NCBI GenBank assembly: GCA_905235635.1
Contig: CAJOMC010000007.1
Location: forward strand, 18,998 to 82,997
Origin: an uncultured Bacilli bacterium
Lineage (GTDB): Bacteria; Bacillota_I; Bacilli_A; Izemoplasmatales; UBA1188
Length of the DNA: 64,000 nt
Direction: 5' to 3'
A program made the position numbers and the translations under genes. Numbering within the stretch: the stretch's first letter is position 1; every line of letters begins with the position of its first letter. The notes under the pieces were generated by a model, which had not been told where the DNA came from, made no database searches, and saw only the letters and a list, made by a program, of their open reading frames with translations. This document shows, in pieces, positions 1 to 64,000 of the stretch.

Positions 1-362
1 GGTTGTGGATAGTCTTGAACATCCAACAAATTAATTGTTATATCTGAAGAGCCAGAAATCACTCTTAGAATATTGTCTTGTTCTAACTCTAAATCTACTT
101 GATCACCGTTTAATTTCTTCACAAAATCAAAAAAGATTTTTCCAGGAATTAAACACTCTCCATCGTCTTCAATTTTATAGTCATCATTTTCGATAACATA
201 TTTAATTGATTGTTCCATGTTGGATGTGATAAGAGTTATTTTATCATCTCCTATTTTTACAAATACACCTGATAACGCAGGTATACTACTTTTAGCATTA
301 ACTATCTTTTCAACTACACCTAAACTATTTAATAATAAATTTCTGTTAATTAAGAGTTTCAT
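1..362 (-). CDS. dnaN: DNA polymerase III beta clamp (5' part; runs off window)
   Basis: Manual translation from ATG at 362: MKLLINRNLLLNSLGVVEKIVNAKSSIPALSGV...GECLIPGKIFFDFVKKL; GGAG RBS; directly downstream of dnaA. Confidence 0.93.
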   Translation of the reverse strand, partial: MKLLINRNLLLNSLGVVEKIVNAKSSIPALSGVFVKIGDDKITLITSNMEQSIKYVIENDDYKIEDDGECLIPGKIFFDFVKKLNGDQVDLELEQDNILRVISGSSDITINLLDVQDYPQ

Positions 363-379
363 GCGTATATTCTCCTTCT

Positions 380-430
380 TTATTTATATATTATTATAAT
401 TATTAATCTTTGTGGAATTGTGGAATTCTA
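380..430. promoter_or_regulatory. oriC segment between dnaA and dnaN: AT-rich tract plus two DnaA-box-like TGTGGAATT
   Basis: AT-rich run ~380-410; TGTGGAATT at 411-419 and 419-427; position matches the Firmicute bipartite oriC. Confidence 0.7.
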
Positions 431-471
431 CATACACTTAAGCAAAATATGCCTATTTATAGCCAATATTT

Positions 472-1851
472 TTAAATTGCATTAGGATCTTTTCCGAGTT
501 TTCTTAGAATGTTTTCCACATTCTTTTTGATAGATTCATCATTCTTGATTCCGTTTTCTATTATTTGGTAACCATAAGAAACGGTTGAGTGATCTTTACC
601 ATTAAAGATATCACCTATCCTTTGCCAAGTGAGGTTGTATGTGCCTCTCATGATATACCAACAAATTTGTCTTGCGAGCACTATTTCTTTCTTTTTAGAA
701 CTAGATAACAAATTATCTACACTCAGTTTGAAATATGCAGCTACTACACTTAAAATCTTTCTAATATCTTGAGACGGAACCACCGCATCTTCTATTGCGC
801 TCATTGAGCTAACTACATTTTTAAGAGCATCTTTCGCACTTTCTAGTGTTATTCCAGTCTCGAACGCGTCACAATAGAACAACACTCTGGTTAGTGCACC
901 CTCAAGTTCTCTAATGTTGCTTGTGCACACGTCAGCAATATAATTTATTACATCCTCTGATACTATAGACGGATCAGCTAGTTCTTGATTAATTTTTGAT
1001 TTTAAAATTTCTATTCTGTGTGCCTTGCTAGGTTTGTTAATGTCTAAAGACATTCCCCACTCAAATCTAGAAGTTAGACGTTGCATTATGTTTTGTAAAT
1101 TTGACGCCTTTTTATCAGATGTGATAACTATTAGTTTCTTTTCCACATATAATCTTTCAAATATTTTGAAAAACTCCAACTGACACATTTGCTTGCTTTC
1201 CAAGAATTGAATATCATCCATCAGTAACACATCTACATTTTTGAATTTTTTAGAGAATTTGGTGAATTCGTTGTCTCTAGATGAGTTTACAAAATCTTCT
1301 ACAAAATCCTGAGTTCTAACATAAACTACGTTTTTGTTGTCTTTGTATTCAAGAATACTGTTGCCAATTGCTTGCATAAGGTGAGTTTTGCCCAAACCAA
1401 CATCACCAAAAATATACACAGGATTCGCGATTTCTGATAGCTGTTCTGCGACTAGCATAGCCACTCTATGTGCAAGCCTATTAGAATCACCAACAACAAA
1501 CGTAGAAAAAGTGAGGTTTGGGTTTAATCCGCTGGGTGTCTGCTTTTCAAAATCATAGTGTTTTGGCTGATTTTGTTTTATATCATTTTCTTTATCTTGT
1601 TTCGTGATAAGAATGAATTTATACCTGTTTTCGGGTGAAAACTGAGACAAATAATAGTTCATTTTATCTAAATATCCGTCGTTTATGCGTTTTTTATAAA
1701 AAGCATTCTCTACAACCAAATATACGGAGTTGTTGCTAACTTTATAAATCTCGTTCATGCGAGCAAAATAGTTCTCGTAAACATCTGGATTAACTTCACT
1801 CTTTAGTTGTGTTTTTATTTCGTCCCAAATTTGTAATATATTCTCGTTCAT
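472..1851 (-). CDS. dnaA: Chromosomal replication initiator DnaA
   Basis: NPVYIFGDVGLGKTHL Walker A, DDIQF Walker B, RLTSRFEWG, NIRELEGAL, KDHSTV. Confidence 0.98.
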   Translation of the reverse strand: MNENILQIWDEIKTQLKSEVNPDVYENYFARMNEIYKVSNNSVYLVVENAFYKKRINDGYLDKMNYYLSQFSPENRYKFILITKQDKENDIKQNQPKHYDFEKQTPSGLNPNLTFSTFVVGDSNRLAHRVAMLVAEQLSEIANPVYIFGDVGLGKTHLMQAIGNSILEYKDNKNVVYVRTQDFVEDFVNSSRDNEFTKFSKKFKNVDVLLMDDIQFLESKQMCQLEFFKIFERLYVEKKLIVITSDKKASNLQNIMQRLTSRFEWGMSLDINKPSKAHRIEILKSKINQELADPSIVSEDVINYIADVCTSNIRELEGALTRVLFYCDAFETGITLESAKDALKNVVSSMSAIEDAVVPSQDIRKILSVVAAYFKLSVDNLLSSSKKKEIVLARQICWYIMRGTYNLTWQRIGDIFNGKDHSTVSYGYQIIENGIKNDESIKKNVENILRKLGKDPNAI

Positions 1852-1913
1852 TTTACTTTTAAACCCGTCTCTATTTCAATAATACCATGATAAATATTTT
1901 AATTTTTAATTAG

Positions 1914-2025
1914 TTTTCCACAAAATATGTGGATAACTCGGCTCAAAAAACACACAATAACTGTAAAATGTGGAAAAATATTTGGCTAGATTTAGGCATG
2001 TAAGCGTTTTATTCGCTTTTCCACA
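1914..2025. promoter_or_regulatory. oriC DnaA-box cluster upstream of dnaA
   Basis: TTTTCCACA 1914-1922, perfect TGTGGATAA 1928-1936, TGTGGAAAA 1969-1977, TTTTCCACA 2017-2025. Confidence 0.88.
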
Positions 2026-2123
2026 GTGATAAAAACACCGTTTCTTTTATATAAGTATATACATTATATATTTTTAATAATCTTAAAATAGGTACAACGC
2101 AGTCAAAAACAACAAATATAAAC

Positions 2124-2152
2124 TTGACATCAATACCCCCATAATTTATAAT
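2124..2152 (+). promoter_or_regulatory. Consensus sigma-70/A promoter for rpmH operon
   Basis: TTGACA-17 bp-TATAAT. Confidence 0.85.
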
Positions 2153-2183
2153 TTATAAAGCGTGGTTTTAGGAGGGCGAAAGT

Positions 2184-2318
2184 ATGAGTCAAACATATCA
2201 ACCAAGTAAGAAAAAGAGAGTAGCTAGACACGGATTCCGTGCTAGAATGGCAACAAAAGGCGGCAGAAAAGTTTTATCTGCTAGAAGAGCTAAAGGCCGT
2301 AAATCTCTCACTGTATAA
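2184..2318 (+). CDS. rpmH: 50S ribosomal protein L34
   Basis: Manual translation [44 protein letters not shown]; AGGAGG RBS; below ORF-track cutoff. Confidence 0.97.
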
Positions 2319-2411
2319 TTTTTAACACTACTAAAAAACGAATTAATGTTATTGTACTTGAAACACCTGAAGATAACTGATTCTATTTTTAGGTGTTTTT
2401 TTGTTTTATAA

Positions 2412-2741
2412 ATGAAAAAAGAAAACATTATTAAAAACAACAAAGAAATACAAGATATATTAAATACAAAAAATGCAACCGTTGGTTCTAATTTTATAAT
2501 ATATAAAAAGGAAAACCACGATAGTAGAACCAGGTTTGCTATAAGTGTCTCTAAAAAGTTTGGTAACGCTGTAAAAAGAAACCAAATAAAAAGAAGGGTT
2601 AGAGCTATCATAGATCAAAATAATTATAAGAAATACGATGTGTTTATTATAATCAGACCCAAAGCAAAAAATCTCAATTTTGACGAAATTAGCAAAGAAT
2701 TAAATGCGTTAATTTTAGAGGCAAAAATACTGGAGGATTAA
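2412..2741 (+). CDS. rnpA: Ribonuclease P protein component
   Basis: RFAISVSKKFGNAVKRNQIKRR motif; synteny after rpmH. Confidence 0.96.
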   Translation: MKKENIIKNNKEIQDILNTKNATVGSNFIIYKKENHDSRTRFAISVSKKFGNAVKRNQIKRRVRAIIDQNNYKKYDVFIIIRPKAKNLNFDEISKELNALILEAKILED

Positions 2742-4267
2742 TGAAAAATAATAGATTAATATTGGTGTTTCTAAGTGTGGTTATGATGCTTGCGTTAGTG
2801 CTTGTTGGGTGTGGTGGATCCTCAAGACAACAAACCGATGCAACTAACACATATAGACTACCTCTAGGCGATAGTGGATACATCAACGAAATAGATTTTC
2901 CTTTCAATAATTGCTATGCATATTCAAAAAACGCGAATGGTGTATACGATAAATGGGTAAACTATAAATATTTAACCACCGGAGAAACATATACAATCAA
3001 TGTTGAATTCGGTAAAACTGCAGAAGAAACAAACAACAAATCTGTCAAATTTTATGTAGGAACATATGATGAAAACAACAATTTAGTTGTTGTGGCCGAA
3101 TCTGGTTACATTAATTTGTCATCAAACGAGTTTGTTCAAACATCATTTAGTTTTGTTGCTCCATCAGACACCAAAACTGTGTTGAAACTTTCTTTTGGTA
3201 CCAGTGTAGATGAAGCGTATTTTGTAGAACAAAATCCTGATGCAAAAAGAAGCGATGTAAGAAAATATAAGAACTCATATCGAGGTGCTGAATTTGTTAT
3301 AAGATCTATAGATTTAATTGATAAAGATAGCAACACCAATAGCCTTTTATACGAAACTGTAGTTAAAGAAACCGAAAAAGGATCAGGAATTTATGTTTCT
3401 GCAAACCTATATGTTGGAAAACAAGATTCTGATTTATATTACTACAACACAGGTACTGTAAATTGGAACGATTCTACTAAATCACTTACTTTAAAACTAA
3501 ACTTTAAAAAAGGTGCATGGCAGTGGATAGTAGCACAACTTGGCGCTTTATTGAGTGTTTTAACTAAATGGTTGGGTGGCGCGTATTGGGCTGCGCTAGT
3601 GTTGTTTACTGTAGCCGTAAGAACTGCAGCTTGGCCTATTTATGCTAAATCAACATCTATGAGCACTAAGATGGCTGCTCTTCAACCAGAGATTCAAAAA
3701 ATAAACGCTAAGTACGCAGGAAAAACCGATCAAAACTCTAAGATGAAGCAGCAGATGGAGACAAAACAGCTAATGAAGAAAAATCACGTAAGCACATTAG
3801 GTTGTCTCTTACCGTTCCTTCAAATGCCAATATTTATTGCGGTATATCAGGTTGCACAAAGATTCCCTCTAACACCTCTTTATACAGTTGGTGTAAATTT
3901 TAAATTTTTATGGACAGATTTCGGCGCAACATATGGTGTTGTTACAGGAGATTGGATTTTGGCGCTTATAGTTGGTATCACAATGATTGGTTCTCAAGAA
4001 ATCAACACACTTATGTCAAAAAGCATTCAAGCTAAAAAGAGAAATTTCTACACCCAAAAAGACCAACAATCTAATAATCAAATGCGTATTATGATGATAT
4101 TTATGACTGTTATGATGGTTGTGTTTGCGTGGAGAAGTGCCGGTCTTGCGTTCTATTGGATAGTAGGTAACTTATATCAAATAATGCAAACGTTTGTGAC
4201 CAAACTTCAGGAGTCAAAACGTGCTGATAAAGAAGCGCACGAAAAAGGTAGACCAATAGGGAGATAA
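2741..4267 (+). CDS. yidC: Membrane protein insertase YidC with lipoprotein signal and large extra N-terminal domain
   Basis: Lipobox LVGC; C-terminal half has LQPEIQKINAKY, GCLLPFLQMPIF, GLAFYWIVGNLYQI; rnpA-yidC-jag synteny. Confidence 0.92.
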   Translation: MKNNRLILVFLSVVMMLALVLVGCGGSSRQQTDATNTYRLPLGDSGYINEIDFPFNNCYAYSKNANGVYDKWVNYKYLTTGETYTINVEFGKTAEETNNKSVKFYVGTYDENNNLVVVAESGYINLSSNEFVQTSFSFVAPSDTKTVLKLSFGTSVDEAYFVEQNPDAKRSDVRKYKNSYRGAEFVIRSIDLIDKDSNTNSLLYETVVKETEKGSGIYVSANLYVGKQDSDLYYYNTGTVNWNDSTKSLTLKLNFKKGAWQWIVAQLGALLSVLTKWLGGAYWAALVLFTVAVRTAAWPIYAKSTSMSTKMAALQPEIQKINAKYAGKTDQNSKMKQQMETKQLMKKNHVSTLGCLLPFLQMPIFIAVYQVAQRFPLTPLYTVGVNFKFLWTDFGATYGVVTGDWILALIVGITMIGSQEINTLMSKSIQAKKRNFYTQKDQQSNNQMRIMMIFMTVMMVVFAWRSAGLAFYWIVGNLYQIMQTFVTKLQESKRADKEAHEKGRPIGR

Positions 4268-4269
4268 CT

Positions 4270-4872
4270 ATGAATAACATTACTGTAAAATCAACCAACT
4301 TAGAAGAAGCATATAGAAAATGTGAAGAAGGCTTAAGAGCCACTAAATCACAACTACAATTTGACGTTTTTGAAGAAGAAGTAAAAGGTAAAACAATTTA
4401 CTGCGTTACCGCAACCCTTTTAAATGATTACCCTATGAAAGGCTTAGAATATTTAAAAACTGTTCTTGAAACATTAGGCATTAATGCTATGGTCGAAATG
4501 AGAAGACGTCATGGAACTGAAATTAGATACGTTATCACATCTGACGAAAACCCAATTTTAATTGGTAAAGGCGGAAAAACTTTAGAATCAATCGAAACAT
4601 TGGTTAAAATGGTCGCAAACCCTAATCAAGATGATAGATATACTATCTCTGTAGATTGTGGTGGTTATAAACAACAACGCATTAAACAGCTAGAAATCCT
4701 AGCTACCAAAACAGCTAAGGATGTTGCTGAATCTAAAGTATCAGTATCACTTGATCCAATGAATTCTTACGAAAGAAGAGTTGTTCACGAAAAACTTTCA
4801 AATTGGAAGGATGTTTATACTGAATCTGAGGGTTCAGGAAAAGAAAGACATATTGTTATAAAACCAAGATAA
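4270..4872 (+). CDS. jag: Jag/EloR (KhpB) KH + R3H RNA-binding protein
   Basis: LIGKGGKTL KH motif; PMNSYERRVVH R3H motif. Confidence 0.92.
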   Translation: MNNITVKSTNLEEAYRKCEEGLRATKSQLQFDVFEEEVKGKTIYCVTATLLNDYPMKGLEYLKTVLETLGINAMVEMRRRHGTEIRYVITSDENPILIGKGGKTLESIETLVKMVANPNQDDRYTISVDCGGYKQQRIKQLEILATKTAKDVAESKVSVSLDPMNSYERRVVHEKLSNWKDVYTESEGSGKERHIVIKPR

Positions 4873-4874
4873 TT

Positions 4875-5438
4875 ATGAAATTAGTTGTAGGACTTGGAAA
4901 TCCAGGAAAAGAGTATGCGAACACTCGTCATAATATAGGTTATATGGTTCTAGATTCATACGCAAAATCCAAAAACTACTCTTTTAAGAAAAGAGTTTTG
5001 CTTGAGGGTGAATTATATGTATCTAGAGATTTTGTGTTGCTAAAACCCACAACCTATATGAATTTATCTGGTAATTCTGTCCAAAAAGTGGCCCACTATT
5101 ATCACATAGACACAAAAGATACGTTGGTAATTTCAGATGATTTTAATATACCTTTTACTACTTTAAGAATCAGAGAAAAAGGCCAAGCTGGTGGCCACAA
5201 CGGTCTAAAATCTATCATATCTTCTTTAAAATCAGAAGAGTTTCCGAGACTAAGAGTAGGCCTTGGAGAGCCAAAAGGCGATACAATAGGATATGTTCTT
5301 GGTCCGATTTCCAAAACTGATCAGGAAAAATTAGATAAACTGTTTGAAAAAACTAATCAACTAATTGATTTGTTTATTAAAGGAGAATCTATTTACTCTC
5401 TTCAAAATAAATTCAACACAAATGAACCCATATCTTAA
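4875..5438 (+). CDS. pth: Peptidyl-tRNA hydrolase
   Basis: VGLGNPGKEYANTRHNIG, KPTTYMNLSG, GGHNGLKSI. Confidence 0.97.
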   Translation: MKLVVGLGNPGKEYANTRHNIGYMVLDSYAKSKNYSFKKRVLLEGELYVSRDFVLLKPTTYMNLSGNSVQKVAHYYHIDTKDTLVISDDFNIPFTTLRIREKGQAGGHNGLKSIISSLKSEEFPRLRVGLGEPKGDTIGYVLGPISKTDQEKLDKLFEKTNQLIDLFIKGESIYSLQNKFNTNEPIS

Positions 5439-8400
5439 CTATGTTTTGAATTTACCTATCTTCGAGAAGATAAATTCACAAGTTAAAACAAATAATCACA
5501 CAGAAATAAGCGAGACAGATAGATATTTAGCCTCGCTTATTTCTCTATCTTTGTTAAATAAACAAAATAAAAATATAGTTTTGGTGGCACCATCCATATT
5601 TCAAGCTCAAAAGGTATATGATGACTTGTCATCTATAACTAATAATGTAGTTTTTTACCCAAAAGATGACTTTATTTCTACCGAACTCTTAACCGAGTCT
5701 TTTGAATTCAAATTAGAAAGAATTAATGCGTTAAAAGAGTTGTTTTTCTCAAATACCCAAAAGGTATTTGTGACAAACCTTTCAACTCTTTTAACTAAAT
5801 CAATCAAGAAAGAAGAATACAAATCCAAAATCATTACCCTATCACTTAACCAAAACATTAAACCAACCGATGTATTGTCTCTTGCGACTATGGCAGGGTA
5901 TCAAAAAGTATATACAATTGAAAAACAAGGCGATATCGCGCTTAGAGGATCTATCCTAGATATATTCCCTCTAAACGATACAAAAGCCTATAGAATAGAT
6001 TTTTTTGGCGATATAATAGATGAAATTAAAATACTAGATATAGAAACTCAAAGATCATCCAAAAAAGATATAAAAGAAATAGTTATTATGCCTTCTTATG
6101 AAGTATTTTTTACTGAAGATGAAGTTAGTATAGCTAAAGACTGTATAAAGGATAAGTTGTCTCTTATCACAAACAAGGAATCAATTCAAAAATACAACGA
6201 GGATTTAGAAAGATTCAATCTAAATAATTTTGAGTATCTTCAAAAATACATCTCTTTATTTAATCAAAATAACTACTCATTTGTTGATTATATTGATGAT
6301 AAAATAGTGTGTTTTTTAGACTATGATTCAATACTAAAACAAGACGAATTTTCTCAAAAAGAAATGTATGAATATCTGTCAAATTTTGGTGAATATTTTG
6401 AGTCTCAACCTTTTATAAACAATATTAACACTTATAAATTTGAACACGTAGTTGATTTTAACTATGACGTCGAAAAAAGAACGGATGCTATACAAGTTAT
6501 TTCTCTTGAACCACCAAAATATAGTAACAGGTTTGATTTATTAGAAATAGATCTAACAAACACATATAAAAATGAAACAGTTCTAATATCTTTAAAAGAA
6601 AAAAGTAAGGATATAATAGAAAACTTTTTAAAAAGCAGTGGCATTAATTACTATTACACAGAAGATGAAGTTAAAGAAAAAGCTATAAATTTAACCACAG
6701 GTGATTTTATTCCTTTTAATATTAAAGGAGAAATATTATCACTAACTGAAGAGTGTATATTTAAATACTATAAGACAAGAGCCGCAAGATATGCCTCTAA
6801 TATTGAATCAAAAAGAATTAAATCTTTGTCTGAATTAAAAGTTGGTGATTTTGTGGTTCACTACGATTACGGTATTGGACAATTTGTGGAAATTAAATCT
6901 ATGACATTATCTAGTGGCACAAGCGACTTTATCCACGTTCAATATGCCGGAGGAGACTCTGTATATATACCTGTAGAAAACCTATCTGTGTTGTCTAAAT
7001 ATGCAGGTGAAGACGGCTATATTCCAAAGCTATCCAGACTCAACTCAAAAGAATGGGAAAAGACCAAATCTAGCGCTAGAAAAGAAGCCGCAAACTTGGC
7101 CGAAAGATTATTAAATCTTTATTCTACAAGGGAAAATACAGAAGGATATAAGTATCCCAAGTTTGAAGATTTAGAGAACGAATTTGATAGTGAATTTTTA
7201 TATGAAACAACTCCTGATCAATTAAAAGCTATAGAAGAAACTAAGGAAGATATGGAGTCTGGAAAACTAATGGATAGACTTGTCTGCGGTGATGTAGGAT
7301 TTGGTAAAACAGAGGTTGCATTAAGGGCCGCATACAAGGCAGTCCTTTCGTCTAAACAAGTGGCGTACTTAGTTCCTACCACAATACTCGCAAGGCAGCA
7401 CTACTATACTTTTAAAGAGCGTATGAGTAAATATGGTGTTGAGGTAGTCTTATTAAGCAGATTTGTTTCGCCAACACAAATCAGAGAAAATCTAAGAAAA
7501 ATAAAAAACGGAACTGCAGATATAGTTATTGGTACTCATAGACTTCTATCTAAAGATGTAACGTTTAAAGATTTAGGTCTTTTAATCATCGACGAGGAAC
7601 AAAGGTTTGGTGTAGAAGCTAAAGAAAAAATCAAAGAACTAAAGAGCAGTGTTGATGTTTTAACTCTAACCGCAACCCCAATTCCAAGAACTCTTCAGAT
7701 GGCAATCACAGGAATTAAAAATATATCTTTAATAGAAACCCCACCTAAAGGAAGGTTCCCAATTCAAACTTATGTGCTTGAAAGAAATGATTATGTTGTT
7801 AAAGAAGCAATAGAGCGAGAAATGTCAAAAGGTGGTCAAGTTTTCTATTTATTTAATAGAGTTGAAACCATAGAAAATATAGCTCTTTATGTAAAAAGAC
7901 TCGTGCCTGATGCGCGCATTGCATGCATTCATGGTCAACTATCTAAACCAACAATAGAATCAGCCATTAATGATTTTATTAGTGGTGATATTGATGTACT
8001 TGTTTCTACCACAATTATAGAGACAGGTATCGATATTCCAAACGTAAACACTCTAATAGTTCATGATGCAGACAGGTATGGTTTATCTCAACTCTACCAA
8101 ATCAAAGGTAGAGTAGGTAGATCAGATAAAATATCATATGCATATTTAATGTATGATAAAAATAAAAACCTATCTGAGGATGCTACAAAAAGATTAAACG
8201 CCATTAAAGAGTTCACCGAACTAGGCTCTGGTTTTAAGATTGCGGTAAGAGATTTAACCACAAGAGGTGCAGGAGAAATTTTAGGCGCAAGACAATCTGG
8301 CTTTATGAATAAGGTAGGTGTTGAACTATATTTAAAACTCTTGGATGAAGAAGTAAAAAAGAGAAAAGGCGAGATAGTAGAATCAGATGCAAAAGAAACA

Positions 8401-8847
8401 AGACTTCCTATCCCAAGGCATATAGATAAGGAATATATTTCTGATGATTATGTACTAATTGAATTCCACGAAAAGATTGCGGATATATCGTCTTTAAAGA
8501 AACTCTCTACTTTAAAAAGTGAGATGGTTGATAGATTTGGTAAATTAAGCCTAGATTTAGAAGAATACTTATACGCTAAGTTGATGGAAAACTTGATTAA
8601 TAGATGTAATTTTGAGAGAGTTGAGTTCTCTAAAATCAGACAAGTTATGGTTATTTCGCAAGAGAATTCTAAAAAAGTTAATCCAGAATTATTGTTTAAA
8701 GCTGCCCTATCTATCTCAAGAAATTTTGATTTTGATTATAAATCGGACAAAATTATTATTTCATACATAAATAGAGGACCTAAAATTGAGATGTATAAAA
8801 ATGTCTCAACTTACCTCGAAAAACTCTTAACTGACAATATATTATAA
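5422..8847 (+). CDS. mfd: Transcription-repair coupling factor
   Basis: GDFVVHYDYGIG, DRLVCGDVGFGKTEVA, DEEQRFGV, TATPIPRTL; ATG 5422 preferred over the upstream TTG. Confidence 0.97.
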   Translation: MNPYLNYVLNLPIFEKINSQVKTNNHTEISETDRYLASLISLSLLNKQNKNIVLVAPSIFQAQKVYDDLSSITNNVVFYPKDDFISTELLTESFEFKLERINALKELFFSNTQKVFVTNLSTLLTKSIKKEEYKSKIITLSLNQNIKPTDVLSLATMAGYQKVYTIEKQGDIALRGSILDIFPLNDTKAYRIDFFGDIIDEIKILDIETQRSSKKDIKEIVIMPSYEVFFTEDEVSIAKDCIKDKLSLITNKESIQKYNEDLERFNLNNFEYLQKYISLFNQNNYSFVDYIDDKIVCFLDYDSILKQDEFSQKEMYEYLSNFGEYFESQPFINNINTYKFEHVVDFNYDVEKRTDAIQVISLEPPKYSNRFDLLEIDLTNTYKNETVLISLKEKSKDIIENFLKSSGINYYYTEDEVKEKAINLTTGDFIPFNIKGEILSLTEECIFKYYKTRAARYASNIESKRIKSLSELKVGDFVVHYDYGIGQFVEIKSMTLSSGTSDFIHVQYAGGDSVYIPVENLSVLSKYAGEDGYIPKLSRLNSKEWEKTKSSARKEAANLAERLLNLYSTRENTEGYKYPKFEDLENEFDSEFLYETTPDQLKAIEETKEDMESGKLMDRLVCGDVGFGKTEVALRAAYKAVLSSKQVAYLVPTTILARQHYYTFKERMSKYGVEVVLLSRFVSPTQIRENLRKIKNGTADIVIGTHRLLSKDVTFKDLGLLIIDEEQRFGVEAKEKIKELKSSVDVLTLTATPIPRTLQMAITGIKNISLIETPPKGRFPIQTYVLERNDYVVKEAIEREMSKGGQVFYLFNRVETIENIALYVKRLVPDARIACIHGQLSKPTIESAINDFISGDIDVLVSTTIIETGIDIPNVNTLIVHDADRYGLSQLYQIKGRVGRSDKISYAYLMYDKNKNLSEDATKRLNAIKEFTELGSGFKIAVRDLTTRGAGEILGARQSGFMNKVGVELYLKLLDEEVKKRKGEIVESDAKETRLPIPRHIDKEYISDDYVLIEFHEKIADISSLKKLSTLKSEMVDRFGKLSLDLEEYLYAKLMENLINRCNFERVEFSKIRQVMVISQENSKKVNPELLFKAALSISRNFDFDYKSDKIIISYINRGPKIEMYKNVSTYLEKLLTDNIL

Positions 8848-8849
8848 AT

Positions 8850-8900
8850 AATGCGCTAATATCGCTATAATTTCCCCTTGTAAAGCGATTTTAGCGCATT
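8850..8900. terminator. Long hairpin after mfd (17-bp arms, one mismatch)
   Basis: AATGCGCTAATATCGCT ... AGCGATTTTAGCGCATT; weak U-tail, so terminator role uncertain. Confidence 0.5.
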
Positions 8901-9016
8901 TATTATTATTTACGCTTCCCTTTTAAAACTCTTCATTAGACGCAAAAAATAATCATTTTTCGCTTGAAATAGGTTCTCAATTATTATATAATATATAATA
9001 TATTGAGGGGATGACT

Positions 9017-9109
9017 ATGAATTTAAAGATTGCGACCATAAACTTATCTAATTTTCTTATAAATGATAAAAGAGTAGAAAAGTTTAAAAATCTCAATTTT
9101 TTATTATAA
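9017..9109 (+). pseudogene. 30-aa ORF with own promoter/RBS, possible truncated endonuclease/exonuclease/phosphatase-family remnant
   Basis: TTGAAA-17-TATAAT at 8964-8992, GAGGGG RBS, MNLKIATINLSNFLINDKRVEKFKNLNFLL. Confidence 0.35.
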
Positions 9110-9123
9110 AGAGAGTATAATTC

Positions 9124-10212
9124 TTGAAAATTAACTCAATATCTCTAAGAAATTTTAGGAACTATGAAAAAGAAGTTATCAACCTTTCTCCTCAATCGAA
9201 TATCTTAATAGGTCCTAATGCCGCAGGTAAAACTAACATCTTAGAGTCAGTATATGTAATGTCCTTTTCTAAAAGTTATAAAGCGAAGGATGAAGATCTT
9301 ATAAAACATAGACAAGATTTTTTTAAAGTAACCGCATCATTAGATGACAAAGAGATTGTCTTAATCGCTTCAAAAGATGGTAAAAGAGCGGAAGTCAATA
9401 AAGTTAAAATTAAAAAATTAACCGACTTTATTGGAAACTTGAGGGTAGTACTTTTTTCACCAGACGACATTCTAATGTTTAAAAACGGACCTCAAGAGAG
9501 AAGAAATTTCTTAGACTATTCTCTTCTTCAACTATCTAAAAGTTATGTATCTAACTATCAATCCTTTAAGAAACAACTTAAATTAAGAAACGAATATCTT
9601 AAATATCTTCTTCCTAAAGTTGACGTTAAAGGAAAGATAGAAGATGAAATGCTTGATATATTAACTGAGAATTTTGTGGAATCTAATAAATTAATCAATA
9701 AAGAAAGGGAAGATTTCACTAAAAAATTAGAAGAAGTGGTGAGAAGAAAATATCAAGATATATCTGGTTCTAAAGACATAGTTAAGATAGGTTATGAAAC
9801 CAATTTTAAAAATGAAATTGATTTTTATAAAGATAAATATAATCAAGACTTAATTCTTGGTACCACAAATCATGGTTGTCATAGAGACGACCTCAAGTTT
9901 TATAAAAATAAAGATTTATTTGAAAAAGTTGCCTCACAAGGTGAGTTAAGAATGCTGTCTATAGCGATTAAACTTGCGTTATGTGAGCTAATTAAAGATG
10001 AAAAGAGTGATCCACCAATACTACTTCTTGACGATGTATTCTCAGAACTAGATACGAATCACCAAAACAAACTTCTCTCATCACTTGATAGAGACACACA
10101 AATAATAATAACTACTACCGACTTAAACGAAATAAACAAAAACACTATTGCATCAAGCAAGGTATTCAGCGTTTTAGACGGACATATAAAGGAGATTTCA
10201 AATGGAAGATGA
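9124..10212 (+). CDS. recF: DNA replication/repair protein RecF
   Basis: LRNFRNY, GPNAAGKTNILE, SQGE, PILLLDDVFSELD. Confidence 0.96.
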   Translation: MKINSISLRNFRNYEKEVINLSPQSNILIGPNAAGKTNILESVYVMSFSKSYKAKDEDLIKHRQDFFKVTASLDDKEIVLIASKDGKRAEVNKVKIKKLTDFIGNLRVVLFSPDDILMFKNGPQERRNFLDYSLLQLSKSYVSNYQSFKKQLKLRNEYLKYLLPKVDVKGKIEDEMLDILTENFVESNKLINKEREDFTKKLEEVVRRKYQDISGSKDIVKIGYETNFKNEIDFYKDKYNQDLILGTTNHGCHRDDLKFYKNKDLFEKVASQGELRMLSIAIKLALCELIKDEKSDPPILLLDDVFSELDTNHQNKLLSSLDRDTQIIITTTDLNEINKNTIASSKVFSVLDGHIKEISNGR

Positions 10213-12220
10213 TAAAGAATTAGAATTTGTCCTAGAAGAAGAGGAACCTAATGAGTTTGCGAATGAAGCAATACTAACTGGTAAGGACGAAGAGTCCACT
10301 AAAGTAGATAAAGGATATGGCAGTGAACAGATACAAATCCTTCATGGACTTGAAGCTGTAAGACTTAGACCTGGTATGTATATTGGTACTACAGGTATTC
10401 AAGGCTTACACCATTTAGTATGGGAAATAGTAGATAACTCAGTAGATGAGGCCTTAGCTGGACACTGTAACCAAATAGACGTCACTTTAAAAGAGGGTGA
10501 TGTAGTTATCGTAAGAGATAATGGTAGAGGTATTCCTATTGATTTACACCCAGAAACCAATAGACCAGCTATTGAGAGTGTATTTACTACACTCCACGCA
10601 GGTGGAAAATTCAATAGTGATGGTGCGTATAGAGTGTCAGGCGGTTTACATGGCGTAGGCGCATCAGTTGTAAATGCTTTATCTGATTGGCTTGAAGTAT
10701 ATGTAAGACGTGATGGTAACGTATATTACCAAAAATATGCAAGAGGCACCATTCTTAACGATTTAACTATAGTTGATCATGTGGATAAAGAAGACACAGG
10801 TACTATGGTAATCTTCCATCCAGATAAAGAAGTGTTCCACGAGGGAACAAAATTCGATTATGAAACTATTCGTTCACATCTCCAACAATTAGCTTTCTTA
10901 AATAAGAATATTGGTTTTTCTGTGGTAGATGAAAGAGAAGAACACCAAAAAGAAAAAATTAATTACTGCTACGAAGGTGGAATTAATGCTTACGTTGAAT
11001 TCTTAAATAGTGGTCAACCTAAAGTAAACCAACATAAGATGTATTTTGAAGGTGAACAACATGGTATCCAAGTTGAAATTGGTGTTCAATACAACACTGG
11101 TTATAGTACACAACTAGGTTGTTACACAAATAATATCGTTAACCCTGATGGTGGTACACACGAGGAAGCATTTAAATCAACATTAACCTATAGACTTAAT
11201 CTTTATGCTAAAACACATAATTTATTTAAGAAAAAAGAAGAAGGTGCTTTAACCGGTGAAGATTGTAGAGAAGGTATGGTTGCTATTGTATCAATTAAGC
11301 ATCCAGATCCACAATTTGAGGGTCAAACTAAGGGTAAACTTGGTAGCCAAGATGCGAAAGCAGTAGTAACTAACATCATGACCCAACAACTTCAACGTTT
11401 CTTAGATGAAAACCCAGATGATGCGAAAGCAATCATCGAAAAGGCAATAAATGCGTCACATGCACGTATTGCCGCAAGAAAAGCAAAAGAACTTGTTCAA
11501 AGAAAAGGTCCTCTTGACTCAATCGGACTTGCATCTAAACTTGTTGACTGTAGAAGCAAAGAACCAGAGAAATCTGAAATCTTCATTGTCGAGGGTAATT
11601 CAGCCGGTGGTTCTGCAATAAAGGGTAGAGACTCCAAATTCCAAGCTATTCTTCCTCTAAGAGGTAAAATCCTTAATGTTGAAAAAGTAAGAATGGATAA
11701 AGTATATGCTAACCAAGAACTTGTTTCTATGATTCAAGCGTTTGGCGCAGGTATTGATGATGACTTCAATATCGAAAAAGCACGTTACCATAAAGTTGTA
11801 ATCATGACCGATGCCGATGTCGATGGTGCACATATTAGAACACTCCTTCTCACCTTCTTCTATAGACATATGAAGCCTTTAATTGAAAAAGGTTATGTAT
11901 ATGTAGCTCAACCACCTCTATATAGAGCTCAATATGGTAAAACTATTCACTATGCTTATTCTGATGAAGAATTAAAAGATATTATGTCTAAAAACCCAGG
12001 AAAGCCATCAATCCAAAGATATAAAGGTCTTGGTGAGATGGACTATAGTCAACTATGGGAAACAACTTTAGATCCTGATAGAAGAATATTACTTAGAATT
12101 ACACTTGATGATGCACAAATCGCAGATCAAACATTCACAATGCTTATGGGTGAAGATGTTGACCCAAGACGTGAATTTATCAATACAAATGCTGGTTACG
12201 TTAAAAACCTTGATTACTAG
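10202..12220 (+). CDS. gyrB: DNA gyrase subunit B
   Basis: LEAVRLRPGMYIG, EIVDNSVDE, VEGNSAGG, MTDADVDGAHI, QRYKGLGEM. Confidence 0.97.
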   Translation: MEDDKELEFVLEEEEPNEFANEAILTGKDEESTKVDKGYGSEQIQILHGLEAVRLRPGMYIGTTGIQGLHHLVWEIVDNSVDEALAGHCNQIDVTLKEGDVVIVRDNGRGIPIDLHPETNRPAIESVFTTLHAGGKFNSDGAYRVSGGLHGVGASVVNALSDWLEVYVRRDGNVYYQKYARGTILNDLTIVDHVDKEDTGTMVIFHPDKEVFHEGTKFDYETIRSHLQQLAFLNKNIGFSVVDEREEHQKEKINYCYEGGINAYVEFLNSGQPKVNQHKMYFEGEQHGIQVEIGVQYNTGYSTQLGCYTNNIVNPDGGTHEEAFKSTLTYRLNLYAKTHNLFKKKEEGALTGEDCREGMVAIVSIKHPDPQFEGQTKGKLGSQDAKAVVTNIMTQQLQRFLDENPDDAKAIIEKAINASHARIAARKAKELVQRKGPLDSIGLASKLVDCRSKEPEKSEIFIVEGNSAGGSAIKGRDSKFQAILPLRGKILNVEKVRMDKVYANQELVSMIQAFGAGIDDDFNIEKARYHKVVIMTDADVDGAHIRTLLLTFFYRHMKPLIEKGYVYVAQPPLYRAQYGKTIHYAYSDEELKDIMSKNPGKPSIQRYKGLGEMDYSQLWETTLDPDRRILLRITLDDAQIADQTFTMLMGEDVDPRREFINTNAGYVKNLDY

Positions 12221-12230
12221 GAGATAAAAA

Positions 12231-14786
12231 ATGGCAGATAAAATTAATGACAACGAAGAAAAATGGTTAAGTGTTAAAAATATTCAAGATATCGATCTAG
12301 TAACATCTATGAAAGATTCTTTCCTTTCATATGCGATGAGTGTAATTGTTGAAAGAGCACTCCCAGATGCAAGAGACGGACTTAAACCAGTACAAAGAAG
12401 AATATTATATGATATGAGTGAACTAGGAATGACTCCAGGCTCACAATTTAAGAAGTGTGCAAGGCTTGTTGGTGATGTTATGGGTAAGTTCCACCCTCAT
12501 GGTGACTCAGCTATCTATGAAGCCACAGTAAGAATGGCACAAGATTTCTCATATAGATATCCGCTTGTAGCTCCTCATGGTAACTTCGGTTCAATTGATG
12601 GATATGAGGCAGCCGCAATGCGTTATACCGAATGTAAGATGCATAAGATTACTGAGGAAATGCTTAGAGATATTGATAAAAATACTGTTCCTTTTGTAGA
12701 TAACTACGATGCAACAGAACAAGAACCTCTCTATTTACCAAGCGCATTCCCTAACCTACTTGCGAACGGTTCAGTTGGTATCGCAGTAGGTATGGCCACA
12801 AACATCCCACCACACAACTTAAATGAATTATGTGATGGTATTGATGCATTTATTGATAACCCTGATATTACATCTGAAGAGCTCATGCAATATGTTAAAG
12901 GCCCAGATTTCCCTACTGGTGGTATTATTGTTGGAAGAAGTGGAATCATTGATATTTACACAAAAGGTAGAGGAAGCGTCCAAGTTAGATCTAAGGTAGA
13001 TATCGTAGAGATGGAAAACGGTAAAAAAGAAATTATCGTTAGAGAAATCCCATATGCAGTTAACAAACAATCTTTAATTAAGAGAATTGCGGATATCGTT
13101 AAAGAAAAACCTCTTCCTGGTCAAGAAAAGAAAGTAGACGGTATCGTTGATTTAAGAGATGAATCATCTGGCGAAGATATTAAGATCGTTATTGAATGTA
13201 AGAGGGATTCATCGCCTGAGGTTATCTTAAATAGTTTATATAAATACACTCAACTTCAAACATCATTTAGCGCTATTATGCTTGCGCTTGTTGATAACCA
13301 ACCGGAACTTTTAACTTTAAGACGTGCAATTGAGGTTTACTATAACCACCAACTCCAAGTTTTAATTAATAAAACTAAATTTGATTTAGATAAAAACACT
13401 CAAAGAAAACATATCCTTGAAGGATATATTATAGCCGTAAATAATATTGATGAATTAATTAAAATAATTAAAGAATCATATGAAAACGTTGAAGACAATG
13501 TAATGGCTAGATTTGGCCTTTCCCTCGAACAGACTAAAGCTATTTTAGCCCTACCTTTAAGACGTCTTTCTGGTCTTGAATTTGATAAGATTAAGGCAGA
13601 ACTTGCTGAGATTGAAAAGAATATTGATTATCTCAATCATGTCCTTGAATCTGATGAAGAAAAACATAATATCATTAAGAATCAAATGAAAGATATGAAA
13701 GATAAATATGGTGATAAACGTCGTACTGAAATTGATGAGTATGGTGATGCAGATATCGATAATGAGGATTTAATCCCTAGAGAAGATATGATTGTCACAA
13801 TCACTGAAGGTGGATACGTTAAGAGAATGAAACCAGAGGAATATCGTGCCCAAAATAGAGGTGGACGTGGTAAGACTGGCGTTAAAGTTTACGACAATGA
13901 TGTGGTTAAGAAAGTACTATTCGCAAACACTCACGATTATCTCTTATTCTTCACTAATTTAGGTAGAGTCTATAAACTTAAAACTTATAGGGTTCCACTA
14001 GCTTCAAGAATCTCGAAAGGTATTCCAGTAGTTAATCTACTTAGAATCCCTGATGGTGAATATTTAACCGCAATGATTGATATTCACGACTTTGATTCAA
14101 ATGAGTTCTTATTCTTTGTGACTAAGAATGGTGTATGTAAGAGAACAGCTGTATCCGATTTCCAAAACATCAATAAAAGTGGTATTAAAGCAATCACTTT
14201 ACGAGAAGGCGATGTACTCCACAACGTACTCGTTACAAATGGTTCACAAGACATTATCGTTGGTGCATCTAACGGTAAAGCTATTAGATTTAATGAAACT
14301 GACGCAAGAGATATGGGTAGAAATGCTGCAGGTGTAAGAGCCATCATGCTTGAAGAAGGTGAATCGGTAATCGGTGTATGTGTTGCAGAAAGAGAAGATG
14401 AACAAATTCTTGTTATCACAGAGAATGGTTATGGAAAGAGAACTAGAGTATCTGAATATAGGCTCCAAACTCGTGGTGGTAAGGGTGTTAAGACTATTCA
14501 AGTAACCGAAAAGAAAGGTAATCTCGCTAAACTAATTTCTGTATCAGGTGATGAAGATTTATTTGCGATTACCAATAAGGGTATGACAATTAGAACCCAC
14601 GTTGATCAAATAAGTGAATCAGGTAGAGCGACTCAAGGCGTTAAAATTATGAACATCCAAGCCGGTCATAAGATTGAAACCATTACTTTACTTCCAAAAG
14701 ATGAAGATGATATGGACGAATTTGAAGAAGTAAAAGTAGAAGAACCAGTAGTAGAAGCTAAAGATGCTTCTGATGAAGTATTTTAG
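12231..14786 (+). CDS. gyrA: DNA gyrase subunit A
   Basis: [16 protein letters not shown], GyrA-box-like QNRGGRG, acidic tail. Confidence 0.97.
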
Positions 14787-14795
14787 GAGAGATGT

Positions 14796-16073
14796 ATGCT
14801 AGATATTAAGTTTGTAAGAGAAAATCCTGAAATAGTTAAACAAAACATCAGGAATAAGTTTCAAGATGAAAAACTTCCTTTAGTTGATGAAGTTATTGAA
14901 TTAGATAAAACTATTAGAGCCTACAAACAAGAAATTGAATCTTTTAGAATGAAAAGAAACGAGCTTTCTAAACAAATAGGTCTTCTAATGAGGGAAAAGA
15001 AAATATCTGAAGCTGAAAAAGTAAAGGAAGAAGTATCAAATGGTAATAAGAGAATTGAAGAACTAGAGCCTAAACTCGAAGTTCTTCAAAAAGATCTTTA
15101 TGAAAAGATGCTTATAATCCCAAATATCATTGATAAAACTGTGCCTCTTGGTAAAGACGATACAGAGAATGTTGAAATAGAGAAATTTGGTGAACCAACA
15201 GTTCCAGATTATGAAATCCCATACCACGCCGATATCATTTCTAAACTAAATGGTCTAGATAAAGATGCAGCCGCAAGAACATCTGGCAATGGATTCTATT
15301 ATTTAATAGGCGATATAGCCCGTCTTCATAGCGCGATGCTCTCATACGCAAGAGATTTCATGATTGATAAAGGATTTACCTATGCTATTCCACCATTTAT
15401 GATTCATTCGGATGTAGTAAATGGTGTAATGAGCTTTGCTGAAATGGAAAATATGATGTATAAGATTGAAGGAGAAGATCTCTACTTAATTGGTACATCC
15501 GAACATTCTATGATTGGTAGATTTAAAGGCCAAATAGTTAAAGAGGAATCACTTCCAATTACTCTGACTTCTTATTCCCCTTGTTTTAGAAAAGAAGTAG
15601 GTGCTCATGGTATTGAAGAAAGAGGAATATATCGTGTTCATCAATTCGAGAAACAAGAAATGATTGTTTTATGCAAACCAGAAGAATCAATGGATTGGTA
15701 CAACAAGATGTGGTCTTATACTGTTGAATTCTTTAGATCGCTTGATGTTCCAGTAAGAACTCTTGAGTGTTGCTCTGGAGATTTAGCTGATCTAAAGGTT
15801 AAATCGTGTGATGTTGAGGCATGGAGTCCAAGACAAAAGAAATATTTTGAAGTAGGATCTTGCTCAACTTTAGGTGATGCTCAGGCAAGACGTCTTCAAA
15901 TTAGAAGTAAAAATGAAGATGGCACATATCTTCTTCATACCCTAAATAATACTGTTTTAGCTACCCCAAGAGGCTTAATTGCGGTAATAGAAAATAACTA
16001 TAATTCCGACGGTTCAATTAATATTCCAAAGGCACTTCAACCTTATATGGGTGGAAAAAGCGTTATAAAATAG
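14796..16073 (+). CDS. serS: Seryl-tRNA synthetase
   Basis: MLDIKFVREN, LYLIGTSE, CFRKEVG, RVHQFEKQE, HTLNNT. Confidence 0.96.
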   Translation: MLDIKFVRENPEIVKQNIRNKFQDEKLPLVDEVIELDKTIRAYKQEIESFRMKRNELSKQIGLLMREKKISEAEKVKEEVSNGNKRIEELEPKLEVLQKDLYEKMLIIPNIIDKTVPLGKDDTENVEIEKFGEPTVPDYEIPYHADIISKLNGLDKDAAARTSGNGFYYLIGDIARLHSAMLSYARDFMIDKGFTYAIPPFMIHSDVVNGVMSFAEMENMMYKIEGEDLYLIGTSEHSMIGRFKGQIVKEESLPITLTSYSPCFRKEVGAHGIEERGIYRVHQFEKQEMIVLCKPEESMDWYNKMWSYTVEFFRSLDVPVRTLECCSGDLADLKVKSCDVEAWSPRQKKYFEVGSCSTLGDAQARRLQIRSKNEDGTYLLHTLNNTVLATPRGLIAVIENNYNSDGSINIPKALQPYMGGKSVIK

Positions 16074-16078
16074 TAACT

Positions 16079-16105
16079 AGCACACTTTAAGAGTGTGCTT
16101 TCTAT
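16079..16105 (+). terminator. Intrinsic terminator after serS
   Basis: AGCACACT-TTAAG-AGTGTGCT followed by TTCTAT. Confidence 0.6.
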
Positions 16106-16170
16106 TTATATTAGATTGAAAAAACAGGTTAAAAAGACTATAATTAGTTAGATTTTTGTTGAGGTACCTA

Positions 16171-17502
16171 ATGTTCACAAAAATGAAACCTGTTACCCTA
16201 CTTTCTTTAGGGTATTTAGTATCAATCTTTATAGGCACAATATTACTCCTCTTACCTTTCGCATCAAAAAATGGTGGTACATCTTTTGTTGATGCACTAT
16301 TTACCGCTACAAGTGCGACATGTGTTACTGGTTTAGTTCCTTTTGATACATTCACAAATTGGACTATGTTTGGCCAAATAGTAATTCTACTATTAATCCA
16401 GATTGGTGGTGTTGGTTTTATGACCATCATTACCCTTGTGTTTATGATGCTTGGAAAGAGTATTGGTCTTTATAATAGAACCGTTCTTATGCAATCTGCG
16501 GGATCATATAATATCTCCGGAGTAAACGTTTTAATTAGAAGAATAGTGATTGGTACACTCTCTTTTGAGTTTTTAGGTGCACTATTATTATTCTTTGGTT
16601 TTAAGAACACTATGCCAATAGGTACTGCGATATATTTTGGTATTTTCCACTCAATATCTGCCTTCTGTAATGCAGGGTTTGATATTATGGGTGCACCAGG
16701 CGGATCACTCACTGAATACTATAATAATCCTTTGGTGTTAATCACAATAATGTGTTTGATTGTGATTGGTGGTTCAGGTTTTATTGTGTGGAGTGATTTA
16801 ATTGAATCTAAATTTAATGTTACTAAGATTAAAACTCATTCAAAGATAGTTCTCGTGTTTAATACTATTTTAATTCTTGTGGGAGCGCTATTATTCTTCC
16901 TCTTTGAATTCTCAAGTGCACGAGGAAACTATACAGATTTAAGCCTTGGGGATAAAGTATTAAATTCGTTTTTCTTATCAATCACCCCAAGAACCGCAGG
17001 TTTTAATGCACTTGATAATAGTGCGCTCTCTGCGGGTGGTAAAATATTAACTATAATACTAATGTTTATAGGTGGCAACTCTGGTTCTACCGCAGGTGGT
17101 ATTAAGGTAACTACTTTTGTAATAGTATTTTTATCACTCTTTTCAATCGCAAGAGGAAATGATAAAGTTGTAATATTTAAAAGAAGAGTCGCAGATGGTA
17201 TAGTTAAACAATCAGGTGCCTTATTTACTGCTTATGTATCTTTAATTGTATTTGCGAGCCTACTTATTAGTATGGCCGAAAACTTCACATTCGAAGAAAT
17301 ATTATTTGAGGTTGTATCCGCAATAGGTACAGTAGGACTATCACTAGGTATTACCGCTTTCTGCGGTGTATTCTCAAAGATAATATTAATTCTACTCATG
17401 TTTACGGGTAGACTTGGTGCACTCGCACTATTTAGCTTATTTATGAAAAAACGTAATGAAAATATTCTAGACGAACCGCAAGGGAGGGTAATTGTAGGAT
17501 AA
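16171..17502 (+). CDS. ktrB: Ktr/Trk potassium uptake membrane subunit
   Basis: SATCVTGL, SAFCNAGF, PRTAGF, STAGGIK, SAIGTVGLS pore loops; GAGGT RBS before ATG 16171. Confidence 0.9.
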   Translation: MFTKMKPVTLLSLGYLVSIFIGTILLLLPFASKNGGTSFVDALFTATSATCVTGLVPFDTFTNWTMFGQIVILLLIQIGGVGFMTIITLVFMMLGKSIGLYNRTVLMQSAGSYNISGVNVLIRRIVIGTLSFEFLGALLLFFGFKNTMPIGTAIYFGIFHSISAFCNAGFDIMGAPGGSLTEYYNNPLVLITIMCLIVIGGSGFIVWSDLIESKFNVTKIKTHSKIVLVFNTILILVGALLFFLFEFSSARGNYTDLSLGDKVLNSFFLSITPRTAGFNALDNSALSAGGKILTIILMFIGGNSGSTAGGIKVTTFVIVFLSLFSIARGNDKVVIFKRRVADGIVKQSGALFTAYVSLIVFASLLISMAENFTFEEILFEVVSAIGTVGLSLGITAFCGVFSKIILILLMFTGRLGALALFSLFMKKRNENILDEPQGRVIVG

Positions 17503-18176
17503 TGAAAAGTATATTAATTATTGGTATGGGTGAATTTGGCAAACACCTAGGCGCTAAGTTGTTAAAATTAAAGAACGAAGTATGTGTTATTGATCAAAAA
17601 CCAGAGATTATTAACTTAATTCAAAGTGAATATAGTAATGCTTATGTAGGAGACTGTATGCAACTACCTACACTTGAAGAATTAGGCATTAGTAATTTTG
17701 ATGTATGTGTTGTGGCGACTGGATCTAACTTCCAAGCTTCACTTGAAATTACATCACATCTAAAAGAATTGGGTGCAAAACATATTATTGCGAAAGCATC
17801 TTCTGATATTCAATCTAAATTCTTACGACTCGCAGGTGCAGATGAAACCGTCTACCCTGAAAAAGATAGCGCTGAAAAAGTTGCGATTAAATGCAACGTA
17901 TCAAATTTATTTGATTATATTCAAATAAGTGAAGATTATAGTGTTGTAGAAATAGAGATCCCAACATCTTGGCTTGGCAAATCTATTAAAGACCTAGATA
18001 TTAGAAATGAATATGACATTAACGTATTCGCAGTAAAAGATTCAAAAGGAAAAATCTCTATTCCTAGCGCGAATTATGAATTTATTGAAGGTGACCACGT
18101 GTACGCCGTAGGTAAATCTAGCGTTCTCTTTAAATTTAGTAAGAACGTTCCGCCAAAGAAGAAACCACAAGCATAA
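17502..18176 (+). CDS. ktrA: Ktr/Trk potassium uptake NAD-binding RCK subunit
   Basis: IIGMGEFG Rossmann motif, GADETVYPE; coupled to ktrB. Confidence 0.9.
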   Translation: MKSILIIGMGEFGKHLGAKLLKLKNEVCVIDQKPEIINLIQSEYSNAYVGDCMQLPTLEELGISNFDVCVVATGSNFQASLEITSHLKELGAKHIIAKASSDIQSKFLRLAGADETVYPEKDSAEKVAIKCNVSNLFDYIQISEDYSVVEIEIPTSWLGKSIKDLDIRNEYDINVFAVKDSKGKISIPSANYEFIEGDHVYAVGKSSVLFKFSKNVPPKKKPQA

Positions 18177-18180
18177 TAAA

Positions 18181-18210
18181 ATAAGAGTTGGACTCAAATC
18201 CAACTCTTAT
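18181..18210. terminator. Bidirectional terminator between ktrA and HIT gene
   Basis: ATAAGAGTTGGA-CTCAAA-TCCAACTCTTAT between convergent genes. Confidence 0.75.
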
Positions 18211-18614
18211 TTGTTAATATCGGCCAATATTTCACTTAAATTAACTTCTTTAGAATGATCTTTAAAATCAATATCAAAATCATCATTCTCATATCTTGGG
18301 ATAAGATGGATATGGAAATGATCAACTGACTGTAGTGGTCTTTCGTTGTTGTTTATAAGGTTTAAGCCTATTGGGTTTAAAGCCTTTTTTAATTTGTTGG
18401 AAACAAATCTTACCGCATCCATCACGGCTTTTCCATATTCTTCATCTAATTCAAAGATGTTTTTAAAGTGTTTTTTAGGTACAACTAAAGTGTGACCACG
18501 TGTTGCCTGGGTTAAATCTAGAAAAGCTATTACTTTATCATTCTCATATACTATATGAGAAGGAATTTCGTGGTTTGAAATCATACAAAATACGCACATC
18601 TTTTTATTCTCCAT
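18207..18614 (-). CDS. HIT family nucleotide hydrolase
   Basis: CVFC, GHTLVVPKKH, QSVDHFHIHLIPR. Confidence 0.93.
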   Translation of the reverse strand: MENKKMCVFCMISNHEIPSHIVYENDKVIAFLDLTQATRGHTLVVPKKHFKNIFELDEEYGKAVMDAVRFVSNKLKKALNPIGLNLINNNERPLQSVDHFHIHLIPRYENDDFDIDFKDHSKEVNLSEILADINK

Positions 18615-19269
18615 TTATTTTATTTATTACATCTATTAGTTCATCAAAAGAATTAACTACATAGGTAGGTTTTGATTTCTTTAATACATCACTTGCCCAG
18701 TCGTTATATCCACAAAGAACACTCTTAATACCCGCGTTACTCGCAGCATCTATATCACATTCATTATCCCCAACCATAATTATTTCACTAGGAGAAACAT
18801 TAAAGTCTTCTCTAACGAAACTAAAACATTTAGGGTCAGGCTTACCTACACCTACTCTATCAAGTGTTACATATGATGAAAAATATTTTCTTAAACCTAG
18901 TGTATCAAGAGACTGATCAGTGGATGTTTTAAGTTTATTACTCACAAGAGACATCTTATAACCACTATTATATAAGTATTCCATTGTCTCTAAAACAGAA
19001 GGATACAATTTAATTAATGGTTTCTCTATAGACTTATAATAAGTAATAAAGAGTGCAATCATATCTTTGATTTCTTCTTCATCAGAAGTAAAACGGGAAA
19101 ATGTATCTTTTAAAATAGGTCCTAGATATACACGATATTCTTTAAGATTATTAAATCTATATTCTGGGGCATATACTTCAAATACTTTATCAAAGGATTT
19201 AAGTATAACTTCTTCACTATCAACAAGTGTTCCGTCTAAATCAAAACATATTACTTTTATCATACACAT
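18604..19269 (-). CDS. HAD-superfamily phosphatase (PpaX/Gph-like)
   Basis: FDLDGTLVDS, KPDP, MVGDNECDI. Confidence 0.9.
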   Translation of the reverse strand: MCMIKVICFDLDGTLVDSEEVILKSFDKVFEVYAPEYRFNNLKEYRVYLGPILKDTFSRFTSDEEEIKDMIALFITYYKSIEKPLIKLYPSVLETMEYLYNSGYKMSLVSNKLKTSTDQSLDTLGLRKYFSSYVTLDRVGVGKPDPKCFSFVREDFNVSPSEIIMVGDNECDIDAASNAGIKSVLCGYNDWASDVLKKSKPTYVVNSFDELIDVINKINGE

Positions 19270-19316
19270 ATTTTAACAAGAAAGCCCTAATTATTAAAGT
19301 ATGATAAAATAACCAT

Positions 19317-20144
19317 ATGCGAGATAATAAAAATAATAATTCTAAAAATAATAACTTTAAAACTAAAAAGGCACTGGGTCAGTGTTTTTTGACTGATGAA
19401 AGAATATGTGAAAGAATTGTATCACTCGCAGATATTAAAAAAGAAGATATAGTAGTTGAGGTAGGCCCAGGTCTTGGCGCTATCACAAAACATTTGGTAA
19501 AGAAAGCTAAAAAAGTGTATGCGTTTGAGATAGATAATGAAGCTATCCCTATACTCAAGAAAAACACGAGTTTTAGCGATAACCTCATAGTTTATAATGA
19601 AGATATTTTGAAGGCAGATTTATCTTTTTTAGAGGATATTAAAGAAGATGTGATACTTGTATCTAATCTCCCTTACTACATCACATCTCCTATAATCAGC
19701 CTATTTCTTTATAATGTAAAGAAAGTAAAAAGAATGGTTTTAATGGTTCAAAAAGAGGTTGGGGATAGATTAAGCGCTAAAGTATCCACTAAAGACTATA
19801 ATTCTTTCACAATAATCGTGAGTTATTTTAGTAAAGTTACAAAACTTTTAAATGTCTCAAGAGGTTCTTTTACCCCTTCACCTAATGTAGATTCGGTGGT
19901 AATTGAAATAGATAAGATAGATAGAGAAATAAAACCACTTGATGAAGATTTATTTATTAAAGTAGTTAACTCATCTTTTAAAGAAAGAAGAAAGACTATT
20001 TTAAATAATCTTCAGTCATTATACACAAAGGAAAAAGCGGCTATCTATTTAGAAAAAGCCTCTATTGAACCCGGAAGAAGAGCGGAAACTCTTTCTATTG
20101 ATGAATTTATTAACTTAAGTAATGTAATTAAAAATGAGCTTTAA
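19317..20144 (+). CDS. rsmA: 16S rRNA dimethyladenosine transferase
   Basis: KKALGQCFL, EVGPGLGAIT, SNLPYYITSPI, RRAETLS. Confidence 0.95.
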   Translation: MRDNKNNNSKNNNFKTKKALGQCFLTDERICERIVSLADIKKEDIVVEVGPGLGAITKHLVKKAKKVYAFEIDNEAIPILKKNTSFSDNLIVYNEDILKADLSFLEDIKEDVILVSNLPYYITSPIISLFLYNVKKVKRMVLMVQKEVGDRLSAKVSTKDYNSFTIIVSYFSKVTKLLNVSRGSFTPSPNVDSVVIEIDKIDREIKPLDEDLFIKVVNSSFKERRKTILNNLQSLYTKEKAAIYLEKASIEPGRRAETLSIDEFINLSNVIKNEL

Positions 20145-21105
20145 AATTGGAAATGTAGAAATAAAAGGAAAAATACTTCTTGCGCCTATGGCTGGTTATA
20201 CAAACGAAGCCTTCTTTTATGTATGTAAGAAGTATGGTGCATCCCTACTCTCGAGCGAGATGATTTCAGATAAAGGATTAATATATTCAAACGATAAAAC
20301 TATTAATCTAACTAAATTTGATGATTCACTTCACCCTTTTTCTATTCAACTTTTTGGAAACGAAAAAGAGAGTTTAAGCGAAGCTGCGAAGATATTAGTT
20401 GAAAAAGCTCACCCCGATATTATTGATATAAATATGGGTTGTTCAGTACCAAAAGTATATAAGAATGGTTCAGGTTCAGCCCTACTAAAAGACCCGAGTA
20501 AGATAGGTGAAATCATTAAGGAACTTAAAAAAACAGTTGACGTCCCTATCACAATTAAGATTAGAAGCGGAATTAACCATAAAACTCTTAATTATTTAGA
20601 AGTAGGTAAAATCGCAGAAGAAAACGGCGCTAATGCCATTATCTTCCACCCTAGAACTAAGTCTGATTTATTTAGTGGAAAGGCAGATTGGAATCAAATA
20701 AAAGAACTAAAAAACCATCTTCATATCCCAGTAATTGGATCTGGGGATATTAAAACGCCAGAAGATGCGAAAAGAATGCTTGATGAAACAGGATGTGATG
20801 CGGTGATGATAGGTCGTGCCGCGCTAGGTAACCCATTTATTTTTAAAGAAATTAATGAATATCTTGAAAAAGGATACTATACTCCTATCTCATTTGAGGA
20901 AAAGTTTGATACTTTACTTGAACACTATAATCACTTAGTTGAAAGAAAAGGAGAAAGAATTGCGACTCTTGAAGCTCGTAGTTTCGCGTCCTTTTATGTG
21001 AAAGGTATGCCTAATGCTACATATTTTAAGTCAGCTTTAAATAAAATAACTACTAAAGAGGAATTCTTCAAACTCTTTAATGCCTATAAGGAAGAAGTAC
21101 TATAA
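20134..21105 (+). CDS. dusB: tRNA-dihydrouridine synthase
   Basis: LAPMAG, QLFG, DINMGC, VMIGRAALGNP. Confidence 0.92.
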   Translation: MSFKIGNVEIKGKILLAPMAGYTNEAFFYVCKKYGASLLSSEMISDKGLIYSNDKTINLTKFDDSLHPFSIQLFGNEKESLSEAAKILVEKAHPDIIDINMGCSVPKVYKNGSGSALLKDPSKIGEIIKELKKTVDVPITIKIRSGINHKTLNYLEVGKIAEENGANAIIFHPRTKSDLFSGKADWNQIKELKNHLHIPVIGSGDIKTPEDAKRMLDETGCDAVMIGRAALGNPFIFKEINEYLEKGYYTPISFEEKFDTLLEHYNHLVERKGERIATLEARSFASFYVKGMPNATYFKSALNKITTKEEFFKLFNAYKEEVL

Positions 21106-21170
21106 TGTTTATAAAAGACGAATTAATTCATCTTTTATAATTTTCTATATATTGATATAATTTATAGGTA

Positions 21171-24100
21171 ATGGATACTAGTTTATCTAATAGTCTTCCT
21201 AAAAAAAGACTAATACATAGAATTGCATCTCATATATTAAAAACGCCGCAAAGAACCATAGCTTATACTGGATTTCTTCTATTTTTCGTTCTTATGGCCT
21301 ATTTTTTAATCGTCTATTTTTTAAGAAATAATATTTATTGTGCTTTTAGCGATGATACGGTTCAATATTATCCATTCATGGTTGATTTCATCGATCAAAT
21401 AAAATCAGGTGATTTTTCATATTTTAACTATAAAAATTATTTAGGTTCATCATTCTTTTCTGATTCTTACTATATCCCACTTGATTTCTTCACTCTTATA
21501 ATTTTGCTTCTATCTTTTTTAATGGAAACTGAAGTTGCGATGTCGATTGTGGAACTCTTAAAGTTTGTGGTAGGCACAGTATTTTTATGTATTTATTTAT
21601 CGATGAAAAATACAAAAACTAAGTATACTCATATCGCAGGTTTAGTATATTTTTCATCCAGTGGAATAACATGTTTTTCATGTTTCCCATCCTTCACATC
21701 CCTTGCGGTATATCTTCCGCTATCACTAATTATTGGTGAGTTATTCATCCGTGGAAAATGGCAGTTTACTCCGCTTTTCTCACTAATTGTGGTGTTCTAT
21801 AATTTCTATTTAGCCTACACAGTATTTGCCTTTATGGCTTTCTCAATTATATTTATGTCAATTATAAAGGGAAGAAAATGGTATAGGGTAATTTTAGACA
21901 CATTACTCTATGTGCTGCTCATACTTCTAGGGCTTCTTATGAGTATGTGCATATTCTTGCCTAGTGTTTTATATATACTTCATTCAACTCCAAGACAGGT
22001 AATAGATGGTGGATCAAGTTTTACTAAGCTTATAATGATGTTTTTATCATATATTGAAGTAATTGAGGCTTTCTTTAAATCTATATATTTCCTCTTGGTT
22101 AATTTAGTTAAACATCAAATATCTTTCTTTAATAATAATCTTATGATTGGCGAGTCTTTCGCAACATTAAGAGGACTTATTAGAGTTCTTAAAACCAGAC
22201 ATACTCTAGGTGATCTTAATTTATTCTCATCATTCTTTAGCGATGAAGTGTTCTATAGAGTAATGGGAAGCACTTTTGTGCCATCATGGCCATCTGCGTT
22301 CTATGGATATTTAGATAGTTACTTCCTAGAACATGCATCTCTTTATATAACTGGTTTTGGTATATTGATCGCATCATATGTGTTCTTCTTAAAAAATAGG
22401 ACAAGTAAAGTATATAAAGCCATGGTTTTTGTATTTCTACTATTTATGTCTTTACCATTTTTCTCATATATCTTTAGTGCGAATCTTGAGGTCTTATACA
22501 CAAGGTGGATGAACGTCCTATCAATACCGCTTATTATAATAATGGCCCATGTGTTAAACGAAACTGATTTAAAAGATTTAAATAAGGCAGGAGTAATATC
22601 GCTATTCTTTATCTTCTTATACCTTGCGGCAATATCTACATTCCATCATCTGGTAAAATTATCCGAATTAGCGGAAGTAAATAGGCTCAGTGAAAATCTC
22701 ATATCTTTTATGAATTATATGTATATGAGCGCAGGAGCGATTCTTCTATCATTCTTTGTGTTCTTTATCTTCGCTTATATTATTAGAAAAGGAAGTAAGA
22801 AGTTAAAATCTATCGCATATCCACTAATCTCATCTTTACTCGTCGCATCGATCATATTAATTGTGGTCAATTTAACTAATAAATATAATTCTTTTGATAA
22901 ATCAACTTTGGAATTTACATTAAATATAAAAGATCCGCTATATGACCCTGAAAGTATGCTTGCGATACAATATTTGTCAATATTAACTCTTCTTTTAATG
23001 ATGTTTGTATCATTCGCATTAATTATTAAAAATAAGAAAATTCTATATGGTGTACTTGCGCTTGAAGTAATAATTAGCGCATGCCTATCATTTGGACTTC
23101 CAGTAATATATAGTGGTGAAGCAACAATGTATAAAAAGACTCACAACTTATCTGAATTAATAGAGGAGAAAGTTGATGACGACAGTCTATATAGAATATA
23201 TTTGTCCCCATCTGTATCAGGAATACTAGGGACAAATGTCTCTAGGTTTATGCCTAAAGGAACAAACCAGAATATCTTCCATTCATTTGTGACTAATAAG
23301 ACTGATGGAGTAACTGATTTACTCTTTGGGGTTAAGTCAGAAGGCCAGGCAGGAAAGAAGAAGATTAACACATATTCAGAATCCCTAAATATTCTTCTTG
23401 GCTATAAGTATATTGTTGCGCCAAAAGAAAGTTCATTCTCATCCTATGACATAAATAAATTTGAAGAAATATATACAGATAATGAATACATCATCCTAAA
23501 AGTTAAAAACTATGAAGAATTCTTGTATTTTGATAATATCTCTTCAAGAGAATCATTTAATTCTATAAAATCAAAGTTATCAACCGTAAGTCAGAAAACA
23601 AACTTCCTATTAAATTATGGTGTCAGCGAAAAAGAAGAGGATGAAATAATTAATAGATATATGACATATAGCGACGTATCAAGTTACATAAGCTCCACAA
23701 AAACTCATAACGTAGCCCAAAAAGAAACACTAGATTTAGATAGCTACGTTGAAATAGAAAGTGAAGAATACAGTTATTACTCGTTTGACGAATCAAACTA
23801 TATAACCACAAGGAGTTACGCGATAAACATTGGAGGCCTAATTTCTACCGCGGATGAAATAATTGATGGTGAATCTTTAATTATAGAATTTTCTAATGGT
23901 GAAAGATATATAGTCAAAGATATAAATAAGAGAAACATGAACTCATCAACATTCCATATTCCTGTCTATGGAAGTCAAAATGGTGATTTAAAAATAAATG
24001 GATCATCTGAATATACTATTGTGAGTGATAATGGATTAGCTCCTTACCCTAAAGGCATCTACCTTAAATCAACGTATGCGCCAAATAGGTTAACGGTTGG

Positions 24101-24782
24101 GGTAGAAGCTATATTCCCTAACGTTTCTAATTTGGATGAATATGAAGGGCGCATAGTAGACTCATCTGATTCATTAGGTGCATATTTTAGATATAATGTA
24201 TTGGATAAAATATCTATCGATTCACTTATCTCACTCTCGTTTGCTGAATCATTTAATCCATCTACAATTATCGCAGCTCTTGAGGATGGTAGTTATACCA
24301 TCATCAGCAGTGAATTTACCGCCTATGATTTAGTTAAATATATTTATGTGTCTAAAGATTCTTTCGCATCTAATAAACAAGCCCCATCAATGACCATTTC
24401 AAGTATTAAAGACGATAATGAATATAGTGATAATATTTCAAATAAAGAAATATATACTAAAAAATCATCCATTATACTATCTTATACAAACAATAATAAG
24501 AGTGATACATATAGCGTAATAATGCTGCCATATACTTATAGTTCTGAGTGGAAAATAGTGTCGGGTGAGGTTCAAGAGATAATCCCTATAAATGGCGGTT
24601 TCATCGGACTAATTGTACCGAATAATATAGATAATAATTTAATTGAAATTACATTTAATCCTGAAGGGCTTAAAGAAGGAATAGGACTAACCCTAATTGG
24701 AATACTCACTTACACAATTAGCTTAGTAATGTATCAACTATTAAGAGATAAAAAGAAATTAAAAGGAGAAGAATTTGTATGA
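21171..24782 (+). CDS. YfhO-like GT-C polytopic membrane glycosyltransferase (large)
   Basis: DxxxQYYPF N-terminal motif, NFYLAY, many TM helices, C-terminal LPYTYSSEW...INGGFIG...FNPEGLKEG; adjacent GT2 and GtrA. Confidence 0.75.
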   Translation: MDTSLSNSLPKKRLIHRIASHILKTPQRTIAYTGFLLFFVLMAYFLIVYFLRNNIYCAFSDDTVQYYPFMVDFIDQIKSGDFSYFNYKNYLGSSFFSDSYYIPLDFFTLIILLLSFLMETEVAMSIVELLKFVVGTVFLCIYLSMKNTKTKYTHIAGLVYFSSSGITCFSCFPSFTSLAVYLPLSLIIGELFIRGKWQFTPLFSLIVVFYNFYLAYTVFAFMAFSIIFMSIIKGRKWYRVILDTLLYVLLILLGLLMSMCIFLPSVLYILHSTPRQVIDGGSSFTKLIMMFLSYIEVIEAFFKSIYFLLVNLVKHQISFFNNNLMIGESFATLRGLIRVLKTRHTLGDLNLFSSFFSDEVFYRVMGSTFVPSWPSAFYGYLDSYFLEHASLYITGFGILIASYVFFLKNRTSKVYKAMVFVFLLFMSLPFFSYIFSANLEVLYTRWMNVLSIPLIIIMAHVLNETDLKDLNKAGVISLFFIFLYLAAISTFHHLVKLSELAEVNRLSENLISFMNYMYMSAGAILLSFFVFFIFAYIIRKGSKKLKSIAYPLISSLLVASIILIVVNLTNKYNSFDKSTLEFTLNIKDPLYDPESMLAIQYLSILTLLLMMFVSFALIIKNKKILYGVLALEVIISACLSFGLPVIYSGEATMYKKTHNLSELIEEKVDDDSLYRIYLSPSVSGILGTNVSRFMPKGTNQNIFHSFVTNKTDGVTDLLFGVKSEGQAGKKKINTYSESLNILLGYKYIVAPKESSFSSYDINKFEEIYTDNEYIILKVKNYEEFLYFDNISSRESFNSIKSKLSTVSQKTNFLLNYGVSEKEEDEIINRYMTYSDVSSYISSTKTHNVAQKETLDLDSYVEIESEEYSYYSFDESNYITTRSYAINIGGLISTADEIIDGESLIIEFSNGERYIVKDINKRNMNSSTFHIPVYGSQNGDLKINGSSEYTIVSDNGLAPYPKGIYLKSTYAPNRLTVGVEAIFPNVSNLDEYEGRIVDSSDSLGAYFRYNVLDKISIDSLISLSFAESFNPSTIIAALEDGSYTIISSEFTAYDLVKYIYVSKDSFASNKQAPSMTISSIKDDNEYSDNISNKEIYTKKSSIILSYTNNNKSDTYSVIMLPYTYSSEWKIVSGEVQEIIPINGGFIGLIVPNNIDNNLIEITFNPEGLKEGIGLTLIGILTYTISLVMYQLLRDKKKLKGEEFV

Positions 24783-25720
24783 AAAGATTAACATTAATCG
24801 TCCCCGCATATAATGAAGAACTATGTATTAAAGATTTTTATAATACTTTAGAAAAATATCTTAAAGATTTAAAAATATCTTCAAGATACTTGTTTGTAGA
24901 TGATGGTTCTAAGGATAATACCTTAGATGAAATCAAAGCATTAAGAAAAAAAGATAAAAGGGTTCAGTATATTTCTTTTTCAAAGAATCAAGGAAAAGAA
25001 GCTGCGCTTCTATCAGGTTTAACCGAGGCAAAAGATGATGATTATGTAGTTATGATGGACGCAGATCTCCAACATCCCCCATATCTAATTCCTTTAATGC
25101 TTGAAAAAATGAATGAGGGGTATGATGTTGTCTATGGTAAAAAGGCAAACAGAAAAGGTGATAAGGCATCCAATAGTTTCTTCGCTAAATCATTTTATAA
25201 AACATTTGATAAATACGCTGATGTAGAAATGGAAAAGAACGCGACAGATTATATGCTTATAAATAATAAAGTAATAAAAGCTTTCCTTTCTATGCCCGAT
25301 GAATATAGATTTACTAAAGGTATTATGTCATATGTTGGATTTAAGAAATGCTTTATTGAGTTTGATTTCGTTAAAAGGGAAAAAGGAAAGACCAAATGGA
25401 ATTTTAAGAAATTACTTAAATATGGAGTTAATGGATTAAATCAATTTTCAAACATTTTTATTATTGTTCCTATAATATCGTTTATTCTCTCTATGCTTGT
25501 GTCAATTTCAAGTGTAGTACTCTTTGTGTTTAAAATACTTACGCTTGAAAGTTTCTTAATACTACTTTTAATACCGCTACTATTTGCGGCTTTAAGTGTA
25601 GTTCTTTATTTCCTACTATTTGTCTTATACTCAGTTAGAAGAGAAGTAATAAAGAGGCCTTTATATTTTATAAGGGAGATGGAGGTAGATGAAGAATCTT
25701 CTTCTTTGGATAAAGAATAA
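24779..25720 (+). CDS. GT2 polyprenyl-phosphate glycosyltransferase (CsbB/GtrB-like)
   Basis: IVPAYNEE, VDDGSKD, MDADLQHPP, two C-terminal TMs, KRPLY. Confidence 0.9.
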   Translation: MKRLTLIVPAYNEELCIKDFYNTLEKYLKDLKISSRYLFVDDGSKDNTLDEIKALRKKDKRVQYISFSKNQGKEAALLSGLTEAKDDDYVVMMDADLQHPPYLIPLMLEKMNEGYDVVYGKKANRKGDKASNSFFAKSFYKTFDKYADVEMEKNATDYMLINNKVIKAFLSMPDEYRFTKGIMSYVGFKKCFIEFDFVKREKGKTKWNFKKLLKYGVNGLNQFSNIFIIVPIISFILSMLVSISSVVLFVFKILTLESFLILLLIPLLFAALSVVLYFLLFVLYSVRREVIKRPLYFIREMEVDEESSSLDKE

Positions 25721-26222
25721 ATTCTTTACCAAATCATTTCTGTCATTTATTATAATTGGTATTTTAAATACCCTAATCAACGCACTATTTGTGTGGTTAG
25801 TTTCTAGTGTATTTACTTGGATACATGGAAATGAGATTCTATCAACTGATCCACTTTATGCACCATCTACCGCAGTATCTACTTTGGTAGCTTTCATAGC
25901 GGCTTCAATCTTTAGTTATTTTGCGAACGCAAAATTCACCTATAGGCAAAATAAAAGGGATATAAGAACTTTTATCGAAGCTATTATATCTTTTGGGATT
26001 AGATTTGGACTCACGTGGCTTTTAACATTCCTTTTTGGTAAGCTATTCTCTATCTGGTTATATGCAACACCTCTTTCTCAAGAGGCAATTACCACAATCG
26101 CAAACCTAGTCGCATCAATCCTTATGATTCCACCATTCTATTTTTTATTAGGATACGTGTTCAAAAGAACTAAGAAAAGACTAGAAAATAGCGAACCTAT
26201 AAAGGAAGAAGATGGAGAATAA
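25689..26222 (+). CDS. GtrA-family flippase
   Basis: FIIIGILNTLI, SYFANAKFTY; four TMs. Confidence 0.8.
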   Translation: MKNLLLWIKNKFFTKSFLSFIIIGILNTLINALFVWLVSSVFTWIHGNEILSTDPLYAPSTAVSTLVAFIAASIFSYFANAKFTYRQNKRDIRTFIEAIISFGIRFGLTWLLTFLFGKLFSIWLYATPLSQEAITTIANLVASILMIPPFYFLLGYVFKRTKKRLENSEPIKEEDGE

Positions 26223-26565
26223 TTCTAGAATACTTGAAAGACTATCTCATTCTAAATTTAGGAATAGTTTTCATTTAAAACAGAAAGATAAAGAATATAT
26301 AAAAGTGAAAGGGATAGATATAATTAAGAGTCATGCCTATGACTTTATAAATAATAGAATAAAACCATCATTTATTGAAAATGATGGTAAGCAAACCCCA
26401 TATAAAGGTCACCCTGTCTTTATTGCGGAACATGCCACTGCGACCTGTTGCAGAGGATGTATTGAGAAATGGTATAATATCCCTAAAAATAGAGATTTAA
26501 CATTAGAAGAAGTAGATTACTTTGTATCTATAATAATGGACTGGATAAGAAAAGAACTGGATTAG
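26212..26565 (+). CDS. DUF4186-like protein
   Basis: SKFRNSFHL, NDGKQTP, GHPVFIAEHATATCCRGCIEKW. Confidence 0.8.
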   Translation: MENNSRILERLSHSKFRNSFHLKQKDKEYIKVKGIDIIKSHAYDFINNRIKPSFIENDGKQTPYKGHPVFIAEHATATCCRGCIEKWYNIPKNRDLTLEEVDYFVSIIMDWIRKELD

Positions 26566-26576
26566 CCCAGTTCTTT

Positions 26577-28214
26577 CTATTTAATAATGATCCTATTATC
26601 GATATCTTTATAATTATCTAAAGATTCTAGTGTTTTTATGTACTCTATAAGTGCTTCATAGTCTACACATGCTTCTTTAACTAATATATTAGAGTTAGCA
26701 AATGCAGTATTTCCATCACCATAATTAATGCATAAATAATCAAGGGTTGCGATAGTATATGTCTTATTTAAATCCATAAGAACATACTCGCCATCAATAA
26801 GTATAGATACATCCTTAACCCTATATTCACCATCAATTGACTCAAGTAATCCTTCATTATTTGTTTTGACACTAGATTTAATACTAGTATCAATAGTATA
26901 TCTTAGACCAGATACATGAAGGAAACCACCAAACTCACTGAATTTCAATACATAATTATTTGTGACGTTTTTAGCACCAAATTCTAGTGCATTTAATATT
27001 TCTTTTCCGCTTGCCTCTATGAGACATAAATTATTTCCAAAAGGCAATACATCAAATACATTTTTTAAAGTGATATCACCTTTTTCAATATTGGTTCTAA
27101 TTCCACCACCGTTTTGAATTCCTATATCCGCACCAAGAAGATTTCTATATGCATCAGAGATTAAATCACCAAGGTTAGTTTCTCTTTGTCTTACGATTCT
27201 TATACCCGCATTATCTGTGATTTTTAAGTCATAGTTGGTATATCCTATAACAGTTTTTAAAAGTTCATTATATTCAGCTTTTAGTGAATCAATTTTACTT
27301 TTTACACTCTCATCTTCTTTATTGTATTTACTGATGAGATTTGTCGTAATTTGGCCATTCCCTTTTATTTTTAGTAATCCAACATTTTGAAATTTAGTAC
27401 CTGTAGATGTGATGATTACTTTATTTCCATCTTTATCTTTTGCTTTATTCCCTTTTATTACTGAATGAGAGTGTGCATCAAGCACTACATCTACACCTGA
27501 TAGATTCTTTACGAGCGATGTTGAGGTATATTCGACGTATGATTCAACTGTGCCCAAATGTGTAAGAAGAACTACATAATCTGCGCCATTATCTTTGACC
27601 TCATCAATGTAATATTGAACAGTAGAATTTAATTCTCCAGTATTACCAAAAAATGTATAAACATACTCACCATCTTCCATAAAGTTGGCTGGAGTAGATG
27701 AAGTAGTGGATTCGGGTGTTGAGACACCGATAAATGCAACTTTAGTTTTGCCATATTCTTCAATATAGTATGGAATTACGCTACTTAGTTTATTCTCTTT
27801 TTCGCCAACGTATCTAATGTTGCAAGATAATACTTTACCATTAAATTCATCTATTCTATTCTTTAATTCATCCATACCGTAATCAAATTCATGGTTTCCA
27901 AGTGTAATATAATCATATCCAACTTCATTCATAATATCGATTATATATTTACCTTTACTGGCGGAACCAATAAATCCTCCTTGAAGATAATCACCGTTAT
28001 CCACCAGTGTTACATAATCTGTCTTATCTTTTATTTCATTTTTTAGTGCTTTTAAAGAAGAATAAGACATATTTCCGTCTTCCACTTCACAGTGCACATC
28101 GTTTGTATATAAAATCGCTATATCGCCTTTTGAAAAACTAGCGATATTTCCACAGGAAGTTAATATAAGGACTGTAATTATTGATATAAGTATTGATATT
28201 TTTTTCATATTCAA
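26577..28214 (-). CDS. 5'-nucleotidase/metallophosphoesterase lipoprotein
   Basis: Lipobox LTSC; TNDVH, DNGD, GNHEFDYG, AHSH, NGGGIR, LPFGN. Confidence 0.9.
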   Translation of the reverse strand: MNMKKISILISIITVLILTSCGNIASFSKGDIAILYTNDVHCEVEDGNMSYSSLKALKNEIKDKTDYVTLVDNGDYLQGGFIGSASKGKYIIDIMNEVGYDYITLGNHEFDYGMDELKNRIDEFNGKVLSCNIRYVGEKENKLSSVIPYYIEEYGKTKVAFIGVSTPESTTSSTPANFMEDGEYVYTFFGNTGELNSTVQYYIDEVKDNGADYVVLLTHLGTVESYVEYTSTSLVKNLSGVDVVLDAHSHSVIKGNKAKDKDGNKVIITSTGTKFQNVGLLKIKGNGQITTNLISKYNKEDESVKSKIDSLKAEYNELLKTVIGYTNYDLKITDNAGIRIVRQRETNLGDLISDAYRNLLGADIGIQNGGGIRTNIEKGDITLKNVFDVLPFGNNLCLIEASGKEILNALEFGAKNVTNNYVLKFSEFGGFLHVSGLRYTIDTSIKSSVKTNNEGLLESIDGEYRVKDVSILIDGEYVLMDLNKTYTIATLDYLCINYGDGNTAFANSNILVKEACVDYEALIEYIKTLESLDNYKDIDNRIIIK

Positions 28215-28268
28215 ATCCTCATTACTATATTATATTATTTTGATAGTTTTGTGTGCTAAAATTAATAT

Positions 28269-29035
28269 ATGATTAAAGATATATTAATTGCGTTTTTAAT
28301 TCAAATAGGATCTACTATAGGACTCATTATTCTATTTGGTTTTATTATTAATATTGTAACTAAAATATTTTACTCTAATTTTGGAAGTAAGGCACTTACA
28401 GTGTGTAAGGCAACTGGTGTATTTGGTACGCCAGTACATGAACTATCCCATGCCTTATTCTGCTTATTATTTGGACATACTATCGTTGAATTAAAGTTGT
28501 ACGCACCAAATGATGATCATGGAACACTGGGATATGTTAATCATACATATAATCCAATTATCATAGAATAGGTAACTTCTTTATTGGTATTGCGCCAATA
28601 GTAATCATTTCTACAATACTCTATCTGCTTTCATTAGTATTTTTACCCGGAATGATGTCTAGTATTACTGGTTTAGTAAGGGGCGTGCCTCAAGCTGGCC
28701 TAAATAATATTAAGGCTATATTTACCACAATATTCTCATATATGGGATCATGGAAATTCTGGGTTTATATATTAATAAGCACACTTCTATGCCTTCATAT
28801 GACATTAAGTGGGGCAGATATTAAAGGTGCAGCATCAGGAATTATATTTGTCTTACTAATATTCTTAATTTTAGATGTAATACTCGCTTTAATTGGAAAA
28901 CTTGATTTGTTAACTGGCTGGGTTTTATCGTTTTCAGGTGTATTAATTACTATCTTTTCTTTATCAATTGCGATAGGCCTTGTGGCGGTATTATTCTCAT
29001 TAATTATTAGAATTCTATTTCGCAAAGTTCTTTAA
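28269..29035 (+). pseudogene. Membrane metalloprotease-like gene (HExxH, M50-like), frameshifted at ~28557
   Basis: GTPVHELSHALFC...LGYVNHTYNP then frame change into YHRIGNFFIGIAP, continuing in the frame of ORF 28652-29035. Confidence 0.7.
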
Positions 29036-29161
29036 ATAAAATATTTGTAAATTTTTAAATATTTTCTTACCCTTTTTATAATAAATATGTTATTATAACA
29101 AAGGTACATTTTGTTTACCCACAAAGCCCTTTTATTTTACTAATAGGAGGAATTAACAAAA

Positions 29162-29593
29162 ATGAATACTTATATGGCAAAACCAGCTGAAGTCGAAAGA
29201 AAATGGTACTTAATCGACGCAGAAGGTAAAACGCTCGGAAGACTCGCAACACAAATTGCTGATCTTTTAAGGGGAAAAGGAAAACCAACTTTTACTCCTC
29301 ATGTTGACTGTGGAGATTATGTAGTTGTAATCAATGCCGAAAAAATCCACGTTACAGGCAAGAAGATGCAAGACAAACTCTACTACAATCACTCTCAATA
29401 TCCTGGTGGACTTAGAGTGAGAACACTCGAGACTGTGCTCGAGAAGAAACCTACTGAAGCTCTTGAAAGAGCTGTTAAAGGTATGCTCCCTCATAATCAT
29501 CTTGGTGCTCAAGTTTATAGAAAGCTTTTCGTATACGCTGGCCCTGATTATGAACAAAAGGCTCAAAAGCCAGTACCTTATGAGGTTAAGTAG
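29162..29593 (+). CDS. rplM: 50S ribosomal protein L13
   Basis: [26 protein letters not shown]. Confidence 0.98.
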
Positions 29594-29601
29594 GAGGAAT
29601 T

Positions 29602-29994
29602 ATGGAAAAAGTTAGATATAATGGAACCGGTAGAAGAAAAAGTTCTGTAGCAAGAGTAGTACTAACTCCTGGTACAGGCCAAATCACAATCAACGATCGT
29701 CCTTTTGAAGAATATATTACTAATGGTCTTTCAAGACTAGATGTAATGCAACCTTTAAAAGCTGTTGGACAAGAGTCTACACTAGATGTAACTGCAAAGA
29801 TTGATGGCGGTGGAATGACTGGCCAATCTGGCGCTCTACGTCTTGGTATTGCAAGAGCTCTTCTTGAAATCAATCCTGAATATCGTAAAATCTTAAAACC
29901 TCTCGGTTTCTTAACAAGAGATCCAAGAGCAAAAGAAAGAAAGAAATACGGTCTCAAGAAAGCAAGACGTGCTCCACAATTCTCAAAGCGTTAG
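29602..29994 (+). CDS. rpsI: 30S ribosomal protein S9
   Basis: [31 protein letters not shown]. Confidence 0.98.
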
Positions 29995-30004
29995 TCTTAT
30001 ATAC

Positions 30005-30030
30005 AAAAAACACCCGCTTGGGTGTTTTTT
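30005..30030. terminator. Bidirectional terminator after rpsI
   Basis: AAAAAACACCC-GCTT-GGGTGTTTTTT. Confidence 0.85.
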
Positions 30031-30051
30031 GTATACTAATATGTTTTCTCA

Positions 30052-30159
30052 GGAAGCATAAAGCAGCATTTTTCAAACGTAAGGCGTGTGGGCTCTGTCT
30101 TCGCTAGCCCCGTCATAATAAAGAATAGCACCCCTATAAAGGAGCTCTACCTATGCTTA
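30052..30159 (-). ncRNA. Candidate structured non-coding RNA, family unassigned
   Basis: GC-richer intergenic block with closing stem AAGCAUAG-GUAG/CUGC-U-UUAUGCUU (G-U pairs only on minus strand), internal hairpins, minus-strand TATAAT just upstream, terminator downstream. Confidence 0.5.
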
Positions 30160-30225
30160 AAGTTGAATTATACAAATATGTTAGATATAATTTAGGAGTC
30201 AAATAACAAGTTAAGGAGTAGTAAA

Positions 30226-31662
30226 ATGCTAGATAAAACATCTATAATATTTGGAAATAAAATCGATAAAAAGACTATAAAAAAAGCAGAAAAGAGTAAA
30301 GCTAAATATATTAAGAAATATGGCGATGACTCTAATGCCGACTATAAAATATCTTTTAAAGATATAGGTACATTAGATTTTATTGGTGCCAGCAATATAG
30401 TTTTCGGAGGTAAGAATCAAAAGTTTGATGATAATGCCTTAATCGTAGGAAATATTCGTATGGGTTTTGGCCACTATAGAATATCTATCGCTATGGCATC
30501 AGCCGCAAGAGCTTTGGGTTATAAACCGTATTGGCTTGATCTTGCATCATTTGATGCGACTGGTTCAAAGATGATTAGAGAACAAAATGATATGTATTCG
30601 CTCGCATCTAAAATCTCTCAAAAATCTAAATTATTTAATAAGATTGTTTGGGAGCCACTAAATAGTGAAGGTTTTAAAAAGATTACTTATAACGCAAAAG
30701 ATCAAAAGAATAGTGAACTATTAGTTCCAATCTTTAAAAATATTAATAAGGATATCCCATATATCGCAACTCATGTGTGGCCATCACAAGCTGCGATTCA
30801 TGCAGGAATGACACATGTAGTAAACGCAATTCCTGATAACTGGCCTATGGGTCTTCATTTATCTGAGGGTGCAATTCACGCAGTTCAAACTCAGTTTGCT
30901 TATTTTGGATATAAAACTTTAAATGGATTTGCGAAGACTCCACTTAAAGGTATTCCTGAAGAATCTTTAAAAGAAGTTGGTTGTTTTATTGACCATGAAT
31001 TACTAGTTGACCTTGAAAATGATAATAAGAGAAGAAAAGAAAGAATTAATAATGATAAGCCTATTCGTATTTTAATGACTGTGGGTGGAGCTGGTGCTGG
31101 ATTTGATATGTTCCTCGCTATGGTTAAACATTTAATACCTTATGTTGAAAGTAATAAAGTAGCTTTATTCATTAACTTTGGTGATCATAAAGATGTATAT
31201 GAAAAACTTTGCAAGAAAGTTAGTATTAATACAAAGAACTTCTTTAATCAATATGGTGAATTAAAAGAACTTACTAAAGCAATTAAAGAAGGAGAAGCGA
31301 GTGGCATTTATGCTATCTATAGTGAAAACATCTTTGAAGCAGTATATTCGACTAACCTACTAATGCCTGTTACTGATTTACTAATTACTAAACCTTCAGA
31401 ACTTGCATATTATCCAATTCCTAAAATATTTATGAGACATATTGGTGGTCATGAAGTATATGGCGCTATAAATGGAAGAGAGTATGGAGACTCAACTCCT
31501 GAATTTCCAACTGAAAAGGAAATTAACTTAATGTTAGATAAGATTCTTGGTGATAAAGAAATTTTATGTCATATGTGTGATCAAATTGATGAACTTAAAG
31601 CTCAAGGTAGATATGATGGAGCTTATGAATGTGTTAAGCTCGCAGTTGGTAAAAATAAATAA
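30226..31662 (+). CDS. Uncharacterised GT-B-fold glycosyltransferase-like protein (diacylglycerol glycosyltransferase-like)
   Basis: MGFGH, ATHVW, LMTVGGAG, DLLITKPSEL; own promoter TTGAAT-17-TATAAT ~30163-30191. Confidence 0.55.
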   Translation: MLDKTSIIFGNKIDKKTIKKAEKSKAKYIKKYGDDSNADYKISFKDIGTLDFIGASNIVFGGKNQKFDDNALIVGNIRMGFGHYRISIAMASAARALGYKPYWLDLASFDATGSKMIREQNDMYSLASKISQKSKLFNKIVWEPLNSEGFKKITYNAKDQKNSELLVPIFKNINKDIPYIATHVWPSQAAIHAGMTHVVNAIPDNWPMGLHLSEGAIHAVQTQFAYFGYKTLNGFAKTPLKGIPEESLKEVGCFIDHELLVDLENDNKRRKERINNDKPIRILMTVGGAGAGFDMFLAMVKHLIPYVESNKVALFINFGDHKDVYEKLCKKVSINTKNFFNQYGELKELTKAIKEGEASGIYAIYSENIFEAVYSTNLLMPVTDLLITKPSELAYYPIPKIFMRHIGGHEVYGAINGREYGDSTPEFPTEKEINLMLDKILGDKEILCHMCDQIDELKAQGRYDGAYECVKLAVGKNK

Positions 31663-31809
31663 GATATGAAAACTATTTGAAAAGACCGGAAAATTGTTTC
31701 TAGTCTTTTTAATTTCTAGATATAAAAACTACCTAGATTTTACTCTAAGTAGTCTTTTAGTAGTTATTAAAACATCATTAATAAGTTGTGTGTCCGCTTG
31801 ATTTTTTGT

Positions 31810-33489
31810 TTACTTTGCCCACTCTACCTTTTTAACTGATGTATATATGAGTGGTTTATGTTTTGTTTCTTTAGATATGTACTCAAATACACTATCTGAT
31901 AAGGCTTCTTCGGCCTTTTCTTTACTAGTAAATTTATTTTCATTAAAGAATTCTATTACGTAGTTTTCTATACCTCTAAAGATTTGTTCATTATCTTTCG
32001 CAAAAAGGAATCCTTTTGAAATTACTGTAGGTCTAAGTGATACTTTTCCTTCTTGGTTTAAGAAAGCTACAATACTTACCATACCACGCTGAGATAATAC
32101 TCTTCTTTCTTCAATAATTTCTGCGTTAATACCACCTATATCAGTTCCATCGATAAGTACATCTTTTGCGTTTATCTTTTTAGATAATACTCTTGCGCCT
32201 AGATTTGTGATAGATAGAATATTGCCGTTTTGGAGGACAAATATATTCTTAGGATTAACACCACAATCTACTGCAGACTTCGCATGGGTTTTAAGCATAT
32301 AATACTCACCATGCATAGGCATAAAATATTTAGGCCTTAATAGTTTAAGCAATATTTTTTGTTCGTAAGAGGTTGCATGTCCTGATGCATGAACATCATT
32401 AAATGTTGATTGAACTACTACATTAGCATTTTGTCTACATAACTGATTGATTACTTCATCAATACCTGTTGAGTTACCTGGGATTGCACTAGATGAGAAG
32501 ACGATGGTATCGTCTTTCTCTATCTTAATTTGTTTATGCATACCATTAGCTATTCTAGTTAATGCAGCCATAGGTTCACCCTGTGTACCAGTACAGATTA
32601 CAGTTATTTGATCAGGAGGATAATGACCCAATTCCTTATCTGAGATAAAGTGTTCGTCGCCTGCATTAATATAGCCACCTTCTCTACCAATTTGGATGAT
32701 GTGTTCCATACTGCGTCCAACAACACATACCTTTCTTCCTTCTTTAATAGATGATTCTACAATCTGATTAATTCTATTGACGTTAGAGGCGAAGGTTGCG
32801 ATAATTACTCTTCCTTTTACTTCTCTAAATAAATCTTTAATGTTTTCGGCGACTACTTTTTCAGAAGTAGATAACTCCTTAACTTTAGAGTTAGTAGAAT
32901 CAGACATAAGAAGAAGTACTCCTTTTTGTCCGAGTGAACATAATTTTTGATAATTTGCGTCTTTTCCGATAGGTGTAAAGTCAAATTTAAAGTCACCAGT
33001 TTCTACAATATCACCATATGGTGTCCCAATAACAATTCCAAAGGCATCAGGGATTGAATGCATTATTCTTAATAGTGATACATTAAAGTATTTAGTTTTA
33101 ATACTTTCAAGTTCATCCATTTCATAGATATGGATTTTAGTTCCTGTATCTTCTAGTTTTTTCTTGATTAATTCTACCGCAAGACCATTAGCGTATATCT
33201 TTGGTATCCTTACCTGTTTTAAAAGATATGGAATACCCCCTATATGGTCTTCATGACCATGGGTTATAAATAATCCTTTGATTTTAGATTCATTTTCTTT
33301 TAAATAATCAAAATTAGGAATGATATAGTCAATGCCAAAAAGATCATCGTCTGGGAATAATATTCCCGCATCAACGATAATTAGTTCATCCTTATATTCA
33401 AAACAATACATGTTTTTGCCGACCTCATATAGTCCACCTAGGGCAAAAATCTTTAATTCATCTCTTTGAGAGCTAGTAAAAATATCCAT
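31810..33489 (-). CDS. rnj: Ribonuclease J
   Basis: LGGLYEVGKNM, THGHEDHIG, TGDFKFD, GTQGEP, HASGH, PMHGE. Confidence 0.96.
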   Translation of the reverse strand: MDIFTSSQRDELKIFALGGLYEVGKNMYCFEYKDELIIVDAGILFPDDDLFGIDYIIPNFDYLKENESKIKGLFITHGHEDHIGGIPYLLKQVRIPKIYANGLAVELIKKKLEDTGTKIHIYEMDELESIKTKYFNVSLLRIMHSIPDAFGIVIGTPYGDIVETGDFKFDFTPIGKDANYQKLCSLGQKGVLLLMSDSTNSKVKELSTSEKVVAENIKDLFREVKGRVIIATFASNVNRINQIVESSIKEGRKVCVVGRSMEHIIQIGREGGYINAGDEHFISDKELGHYPPDQITVICTGTQGEPMAALTRIANGMHKQIKIEKDDTIVFSSSAIPGNSTGIDEVINQLCRQNANVVVQSTFNDVHASGHATSYEQKILLKLLRPKYFMPMHGEYYMLKTHAKSAVDCGVNPKNIFVLQNGNILSITNLGARVLSKKINAKDVLIDGTDIGGINAEIIEERRVLSQRGMVSIVAFLNQEGKVSLRPTVISKGFLFAKDNEQIFRGIENYVIEFFNENKFTSKEKAEEALSDSVFEYISKETKHKPLIYTSVKKVEWAK

Positions 33490-33546
33490 GTCGCCACCTT
33501 GTATTTATTATACTATATTTAGCTATATAATGTTAAAATAATTTAT

Positions 33547-33777
33547 ATGATTAAGAAATTATTTTTTATCTTTCTAATTGTTTTATTTGCGGCCGTTGCG
33601 GCCTTATGTGGTATATTCTCTGTCTTTGAATTAAGAGAAGTATTTTCTGGTGCATCACCAGACCCGGTGCATATATTTTTACTTATAGGTACTATAGTAG
33701 GCATGCTTGTATCAGTTGGGCTTTCCTTTATGTTTATTATAAAAACATTAAATCTTAAAAAAGGGGAAAAGAACTAA
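33547..33777 (+). CDS. Small two-TM membrane protein
   Basis: Two hydrophobic helices; coupled to dut. Confidence 0.6.
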   Translation: MIKKLFFIFLIVLFAAVAALCGIFSVFELREVFSGASPDPVHIFLLIGTIVGMLVSVGLSFMFIIKTLNLKKGEKN

Positions 33778-33778
33778 T

Positions 33779-34243
33779 ATGAAAAAAAGAATTGCATCTT
33801 TTGAAAAAATAACTTGCATTCCTGAAGTGGAAGCTTTCTATGATGATATAAAGCTTCCAGAAAGATCAACATCTAATTCCGCAGGATATGATTTTTATCT
33901 TCCTTATGATGTAACATTTAATCCTAATGAAACAGTAAAGATATTAACTGGTGTAAGAGCTAAAATGGAAGAAAATTATGTTTTAATGATATTTCCAAGA
34001 AGTTCTTTAGGAATAAAACATAAACTTACATTAGATAATACTGTAGCTGTTATCGATGCAGATTATTATAACGCCTTAAATGAAGGCCATATAATGCTTT
34101 ATATTACTAATAATTCTAATGAAGTAGTTAGTCTTAAAAAAGGCGATAGGTTTGTGCAAGGAATCTTCCTTGAATATGGAGTTACCTATGATGATAATGT
34201 AGAAACTAAAAGAATAGGTGGTTTTGGCTCTACAAACAAATAA
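33779..34243 (+). CDS. dut: dUTPase
   Basis: SAGYDF, PRSSLG, IDADYY, RIGGFGST. Confidence 0.95.
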   Translation: MKKRIASFEKITCIPEVEAFYDDIKLPERSTSNSAGYDFYLPYDVTFNPNETVKILTGVRAKMEENYVLMIFPRSSLGIKHKLTLDNTVAVIDADYYNALNEGHIMLYITNNSNEVVSLKKGDRFVQGIFLEYGVTYDDNVETKRIGGFGSTNK

Positions 34244-34296
34244 TAATCATAATAATGTAGTAGAATATTAAAGAAGAAATAAAAGGAGTTATATAT

Positions 34297-34707
34297 ATGA
34301 AAAAAGTATTATTTTTATTAACTAGTATATTACTATCATTATCACTCGTATCATGCGCAATGGGTGAATGTGCGAAGGGATATAAATACGCCAAAGAAGA
34401 TCTTGAGTATTATGAATACCAAGAATATAAGGTAAAATTCGAAGGCGGAAACTGGGTATACGTTGAAGAACAAGATGTAAGCAATGGAAGTATATTTGGT
34501 TATGATCTTGGAACTACTCACCTACAAGAAACATATTACTATGAAATTCTCTTTAAAATTACTGATGAAAACGGAAAAGAAACATCAAAAACTGCTTACT
34601 ATAGTTATGTAGTTGGTAAAACTAATTCATTTGAAACTATAATGTATTCAACATACGCTGATGCAGTAGCGAAAGGAACTATAAAAGGTAGAACTGGCAC
34701 TCTTTAA
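34297..34707 (+). CDS. Hypothetical lipoprotein
   Basis: Signal peptide with LVSC lipobox; AGGAG RBS; terminator 34723-34748. Confidence 0.75.
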   Translation: MKKVLFLLTSILLSLSLVSCAMGECAKGYKYAKEDLEYYEYQEYKVKFEGGNWVYVEEQDVSNGSIFGYDLGTTHLQETYYYEILFKITDENGKETSKTAYYSYVVGKTNSFETIMYSTYADAVAKGTIKGRTGTL

Positions 34708-34769
34708 GATTATCTAAGAACCAAGATGGACGACTTGTCCATCTTTTTCTTGTCTATAAATAAAAATTA

Positions 34770-34798
34770 TTGACAATATTTATTCCGTATTATAAAAT
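34770..34798 (+). promoter_or_regulatory. Promoter for tRNA-Glu
   Basis: TTGACA-17-TAAAAT. Confidence 0.8.
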
Positions 34799-34808
34799 AA
34801 TAAAGCCT

Positions 34809-34885
34809 GACGAGTTGGAGAAGCGGTTTAACTCACAAGCCTTTCACGCTTGCATTCATGGGTTCAAATCCCATACTCGCCACCA
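34809..34885 (+). tRNA. tRNA-Glu (TTC)
   Basis: Cloverleaf: anticodon arm CAAGC-CTTTCAC-GCTTG, T arm ATGGG-TTCAAAT-CCCAT, encoded CCA; A2-C71 acceptor mismatch. Confidence 0.93.
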
Positions 34886-34969
34886 CAAAGTTTGCTATCG
34901 CCAATCTACTGATTGGTGATTTTTTCTTTATATTCCTTCATAAGTCTAAAAAAGTACCTCTTGAAAATT

Positions 34970-35179
34970 AAACTTTAGATTTGATGATGAAATTGTTTCA
35001 AATGTTGATATAAAATATTTTGATTTTGAACAGGATAAACAATACAATACTACATTTTTGCTTGTGGAATATTAACTTTTGTTGATGATGAAAATGAGTA
35101 TTCATTTAGATTAGGAATGCCACTTGAAGGTGATGATTTTTCTAATGTTAGTCCACTTTATTGTGTTATGAATGTTTAA
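34970..35179 (+). pseudogene. Degraded 3' gene fragment
   Basis: Two overlapping protein-like frames (NFRFDDEIVSNVDIKYFDF / YIFACGILTFVDDENEYSFRLGMPL) with no start, followed by terminator GCCAGAATC...GATTCTGGC. Confidence 0.4.
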
Positions 35180-35284
35180 CACCCAAAACACAATTGTATT
35201 ATATGCCAGAATCAAATCGGGATTCTGGCTTTTAATATTTAATAATCTCTATAGCTTACTAAACTAAATATATTCTTATTTACA

Positions 35285-35308
35285 AATTATGTCGCGTGCG
35301 ATATAATT
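35285..35308. promoter_or_regulatory. Putative OhrR/MarR operator
   Basis: AATTATGTCGC-GT-GCGATATAATT near-perfect palindrome overlapping TATAAT upstream of the operon. Confidence 0.65.
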
Positions 35309-35331
35309 TAGATATAAGAAGGAGATCTCAT

Positions 35332-35751
35332 ATGAAAGTTGCTGTTAGATATTTCACTAAAAGTAAAAAAGGTAATACAGAAAGGATTGCAAAATTTATT
35401 GAAGAAAAAATTAATGTTCCTGCTTTAGATGTTTCTAATCCATTAGAAGAAGAAACAGAAATACTATTATTAGTTAATGCAATGTATGCAGCGGATGTTG
35501 ATAAAAATATTAAACAATTTTTAAGAAATAATAAAGATAAGATTAAAACCCTTATCAACGTCAATAGCTCTGCTAGTGGTGCATCCACTATAAAACCAGT
35601 AAAGAAAGTTTGTGATGAAGAGGGAATAAATGTTTCAGAAAAAGAATTCCATACAGTTGCTGGTTGGATCTTTATTAATAAAGGAAGACCAAATAAAGAA
35701 GACTTTGAACGTCTAGAGGCTTTCCTTAAGGAAGCAGTTATAAATGGATAA
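35332..35751 (+). CDS. Flavodoxin-like protein
   Basis: VRYFTKSKKGNTERIA flavodoxin-type N-terminus; AAGGAG RBS before ATG 35332. Confidence 0.7.
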   Translation: MKVAVRYFTKSKKGNTERIAKFIEEKINVPALDVSNPLEEETEILLLVNAMYAADVDKNIKQFLRNNKDKIKTLINVNSSASGASTIKPVKKVCDEEGINVSEKEFHTVAGWIFINKGRPNKEDFERLEAFLKEAVING

Positions 35752-36184
35752 ATATGATTCTTTATTATTAAAAAATCAACTATGTTTTCCAACTTACGCT
35801 GTTTCAAATAAGATAACAAGAAAATATAAACCTCTCCTTGAAAAGATAGATTTAACTTATACCCAATATATCGCTATGATGGTAGTGTGGGAGAAAAAGA
35901 GTGTTAATGAAAAAGAATTATGTGAAGCTTTATTTCTAAAAACTAACACCCTTGCCCCTTTATTAAAAAGATTAAAAGAAAAAGGATATATCGAAATAAA
36001 TAAGAATAAAGAAGATAAAAGAAATCTTGTTATCTCCTTAACTGAAAAAGGAGAACTACTAAAAGAACAAGCTGTGGAAGTTCCATCTTCCATAGCTAAA
36101 GAATTTAATTTAACAGAAGAAGAAGCAATCTTCTTTTACAAAATACTATATAAAATTCTTAATGAAACAAAGGAGGAAGAATAA
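35744..36184 (+). CDS. OhrR-type MarR family regulator
   Basis: NQLCFPTY with redox-sensing Cys, DLTYTQY, LAPLLKRL, DKR. Confidence 0.88.
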   Translation: MDKYDSLLLKNQLCFPTYAVSNKITRKYKPLLEKIDLTYTQYIAMMVVWEKKSVNEKELCEALFLKTNTLAPLLKRLKEKGYIEINKNKEDKRNLVISLTEKGELLKEQAVEVPSSIAKEFNLTEEEAIFFYKILYKILNETKEEE

Positions 36185-36186
36185 TT

Positions 36187-37542
36187 GTGGATAAATATGA
36201 TGTTATTTACATCGGTAGCGGCCACGCATGTTGGCATGGTGCTTTGATACTAAAAATGCAAGGCAAAAAAGTAGCTCTCGTTGAAAAAGAATTACTAGGT
36301 GGTACATGTACTAACTATGGTTGTGACGCGAAGATTTTACTTGATTCACCAATTGAATTAAAAGAGGCTTTAGACCGCTATCAAAATATTGGTCTTTCAA
36401 AACAGGCAGAAATTAATTGGAACAGTTTAATGCAATACAAGAAAAATGTAATTGGTTTTATGCCTAGTGCCCTCGATGGCTTATTTAAGAATTTCGGTTT
36501 TGATATTATTAGGGGGGCTGCAAAGTTAATTGATGCTCACACTATTGAAGTAGAGAATAAAAAATATTATGCTGATTATTTTGTTATCGGTACTGGCCAA
36601 ACTTATGTACCACTTGATATCCCTGGAAAAGAATACTTTAAGGATTCTCGCGATTTCTTGTCTTTAGATAATATCCCTAAATGTGTTACTTTTGTTGGTG
36701 CTGGTATTATTGGTATGGAATTTGCATCTATCTGTTTATCTCTTGGTAAAAAGGTTAATATTGTTGATTTAGCTTCAAATGCACTAAATCAATATGATAA
36801 GAAATATGTTGATTATATTGTAGAAAAGATGAAAAAACAGGGTGCTAATTTCTTATTTAATAGGCACGTTACTTCTTTAGAAAAAGTTAATGAAGATGAA
36901 TATATCTTAAAGACAGAAGAAGGAGATAAAATCAAATCCAACTATGTTTTAGTCGCTGTAGGAAGAAAGGCTAATACTGATGGATTAAATCTTGAAGGAT
37001 TAGGCATTGAATATTCAAATCGTGGTATTAAAGTTGATAATCACCTAAGAACAAGCGTAAAAAATATATATGCTTCTGGTGATGTTATTGATAAGAATGT
37101 TCCTAAATTAACTCCAACCGCAGAATTTGAATCTAACTATATCGCTTTAGATATATTATTACCAGGCTTCCTAAAGAAGAAGATTACTTATCCAGTGATT
37201 CCTAATCTTGTGTTCACTCTACCTCGTATCGGCCAAGTTGGTGTAGATACCAATAAAGCTAAAGAATTAGGATACCGTGTAGAAGAAGTAGAAATAGGTA
37301 AGACAATGTCTTGGGCAAATAAAAATGATGTTAATGAACACATAACATTTGTCTTTAATAATAAAAATGAATTAGTTGGTGCATCTATCTTATCTGATAC
37401 GGCCGGTGAATATCTTGATCTACTAACAATTATCATCAACCAAAAACTCACCGCAAGAGATTTATCAAAAATGATTTTCTCATTCCCAACTACAACTTAT
37501 GGTCTAATTTCAAGTCTATTACCATTAATGTTAAAAAGATAA
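36187..37542 (+). CDS. Pyridine nucleotide-disulfide oxidoreductase (glutathione reductase-like)
   Basis: IGSG, GGTCTNYGCDAK, GAGIIGMEF, IYASGD, PKLTP, FPT. Confidence 0.85.
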   Translation: MDKYDVIYIGSGHACWHGALILKMQGKKVALVEKELLGGTCTNYGCDAKILLDSPIELKEALDRYQNIGLSKQAEINWNSLMQYKKNVIGFMPSALDGLFKNFGFDIIRGAAKLIDAHTIEVENKKYYADYFVIGTGQTYVPLDIPGKEYFKDSRDFLSLDNIPKCVTFVGAGIIGMEFASICLSLGKKVNIVDLASNALNQYDKKYVDYIVEKMKKQGANFLFNRHVTSLEKVNEDEYILKTEEGDKIKSNYVLVAVGRKANTDGLNLEGLGIEYSNRGIKVDNHLRTSVKNIYASGDVIDKNVPKLTPTAEFESNYIALDILLPGFLKKKITYPVIPNLVFTLPRIGQVGVDTNKAKELGYRVEEVEIGKTMSWANKNDVNEHITFVFNNKNELVGASILSDTAGEYLDLLTIIINQKLTARDLSKMIFSFPTTTYGLISSLLPLMLKR

Positions 37543-37661
37543 ATATGTAATAAAGCCGGAATTTGTTTGGTTCCGGTTTTATTATTTATAGACTAATCAA
37601 AACCTCTTTGAATGTGACTTGTCTTAATTTTGTTGTATAATCAAGTAATTGAAATTAATTT

Positions 37662-37976
37662 TTGTTAATACTGAATAAAAAGAATAAAACTCAAATTAAA
37701 AGGACTATAATTATGCAACTAGACAAATATTTTCAAAATGGCTATTTTTTACCCCAAACAATTAAAGATATAGCGAAAAGATATCCGGTTATAAGTGTTG
37801 AATTTTATCCAGGTTCAAAACTATATGACTATTTATCTTTAGATGAAGAAGTAAAAGTTGGGGATAAGAAAATTGTAGTTATTAATGACGAGCCTAAAGA
37901 AGTTACTGTAAAAGCTATCAAATATCTATATGAGGATCAACTTCCTCTTCTGTACTCTAAAATGTCTAAAATCTAA
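37662..37976 (+). CDS. Hypothetical protein, possibly a C-terminal fragment
   Basis: ORF only; start uncertain (ATG ~37713). Confidence 0.45.
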   Translation: MLILNKKNKTQIKRTIIMQLDKYFQNGYFLPQTIKDIAKRYPVISVEFYPGSKLYDYLSLDEEVKVGDKKIVVINDEPKEVTVKAIKYLYEDQLPLLYSKMSKI

Positions 37977-38076
37977 TGCTCTAACATTAGAATAATACAA
38001 AAGCAAAATAAACGCCAATAAATAAGGATAACAACAAGCGGGTTGTTCCGTATTTTGTTTACTATATTTATTATTT

Positions 38077-38116
38077 AATGTAAATATTTTACATTTGGGG
38101 GCAAATGTAATATAAT
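38077..38116 (+). promoter_or_regulatory. Promoter with overlapping palindromic operator(s) for RHH-kinase operon
   Basis: TTTACA-17-TATAAT (38088-38116); perfect TTACATTTG-GGGG-CAAATGTAA at 38089-38110 and AATGTAAA-TAT-TTTACATT at 38077-38095. Confidence 0.7.
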
Positions 38117-38135
38117 ATTGTTGGTGGAGGTTCAA

Positions 38136-38522
38136 ATGTTCAATCAGAAAGAATATATTAATAAATTTATTAAGAATAATTATAAGTCAATAAAAATTAG
38201 AATACGTAATGACGACGCAATAATAATTAAAAAAATAAATGAGGTTGGAAATATTAATAAATATATCACTAATTTGATACTAGAAGACATTTATAAAACA
38301 CATAAATATAATTTTATTAATGATAGTGTTAAGATTGATTTCGATCTCTCTAAAACTATGCAAGACCTTGTAGACAAAGCTGAAAAGGCTGATATTCTAA
38401 ATGACTTCGGACTATATATGAATCTTGCAGACGCAATTGATTCACAAGGGAAGAAAGAAACAACGCATCATATCATAAGAGAAAGTGAATGGAATAAACT
38501 AGTAAGGAGATATTGCTTATGA
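38136..38522 (+). CDS. Putative antitoxin/regulator with N-terminal ribbon-helix-helix-like region
   Basis: NYKSIKIRIRNDD...NINKYITNLILED strand-helix-helix pattern; GGAGG RBS; ATGA overlap with kinase. Confidence 0.55.
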   Translation: MFNQKEYINKFIKNNYKSIKIRIRNDDAIIIKKINEVGNINKYITNLILEDIYKTHKYNFINDSVKIDFDLSKTMQDLVDKAEKADILNDFGLYMNLADAIDSQGKKETTHHIIRESEWNKLVRRYCL

Positions 38523-39478
38523 TTGAATTAATTGATTTTACAAATTATCCTTTAAGTTCTAGAAACCTTGAATATGGTGGTAGGGCTGGTGAGAAGAAGG
38601 GCATTATCTTCAATAATACCTTCTGGTTTTTAAAATTCCCCAAAAACACCCTCGGTATGAAAAGAGTAGGTAGCTTAAAATATGTAACATCTCCTTTAAG
38701 TGAGTTTATAGGAAGCAATATATATAAAATATTGGGATATGATGTACACGAAACCAAGCTTGGCATTTGCTATGATGGTGTTAAATACAAAGTGGTTTGT
38801 GCATGTAAAGATTTTATCAGTGATGATAGAAACGAATTACTTATACCTTACACAGCATTAAGAAACGATACTAATCCTAAGGTTATGTATAAAGATGAAG
38901 ATTACTCCTTATCTGCATCAAGTTTAAATGAAATAATTATGCAACTTAATAATAATACAGTGTTAAGTACTATAACAGGTGCAAAAGAAAGGTTTTGGGA
39001 TGTTGTTGTAATTGATATGTTGATTAATAATAATGACAGAAATGAGGATAATTGGGGCGTAATCAAAAACAAAACTAATAATGAGTATTATCTATCGCCA
39101 ATCTACGATTGTGGAAATTGTTTTTATGGAAAGGCAAGTGAGGAACACATTAGCAATTTATTAACTGATAATGAAAAATTATATAGTAGTGCTTTGAATG
39201 GTATTACCGCTTACGAAGACGCGAACGAAAATAGAATTAGAAATCTTGACATCTTAACTATAAACAATGTCGATTTAGAAGAGTCTATAATGCGTGTATA
39301 TAAACTTATAATAAATAAAAAAGATGATATTATAAGTTTTATCAACAACATTCCTGAGGTTTATAATAACATTCCAATAATGAGTGTTGAAAGAAAGAAG
39401 TATTATATTGCAACTTTTGAATTAAGGCTTAAAAATATTCTTGAACCTAAATATAACGGATTAGTTAATGGTAAATAA
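38519..39478 (+). CDS. HipA/CtkA-like kinase (putative toxin)
   Basis: GGRAGEK Gly loop, LKFPK, SEFIG, ACKDF, NNDRNEDNWG, LSPIYDCG. Confidence 0.8.
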   Translation: MIELIDFTNYPLSSRNLEYGGRAGEKKGIIFNNTFWFLKFPKNTLGMKRVGSLKYVTSPLSEFIGSNIYKILGYDVHETKLGICYDGVKYKVVCACKDFISDDRNELLIPYTALRNDTNPKVMYKDEDYSLSASSLNEIIMQLNNNTVLSTITGAKERFWDVVVIDMLINNNDRNEDNWGVIKNKTNNEYYLSPIYDCGNCFYGKASEEHISNLLTDNEKLYSSALNGITAYEDANENRIRNLDILTINNVDLEESIMRVYKLIINKKDDIISFINNIPEVYNNIPIMSVERKKYYIATFELRLKNILEPKYNGLVNGK

Positions 39479-39508
39479 TAGAATACTAATTAACTATTAC
39501 GTGAAATT

Positions 39509-39682
39509 GCTAGATATAGTGATATTACACAGTATAAAAGGATGAGACAATTCTCATCCTTTTATATTACCAAGACCCCTTATACCTTACACCAATTTAT
39601 CTGTGTAATAGCCAATACGCTTGCTCTTATTAAATATTGGTTCATAAATATTTTCTTTAAGGTCAATTCCCACTAATTTACA
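39509..39682. repeat. Diverged direct-repeat copy of plsC-like 3' end plus terminator (other copy 42223-42397)
   Basis: Minus strand reads CKLVGIDLKENIYEPIFNKSKRIGYYTDK/(1-nt deletion)/GVRYKGSW*, versus intact CRLVGIDPKENIYEPIFNKSKRIDYYTDKYGVGYKGSW*; same AAAAGGATGAG/CTCATCCTTTT hairpin. Confidence 0.92.
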
Positions 39683-39811
39683 AGCTTTTCGCGTTTACAT
39701 GCATAGTTTGGATTCCATAACCATCATAATTCTAATAAATTGTTTAGTACCTATTTTGTGGTGTGTGGGTTTTGCCTGTTTCAGTGTTCGCCGTCATTAG
39801 ATCTTAACATT

Positions 39812-40306
39812 TCATTCATTTTTGCCTATAGGAAAATCATACTTATTGAGTAAATCGATATAAGCCTGCTCTAAAAGTTCTGGTCTCAATGTTTTAGATG
39901 CAGCAAGGAGAGTATCAAACTCCCTTTTAAATTCTCCAATTGCATTATCATATGATATTAATTGTGTACTATAATGGTTGAACATATCAGAAAAGCCACC
40001 ACTAATTTTAAATAAACCACTCGATTCTAATTCGAGAATATAAGTAGCTGCATCTTTATATGTTCTAATGCTTTTATCTTCTAAACCATTTTGCCTACCT
40101 AAAAGTAAATAATCTAAAGATATGTCAGGCTTTTTTGCAATAATAATCAAGTAAGTTGGTGATGGAAAAGAGTGTCCATTTTCCCACCCACTAATCATTT
40201 GAACAGTTGGTGCCCCGATAAGTTCTCTAAACTCCTCTTGATTTAGTTTTTTTGATTTTCTAATTTCGGCAATACGTTTGCCGACTTCTTCTTTTGTCTC
40301 ATTCAT
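39812..40306 (-). CDS. XRE-family HTH regulator
   Basis: IRKSKKLNQEEF...VQMISGWENGHSFP...SLDYLLLG. Confidence 0.85.
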   Translation of the reverse strand: MNETKEEVGKRIAEIRKSKKLNQEEFRELIGAPTVQMISGWENGHSFPSPTYLIIIAKKPDISLDYLLLGRQNGLEDKSIRTYKDAATYILELESSGLFKISGGFSDMFNHYSTQLISYDNAIGEFKREFDTLLAASKTLRPELLEQAYIDLLNKYDFPIGKNE

Positions 40307-40529
40307 AAATATGCCCTCTACTTATTTAAACAAATAAATTATAACAACAAAACTTATTAAAATTGTTTTTTAAGTAAACTCGTCTAAGAAAATTACTTTA
40401 ATATACTATGTTTTCACGTATGACCCAAAAACATATTTTTTAAAAAAGTGGGGTTATATTAAAGGTAGTTGAACGCGAAATAGTTTTGCCAAATCCTAAC
40501 TAATAAATTTAAAACTGCGAGGTGATTTT

Positions 40530-41204
40530 GTGAAAAAAATGAAAATGGACGATGACTTCCAAAATTATTTAGTTGTAGGGGCAGTTTTTGATGGAGAAGC
40601 GGATATTCCATGTATGATGAGGATGGATAACGTGATAATTCCTAAAAAAATAGCACCATATACTGCCAGAAAAAGAATAAAGAATCCTAATGTATTTTTG
40701 CATTGTTTCATTCACGATTTTCAGTTTTCTAATTTAATTACTGAAACGAAAAAACATGTTGAAGAAATAACAATATTTGATGGAATTATATGTCCTGATC
40801 CGACAATAACCATCGGTGGGTCACGGACAATTAACCAAGCTCAGGTTTATTTTTCTAGAGCAGTAGGGTTTTACCTCCAGAAACACGGTATTTTTGCAAT
40901 TCCTTGTGTTAGATGGGGCGATCCATCAACATATGATTATTGTTTTCTTGGTGTACCTCAAGATTATATTATTGCCATCAGCACACATGGTTGCATTATG
41001 CCGTGTAGGGAAAATAATAATGAATTACGTAACGCATTTATAAAGGGGCTACCTATTATGTTAGAAAAACTAAGACCAAAATACGTAATTGTTTATGGAA
41101 GAATGCCTGATGAAATCTTTGATCCATATAAATCAATGACAACGTTCATTAATTTTGAAAGTGATTTACAAGTATATTTTGATAAAAGAAAGGAGAAATT
41201 ATAA
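40530..41204 (+). CDS. DUF4417-like protein
   Basis: HCFIHDFQF, ICPD, GIFAIPCVRWG, CFLGVP, IAISTHG, VIVYG pattern recognised from memory of the family; GAGGTG RBS, GTG start. Confidence 0.7.
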   Translation: MKKMKMDDDFQNYLVVGAVFDGEADIPCMMRMDNVIIPKKIAPYTARKRIKNPNVFLHCFIHDFQFSNLITETKKHVEEITIFDGIICPDPTITIGGSRTINQAQVYFSRAVGFYLQKHGIFAIPCVRWGDPSTYDYCFLGVPQDYIIAISTHGCIMPCRENNNELRNAFIKGLPIMLEKLRPKYVIVYGRMPDEIFDPYKSMTTFINFESDLQVYFDKRKEKL

Positions 41205-41205
41205 T

Positions 41206-41586
41206 ACGGGTGTTAGAATTCATTACGTTGGAAGAAAACAGCAGTTTCATTCGCTTGAACAAAATATAGGTTCGACTATCACTAAGTATCCAATAACTAA
41301 TGGTTACTTTGGTGTTAAAGGATCTTCTTTTGGAATTAGAGAAATACACTCTAGAAATCACGAAGAAACTGCAAAAGATTTCTTTAATAAAATTGCAAAA
41401 GGTGGTATTCTTGATTTACATACAATTAAAGGTGGGGTTATTTCAAGATTAAAAGATGGCACTTTTGTTTCTTATAGAAAAATAACTAGTTCAAATAACA
41501 GCCCAGCAGTAGAAATAAGGTTCCGAAAATTAGGTTCAAAATACGGAATCAAAGATCAAAAAATACATTTTGTGCAAAATAAATAA
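41206..41586 (+). CDS. Small basic toxin-like protein (start codon appears to be ACG)
   Basis: AGGAG at 41191-41195 precedes in-frame ACG-GGT; AKDFF..GG..LKDGTFVSYR..SSNNSPAVEI..KIHF resembles polymorphic-toxin RNase tips. Confidence 0.5.
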   Translation, partial: TGVRIHYVGRKQQFHSLEQNIGSTITKYPITNGYFGVKGSSFGIREIHSRNHEETAKDFFNKIAKGGILDLHTIKGGVISRLKDGTFVSYRKITSSNNSPAVEIRFRKLGSKYGIKDQKIHFVQNK

Positions 41587-42160
41587 ATTGGAGGATAATA
41601 TTATTATGATAGATATTTGTTTAAAGAATGAAGAAAAGAACCTTCTAAAAAGTTTAATTGGAAAAAAACTAATCAAATATAGACATGACCCGCTAGACAA
41701 ATTTGATGGAGAAATAGTCTATGGGAGAGTTGAATTATTTTTTGATAATTTGATAATTTTGATTGATTATGATTATGCCCCCTATCCGCTATTTGGTAGT
41801 TTAGATGATGAACGCCCAGCGTTTTCTGTGAAAAAGATTTCTAGTGAAGAAGCGGTTTCGGCTTTAAAAGATGTTTCTCAAATAAATGTTGTATGCGAGA
41901 AAATTATTTCAGGAATAGTGCTTGTCGAAGATTACATCGAAATCGAATGGGATAGAAAGAAGGATAACACTAGATATATTAAAGCGATTATATTTAAATT
42001 TGGAGAAGAAGAGATGGCCTTACAAGGCGACTATATGATACCTTTGCTTGATATTATTAAAGGCGAAAATGTAGTATCTAGACTTCTCAATCCAGGTGAT
42101 GAATTTAAAGAAGATCTAGAAACTAAATATAGTGCTGACAGGTTTCTTGTTGAATTATAA
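41570..42160 (+). CDS. Acidic hypothetical protein, possible immunity protein
   Basis: Follows toxin-like ORF; GGAGG RBS suggests true ATG ~41606; D/E-rich. Confidence 0.55.
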   Translation: MCKINKLEDNIIMIDICLKNEEKNLLKSLIGKKLIKYRHDPLDKFDGEIVYGRVELFFDNLIILIDYDYAPYPLFGSLDDERPAFSVKKISSEEAVSALKDVSQINVVCEKIISGIVLVEDYIEIEWDRKKDNTRYIKAIIFKFGEEEMALQGDYMIPLLDIIKGENVVSRLLNPGDEFKEDLETKYSADRFLVEL

Positions 42161-42280
42161 CTAATCATCAACTAAAGCTGATGCGAGATATATTGTTATC
42201 CAAACTTTTGTTAATGTAAACGGCTAAATATAGCGATATAACATAATATAAAAGGATGAGTTCACTCTCATCCTTTTATA

Positions 42281-43147
42281 CTACCATGACCCCTTATACC
42301 CTACACCATATTTGTCTGTATAATAGTCTATACGCTTACTTTTATTAAATATTGGTTCATATATATTTTCTTTAGGATCAATTCCAACCAACCTACATAC
42401 TGCATCATGTGACCTAATCGTTAAATCCTCTATAGCATCTTTTTCGTTTAAGTCTTTATTAGGATAGATTGGTTCACCAATATTAAGAGTTAAACTCGCT
42501 GGACTTTTAAACATTTTCTTTCTGATAAATCCGTTTTCTCTATATGATATTCCAAGAGGAAGAATAGGTTTATTACATTTAACACTAAAATATGATGCAC
42601 CTTCTTTAAAAGGCCTTATAGGCATATAGAATTCCCACATAGATCCTTCTGGATATACATGAAATAATCCACCATTATTTATAAATCGCTCTATATCATT
42701 AAAACATTTTGCGTTTACTCTTGGTTCTGAATCGGGGAATGGTACTCCACCAATCATTCTAATCATCTTACCATTTTCACCCTTAATATTTGGTGCCCAC
42801 ACTATTACTCTAGTATTAAATTTCCATAAAGCGTTTTTGATTAATATATAATCCCACATTGCCACGTGGTTACAGATTGTTACTGCACCTTTTTCAAGGA
42901 CGTGTCTATATTTCTTTAAGTTTTTTCTACCTTTAACCCTTAAATTAAATCTCACATATGACATAGGATTAACTATATATCTAAGCAGAAGATTAAAAAA
43001 GAAAGTCTTTCTTTTAAATTCTTTAGAATCATCCACGTATTTATATTTAGTATCAAAAACAGTACCATCGTCTTTCTTAACTTTTAGGTAATGTTCGTCA
43101 GTATATTCAGTATATGGAAATTTATTCGTTTTAGGATCGAAAGGCAT
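42281..43147 (-). CDS. PlsC-like 1-acyl-sn-glycerol-3-phosphate acyltransferase
   Basis: CNHVAMWD (NHxxxxD), YPEG, PFKEGA, ILP. Confidence 0.85.
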   Translation of the reverse strand: MPFDPKTNKFPYTEYTDEHYLKVKKDDGTVFDTKYKYVDDSKEFKRKTFFFNLLLRYIVNPMSYVRFNLRVKGRKNLKKYRHVLEKGAVTICNHVAMWDYILIKNALWKFNTRVIVWAPNIKGENGKMIRMIGGVPFPDSEPRVNAKCFNDIERFINNGGLFHVYPEGSMWEFYMPIRPFKEGASYFSVKCNKPILPLGISYRENGFIRKKMFKSPASLTLNIGEPIYPNKDLNEKDAIEDLTIRSHDAVCRLVGIDPKENIYEPIFNKSKRIDYYTDKYGVGYKGSW

Positions 43148-43327
43148 TTATAATAATCTCTTCTTTTAATTGAAATTATATATAAAAATATATTTCAAGT
43201 AAACATTATTTATTCTCTAGTTAATAGATATTAAAATGAATATAAAAACAATAATAAATAAGTATTAAAATTTTTTAATTATTTCTTGAATATTATATAT
43301 TCATTTGATACAATAAATACGCACGAA

Positions 43328-43360
43328 CTTTCTATGGCAATAAGGCCATGGCAGAAGGAG
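43328..43360 (+). promoter_or_regulatory. L31 leader hairpin sequestering the rpmE RBS
   Basis: CTTTCT-ATGGC-AATAAG-GCCAT-GGC-AGAAGG(AG). Confidence 0.55.
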
Positions 43361-43366
43361 TTATAT

Positions 43367-43585
43367 ATGAAAAAAGGAATCCATCCTAAATACTACGAAG
43401 CAACTGTTACTTGCGTAACTTGCGGAACAACATTTAAAACTGGTTCAACTAGACCTGAAATAAAAGTTGATACTTGTTCTAATTGTCATCCATTCTATTC
43501 AGGAAAACAAGTTTTCGTATCTGTTGCTGGTAGAGTTGATAAGTTCAACAAGAAATATGGAAGAACCTCAAAAACCGAGGACTAA
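43367..43585 (+). CDS. rpmE: 50S ribosomal protein L31 (zinc-binding type A)
   Basis: [28 protein letters not shown]; start corrected to ATG 43367. Confidence 0.96.
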
Positions 43586-43635
43586 GACAAACAAAAACCA
43601 GGTATCTGGTTTTTTGTTTAAATGAAGGAGATTAT

Positions 43636-44208
43636 ATGAAGATTGGAAGAATTGAAGCTATAGTAGGCCCAATGTTTGCGGGTAAAACAGAAGAATTACT
43701 AAGACGTCTTAAAAGAATGGAATATGCTCATAAAAATGTCATACTATTTAAACCTGATATCGACACAAGATATGAGGAAAGTTATGTAGTATCACACAAT
43801 AAGAATAAATCTTTATGTGTATGCTTAAAAAAGTCAGTTGATATGTTTAACTATGTAACTGATAAGACAGATGCAATCTTTATTGATGAATTCCAGTTTT
43901 TAGATGACGAATCTTTCATCGCACTTAAAAGAAGAGGCATAAGAATAGTTTTATCCGGTCTTGATAAAGACTTTAGAGGAGAACCTTTTGGCGTTATGCC
44001 AAATGTACTCGCACTTGCGGATGAAGTATTAAAGCTTAGAGCCGTATGTGTTAAATGTGGTGCTGATGCAAACTGTACACAACGTATCATCAATAATAGT
44101 CCAGCTTCATATAATGACCCTATCATCTTAGTAGGCGCTACAGATTCTTATGAGGCAAGATGCGATGCTTGTTTTGAAATAAAAGATAAAAAATATAAGT
44201 ATGAATGA
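43636..44208 (+). CDS. tdk: Thymidine kinase
   Basis: GPMFAGKTEEL, DEFQF, GLDKDFRGEPF, YEARC. Confidence 0.95.
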   Translation: MKIGRIEAIVGPMFAGKTEELLRRLKRMEYAHKNVILFKPDIDTRYEESYVVSHNKNKSLCVCLKKSVDMFNYVTDKTDAIFIDEFQFLDDESFIALKRRGIRIVLSGLDKDFRGEPFGVMPNVLALADEVLKLRAVCVKCGADANCTQRIINNSPASYNDPIILVGATDSYEARCDACFEIKDKKYKYE

Positions 44209-44641
44209 TTATGATTTTATGAGAGAAGCGCTAAACTTAGCGAGTTCCTCGTATCAAAATTGTGAAGTTCCCGTAGGCGCCGTTGTAGCGTATAATGGCG
44301 AAATTATTGGTAGAGGAAGAAATAGAAGAAAAGAAACATGTGACATCACATCACATGCAGAAATAGAGGCAATAAAAGAGGCTTCTAAACATCTTTCTTC
44401 CTATATCCTTGAAGGATGTACCATCTATACCACGCTTGAACCATGTCCAATGTGTAGTTATGCGATTATTGATTCACATATGGATAGACTAGTATATGGC
44501 GCAAAAGATGAAAAAAGAGGTGCCATATCTAACCTTGATATATTCAATAAGCATCTTGGCACAAAAGTAGTAGTTTGTGGTAATATAATGAGTGAGGAGG
44601 CGAGTGAACTTCTCACAAAATTCTTTAAAGAAAAAAGATAA
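44201..44641 (+). CDS. tadA: tRNA adenosine deaminase
   Basis: EVPVGAV, HAE, TLEPCPMC. Confidence 0.92.
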   Translation: MNDYDFMREALNLASSSYQNCEVPVGAVVAYNGEIIGRGRNRRKETCDITSHAEIEAIKEASKHLSSYILEGCTIYTTLEPCPMCSYAIIDSHMDRLVYGAKDEKRGAISNLDIFNKHLGTKVVVCGNIMSEEASELLTKFFKEKR

Positions 44642-44642
44642 T

Positions 44643-44747
44643 CTCTTTTCGTGTATTACACTCAAAGTTCTTAGAGTGAATTGGGTCAGGTCCTGACGGA
44701 AGCAGCCCTAAGGTTTAAGTCTTGTGAGTGTAGTACACTAAAAGAGA
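44643..44747 (+). ncRNA. ffs: Signal recognition particle RNA (small, 4.5S-type)
   Basis: GGGTCAGGTCCTGACGGAAGCAGCCC domain IV within a long hairpin GTGTATTACACTCA...TGAGTGTAGTACAC; tadA-ffs synteny. Confidence 0.9.
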
Positions 44748-46487
44748 TTATTTTTCTATTATAAAATATGATTTAACTCCATCACTAAAGTTAGTTACTT
44801 CATGTGGAATATTATGCGTAGATAATATCTTTCTTACTAGGTATAAACCCATACCAGTTGAATTCTTATCAATATTATTGTTTTCTCTATAAAATGGTAG
44901 CCATATTTTTTCTAGATTTTCTGGATTAATATGTGCCCCATAGTTTTTAACTTCAAATATATAATTCACATTATTATCAAGCAAGTTGATTTCAACTTTC
45001 TTTCCCTTATCAGTATATTTAAATGCGTTAGTAATAAAGTTAGATATAACTTCACCGATTAGTTTTCTATCAGCGTTCATATATATCTGATTATCAATAT
45101 TTGTTTCCACAATGATTTCGTTTTTACTTGCGATAGGAGATAAAGGGCTTAAAACTTCTTCAATTAACTTACCTAAATTAAATCTTGTGACATTAAGTTT
45201 TACTTCTTCTTTAGATCCTCTATATGTAGAAATAATATTTTTAATAATAGTATTAGTTTTTTCAACTTCCTCAAGAATATTGTCATATTCTTTTAATACA
45301 TCATCACCCTCTATTATTCCATCTTTTAGAGCTTCGGTTGTTGCGCTTATTACCATAATAGGTGTTTTAAGCTCATGGGATAATCTTGAGATGAATGAAC
45401 TTCTAATTTCGTTTTCATTTAAGAGTTCCGAATTGAGTTTTTCTACTCTCTCTTTTTGAGATTCAATCTCATGAACTCTTTCTTTAGTTTTCTCTTTAAC
45501 GAAGTTTAAGTTATCTTGGAGGCTAATTAACTCTTTATTTCTAAATGTGTGGTCAGATTTAGTGTAATCCTCATTGACTAGTTTCATCATCTCGTTTTCA
45601 ATTGTCTTAACTGGATTAGTGAAGGCTCTTGAGATAAAGAGCGCTATTAGTAAGACTATCGCTAAAGAGAAGAGAATAAAGTATCCATAATACGGAGATA
45701 TAAGAGATACAAGAGAACTTGTGTTAACCATATCAAAGATGATTAGCACAAACTCTCCTTCAACGTTAGTTGTATATAATATATTTAAAGTATATGTTTC
45801 TTTATCGTTATAGTATCCCACAAGATATGGGATATCTTTTTTAACTATCTTAAAGTTTGTGATAGATGAGGTAATTATATTAATAGAGTCTTTTACTTTT
45901 GACCATGATCCATAGATATAATTTAGGTTAACTGGTTTTCTTACTTCTATGATTGTTGCATCTTCTAGATACACAAGATCACTTGAATCAATATAAGATT
46001 TATCTATAACTTTTCTATCACCAATAAAAAAAGATAGAGGGATATAATACTCTCCTTCTTTCACAAATACGCCACTCGCAAGGAAAGAAGTAGACACATC
46101 AACGCTTAAATCATCTATTAAAACCTCATATGTTTCACCACTACTAGATAACAAAACAGTATATTTATCATATTGAGACTCTGATGGTTTATATACTCCT
46201 GTTTCATTGGTAAGCATCACAACCAAAGAAGAAGTGCTATTTGCGAAAGCTTCTATAGTTTTTGAGTGATTTATGCCTTCCTCATTAATATCACCAATTA
46301 GAAGAGTAGTAGATGCGAGTCTTTCGTCTATTTCACTTCTTGTGTAACGATTATTAAAAGAATACATTACGATAATGTATTCCGCTACTACTAACACAAA
46401 AAACACTATTATTAAAATTAAGAATAGTTGTGTTTGAAGTGATATATTATGAATTTTCTTCTCTAGTTCGTTCTTCTGTGATTTCAA
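44748..46487 (-). CDS. Sensor histidine kinase
   Basis: Two TMs, SHELKTP, NFITNAFKY, GMGL. Confidence 0.92.
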   Translation of the reverse strand: MKSQKNELEKKIHNISLQTQLFLILIIVFFVLVVAEYIIVMYSFNNRYTRSEIDERLASTTLLIGDINEEGINHSKTIEAFANSTSSLVVMLTNETGVYKPSESQYDKYTVLLSSSGETYEVLIDDLSVDVSTSFLASGVFVKEGEYYIPLSFFIGDRKVIDKSYIDSSDLVYLEDATIIEVRKPVNLNYIYGSWSKVKDSINIITSSITNFKIVKKDIPYLVGYYNDKETYTLNILYTTNVEGEFVLIIFDMVNTSSLVSLISPYYGYFILFSLAIVLLIALFISRAFTNPVKTIENEMMKLVNEDYTKSDHTFRNKELISLQDNLNFVKEKTKERVHEIESQKERVEKLNSELLNENEIRSSFISRLSHELKTPIMVISATTEALKDGIIEGDDVLKEYDNILEEVEKTNTIIKNIISTYRGSKEEVKLNVTRFNLGKLIEEVLSPLSPIASKNEIIVETNIDNQIYMNADRKLIGEVISNFITNAFKYTDKGKKVEINLLDNNVNYIFEVKNYGAHINPENLEKIWLPFYRENNNIDKNSTGMGLYLVRKILSTHNIPHEVTNFSDGVKSYFIIEK

Positions 46488-47154
46488 GTTTATATCCTAT
46501 GCCAAAAATAGTTGTGATAGTCACATTACTATTTGAAAGAGTCTTACGTACCTTTTTAATGTAGGTATCTATAATTCTTTCATCAGTAGGCTTATCTTCC
46601 CATACTGTTTCAATTAGTTTCTTTCTCGTACAAGTCTTTCCTTCGTTAATCATTAAGAATTCAAGAAGTTTATATTCAGTTCTTGTGAGTTTAACTAGGT
46701 TATTTTTAATGATACATTCCATGGTATCTCTATATAGTTTCACATCTCCAGATTCTAGAGTTGTGGTCATACCATTATTACTCTTAAGCGCTTTATGTCT
46801 TTCTATTAAGTTAGTTGCCTTTGCGATTAAGATAGATGTCTTAAATGGCTTAGTAACGTAATCATCTATTTTAAGAGTATACCCTTTTAGAATGTCTTGT
46901 TCCTCTGATAAGGCACTCATCATTATAATAGGTATATCATTTGATTCTCTAATCTTTTTTGCGATATCATATCCATTCATTCCTGGAAGCATAATATCTA
47001 ATACCACTACGTCTGGGTTAAATTCTTTATATTCTTGGATAGCTTTAATGCCATTATCCGCAAGTCTAACCTCATATCCGGCATTCTGGAAATATTTTTC
47101 TAATATGTATGCGTACTTAGTTTCGTCTTCCACAATTAGTATTTTTGAGCTCAT
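46447..47154 (-). CDS. OmpR-family response regulator
   Basis: ILIVEDE, LDIMLP, DDYVTKPF, TIFGIGY. Confidence 0.94.
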   Translation of the reverse strand: MSSKILIVEDETKYAYILEKYFQNAGYEVRLADNGIKAIQEYKEFNPDVVVLDIMLPGMNGYDIAKKIRESNDIPIIMMSALSEEQDILKGYTLKIDDYVTKPFKTSILIAKATNLIERHKALKSNNGMTTTLESGDVKLYRDTMECIIKNNLVKLTRTEYKLLEFLMINEGKTCTRKKLIETVWEDKPTDERIIDTYIKKVRKTLSNSNVTITTIFGIGYKLEITEERTREENS

Positions 47155-47272
47155 AAAGGTACCTCTCTTTTACCCATATATTATATTAAATATTTATCTA
47201 TTCCGCAACCAAAGGGGGATAAAGCTACCATTAAATGAATAATTATTATAAAAATATGGTATATTTTTAAGG

Positions 47273-49144
47273 ATGAATAAATATGATGTAATTGTGGTCG
47301 GTGGAGGACACGCTGGAGTTGAGGCAGCTCTTTCATCCGCAAGGCTAAATAAGAAGACAATTTTAATAACTGGAAACATAGATTATATATCATCTATGCC
47401 GTGTAACCCTTCAATAGGTGGTCCTGCGAAGGGCATTTTGGTTAGAGAGATTGATTCGCTTGGCGGGGAAATGGCTAAAATTGCCGATAAAACATATATT
47501 CAAATGAGACTATTAAACGCATCAAACGGTCCTGCGGTTCAAGCCCTTCGTGCTCAATCAGATAAATATATGTATCACGATGAAATGCTTAAGGTGTTAA
47601 GAGATACTAAAAATCTTGAGATAAAAGAAGCATATGTAGGAAAACTATTAACTGAAGATAAAAAGGTTAAAGGCATTGAAACTATTGATGGTGAAGTAAT
47701 TTTAGGCAAGGCAGTCATATTAACCACAGGCACATATCTTAATTCCATATGTTTTATGGGTAAAGAAGCTATCCATAGCGGACCTGAAGGACAAAAAACA
47801 TATTCTAATTTATCAGAATCACTTATGGAAAACGGAATTACTTTATTTAGGTTGAAGACTGGTACTCCTCCAAGAATTCTTGATTCATCTATTGATTATT
47901 CAAACATGATAGTTCAAAAAGGTGATCAAGATAAAAAAGGATTTTCATATACCACAAAAGAATTTTTGCCGCTAGATAAACAAGTATCTTGTTACTTAAT
48001 ACATACAACCCTTAAAACCAAAGAGATTGTGATGAATAACTTAGATGAAGCCGCAGCCCTTAATGGAGAGATAGTGGGCGTTGGACCTAGATATTGTCCA
48101 TCAATTGAAAGTAAATATGTGAGATTTTCTACAAAAGATACTCATCAAATCTTTGTAGAACCAGTATCACTTAACTCAAATAAGATGTATCTTCAAGGCT
48201 TTTCTACATCCCTACCTAAAGAGATTCAAGAAAAGATGGTTAAATCTTTACCTGGATTTGAAAATGCAGAAATAATTGAGTACGCCTACGCTATTGAGTA
48301 TGACGCAATCAACCCTCTCCAAATGAAGAGATCCCTTGAATCAAAGATAATTGAGAATCTATTTACCGCAGGCCAGATTAATGGTACATCAGGCTATGAA
48401 GAAGCCGCAGCCCAAGGACTTATGGCAGGCATTAATGCTTCTAGAAAACTAGATAATATGGAACCATTCATATTAAGAAGAGACGAAGCATATATTGGTG
48501 TATTAATTGATGATCTTGTGACTAAAGGTACAGATGAACCGTATAGAATGCTGACATCACGTGCGGAATATAGGCTATTACTTAGAGATGATAATGCAGA
48601 AGATAGATTAATGCATTATGGTCACTCTTTAGGATTAATTAGTGATGAACTGTACAATGAATTTATAGAAAGTACTAAAAGAGTTGAAACTGAAATAGAA
48701 AGACTTAAAACCATATATATTACCGGTAATCAAACTGAGAAAAGTAAAATGGATGAACTAGGTCTTTCAAGTGTATATAGTAAAGAATCTCTATTTAATC
48801 TTATTAAAAGACCTGACTATGACTATAGAAAGGTTATGTATGTAAAGGGCGAAGATGTCGCACTAACTGATAAAGAAATTGCATCTTTAAACACCACAAT
48901 AAAATATGAAGGTTATATCAGGAAATCGCTAAAACAGGCGGAAGAACTCAAAAAGATGGAATCCACAATTATTCCAAAAGATATAAACTATGATGATATT
49001 CATAATATCGCATCTGAGGCCAAAGAAAAACTTAAGACTGTTAATCCTGACACACTAGGTCAAGCATCTAGAATATCAGGCGTTAATCCATCAGATATAA
49101 TGATTCTATCAATCTATTTAAAGCAATATAAAAGACATGTTTAA
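47273..49144 (+). CDS. mnmG: tRNA uridine-5-carboxymethylaminomethyl modification enzyme MnmG (GidA)
   Basis: GGGHAGVEAA, MPCNPSIGG, RLKTGTPPR, GPRYCPSIE, GQINGTSGYEEAAAQG. Confidence 0.98.
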   Translation: MNKYDVIVVGGGHAGVEAALSSARLNKKTILITGNIDYISSMPCNPSIGGPAKGILVREIDSLGGEMAKIADKTYIQMRLLNASNGPAVQALRAQSDKYMYHDEMLKVLRDTKNLEIKEAYVGKLLTEDKKVKGIETIDGEVILGKAVILTTGTYLNSICFMGKEAIHSGPEGQKTYSNLSESLMENGITLFRLKTGTPPRILDSSIDYSNMIVQKGDQDKKGFSYTTKEFLPLDKQVSCYLIHTTLKTKEIVMNNLDEAAALNGEIVGVGPRYCPSIESKYVRFSTKDTHQIFVEPVSLNSNKMYLQGFSTSLPKEIQEKMVKSLPGFENAEIIEYAYAIEYDAINPLQMKRSLESKIIENLFTAGQINGTSGYEEAAAQGLMAGINASRKLDNMEPFILRRDEAYIGVLIDDLVTKGTDEPYRMLTSRAEYRLLLRDDNAEDRLMHYGHSLGLISDELYNEFIESTKRVETEIERLKTIYITGNQTEKSKMDELGLSSVYSKESLFNLIKRPDYDYRKVMYVKGEDVALTDKEIASLNTTIKYEGYIRKSLKQAEELKKMESTIIPKDINYDDIHNIASEAKEKLKTVNPDTLGQASRISGVNPSDIMILSIYLKQYKRHV

Positions 49145-49778
49145 TTTAAAAGAAGAATTAAAGACAAAAGGCATAAATATCACTGACTCTATGGTCCAAA
49201 TGTTTGACCAGTATTTTCATATGCTTGTGCGATACAATGAAAAAAATAATATCACAAGAATAACTGATGAAGACGATGTATATGCCCTTCATTTTTATGA
49301 TTCTTTAATGACATCTCTTGCGATTCAAAATAAAAAAGGGAAATTGCTTGATATTGGCGCAGGGGCTGGCTTTCCATCTCTACCTTTAAAGATTGTGTTT
49401 AATGAGTTAGACGTAACTATGGTTGATTCAGTTAATAAAAAGGTTATATTCCTTAAAAGTGTAATTGATGAATTAAAACTTGAGGGTATAAAAGCTATTC
49501 ATGAAAGAATCGAAAACCTAAAAGAATATAAAGCATATGACTATGTAGTCGCAAGAGCCTTATCTAGCTTAAAAGAAATAATTAATTATTCTCATAAGTA
49601 TATTAAAGAGGATGGCTCTATTATCGCACTTAAAGGTATGAGAAAATCAAGCGAGGAAATAGAAGAAGCAAAAGACATACTCAAAAAATACAAACTTAAA
49701 GTAGATAGCGTTATTCCTTATAATGTATTAGATAGATCTTATTGCTTAATTGTCATAAAGAGGGATAAAGATGAATGA
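49137..49778 (+). CDS. rsmG: 16S rRNA m7G527 methyltransferase (GidB)
   Basis: HFYDSL, DIGAGAGFP, ARAL; follows mnmG. Confidence 0.95.
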   Translation: MFNLKEELKTKGINITDSMVQMFDQYFHMLVRYNEKNNITRITDEDDVYALHFYDSLMTSLAIQNKKGKLLDIGAGAGFPSLPLKIVFNELDVTMVDSVNKKVIFLKSVIDELKLEGIKAIHERIENLKEYKAYDYVVARALSSLKEIINYSHKYIKEDGSIIALKGMRKSSEEIEEAKDILKKYKLKVDSVIPYNVLDRSYCLIVIKRDKDE

Positions 49779-49965
49779 GAATCTAATTGTATCAGTAGGT
49801 GATATCTATGAACTTAAGAAAGCCCATCCATGTGGATCAAAAGAATTTATTGTATTAAAAAATGGAACCGACTCTACCATCAAATGTCTTAAATGTAACC
49901 ATGAGATATTAATCGATAGAGTAGAACTAAAGAAAAGAATTAAACGAGTAATTAATAAAAACTAA
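49771..49965 (+). CDS. DUF951-family small protein
   Basis: VGDIYELKKAHPCGS...IKCLKCNH. Confidence 0.85.
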   Translation: MNENLIVSVGDIYELKKAHPCGSKEFIVLKNGTDSTIKCLKCNHEILIDRVELKKRIKRVINKN

Positions 49966-50045
49966 TATTAAATGGCTAGACATAGCCGTTTATCACATAA
50001 AAACAAGGACTCCCTAAGTCCTTGTTTTTATATCTAATTATAGGT

Positions 50046-50540
50046 CTAGCCTAATAATTCTTCTGCCTTAATTCTATCTATCTTTCCGTTTAAATAAAGA
50101 TTAGATATATTCATAAACTTAAATAAAGCAAGTTTAACAGCTAAACAGTTTTCTACACTAGGTTCAATACTACATTTTTCTAGTATAGTTTCACCGAATA
50201 ATTCAAGTGATCTTGGATCATAATCGCTTGTTAGGTCGATTAACTCTAACTTTCTCTTATAACTCTTTGGACAAGCAATGTGCTTTTTAAAGATTTCTTT
50301 AAGAAGAGATACTAATCCGTTAGCTTCAACGCCTTTAAAGATATGTGCTTTAATCGCATCATATAAATCAAATTTATCTTGGAAGTAGTAATAGAAGTCT
50401 GTTCTTAAAATATGCATTCTATCAGTTAAAGATAATACTGTAACTTTTTCAAATGGCTTACTTAATAGTTCTTTAAGCGCAGGCTTTAGTAATTTATGTT
50501 TTCTCTCCTCACTAATTTTGTCGTATACAGCTTTTGGCAT
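50046..50540 (-). CDS. TetR-family regulator
   Basis: MPKAVYDKI...FEKVTV...RTDFYYYFQDKFDL; AGGAG RBS before ATG at 50540. Confidence 0.75.
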   Translation of the reverse strand: MPKAVYDKISEERKHKLLKPALKELLSKPFEKVTVLSLTDRMHILRTDFYYYFQDKFDLYDAIKAHIFKGVEANGLVSLLKEIFKKHIACPKSYKRKLELIDLTSDYDPRSLELFGETILEKCSIEPSVENCLAVKLALFKFMNISNLYLNGKIDRIKAEELLG

Positions 50541-50734
50541 AATATCACTCCTTTTAATAAGATTAATATGATTATAAAAATATAGGTTATGTTTGTCAAC
50601 CGATTTGACATATCTTGACAAAAAAATTATATTTATTCTTGTATGTATGTAAAATTGATTCATATTTAACACTTTATTTATTAAATAAATATAAGTGATA
50701 CAATTATTATAGATTAATATGATATGGTGATGAA

Positions 50735-51406
50735 ATGAGTGATGTAAAAATAATAGACGTTAAGGCTACTGTCACAGAGGTAAACGATAAAAGAGCTGAT
50801 ATTTTAAGGGATAATCTTAAAAAGAATAATACCTATATGGTTAATTTAATGTCATCTCCCGGAAGTGGGAAGACCACATTACTTATAGCTTTATTAAATA
50901 AACTAAAAGATAAATTAAAAATAGGTGTCATGGAGGCTGACCTAGACGCAGATGTTGACACACACGCTATAAAAAATTACACAGGATGTGATGTCATCCA
51001 ACTTCATACTGGGGGCTGTTGTCACTTAGATGCGGTGATGAGCAAAGAAGGTCTCGATAACCTAGATAAAGATTTAGATTTAGTATTTATTGAAAACGTA
51101 GGTAATTTAATTTGCCCCGCAGAATTTGATACAGGCGCAAATCTAAATATAATGATTCTATCAATACCTGAGGGAGATGATAAACCAGTTAAGTATCCGT
51201 TCATCTTTAGTATGGTAGATGCATGTATATTTTCTAAGATAGATACACTCAAAATATTTGATTTTAATATAGACCTTGCGGAGAGTCATATTAAAAAACT
51301 AAACGATAAAGTATCTTTCTTTCCTCTAAGCACTAAGACTGGGGACGGAATAGATACGCTTGCGGATTATATATATAATAAAGTAAAGGATTATCAATCT
51401 AAATAA
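50735..51406 (+). CDS. hypB: Hydrogenase nickel incorporation GTPase HypB
   Basis: NLMSSPGSGKTT, TGGCCHLDA, ENVGNLICPAEFD, EGDDKP. Confidence 0.9.
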   Translation: MSDVKIIDVKATVTEVNDKRADILRDNLKKNNTYMVNLMSSPGSGKTTLLIALLNKLKDKLKIGVMEADLDADVDTHAIKNYTGCDVIQLHTGGCCHLDAVMSKEGLDNLDKDLDLVFIENVGNLICPAEFDTGANLNIMILSIPEGDDKPVKYPFIFSMVDACIFSKIDTLKIFDFNIDLAESHIKKLNDKVSFFPLSTKTGDGIDTLADYIYNKVKDYQSK

Positions 51407-51446
51407 TGGAAAAAGAGGCAAACGCCTCTTTTTCTCATTCCGTCTA

Positions 51447-52035
51447 TTATCTATTGTAGAATTCGACGATTAGGTTCTCTTTAATTTCTGGTAAGAATTC
51501 TTGTCTTTCAGGTAATCTAGTGTATTTAGCTTCCATCTTTTCTTCATTGAATTCAACGTATGGAACTCTAGATACTTTAGCTTCTAAACTTTCTTTAACG
51601 ATAGTTAGATCTCTAGATTTTTCTTTTAAAGAGATAACTTGACCAACTTTAACTCTGATTGATGGGATATCAGCTTTATGCCCATCAAGAGTAACGTGAC
51701 CATGGCTAACAAGTTGTCTAGCTTGTCTTCTTGTAGATGCGAATCCAGCTCTATAAACTAGATTATCTAATCTACTTTCAAGAAGAATTAGGAAGTTAGT
51801 ACCTTGTTTACCAGTTCTAATCTTTTTAGCTTCATCAAAAGTTTTACGGAATTGTTTTTCAGTTAAGCCATATAGGTATCTAACCTTTTGTTTTTCATTG
51901 AGTTGTGTACCATATTCAGTAACTTTTTTCTTTGCCTTGCCATGTTGGCCAGGAGCATAAGTTCTCTTTCTTAGGTCTTTCTCGTTTTCAAGGATAGATG
52001 CACCGTATCTTCTAGCTTCCAGTATATCTTGCCAT
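51447..52035 (-). CDS. rpsD: 30S ribosomal protein S4, apparently frameshifted after codon 6
   Basis: AGGAGG-ATG GCA AGA TAT ACT GGA (MARYTG) is out of frame with ARRYG...PGQHG...LESRLDNLVYR...LIVEFY; span 589 nt. Confidence 0.9.
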
Positions 52036-52057
52036 ATATGATCCTCCTTTTTTAATT

Positions 52058-52192
52058 CTTGTGTATAAGAGGAGTACTTCCTTATGCATTTAGTTTGTTT
52101 TGATAACCTCGCCTTAAGCAGCAAAGACTACTATTAAACCCTTAGGAACAAACTATTTTGAATAATTCGTACAGCTGCCTTTTATTACACAG
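52058..52192 (-). promoter_or_regulatory. Probable S4 autoregulatory leader
   Basis: Long 5' UTR beginning GTGTAA..GCAGCTG and ending TATACAC, containing GCTGC/GGCGAGG, as in Bacilli rpsD leaders. Confidence 0.5.
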
Positions 52193-52402
52193 CGTGCTTA
52201 TTATCTCATAAATATATAATTATTTCAAGAAATAATTTTAGAGTTCAATTTTCTTTTATTTCTCTTTGTTTAATTGTAACAAATGAAATTATATTTATCA
52301 TAATATAAAGATTAGTTATGGGTAACCTCTTTTATGTGCCCCTATTCGTTTTAATAAGTATATAATATATATAACGTATAATTTAAATACTATAGGTGTA
52401 AT

Positions 52403-53530
52403 ATGGATAGTTATAAAGAAAGAGAGAAAAAGATAGTTCAAGTTGGAATAATAGGCATTATATCTAATATGTTGTTGGTTGTTGGAAAGATACTAGTTGG
52501 TTTAATCGCGTCCTCAATTTCTATTGTTGCGGATGGATTAAATAACTTATCAGACAGTATTTCGAGTATTATCACAGTAATTGGTACTAAATTAAGTAAT
52601 AAAAAGCCTAGTAGAAAGTACCCATATGGTTATGGACGAATAGAATATATTACTAGTTTAACTATTTCCGCAATTATTGTGATTACTGGTGCGCTCGCAA
52701 TATTTGAATCAGTAAGAACGTTTATCACAAAACCAGAGGTATCTTATAGCGTTTATACTGTAGTGGTAGTATCTATTGCGATAGTAATAAAAATACTACA
52801 ATGGTTGCTTTATAAAACACAAGGAAATAAGTATTCGTCAGAAAGCCTTAAGGCATCATCTCTTGACTCACTCATGGATGCATTCATTTCTTTATCAACA
52901 CTAGTTGTCGCTATAATATGTCTCGTCTATAAAGATGCACATAACTGGAACCTTGAAGCTATCCTTGGTATTATAATTGGTTTATTTATCGTGAGAACTG
53001 GCATTACAGTGCTTACTAATTCAGTGTCACTCTTAATTGGAAAGAGCACAGATAAGGAAATAGTTGCGAAGATTAAAAGAATCATCAAATCTAACGAAAA
53101 AGTATTAGGCGTATACGATATCATTCTAAATAGTTATGGTCCAACCAAAACAATAGGCACAGCCCATATTGAAGTAGATGATAACCTAACCGCAAAAGAA
53201 ATTCATAGGATTTCAAGAGAAATCACAAGAAACTGTTATGCTGAACTTGGTGTAATTATTACTCTTGGAATATATGCAAGTAATGTATCTAACCCTACTG
53301 GTAAAGCAATAAAAGATACAATAGAAGAATTTATTAAGAATAACATAGAAATAGTTCAATATCACGGATTCTATTTTGATGAAGACAAAAAGAATATTAA
53401 CTTTGATATTATTTTTGAGTTTGATACCATAAACCCAGATGAAATAAAAGGAAATCTAGTCACTCTTTTAAAAGATAAATATCCTGAATATAACTTTGAG
53501 ATATTTGTGGATAGTAATTTTATCGAATAA
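52403..53530 (+). CDS. Cation diffusion facilitator transporter
   Basis: SIVADGLNNLSD, PYGYGRIEY, C-terminal dimerisation domain. Confidence 0.9.
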   Translation: MDSYKEREKKIVQVGIIGIISNMLLVVGKILVGLIASSISIVADGLNNLSDSISSIITVIGTKLSNKKPSRKYPYGYGRIEYITSLTISAIIVITGALAIFESVRTFITKPEVSYSVYTVVVVSIAIVIKILQWLLYKTQGNKYSSESLKASSLDSLMDAFISLSTLVVAIICLVYKDAHNWNLEAILGIIIGLFIVRTGITVLTNSVSLLIGKSTDKEIVAKIKRIIKSNEKVLGVYDIILNSYGPTKTIGTAHIEVDDNLTAKEIHRISREITRNCYAELGVIITLGIYASNVSNPTGKAIKDTIEEFIKNNIEIVQYHGFYFDEDKKNINFDIIFEFDTINPDEIKGNLVTLLKDKYPEYNFEIFVDSNFIE

Positions 53531-53553
53531 GAATTGTGAAGATTTTGTTAAGA

Positions 53554-53580
53554 TTAGCACTCGCACCTTGCAAGTGCTAA
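53554..53580. promoter_or_regulatory. CIRCE element (HrcA operator)
   Basis: TTAGCACTC-N9-AAGTGCTAA (one mismatch to consensus) upstream of hsp20. Confidence 0.92.
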
Positions 53581-53624
53581 TTTTTATGTTATAATCTTGG
53601 TGTAAAAAAGTAGGAGGTTTTACA

Positions 53625-54041
53625 ATGAAAAACGAATTAAGAATTTTTGATCCAAGATTTGATTTATTTGATACTTTCTTTGATGATCCATTCTTTAAAA
53701 GACCTCAAAGAGTAGAAGCCCATATGGCTGTTGATGTTCTAGAACATGATAATGACTATGAAATAGTCGCTGATGTACCAGGACTCGCTAAAGATAATAT
53801 CACCTTAGAATATGAGGAAGGCAATCTAACAATCTCGGTATCTAAGACTGAAGAGAAAGAAGAAAAAGAAAAGAAATATGTTAGAAAAGAACGCCACTCA
53901 TATAGCTTTAGAAGAACATTCTATGTTGGAAACATCAACGAAGAAGATATTAAAGCTAAACTTACTAATGGTGAACTACACGTAACTGTGCCAAAAGAAA
54001 AACAACAAGTTATCACAAAGAAAACAATTGATATTGAATAA
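53625..54041 (+). CDS. Hsp20/alpha-crystallin small heat shock protein
   Basis: ADVPGL, ERHSYSFRRTF, AKLTNGELHVTVPK; CIRCE upstream. Confidence 0.93.
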   Translation: MKNELRIFDPRFDLFDTFFDDPFFKRPQRVEAHMAVDVLEHDNDYEIVADVPGLAKDNITLEYEEGNLTISVSKTEEKEEKEKKYVRKERHSYSFRRTFYVGNINEEDIKAKLTNGELHVTVPKEKQQVITKKTIDIE

Positions 54042-54118
54042 TCACATCACAAAAGGATTATAGTAAAAGCCCCATTTTTCTTGGGGCTTTTACTATATTT
54101 ATGTAGTATAATCATATT

Positions 54119-54595
54119 ATGTTAAAAGTTCATATGCTTGTTGGTATACAAGGATCTGGTAAAACTACATATTCAAAAATACTATCTAAAAAAGAAGGAA
54201 TCCCTATTGTGTCAACTGATGGTATAAGGGATGAAGACCCAACTCTTGAAGGAATGGATGTATTCACTTTAGCCTTTGATAGAGTAGTGGCTTACCTAAA
54301 AGAAGGAAAAAGTGTCATTTACGATGCGACTAATGTCACACCACTTGTAAGAAGTAGATTCTTTACCGCAATGGAAGAAAGAGGAATAAATAGAAATGAA
54401 TATGAAATAATAGCTCATTTCTTCACTCCTAACCTAGAACTAAGCCTAGCCAGAGTAATAAAAAGAAATAATATTCCTGGTGAAAGATTCTTGCCACTTG
54501 ATGTGGTAGAAAACTATTCAAAGAATATAATAAAACCCACTATTGAAGAGGGTTTTAAAGAAATAGTCACAATAGATAACTATGTAATCTATTAG
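54119..54595 (+). CDS. P-loop kinase (AAA_33/polynucleotide-kinase-like)
   Basis: GIQGSGKTT, STDGIR, YDATN, PTIEEGF. Confidence 0.8.
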   Translation: MLKVHMLVGIQGSGKTTYSKILSKKEGIPIVSTDGIRDEDPTLEGMDVFTLAFDRVVAYLKEGKSVIYDATNVTPLVRSRFFTAMEERGINRNEYEIIAHFFTPNLELSLARVIKRNNIPGERFLPLDVVENYSKNIIKPTIEEGFKEIVTIDNYVIY

Positions 54596-56211
54596 TCATG
54601 AGGATCTATATAAATAGTCTTATAGTTAGTATATGATACGAAGCATCCCTTTTTCCCAGGGATCTTTTTTATATGTTTAACATAAGTGTAATCGACAGGG
54701 ACAGAAGAAGAACTCTTTGCTTCACTGTGAAGAGCTGCAAGATTTGACGCAAATCTAATAACGTCCTCAGTCAACTTATTATCTCCCGTTACTATCACAT
54801 GGGAGCCATGTCCATTCTTGATATGGAACCATAAATCATCCTTTCTCGCTAGTTTATTAGTAAGATAATTATTCTGTAGGTTATTCTTTCCCACATAAAC
54901 TACACAATCATTAATTTTGTATGTTAAAAAGTTTGGAATATACTTTTTCTTTTTACTATAAATCTTATCTCTTAGGTAGCCTCCTAAGAGAAGTTCTTGT
55001 CTTATTTCTTCAATATCTTTAAGAGAACCATTTTTTAACTGGTAAAGAAGAAGCTTAAAGTATTCAAGTTCATTACTTGATATTTCTAGTTGCTCGTTTA
55101 AGTGAGATATCGCAGCCTTAGCCTTCTTATATTTCTTATAATAGATATTAGCGTTATCTTTTAGTGATTTAGATGGATCAAGTTTAATCTCTACTTCTTC
55201 ATTATTATAGTAATTAAGAAGAGTGATACTATCATTTCTTGTATAAGGAAGATATGATGATGACATAAGAAGTTCTCCTTTAATTCTTAAATCATCAGAG
55301 TTAATGTCATTATCATATTCATTATTAAGTATCTGGATCTTTTTCTCTAATCTTTTAATGTTTGAATTAACACATTGATAGATCTTTATATTATTATCTT
55401 TTAGATTCTTTTCTCTTGTGGTTTTATCATAATAAAGATATAAAACCTCAGATAAAGTATCATATTTAGTCCCACCACCTAAAATATCAAAATAGTAGTA
55501 ATCTTTAGGATATAATGTTGGCTCTAGTTTATTAATGGTATCTATAAGTAAAGCCCCAAAATCCCTTCCATTATTTCTATAAATATCTAGGAGGTATTCC
55601 GCCAGTTTTGGCGAAATACCTGCGATATTATCTACTATATCTTTCGATAGTAAATCAACACTAGAAGATATAAAATTATTTACATTATCTTTATTTAAAG
55701 GATCTATTTTTTCATTCTTAAGAGGAATATATTTAAGGCCTCTCATTATGCCTCTTGAGTTGTTTTCGATAGTAGATAATTGTTTAATCGCATCTAATAT
55801 TACATGGTTTTCATCCAACACAATAAGATTAGAAAATCTCCCTATTAACTCAAGGATGATGTATTTAGTTGTTGAGCCATAAAATTCGTCTCTTGACTCT
55901 ATTTTAATCTCCACAACCCTATCATTATTAAGTTGAGATATCCCTCTTATTATTGAACCCAGGAAATGTTTTCTTAAAAACATAGCGAAAGATGACACTT
56001 CATTTAATCTTTCTAGTCTTTCCTTTGAAAGAAAGATTGTGGGATTATTATATGACACAGATAAATAAAGGAAATTGTTCCTCCCTTTTGACCTAATTAC
56101 GAATTGATAATCTGTCTTAGAAATTTCATCTATATTATCGATTCTTCCATTATTTAGTTCATCATTTAGTTCATAAACTAAGTGTTTTAAAAATATACCA
56201 TCAAGTGCCAT
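54592..56211 (-). CDS. rqcH: Ribosome quality control factor RqcH (FbpA/NFACT)
   Basis: MALDG, FAMFLRKH, DRVV, ELIGRFSN, VGKNNLQN, WFH, GSHV, VDYT. Confidence 0.9.
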   Translation of the reverse strand: MALDGIFLKHLVYELNDELNNGRIDNIDEISKTDYQFVIRSKGRNNFLYLSVSYNNPTIFLSKERLERLNEVSSFAMFLRKHFLGSIIRGISQLNNDRVVEIKIESRDEFYGSTTKYIILELIGRFSNLIVLDENHVILDAIKQLSTIENNSRGIMRGLKYIPLKNEKIDPLNKDNVNNFISSSVDLLSKDIVDNIAGISPKLAEYLLDIYRNNGRDFGALLIDTINKLEPTLYPKDYYYFDILGGGTKYDTLSEVLYLYYDKTTREKNLKDNNIKIYQCVNSNIKRLEKKIQILNNEYDNDINSDDLRIKGELLMSSSYLPYTRNDSITLLNYYNNEEVEIKLDPSKSLKDNANIYYKKYKKAKAAISHLNEQLEISSNELEYFKLLLYQLKNGSLKDIEEIRQELLLGGYLRDKIYSKKKKYIPNFLTYKINDCVVYVGKNNLQNNYLTNKLARKDDLWFHIKNGHGSHVIVTGDNKLTEDVIRFASNLAALHSEAKSSSSVPVDYTYVKHIKKIPGKKGCFVSYTNYKTIYIDPHD

Positions 56212-56316
56212 ATCTTAATTATACAATATCTTGGAGGCTAAATAATGATTTTTTGACAACTTTTAGAGTTATGTATGAGAGGTTGTGATATAATATTTTA
56301 AAGGAGGAAGAGACCC

Positions 56317-56958
56317 GTGAAATTAAACGAAAGAGGATTACTTGTTGTATTAAGCGGACCATCAGGTGTTGGGAAAGGGACTGTAAGAAAGGCCCTCTTT
56401 GCTTCCGAGGGTCAAAACTTCACGTATTCTGTTTCGATGACCACAAGACCTAAAAGAGAAGGCGAGATTGAAGGTAAAGATTACTTCTTTGTAACTGAAG
56501 AAGAATTTAAGAAAAAGATTGAAGCGGGAGAACTTCTTGAATACACATATTTTTGTGGAAATTATTATGGCACACCACTAAGCCAGGTTGAGGAAGCCTT
56601 AGACAGCGGAAAGGAATTAATCCTTGAAATTGAGGTTAATGGCTGTAGACAAGTTAAAGAAAAAATGGTTGATGCGGTGACGATCTTCATCGTTCCACCA
56701 AATAAAGATGTGCTCTATCAAAGACTTATGAGAAGAGGAACCGAATCACCAGAAGAAGTTCAAAAGAGAATCTCGAAAGCTAATGCTGAATTTGGGCTCG
56801 CATACCAATATGATTACATTGTTGTTAATGATGATGTTAAAAATGCAGCCGATAGAATTAGGGCAATTATCCGTGCTGAACACGCAAGCACAAGAAGAAG
56901 TATATATAAGTATTATGAATTATTAGGAGATACAGGAGAAAATAAAGATGAGCAGTAA
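56317..56958 (+). CDS. gmk: Guanylate kinase
   Basis: SGPSGVGKGTV, SVSMTTR, NYYGTP. Confidence 0.97.
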   Translation: MKLNERGLLVVLSGPSGVGKGTVRKALFASEGQNFTYSVSMTTRPKREGEIEGKDYFFVTEEEFKKKIEAGELLEYTYFCGNYYGTPLSQVEEALDSGKELILEIEVNGCRQVKEKMVDAVTIFIVPPNKDVLYQRLMRRGTESPEEVQKRISKANAEFGLAYQYDYIVVNDDVKNAADRIRAIIRAEHASTRRSIYKYYELLGDTGENKDEQ

Positions 56959-57214
56959 TGAAAATAGGAATCCAGAGGGATTAAGCTATCCATCAATAGA
57001 TGATTTATTAGTTGTTATCGATTCAAAATATAAATTAGCTTATACAGCTGCGAAACGTGCTAAATTAATTAAGGCCGAAGGATGTACTTTAATGGATGAC
57101 TTAGGTGGTGCTAAATGTGATAAACCAGTTGGTCAAGCACTAGAAGAAATACTCGCTGGTAAGGTTCATATTGAATTTGAATCTAATACCTCAGATAACG
57201 ATAAAGAAGAATAA
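56948..57214 (+). CDS. rpoZ: RNA polymerase omega subunit
   Basis: YPSIDDLL..IDSKYKL..AAKRA, KPVGQALEEI; gmk-rpoZ synteny. Confidence 0.92.
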   Translation: MSSNENRNPEGLSYPSIDDLLVVIDSKYKLAYTAAKRAKLIKAEGCTLMDDLGGAKCDKPVGQALEEILAGKVHIEFESNTSDNDKEE

Positions 57215-57282
57215 AAAATGTTTACTAATTATAGCCATTAATAAATATTAATGTGCTATAATTTTTTTAACGAGGTAGGCTT

Positions 57283-60200
57283 ATGGATATACAGAAATTA
57301 TTAGATAATATTGGCTATAATAGTGACTATTTGACACAAAATCTTCACGTAAAAAAGGCGGTTTTAGACCCCGTTTTTGCTTCACTTGACATTATTTTTG
57401 AATCAGATAGACCAATAATAATTTCTGAATACGAAGAACTAACTCAACGTCTTGATAACTTAAGGCTTAGAAATGTTGATCATATTACCTATTCATTTAC
57501 CTTTAATGAATATAATGAGAGTGATATTTACGACTATTTTAACTATGTTTCAAGAAAAATAAATAAAGATAACAGAGCCCTATATTTTAATAAAAAATAC
57601 GAATATGGAACTCTAACGGTAGAAATTCCAGGTAAAGAGTCAGGATTCCTCGTTCAGAGAAATCAAATATTAAAATTGATGAAGGATTCAGGCTTTACTC
57701 AATTATCACTTGAACTAAAACTTAAATACGATAAGGAAGAGATAGAGAAATCTATCAGTAGTGAAATAGATTATTCAGTTCTTGAAGCCAAAACTAGACT
57801 TGAAAAAACTAAAGAGGAGGTTTGGGTTCAATATTTACCTGATAAAAAAATATATGGCTCTGAAAAAAGCGCAATAGAAATACCTGACAATCAGGTTGAG
57901 TTTGATAGGTTTAATCAAAAAGAAACAAGATCTGCCTTTGTGTTAAAAGGCATAGTGGAATATATAGATCAAGATGCCTTAAAGAAACGGGGAAATTTTA
58001 AAATGGTTCTTCGCGATGATACAGGAAGAATCTATTGCTCCAGATCTTTAAAAGGTAATGATAAATTTTTCTTCAAAGAAATAAAGGTTAACCAAAAGAT
58101 TATTGTTCAAGGTTATTTAAGAATATCACCTGCTGGCGATGTCAGTTTAAACATCACTAACTGTGCACATACTGAATCAAGGATTCCAATTACTTCAAGA
58201 GTTGATATTGAACCTAAAAAGAGAGTGGAACTTAATCTCCATACTAAGATGAGTGCACTTGATGGTGTTGATGAAATGAAAGATTATTGCGAAGCTGCAG
58301 CATACTTTGGCCACTCTGCTATTGCGGTAACCGATACAGGTGGTGTACAAAGCTTCCATGATTTATATGAGTTTGTAAATGATCCTAAGAAAAACCCAGA
58401 TAAAGCTCTAAAACCTTTATATGGTGTTGAATTAAATTATGTTGATGAAGATGAAATCAAGATAGCACACAATCTTGAAGATATTAATTTAGAAGATGCG
58501 ACATATGTAGTATTTGACTTAGAAACTACAGGTATTTCTGTGAACTTTGAAAGAATTATAGAAGTGTCAGCAGTTAAGATTAAACATGGAGTTATTGTTG
58601 ATCAGTTTACTACTCTAGTTAACCCAGAAAAGAATATTCACTATTCGGTCTCAAAATTAACTACAATTAAAAATGAAGATGTTAAGAATGCACCTTCAAG
58701 AGAAGTTGCATTAAAACAATTTAGAGATTTTATAAAAGATACTGTGCTTGTTGCGCATAATGCATCATTCGATATTGGGCACCTAACTAAAAACTTTGAT
58801 GATTTAGGTTATGAAAGAATCAATTACCCATTAATCGATACACTAATTCTTGCGAAAGCGCTATATCCAGGAAAAAGAGCTTACGGTCTTGCGCCTATGT
58901 GTAAGTTCTTGAACGTAAGACTTGATCAGCACCATAGAGCTTTAGCCGACTCAACTGCGACCGGCCAAATCTTTATAATAATGCTTGAAGAAGCTAAGAA
59001 AAGAGGAATTAAATACCATAGTGAATTAAATACATTAATTGATCCTAAGGAAGCATTTAAATTCCCAATCTCTCATACAATAGATTTACTTGTTCAAAAT
59101 CAAATAGGTTTAAGAAATCTTTATCATATTTTATCTATCGCATCTACTGAGAATTTCTCATTAGATCCAATAGTCACAAAGAAAGTAATAGAAAAATATA
59201 GAGAAGGAATACTCATTGGGTCAGGTGATAGAGTAAGCCACTTCTTTGATGTGGCATTCACTAAGACTGAAGAAGAATTAGAAAAGATAATTGATTTCTA
59301 TGATTACATAGAGATTGAACCAACATCTAACTTTGTCTATGAACAACTTCATATGGATGATTATGAGTTCTGTGTCCAACATACCTATAAGAAAGTTATC
59401 GCAATGGCTAAAAAACATAATATTCCAGTCGTTGCGGTTGGCGATGTTCATCAAATAAATAAAGATGAAACATTATATAGAAGCATTTTAGTTAATACTG
59501 AAAGAGTTGGTAAATTAAGAAGACATCCTCTTTATATGTTTGGAGGAGAAAATGATGATATGCCACCTATGGAAATCGCAATCCCATCATCATACTATAA
59601 GACCACAAGAGAAATGTTAGAAGATTTCTCATATTTAGGGTCAGACCTCGCATATGAAGTTGTTGTAACGAATACTAACTTAATTGCGGATTCATGTGAA
59701 TTTGTCCAATCATTCAATAATAACCCTTATCCACCAAAAGATGATTTCTTAAAAGATTTAGGTATTCCATCTGCGGAGGAATTTGTTAAAGAATTAACAC
59801 TTGAAAATGCTCATAAATTATATGGTGACTTGCTTCCTGGTATTGTTAAAGATAGGATCGATCACGAACTAGAACCAATTATTGGAAATAAATTCTCCAC
59901 AATCTATGCGATATCACATTTAATAGTTAAGAAATCAAGAGAAGATGGCTATGAAGTTGGTTCAAGAGGTTCTGTTGGTTCATCTTTAGTCGCATATCTT
60001 ATGGAAATAACTGAGGTTAATTCACTCCCACCTCACTATTATTGTCCTAAATGTTCATATAGCGCATTTAAGATGACAGAATCAGAAAAGAAAAAATATG
60101 GAATAAGAAAAGATGAAGAATTATTCCAAAATAATTTAAATGAAGTAACAAGTGGATACGACTTACCTGATGCAAAATGCCCAATATGTGGAACGCTGCT

Positions 60201-61788
60201 CAATAGAGATGGCCAAGATATCCCATTTGAAACATTCTTAGGTGTTAAAGAAAACCCTAAAACTCCAGATATTGACCTTAACTTCTCTAGTGAAAACCAA
60301 GGTCAAATTCACAACTATATAAGAGAAATATTTGGATATACTAAAGCTTTTAGGGCGGGTACAATTCAAGCGTCACAAGATAAAATCTCGTATGCAATAG
60401 TAAGAGATTATTTTGATAACGTTAATAAGAAACTGATTAAACGAGAGGAAAGACCAGTTCATCATAGAAGAGCTGAAATAGAAGGCATTTCAAATATGAT
60501 AAACGGTTCCAAGAGAACCTGTGGCCAACACCCTGGTGGAGTAGTTGTTGTACCTGTTGACCATGAAATATATGATGTAACCCCAGTTCAATATCCTGGC
60601 GACTCATCAAGTAGAGAGTGGATGACTACTCACTTTGATTATCATACATTTGAAAAGAATCTATTTAAGTTAGATGTATTAGGCCATGATGACCCAACTT
60701 GTCTTAAATATTTAATGGAATTTGTAAAGGCTGAACCTGAATTATTCCCTTTTAAAGAAGCGAAGGATATCCCAGTAAATGACCACAAATTATTCCAACT
60801 TATGAATAATACTGAATGTATTGGCTGTGCGCCAGAAGACCTAGATTCTAAAGTAGCATCATTTGGTATTCCGGAGTTTGGTACACCATTTGTGCGTGAA
60901 TTATTAGAAGAAGCTAAACCAACTACTTTTGGTGAATTACTAAAAGTATCAGGTTTATCTCATGGTACAGACGTATGGAAAGGAAATGCAGAAGATCTTC
61001 TCCTTGGCACAAATGGTATCAAAGTTCCTTTCAAACAAATCATCGGTTGCCGTGACGATATTATGGTTGATTTAATATCTTATGGTGTTCCTGCGCTTGA
61101 TGCCTTTAACACTATGGAATTCGTAAGAAAAGGTAACGCCCCAGATAAACCAGAAAAATGGGCAAGTATTGTCGCAGGGCTTTCAAGTTATGATATACCT
61201 AAATGGTATTTTGATGATTGCGCAAAGATTGCATACCTTTTCCCTAAAGCACATGCCACTGCCTATGTTATTAATGCGCTTAGAATGGGTTGGTTTAAAA
61301 TGTATCAGCCTATATTCTTCTATAGCGCAATATTATCAAAGAAATTGGATGCATTTGACGTTGAAACAATGCTAAAAGGGACTGAAGGCATAAGAGAGGA
61401 ATTAGGTCGTCTTAAAAATATCCCAACCGCTATGAAAAAGAAAAAAGATGAAGATTTAATTAAAACACTTGAATTATGTCTTGAAATGTGTGTTAGAGGA
61501 TATACCTTCTTAAATGTTAACCTATATAAGAGTGACGCAAGAAACTTTAGAGTATCTGACGACCATAAATCACTCTATATACCATTTATGGCGATAGATT
61601 CTTTAGGAAAAGCTTGCGCTGATTCAATACTTGCAGCGAGAGCGGAAAAACCTTTTGATACACAAGCGGACTTTATGCAAAGAACTCAAACTTCTAAAAC
61701 TATTAAAAATAGACTTGCGGAACTTGGTGTATTTAAAGGCCTCCAAGAGGATGACCAGCTATCGTTCAATTTTGATGATTTAGAATGA
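57283..61788 (+). CDS. polC: DNA polymerase III PolC-type alpha subunit
   Basis: HTKMSALDG, VFDLETTG exonuclease, GSRGSVGSS, PDIDLNFS, GQHPGG, FPKAHA. Confidence 0.97.
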   Translation: MDIQKLLDNIGYNSDYLTQNLHVKKAVLDPVFASLDIIFESDRPIIISEYEELTQRLDNLRLRNVDHITYSFTFNEYNESDIYDYFNYVSRKINKDNRALYFNKKYEYGTLTVEIPGKESGFLVQRNQILKLMKDSGFTQLSLELKLKYDKEEIEKSISSEIDYSVLEAKTRLEKTKEEVWVQYLPDKKIYGSEKSAIEIPDNQVEFDRFNQKETRSAFVLKGIVEYIDQDALKKRGNFKMVLRDDTGRIYCSRSLKGNDKFFFKEIKVNQKIIVQGYLRISPAGDVSLNITNCAHTESRIPITSRVDIEPKKRVELNLHTKMSALDGVDEMKDYCEAAAYFGHSAIAVTDTGGVQSFHDLYEFVNDPKKNPDKALKPLYGVELNYVDEDEIKIAHNLEDINLEDATYVVFDLETTGISVNFERIIEVSAVKIKHGVIVDQFTTLVNPEKNIHYSVSKLTTIKNEDVKNAPSREVALKQFRDFIKDTVLVAHNASFDIGHLTKNFDDLGYERINYPLIDTLILAKALYPGKRAYGLAPMCKFLNVRLDQHHRALADSTATGQIFIIMLEEAKKRGIKYHSELNTLIDPKEAFKFPISHTIDLLVQNQIGLRNLYHILSIASTENFSLDPIVTKKVIEKYREGILIGSGDRVSHFFDVAFTKTEEELEKIIDFYDYIEIEPTSNFVYEQLHMDDYEFCVQHTYKKVIAMAKKHNIPVVAVGDVHQINKDETLYRSILVNTERVGKLRRHPLYMFGGENDDMPPMEIAIPSSYYKTTREMLEDFSYLGSDLAYEVVVTNTNLIADSCEFVQSFNNNPYPPKDDFLKDLGIPSAEEFVKELTLENAHKLYGDLLPGIVKDRIDHELEPIIGNKFSTIYAISHLIVKKSREDGYEVGSRGSVGSSLVAYLMEITEVNSLPPHYYCPKCSYSAFKMTESEKKKYGIRKDEELFQNNLNEVTSGYDLPDAKCPICGTLLNRDGQDIPFETFLGVKENPKTPDIDLNFSSENQGQIHNYIREIFGYTKAFRAGTIQASQDKISYAIVRDYFDNVNKKLIKREERPVHHRRAEIEGISNMINGSKRTCGQHPGGVVVVPVDHEIYDVTPVQYPGDSSSREWMTTHFDYHTFEKNLFKLDVLGHDDPTCLKYLMEFVKAEPELFPFKEAKDIPVNDHKLFQLMNNTECIGCAPEDLDSKVASFGIPEFGTPFVRELLEEAKPTTFGELLKVSGLSHGTDVWKGNAEDLLLGTNGIKVPFKQIIGCRDDIMVDLISYGVPALDAFNTMEFVRKGNAPDKPEKWASIVAGLSSYDIPKWYFDDCAKIAYLFPKAHATAYVINALRMGWFKMYQPIFFYSAILSKKLDAFDVETMLKGTEGIREELGRLKNIPTAMKKKKDEDLIKTLELCLEMCVRGYTFLNVNLYKSDARNFRVSDDHKSLYIPFMAIDSLGKACADSILAARAEKPFDTQADFMQRTQTSKTIKNRLAELGVFKGLQEDDQLSFNFDDLE

Positions 61789-62519
61789 TGAATATTTTTA
61801 ATAGATTACTCAATTATGTTGACCTAGATAATAAAGCATTAAGCCTAGTAGAAGCTAGACTTAATGCTTTAGTTTTTTCTTTATCATCTCTTATAACGGG
61901 TTCTATAGTATATTTTATATTTAATATTCAATTTGATAGAATAATTAAACTTAGTATTTTTGGGTTTTTTGCTATTATTAGCGTTTTCCTATATATTTTA
62001 GTGCTAAAGAAAAGAGACAATAATTTTATTGTATGTTTACTATTCTCTATCTTTAAAGGCGCCACCATTATGAGTTTTTCTCATATGTTGAAACTATATT
62101 TAGATATTATTAATATGTCTTATGATGTGGTAACTTCATTCTTTATAAGTGCCGCATTTAGTGTGCTTATTGTGCCATTTTTTACCAGTGTATATTATCT
62201 ATCTTTTGGTAAAACCATTAGGGATTTTAAAACTAGTTTCTTGTTTGTTTTGCTTTTCTCAATCATTATTCTTGCGGTCATAACTGCGATAAGATTTAGT
62301 TCTGTATTAAGTTCAAAAACTATACTAAATACCATTATTTCTGTACTTTTTGCCCTAATAAATAGTTTCTATTCGGTGGTATATTTTGAGTTTGCGAGAA
62401 AAGAATACCAGGAATGTGGTGACTATTCCCTCACCAATAATATGGCATTAGGTATGGTTCAATCTGATATCTATTCACCTATAGAGATTATTTATGCCCT
62501 ATTTCACACGCGCAAATAA
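61785..62519 (+). CDS. Polytopic membrane protein (possibly Bax-inhibitor/YccA-like)
   Basis: About 6-7 hydrophobic segments; coupled to polC. Confidence 0.55.
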   Translation: MMNIFNRLLNYVDLDNKALSLVEARLNALVFSLSSLITGSIVYFIFNIQFDRIIKLSIFGFFAIISVFLYILVLKKRDNNFIVCLLFSIFKGATIMSFSHMLKLYLDIINMSYDVVTSFFISAAFSVLIVPFFTSVYYLSFGKTIRDFKTSFLFVLLFSIIILAVITAIRFSSVLSSKTILNTIISVLFALINSFYSVVYFEFARKEYQECGDYSLTNNMALGMVQSDIYSPIEIIYALFHTRK

Positions 62520-62631
62520 TCATTGAAGATTATTTGTGATTAGTGTAAAATAACACATAGTAATTAGATAGAATCAAGTAAAACTATCTCATCCCTAGTA
62601 AATGGGAGTTTTAAATAAAGGGAGGCATTAT

Positions 62632-63684
62632 ATGTCAGACAAATTTAAAGCTTTAGAGGCTTATGAGGATCTTAAACAAAAACTAGAAGCTAAGTTAAGC
62701 AATACGTCACTTACTCTTCAATCACTTCAAGAGTTAAGACAAGAATACTTAGGAAAGAAGGGCCCTATTCAAGAATTAATGGGTGAAATGAAGAATCTTT
62801 CACCTGAGGAAAAACCATCTTTCGGCCAAAAGATTAATGCCCTTAAGACTCTAGTTAGCGATTTAATTGAATCAAAGAAGAAGGAACTTGAAGAAAGACA
62901 GGTTCAAGAAAAGCTAGAAAAAGAAAGAATAGATATCACACTTCCTGGCAAAGAAGTTAATACTGGTTCAATACACGTACTCTCAAAAGTTATTGAAGAA
63001 GTAGAAGATTTATTTATCGGTATGGGTTATGAGGTCAAAGATGGCCCTGAAGTTGAATATGATGAATATAACTTTAGATTATTAAATATCCCAAAAGATC
63101 ACCCAGCACGTGCTATGCAGGATACTTTCTATGTAGACGTTGAGAGACTACTTAGGACTCAGACAAGTGCCGCTCAAGCACACACTATGCTTGAATATGG
63201 TGGGAATAAAGATGTAAGGATTATTTGTCCAGGTAAAGCATATAGAAGAGATGAAGATGATGCAACTCACTCTCATCAATTCACTCAAATTGAGGGACTT
63301 GTGGTTACAAAAGATGTGACTATGTCAGATCTTAAAGGAACACTTCTTAAAATGGCCCAATCATTATTTGGCGAAGATAGAGAAATAAGACTTCGTCCAT
63401 CATATTTCCCATTTACTGAACCATCTATTGAAGTTGATGTTTCTTGTTTTAAATGCCACGGAAAAGGTTGTTCTATGTGTAAAGATACAGGTTGGATTGA
63501 AATTCTTGGCGCAGGTATGGTAAACAACAACGTTTTATCAATGTGTGGATATGATCCAAAGAAGTATCAAGGTTTTGCCTTTGGTGTTGGTGTTGAAAGA
63601 ATCGCGATGCTCAAATATGGAATTGATGATATTAGATCGCTTTATGCTAATGATTTAAGATTATTAAAACAATTCAAGGCTTAG
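62632..63684 (+). CDS. pheS: Phenylalanyl-tRNA synthetase alpha subunit
   Basis: [39 protein letters not shown]; GGAGG RBS before ATG 62632. Confidence 0.97.
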
Positions 63685-63696
63685 GAGGAAAGAGAA

Positions 63697-64000
63697 ATGC
63701 TTATCCCTATGGAATTATTAAAGAAGATTGTTGATATAAATATTAATGATGAAGAGTTTGTTAAAAACTTCTCTTTAAAGAGCGCAGAAGTTGATTCTTT
63801 CGCTAAGCTTTGTGATGTTAAAGGCCTAGTTGTGGGGAAAATCCTTGCGATAAAGGACCATCCAGATTCAAATCATCTTCATATTACTACCGTTGATATG
63901 GGTGATATGGTTGATGATATTGTATGTGGTGCACCAAATGTTGAAGTTGGAAGAAAAGTTATAGTCGCAAAAGTTGGTGTAAAACTACCTGGTGGTGAGA
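63697..64000 (+). CDS. pheT: Phenylalanyl-tRNA synthetase beta subunit (partial)
   Basis: HPDSNHL, IVCGAPNV, VAKVGVKLPGG; follows pheS. Confidence 0.95.
   Translation, partial: MLIPMELLKKIVDININDEEFVKNFSLKSAEVDSFAKLCDVKGLVVGKILAIKDHPDSNHLHITTVDMGDMVDDIVCGAPNVEVGRKVIVAKVGVKLPGGE

Follow-up and report, generated by a model that had tools for sequence, protein, structure and literature searches.

Results and Discussion

Analysis of a 64,000-nt stretch of DNA from an uncultured Bacilli bacterium (the whole stretch is called the window here) suggested that the 3' end of an acyltransferase gene was displaced by a horizontally acquired, non-autonomous cassette of four genes, which would have entered by homology on one side and by an illegitimate join on the other; we put the probability of this reading at roughly 0.4. 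The cassette has no recombinase gene and no conserved ends and it recurs elsewhere, and of the two copies of the gene end between which it lies, one is of foreign origin and the other is decaying. The event is of a known kind, with a new target and an undescribed recurrent cassette.

According to the displacement reading, the cassette would have lain in a donor lineage just behind the hairpin of an orthologous acyltransferase gene, and donor DNA comprising cassette, hairpin and acyltransferase gene would have entered the present lineage. On the gene side this DNA would have recombined by homology, and on the far side the donor end would have been linked to the resident gene by an illegitimate join, at a point 117 nt ahead of the stop codon of that gene. 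The intact gene would therefore now terminate in donor sequence, and the resident end with its hairpin would have come to lie beyond the cassette; the coding part would decay there and the hairpin would survive as a terminator for a convergent HipA-like gene. The joining chemistry may have been homology-facilitated illegitimate recombination, or an equivalent single crossover of a circle carrying a gene fragment.

Two diverged copies of the acyltransferase 3' end

The target gene belongs to the PlsC family and is intact (42281..43147, minus strand, 288 aa; Pfam PF01553, 9.8e-15). Positions 39509-39682 were found to be a diverged direct copy of 42223-42397, as an earlier note on this DNA had claimed, with 149 of 175 columns identical in a local alignment and one 1-nt gap, the missing base of which is in the left copy after 39594. 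The repeat search returned two pairs, 39504-39594 with 42218-42308 and 39595-39682 with 42310-42397, each 85% identical, and under looser scoring the match extends to 39492 and 42203. The left direct repeat (39504..39682, minus strand) holds the displaced, frameshifted last 39 codons of the gene (39567-39682), a hairpin (39531-39569) and about 25 nt further, and the right direct repeat (42218..42397, minus strand) holds the present 3' end (42281-42397), a hairpin (42244-42283) and again about 25 nt further. A genome-wide search found the repeat sequence in two copies only (E of 1.5e-113 for the self-match and 3.0e-51 for the left copy), the remaining matches being the hairpin matching itself or having E of at least 0.006, and no third copy was found between 30000 and 52000 of the window, where the best local scores were 28 and 33 against a shuffled-query maximum of 42.

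Over the coding part, 16 substitutions were counted in 116 aligned nt, with 1, 3 and 12 of them at codon positions 1, 2 and 3, respectively; the probability of at least 12 of 16 falling at third positions, given 1/3, is 8e-4. The hand count in the earlier note, about 17 differences, mostly at third positions, and a 1-nt deletion in the left copy, was therefore close to ours. The steps between the copies comprise 11 synonymous and 4 non-synonymous changes in addition to that deletion, and the check which the note had advised, alignment of the copies and computation of dN/dS, gave a dS of 0.87 and a dN/dS of 0.053. Since the differences are mainly synonymous (dN/dS about 0.05), the copies must have diverged in two lineages while each still served as a functional end of the gene, and this origin, shown by the 11 to 4 ratio and the 12 of 16 third-position changes, supports the displacement reading. 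The same dS speaks against that reading in one respect: the donor and recipient genes would have been only about 80-85% identical, a level at which RecA-dependent recombination is inefficient. The frameshift is found in the left copy alone, and three of the four amino-acid differences (P257L, D273G and G282R) are unusual residues of the left copy at positions conserved among orthologues. The left copy is thus probably the displaced original and the right copy probably arrived with the insert, which upholds the proposal of the earlier note that the insert supplied the present 3' end and displaced the old one.

A duplicate made in place would be expected to carry about as few synonymous as non-synonymous changes, and it is very improbable that the gene end was duplicated locally, or that the left copy derives from a tandem paralogue, with the cassette inserted between the copies later. 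Deleting the stretch between the inverted repeats described below would indeed place the copies in tandem, and the genome contains nine PF01553 genes. However, similarity to the gene ends at 39682 and the frame upstream meets a stop within five codons, the other parts of a second acyltransferase gene are absent, the excess of synonymous over non-synonymous steps (11 to 4) disagrees with the decay of a local copy, and at another locus of the cassette (L060) the same architecture with a different gene ties the arrival of the cassette to the duplication. An assembly chimera of two strains differing in this gene end is hardly credible. It might be suspected from the metagenome source and the 85% identity of the copies, but the stretch of 2.5 kb that separates them and holds the cassette is unique, and L060 and L070, both from other assemblies, have the same kind of structure as the window. 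A 12,867-nt Logan contig of the probable source run, with an even depth of 68.9, also spans 36200-46100, and with it both copies, in one piece with no base differences, an agreement that is not fully independent in that it comes from the same reads.

The repeat runs at least 63 nt beyond the stop codon, through a hairpin with folding energies of -22.6 kcal/mol (right copy, z of -6.2) and -19.1 kcal/mol (left copy, z of -5.3). The T-tail of this hairpin has too few T for a simple terminator scan, which left it unflagged, so that we infer its role as a terminator. A repeat that includes the hairpin and at least 63 nt is expected if donor chromosome accompanied the cassette. It goes beyond what gene repair needs, which counts against the repair of the target gene put forward in the earlier note and against an integrase-made island.

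The target gene was found in 8 of the 41 genomes searched, the present genome (G000) itself among the 8, the searches gave no close strain, and the closest orthologue found has 53% protein identity; beside its orthologues in three relatives, no recombinase was found among 18 ORFs. Because it is only one of nine PF01553 genes in the genome and occurs in only 8 of 41 genomes, it is not established as a plsC of lipid synthesis, and the earlier remark that a lipid-synthesis acyltransferase is an unusual target was overstated. The rarity of such a target was overstated as well, as e14 integrates in the metabolic gene icd, an established target according to PMC13626634, and streptococcal elements are described as targeting the 3' ends of fda and of the ribosomal-protein genes rpmG, rpsI and rplL (PMC7563491).

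The cassette and its recurrence

The insert is a module of about 2.35 kb that encodes two unnamed proteins besides an XRE repressor and a DUF4417 protein. Searches of the four ORFs against Pfam, PHROGs, PADLOC and NCBIfam gave no recombinase family, in agreement with the earlier description of an island without a recombinase. The XRE-family helix-turn-helix regulator (39812..40306, minus strand, 164 aa; Pfam HTH_3, 5.1e-10; PHROG repressor families; NCBIfam RstR/DicA-like matches below cut-offs) is oriented divergently to the other three genes, and the control region between it and the three-gene operon (40307..40529), in which blocks such as AAAAGTGGGGTTATATT are kept in six cassettes, probably acts as the promoter region. 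The DUF4417 protein (40530..41204, plus strand, 224 aa; Pfam 1.1e-35) was modelled as a TIM barrel (pLDDT 90) with tRNA-guanine transglycosylase (Z 9.5) and the DNA preQ0 insertase DpdA (Z 9.3) as best fold matches; judged from the model, it could exchange bases in DNA, which is a lead only. The unnamed protein o143 (41155..41586, plus strand) has lost its start codon in the window, its homologues of about 126 aa beginning with MG at window position 41206, where the window has ACG. Its model (pLDDT 80) gave no clear fold match (best Z 5.5) and no match to a recombinase fold; in PADLOC it matched REase_II only (E 0.0016), and in the Atlas it lies near RHS/MafB toxin tips at a TM of 0.54-0.58, below the safe level. 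The second unnamed protein, o184 (41606..42160, plus strand, 184 aa), was used as the marker for finding the cassette elsewhere; it gave 68 clusters at 50-75% identity, for none of which a Pfam family was found, the Atlas had no family for it, and neither it nor the DUF4417 protein has a PADLOC family. An island without a recombinase, in which the DUF4417 protein is a predicted TIM barrel and o143 lacks a recombinase fold, is in favour of the displacement reading.

Among 158 genomes of the order, o184 was found in one, the present genome, and the cassette was therefore acquired. Other MAGs have the same module in at least five further neighbourhoods. It is complete in L060, L061, L065, L067 and L072 and shortened in L063, L064, L069 and L070, and five genomes that were checked have a single copy each. 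At the nucleotide level, similarity to the window ends at 39810 and 42164, at the stop codons of the module, and no conservation was found beyond these stop codons across the cassette copies; the spacers from cassette to flanking repeats vary, from 0-59 nt at one end to 52-129 nt at the opposite end. No recombinase family was found in 58 neighbouring ORFs scanned, which came from all 13 o184 loci. The XRE-DUF4417-o143-o184 module is an undescribed, widely scattered, recurrent unit, some copies of which are decaying by frameshifts (L072) or truncations (L063, L069 and L070).

The pattern of the window was seen with another gene at L060, which supports displacement. There, the end of a PTS EIIC gene and its terminator are duplicated on both sides of the cassette (74/74 and 80/84 identical), three of the four differences are synonymous, the fourth is in the displaced copy, and the displaced copy also has a 260-nt deletion. 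The stop codon of o184 directly abuts the repeat, which begins at a TTATAA common to the two stop-codon regions; as a possible microhomology at an illegitimate joint, these letters are only suggestive. L065 was rejected as a parallel, its flanks being a dispersed repeat family and not a duplicated target. In L061, L063 and L067 the cassette adjoins tRNA genes, which speaks against displacement, as insertion beside tRNA genes is a classic habit of integrases; however, no repeat of the tRNA 3' end above chance was found at these three loci.

The recurrence also raises the idea, which we consider improbable, that the cassette is itself a new kind of mobile unit without a known recombinase or conserved ends. 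In such a unit the DUF4417 protein, o143 and/or o184 would insert next to the terminators of genes and tRNA genes, at their ends, in gut Bacillota and leave a long and variable target duplication of 20-420 nt, with mobility arising from DUF4417 and its two unnamed partners or from a recruited host pathway. At least five neighbourhoods do contain the module by itself, unaccompanied by another mobility gene, none of the three operon proteins has an assigned function, and in the window, L060 and L067 the cassette lies between two copies of a stretch with a terminator-like hairpin. However, no flanking repeat above chance was found in L061 and L072, the ends are unconserved outside the coding sequence with spacers as variable as given above, and each checked genome has a single copy. 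The synonymous excess further means that the copies in the window did not come from one template at insertion, the DUF4417 model, a TIM barrel, is nearest to base-exchange enzymes and not to a known recombinase fold, and copies are decaying, including that of the window through the start of o143.

Inverted repeats and an integrase origin

The bipartite inverted repeats reported in the earlier note just inside both copies of the gene end were found again. The left one (39687..39713) consists of CGTTTACAT-N4-AGTTTGGAT at 39692-39713 and 5 further gapped positions, and the right one (42198..42228), which runs into the beginning of the right direct repeat, contains ATCCAAACT-N7-ATGTAAACG. The left motif matches the complement at 42198-42222, with N7 as spacer, exactly, whereas none was expected from 100 shuffles, and with gaps the imperfect arms reach 27-31 nt. 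The motif lies within 10 nt of both inner borders of the direct repeat. From their arrangement these repeats look like binding sites of a recombinase or a transposase, and displacement leaves them unexplained.

A close rival, which we rank second and hold to be possible, is the reading of the earlier note, an integrase-made island that is now without its integrase, either CIME-like or a hitcher mobilised in trans. An element whose attP had about 180 nt of gene-end-like sequence would have integrated by site-specific recombination, the inverted repeats would be arm sites of a tyrosine integrase or halves of the palindromic attP of a large serine recombinase, and the recombinase gene would have been deleted or would always have acted in trans. 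This is the only reading that accounts for the inverted repeats, and synonymous divergence would also fit a gene end that is borne by an element and selected whenever integrated. The genome, which is 97.9% complete, has 3 matches to tyrosine recombinases and 5 to serine recombinases. An insert that lies between direct repeats and supplies a new 3' end is moreover the classic structure, as in e14/icd with icdC (PMC13626634), and PMC7563491 describes islands with direct repeats at gene 3' ends as usually made by integrases, integrase-less relics as common in Bacillota, and integrase-less cargo CIMEs of 1.2-13 kb as very frequent in streptococci.

Against an integrase, the bipartite motif was found nowhere else in the 1.37-Mb genome beside none of the eight recombinase matches and not on the IS contigs, so that the scan suggested in the earlier note gave no second copy and its site-specific integration with arm-type sites stays a proposal. 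As the motif is unique in a genome of this completeness, no helper with matching sites is present. Exact copies were also absent from the 158 genomes of the order, in which matches with up to 2 mismatches were as frequent as in a reversed control. The other cassette copies lack the motif, conserved ends and a neighbouring recombinase, which tells against an integrase origin, and separate relics keeping exactly the same four genes alone would be unlikely. At L060 the abutting o184 stop codon leaves no space for an arm site, and in the window the upstream repeat border has only TACA and no 7-nt identical stretch.

Comparison with known systems

The window was further compared with four kinds of described systems. 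Mobile insertion cassettes are non-autonomous, have terminal inverted repeats and depend on a transposase in trans. Like them, the window has imperfect terminal inverted repeats (39687-39713 and 42198-42228) around a gene-carrying insert with no transposase; unlike them, it shows no short target duplication beside the inverted repeats, the ends occur in a single copy, the IS contigs C36, C38, C39 and C43 have no ends similar to them and no transposase with matching ends was found, and the long diverged direct repeat is not a product of transposition.

As in e14, the intact gene, a metabolic one in that case, runs into the element, a C-terminal fragment of it is left displaced at the far end as a pseudogene, and most differences between the two ends are synonymous, with a few conservative substitutions besides (PMC13626634). 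Also as in integrative elements, direct repeats are present and the target is kept intact by a 3' end borne by the insert. However, e14 is 15 kb long, with its own site-specific recombination system and SOS-induced excision (PMC13626634), whereas the window has a 2.5-kb insert without an internal tyrosine or serine recombinase gene and a repeat that continues through the terminator.

The streptococcal CIMEs resemble the window in being integrase-less, cargo-bearing, 1.2-13 kb long and from Bacillota, with att repeats at gene 3' ends; they are defined by att sites in common with ICEs or IMEs that have the same target, and it is mostly in tandem with these that they are recognised (PMC7563491). 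In the window the repeats are likewise retained without recombination and transfer genes, but a related ICE or IME at the same target, a shared att motif and a tandem partner were not found in the searches of this genome, of the 158 genomes of the order and of the ORFs beside the cassette copies and the orthologues, a sample in which close relatives are few.

Homology-facilitated illegitimate recombination was put forward for the arrays of displaced 3' ends at T6SS and Rhs loci, where a conserved gene serves as homology anchor, the other end is illegitimate, no integrase takes part and the old 3' part stays downstream as an orphan (PMC5361080). These features are shared with the displacement reading: a displaced fragment is found on the far side of the new DNA and the copies stem from separate lineages, in the window and likewise in L060, with neither a recombinase nor conserved ends among the payload copies. 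At the T6SS and Rhs loci the variable tip with its toxin and immunity genes is itself the payload and arrays accumulate (PMC5361080), whereas the window has a near-synonymous replacement of the gene end, an unrelated cassette as payload and a single displaced copy.

Implications

Much of what varies in the gene content of gut bacteria consists of small accessory cassettes that have no mobility genes, and their route of entry can rarely be traced. Here a scar is readable in the form of a displaced gene end, and its synonymous divergence shows that donor chromosome arrived with the cassette. Should the homology-anchored reading be true, conserved neighbours and terminators would serve as landing pads, accessory modules would cross species borders without an integrase, and a duplicated terminator would be a mark by which such events can be searched for in MAGs. 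If instead the integrase reading is true, the window would hold a free-standing CIME with a new target in a poorly sampled lineage of small-genome gut Bacillota. Under either reading, the DUF4417 protein would be worth a functional test, for example in phage defence or DNA modification.

Direct and inverted repeats at the acyltransferase gene

The genome that holds the window, on contig C7, comprises 1.37 Mb in 44 contigs, with roughly 30% G+C and a completeness of 97.9%. It carries on the minus strand, at 42281-43147, a PF01553 acyltransferase gene of 288 aa, the last 39 codons of which, together with a strong hairpin and about 25 nt beyond it (42223-42397), recur at 39509-39682. The two copies are identical in 149 of 175 alignment columns, with one 1-nt gap in the left copy, and looser alignment scoring extended the repeat to 39492/42203. 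A whole-genome search returned these two copies only, and no third copy was found between 30000 and 52000 of the window. Not more than 10 nt from the inner borders of the direct repeats sit two bipartite motifs in inverted orientation, both exact: CGTTTACAT-N4-AGTTTGGAT at 39692-39713, and the complement of this pattern, with a spacer of N7, at 42198-42222. Zero such pairs are expected in shuffled sequence, and in gapped alignment the inverted repeats had lengths of 27 and 31 nt. In the probable source run, one Logan contig covers 36200-46100 without a base difference. An assembly chimera is the least credible of the explanations considered. What the earlier note had observed at this locus, namely the direct copies and the inverted repeats, was confirmed in all parts. 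The same Logan data have 9 extra letters after 43915, in the thymidine kinase gene, an in-frame length difference between the two assemblies.

The hairpins have folding energies of -22.6 and -19.1 kcal/mol, and they are regarded as putative terminators from their position and stability; a consensus terminator scan listed neither of them. The two copies have retained the stems and differ in the loops, which fits a left hairpin still serving the convergent gene of a HipA-like protein (321 aa, 38513-39478, with the stop codon at 39478). This left neighbour matches Pfam HipA_C at 5.3e-6, below the family cut-off, and the PADLOC candidate PDC-M03A at 8.3e-26, and the latter match suggests that the space behind the acyltransferase gene is a small accessory-gene region. 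A 134-aa ORF without family overlaps the start of the HipA-like gene, and 38118-39478, which adjoins the displaced gene end on the left, resembles a second accessory module.

The acyltransferase is one of nine PF01553 genes in the genome and only the third-best match, and it was found in 8 of the 41 genomes searched at E <= 1e-20, its own included. The target had been described as a plsC-like, lipid-synthesis acyltransferase gene; the family assignment holds, while the gene should better be named a PlsC-family acyltransferase. Its closest relative among the 41 genomes is 52% identical, and those in eight metagenome loci are 49-53% identical. Synteny around the gene is not kept in relatives, and the gene-end repeat was not found at the acyltransferase locus of any relative (all at most 53% identical) in the 41 genomes and eight metagenome loci. 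No empty site was definable among them.

Divergence of the two gene ends

The copies were aligned as proposed in the earlier note, and dN/dS was calculated with the Nei-Gojobori counting method. The coding parts of the copies differ by 16 substitutions, of which 1, 3, and 12 are at codon positions 1, 2, and 3, respectively, corresponding to 11 synonymous steps on 21.3 sites in comparison to 4 non-synonymous steps on 89.7 sites (dS 0.87, dN 0.046, dN/dS 0.053). For a duplicate that arose in place and then decayed, about three non-synonymous changes are expected for each synonymous one; the large synonymous excess thus means that both ends had diverged as functional orthologues before meeting in one genome; an in-place duplication, or the remnant of a paralogue, is accordingly very improbable. 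Three of the four amino acid differences (P257L, D273G, and G282R) are due to an unusual residue in the left copy, the orthologues agreeing with the right copy, and the frameshift is in the left copy only. The two gene ends therefore stem from two lineages, with the left end having then decayed a little. The view that the insert supplied the present 3' end and displaced the old one is supported by these results; the displacement, and a foreign source for the end that the gene now has, can be regarded as well supported.

Genes of the cassette

Between the repeats are four genes, none of which matches a recombinase or transposase family, in agreement with the description of the island as lacking a recombinase gene. 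An XRE-type regulator of 164 aa (HTH_3, 5.1e-10) lies on the minus strand, and a divergent operon comprises the gene of a DUF4417 protein (224 aa, 40530-41204, 1.1e-35), an overlapping ORF, o143 (41155-41586), and an ORF of 184 aa, o184 (41606-42160). The model of the DUF4417 protein is confident (pLDDT 90) and had no Foldseek match at E <= 0.001. By the exhaustive aligner VIA its best folds are archaeosine tRNA-guanine transglycosylase (Z 9.5), the DNA preQ0 insertase DpdA (Z 9.3), and QTRT2 (Z 8.4), with generic TIM barrels scoring just under these (Z 8.2 and less). The likeness to transglycosylases and DpdA is treated as a lead and not as a finding. DpdA works with a ParB-like partner. Only one viral locus for DUF4417 was found, at 44%. 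According to a preprint, DUF4417 shows enrichment in phages and frequent fusion to ParB-CTPase folds (10.1101/2025.10.10.680097), and in a Streptococcus phage table a DUF4417 gene and a small gene overlapping it immediately precede the terminase genes (PMC8066415). Taken together, the nearness to the DpdA fold, the ParB-like fusions, and the ParB-like partner of DpdA suggest that the DUF4417 protein may be a DNA base-exchange enzyme.

For o143, the model (pLDDT 80) had no Foldseek match at E <= 0.001 and no clear structural relative; its best VIA score was Z 5.5, with a CDI toxin chain at 5.0, while the Atlas puts it near RHS/MafB toxin tips (TM 0.54-0.58). A single 38% match was found, in an unannotated faecal phage record. 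All 24 aligned homologues of o143 start with MG, whereas the window reads ACG at this place (41206-41208), just downstream of a Shine-Dalgarno-like AAGGAGA; judged from this codon, o143 may have lost its start and be impaired in the window. No family was found for o184 in either the cluster annotations or the Atlas.

Recurrence of the cassette in other genomes

Relatives of o184 form 68 clusters at 50-75% identity, all unannotated. Species-representative genomes were scanned with an alignment of these relatives, and 13 loci were obtained, mostly in Erysipelotrichaceae, 'Mollicutes', and Bacilli MAGs, with a few in bins labelled Hallerella, Alistipes, Bacteroidaceae, and Clostridia. All four genes in the same order and orientation are present at five loci (L060, L061, L065, L067, and L072, the last with frameshifts), the cassette is truncated at L063, L064 (by the contig end), L069, and L070, and o184 is by itself at L062, L066, L068, and L071. 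In the decaying cassettes, o184 was retained in each case (L072 8198-10550, with frameshifts; L063 9713-10552, L069 4346-5123, and L070 3482-3914, with internal deletions). The nucleotide similarity with the window spans 39810 to 42164, that is, from one stop codon to the other. There was one cassette copy per genome in the five genomes checked, and among the 158 genomes of the window's order the o184 marker was found in the window's own genome only. It was not found in viral contigs, phage collections, or plasmid collections.

The cassette has housekeeping genes and tRNAs as neighbours; of 58 ORFs beside it, none belongs to a recombinase family, and no other cassette locus has the inverted-repeat motif. 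The recurrence of the module, with neither a neighbouring recombinase nor shared ends, thus characterizes it as a horizontally scattered unit travelling without a recombinase gene or conserved ends. A self-mobile cassette of a new kind would also recur in this way, and is considered improbable.

A second case of the same scar was found at L060, where the cassette has an ABC-F gene on one side and a PTS EIIC gene on the other, and where the EIIC terminator region (74/74 nt) recurs across the cassette together with part of the EIIC coding sequence (80/84 nt). In this far copy, 260 nt have been lost between two GTGAT(G/A)AT words. There are four coding differences: three synonymous changes at third positions, and a change of P to H that lies in the displaced copy. 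The repeat begins, without spacer, at a TTATAA common to the stop-codon regions of ABC-F and o184. At L061 the cassette immediately follows an orthologous EIIC gene, tRNA genes flank it at its other end, and there is no repeat; the linkage of cassette and EIIC is therefore older than the duplication at L060. In the nearest relative with another arrangement, genome G183 (locus L086), ABC-F adjoins Mntp, without EIIC or cassette, so that the DNA that moved in the L060 lineage may have included the EIIC gene itself; as an empty site for L060, this genome was rejected for being too distant (ABC-F 90% identical in protein).

At L067, an 18/22 repeat lies in a terminator piece, a score reached by 1 of 300 shuffles, and at L061, L063, and L072 no flanking or tRNA-3'-end repeat was above shuffles. 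Two other candidates were discarded. L070 derives from the L060 insertion by deletion and is not an independent case, and the repeat at L065 is not a third target duplication, since it belongs to a dispersed family present in six places of that genome and five of a relative. This family is about 220 nt long and has a tRNA-like T-arm and CCA at the end, with no tRNA or Rfam call. Its members (2322-2483, 5974-6252, 8719-8996, and 18355-18422 of L065; contigs C13 and C88 of G159; contigs C40 and C42 of G213) occur in one Erysipelotrichaceae MAG and its relative at a spacing of 1.8-3.7 kb, with single genes or small operons between them.

Route of insertion

The reading we prefer, with a probability of about 0.4, is a homology-anchored illegitimate recombination, or an equivalent single crossover of a circle with a gene fragment. 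Donor DNA of the order cassette-hairpin-acyltransferase gene would recombine through the gene on one side, and its other end would join illegitimately 117 nt before the resident stop codon. Such an event would explain the orthologue-like divergence and the repeat reaching past the hairpin, why none of the copies has a recombinase or conserved ends, why the repeats differ in length (175 nt here, at least 418 nt in L060), and the older linkage between cassette and neighbour at L060 and L061. In T6SS and Rhs loci, this mechanism has been put forward to account for displaced 3' ends (PMC5361080). It leaves the inverted repeats unexplained, and it needs recombination between genes only about 80-85% identical.

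The earlier note had favoured integration by a site-specific recombinase, acting in trans as for a satellite or since lost, with the inverted repeats as its arm-type binding sites. Structures of this sort conventionally arise in this way, an example being e14 in icd (PMC13626634), which encodes its own recombination system, whereas the insert in the window has no recombinase gene; integrase-less relics are moreover described as very common in streptococci (PMC7563491). Recombinase matches in the genome comprise three of the tyrosine type (two of about 310 aa and one of 404 aa on contig C17) and five of the serine type on contigs C2 and C11; a few transposases are present on small contigs. However, no likeness to the bipartite motif or the repeat arms was found near these genes or elsewhere in the genome, so that the arm-type interpretation did not gain support. 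In the 158 genomes of the order there was no exact copy, and matches with up to two mismatches were as common as for the reversed control; in viral contigs, 21 loci had one match each and no inverted pair. Neither a matching site nor a helper was thus found in the genome. In addition, every other copy of the cassette is without motif and recombinase, no tRNA-end repeats are seen where it adjoins tRNAs, and it is improbable that independent relics would keep exactly the same four genes. Four of the serine recombinase matches lie within 32 kb on C2 (109158-141063; open frames of 446, 488, and 526 aa and one broken), a clustering which suggests one or more integrated elements there.

Joined head to head, the two motifs would give a palindrome, imperfect and about 50 bp long, that is reminiscent of the attP of large serine recombinases; these enzymes are not known to make a long direct repeat. 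The motifs were not supported as operators of the XRE regulator either, six aligned control regions sharing other blocks and not the motif. The joint of about 42397 to about 39683 was not listed among the contigs of the sequencing runs, and contigs cannot reveal rare forms. The run holding the stretch was the probable source, in contig form, and a goat-gut run gave short pieces only, two (189 and 344 nt) differing at 2-3 positions and one (319 nt) at 14, and none of them covers the island. Overall, the displacement and the foreign gene end are well supported, while insertion by an integrase, or as a satellite, is possible and somewhat less probable than homology-anchored recombination; a route without a recombinase has at least the same likelihood as an integrase or satellite route.

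The type of event is known, and it has here a new target and a recurrent unannotated module as cargo. The main added interest lies in this four-gene module, which recurs as a stand-alone insert in gut Bacillota.
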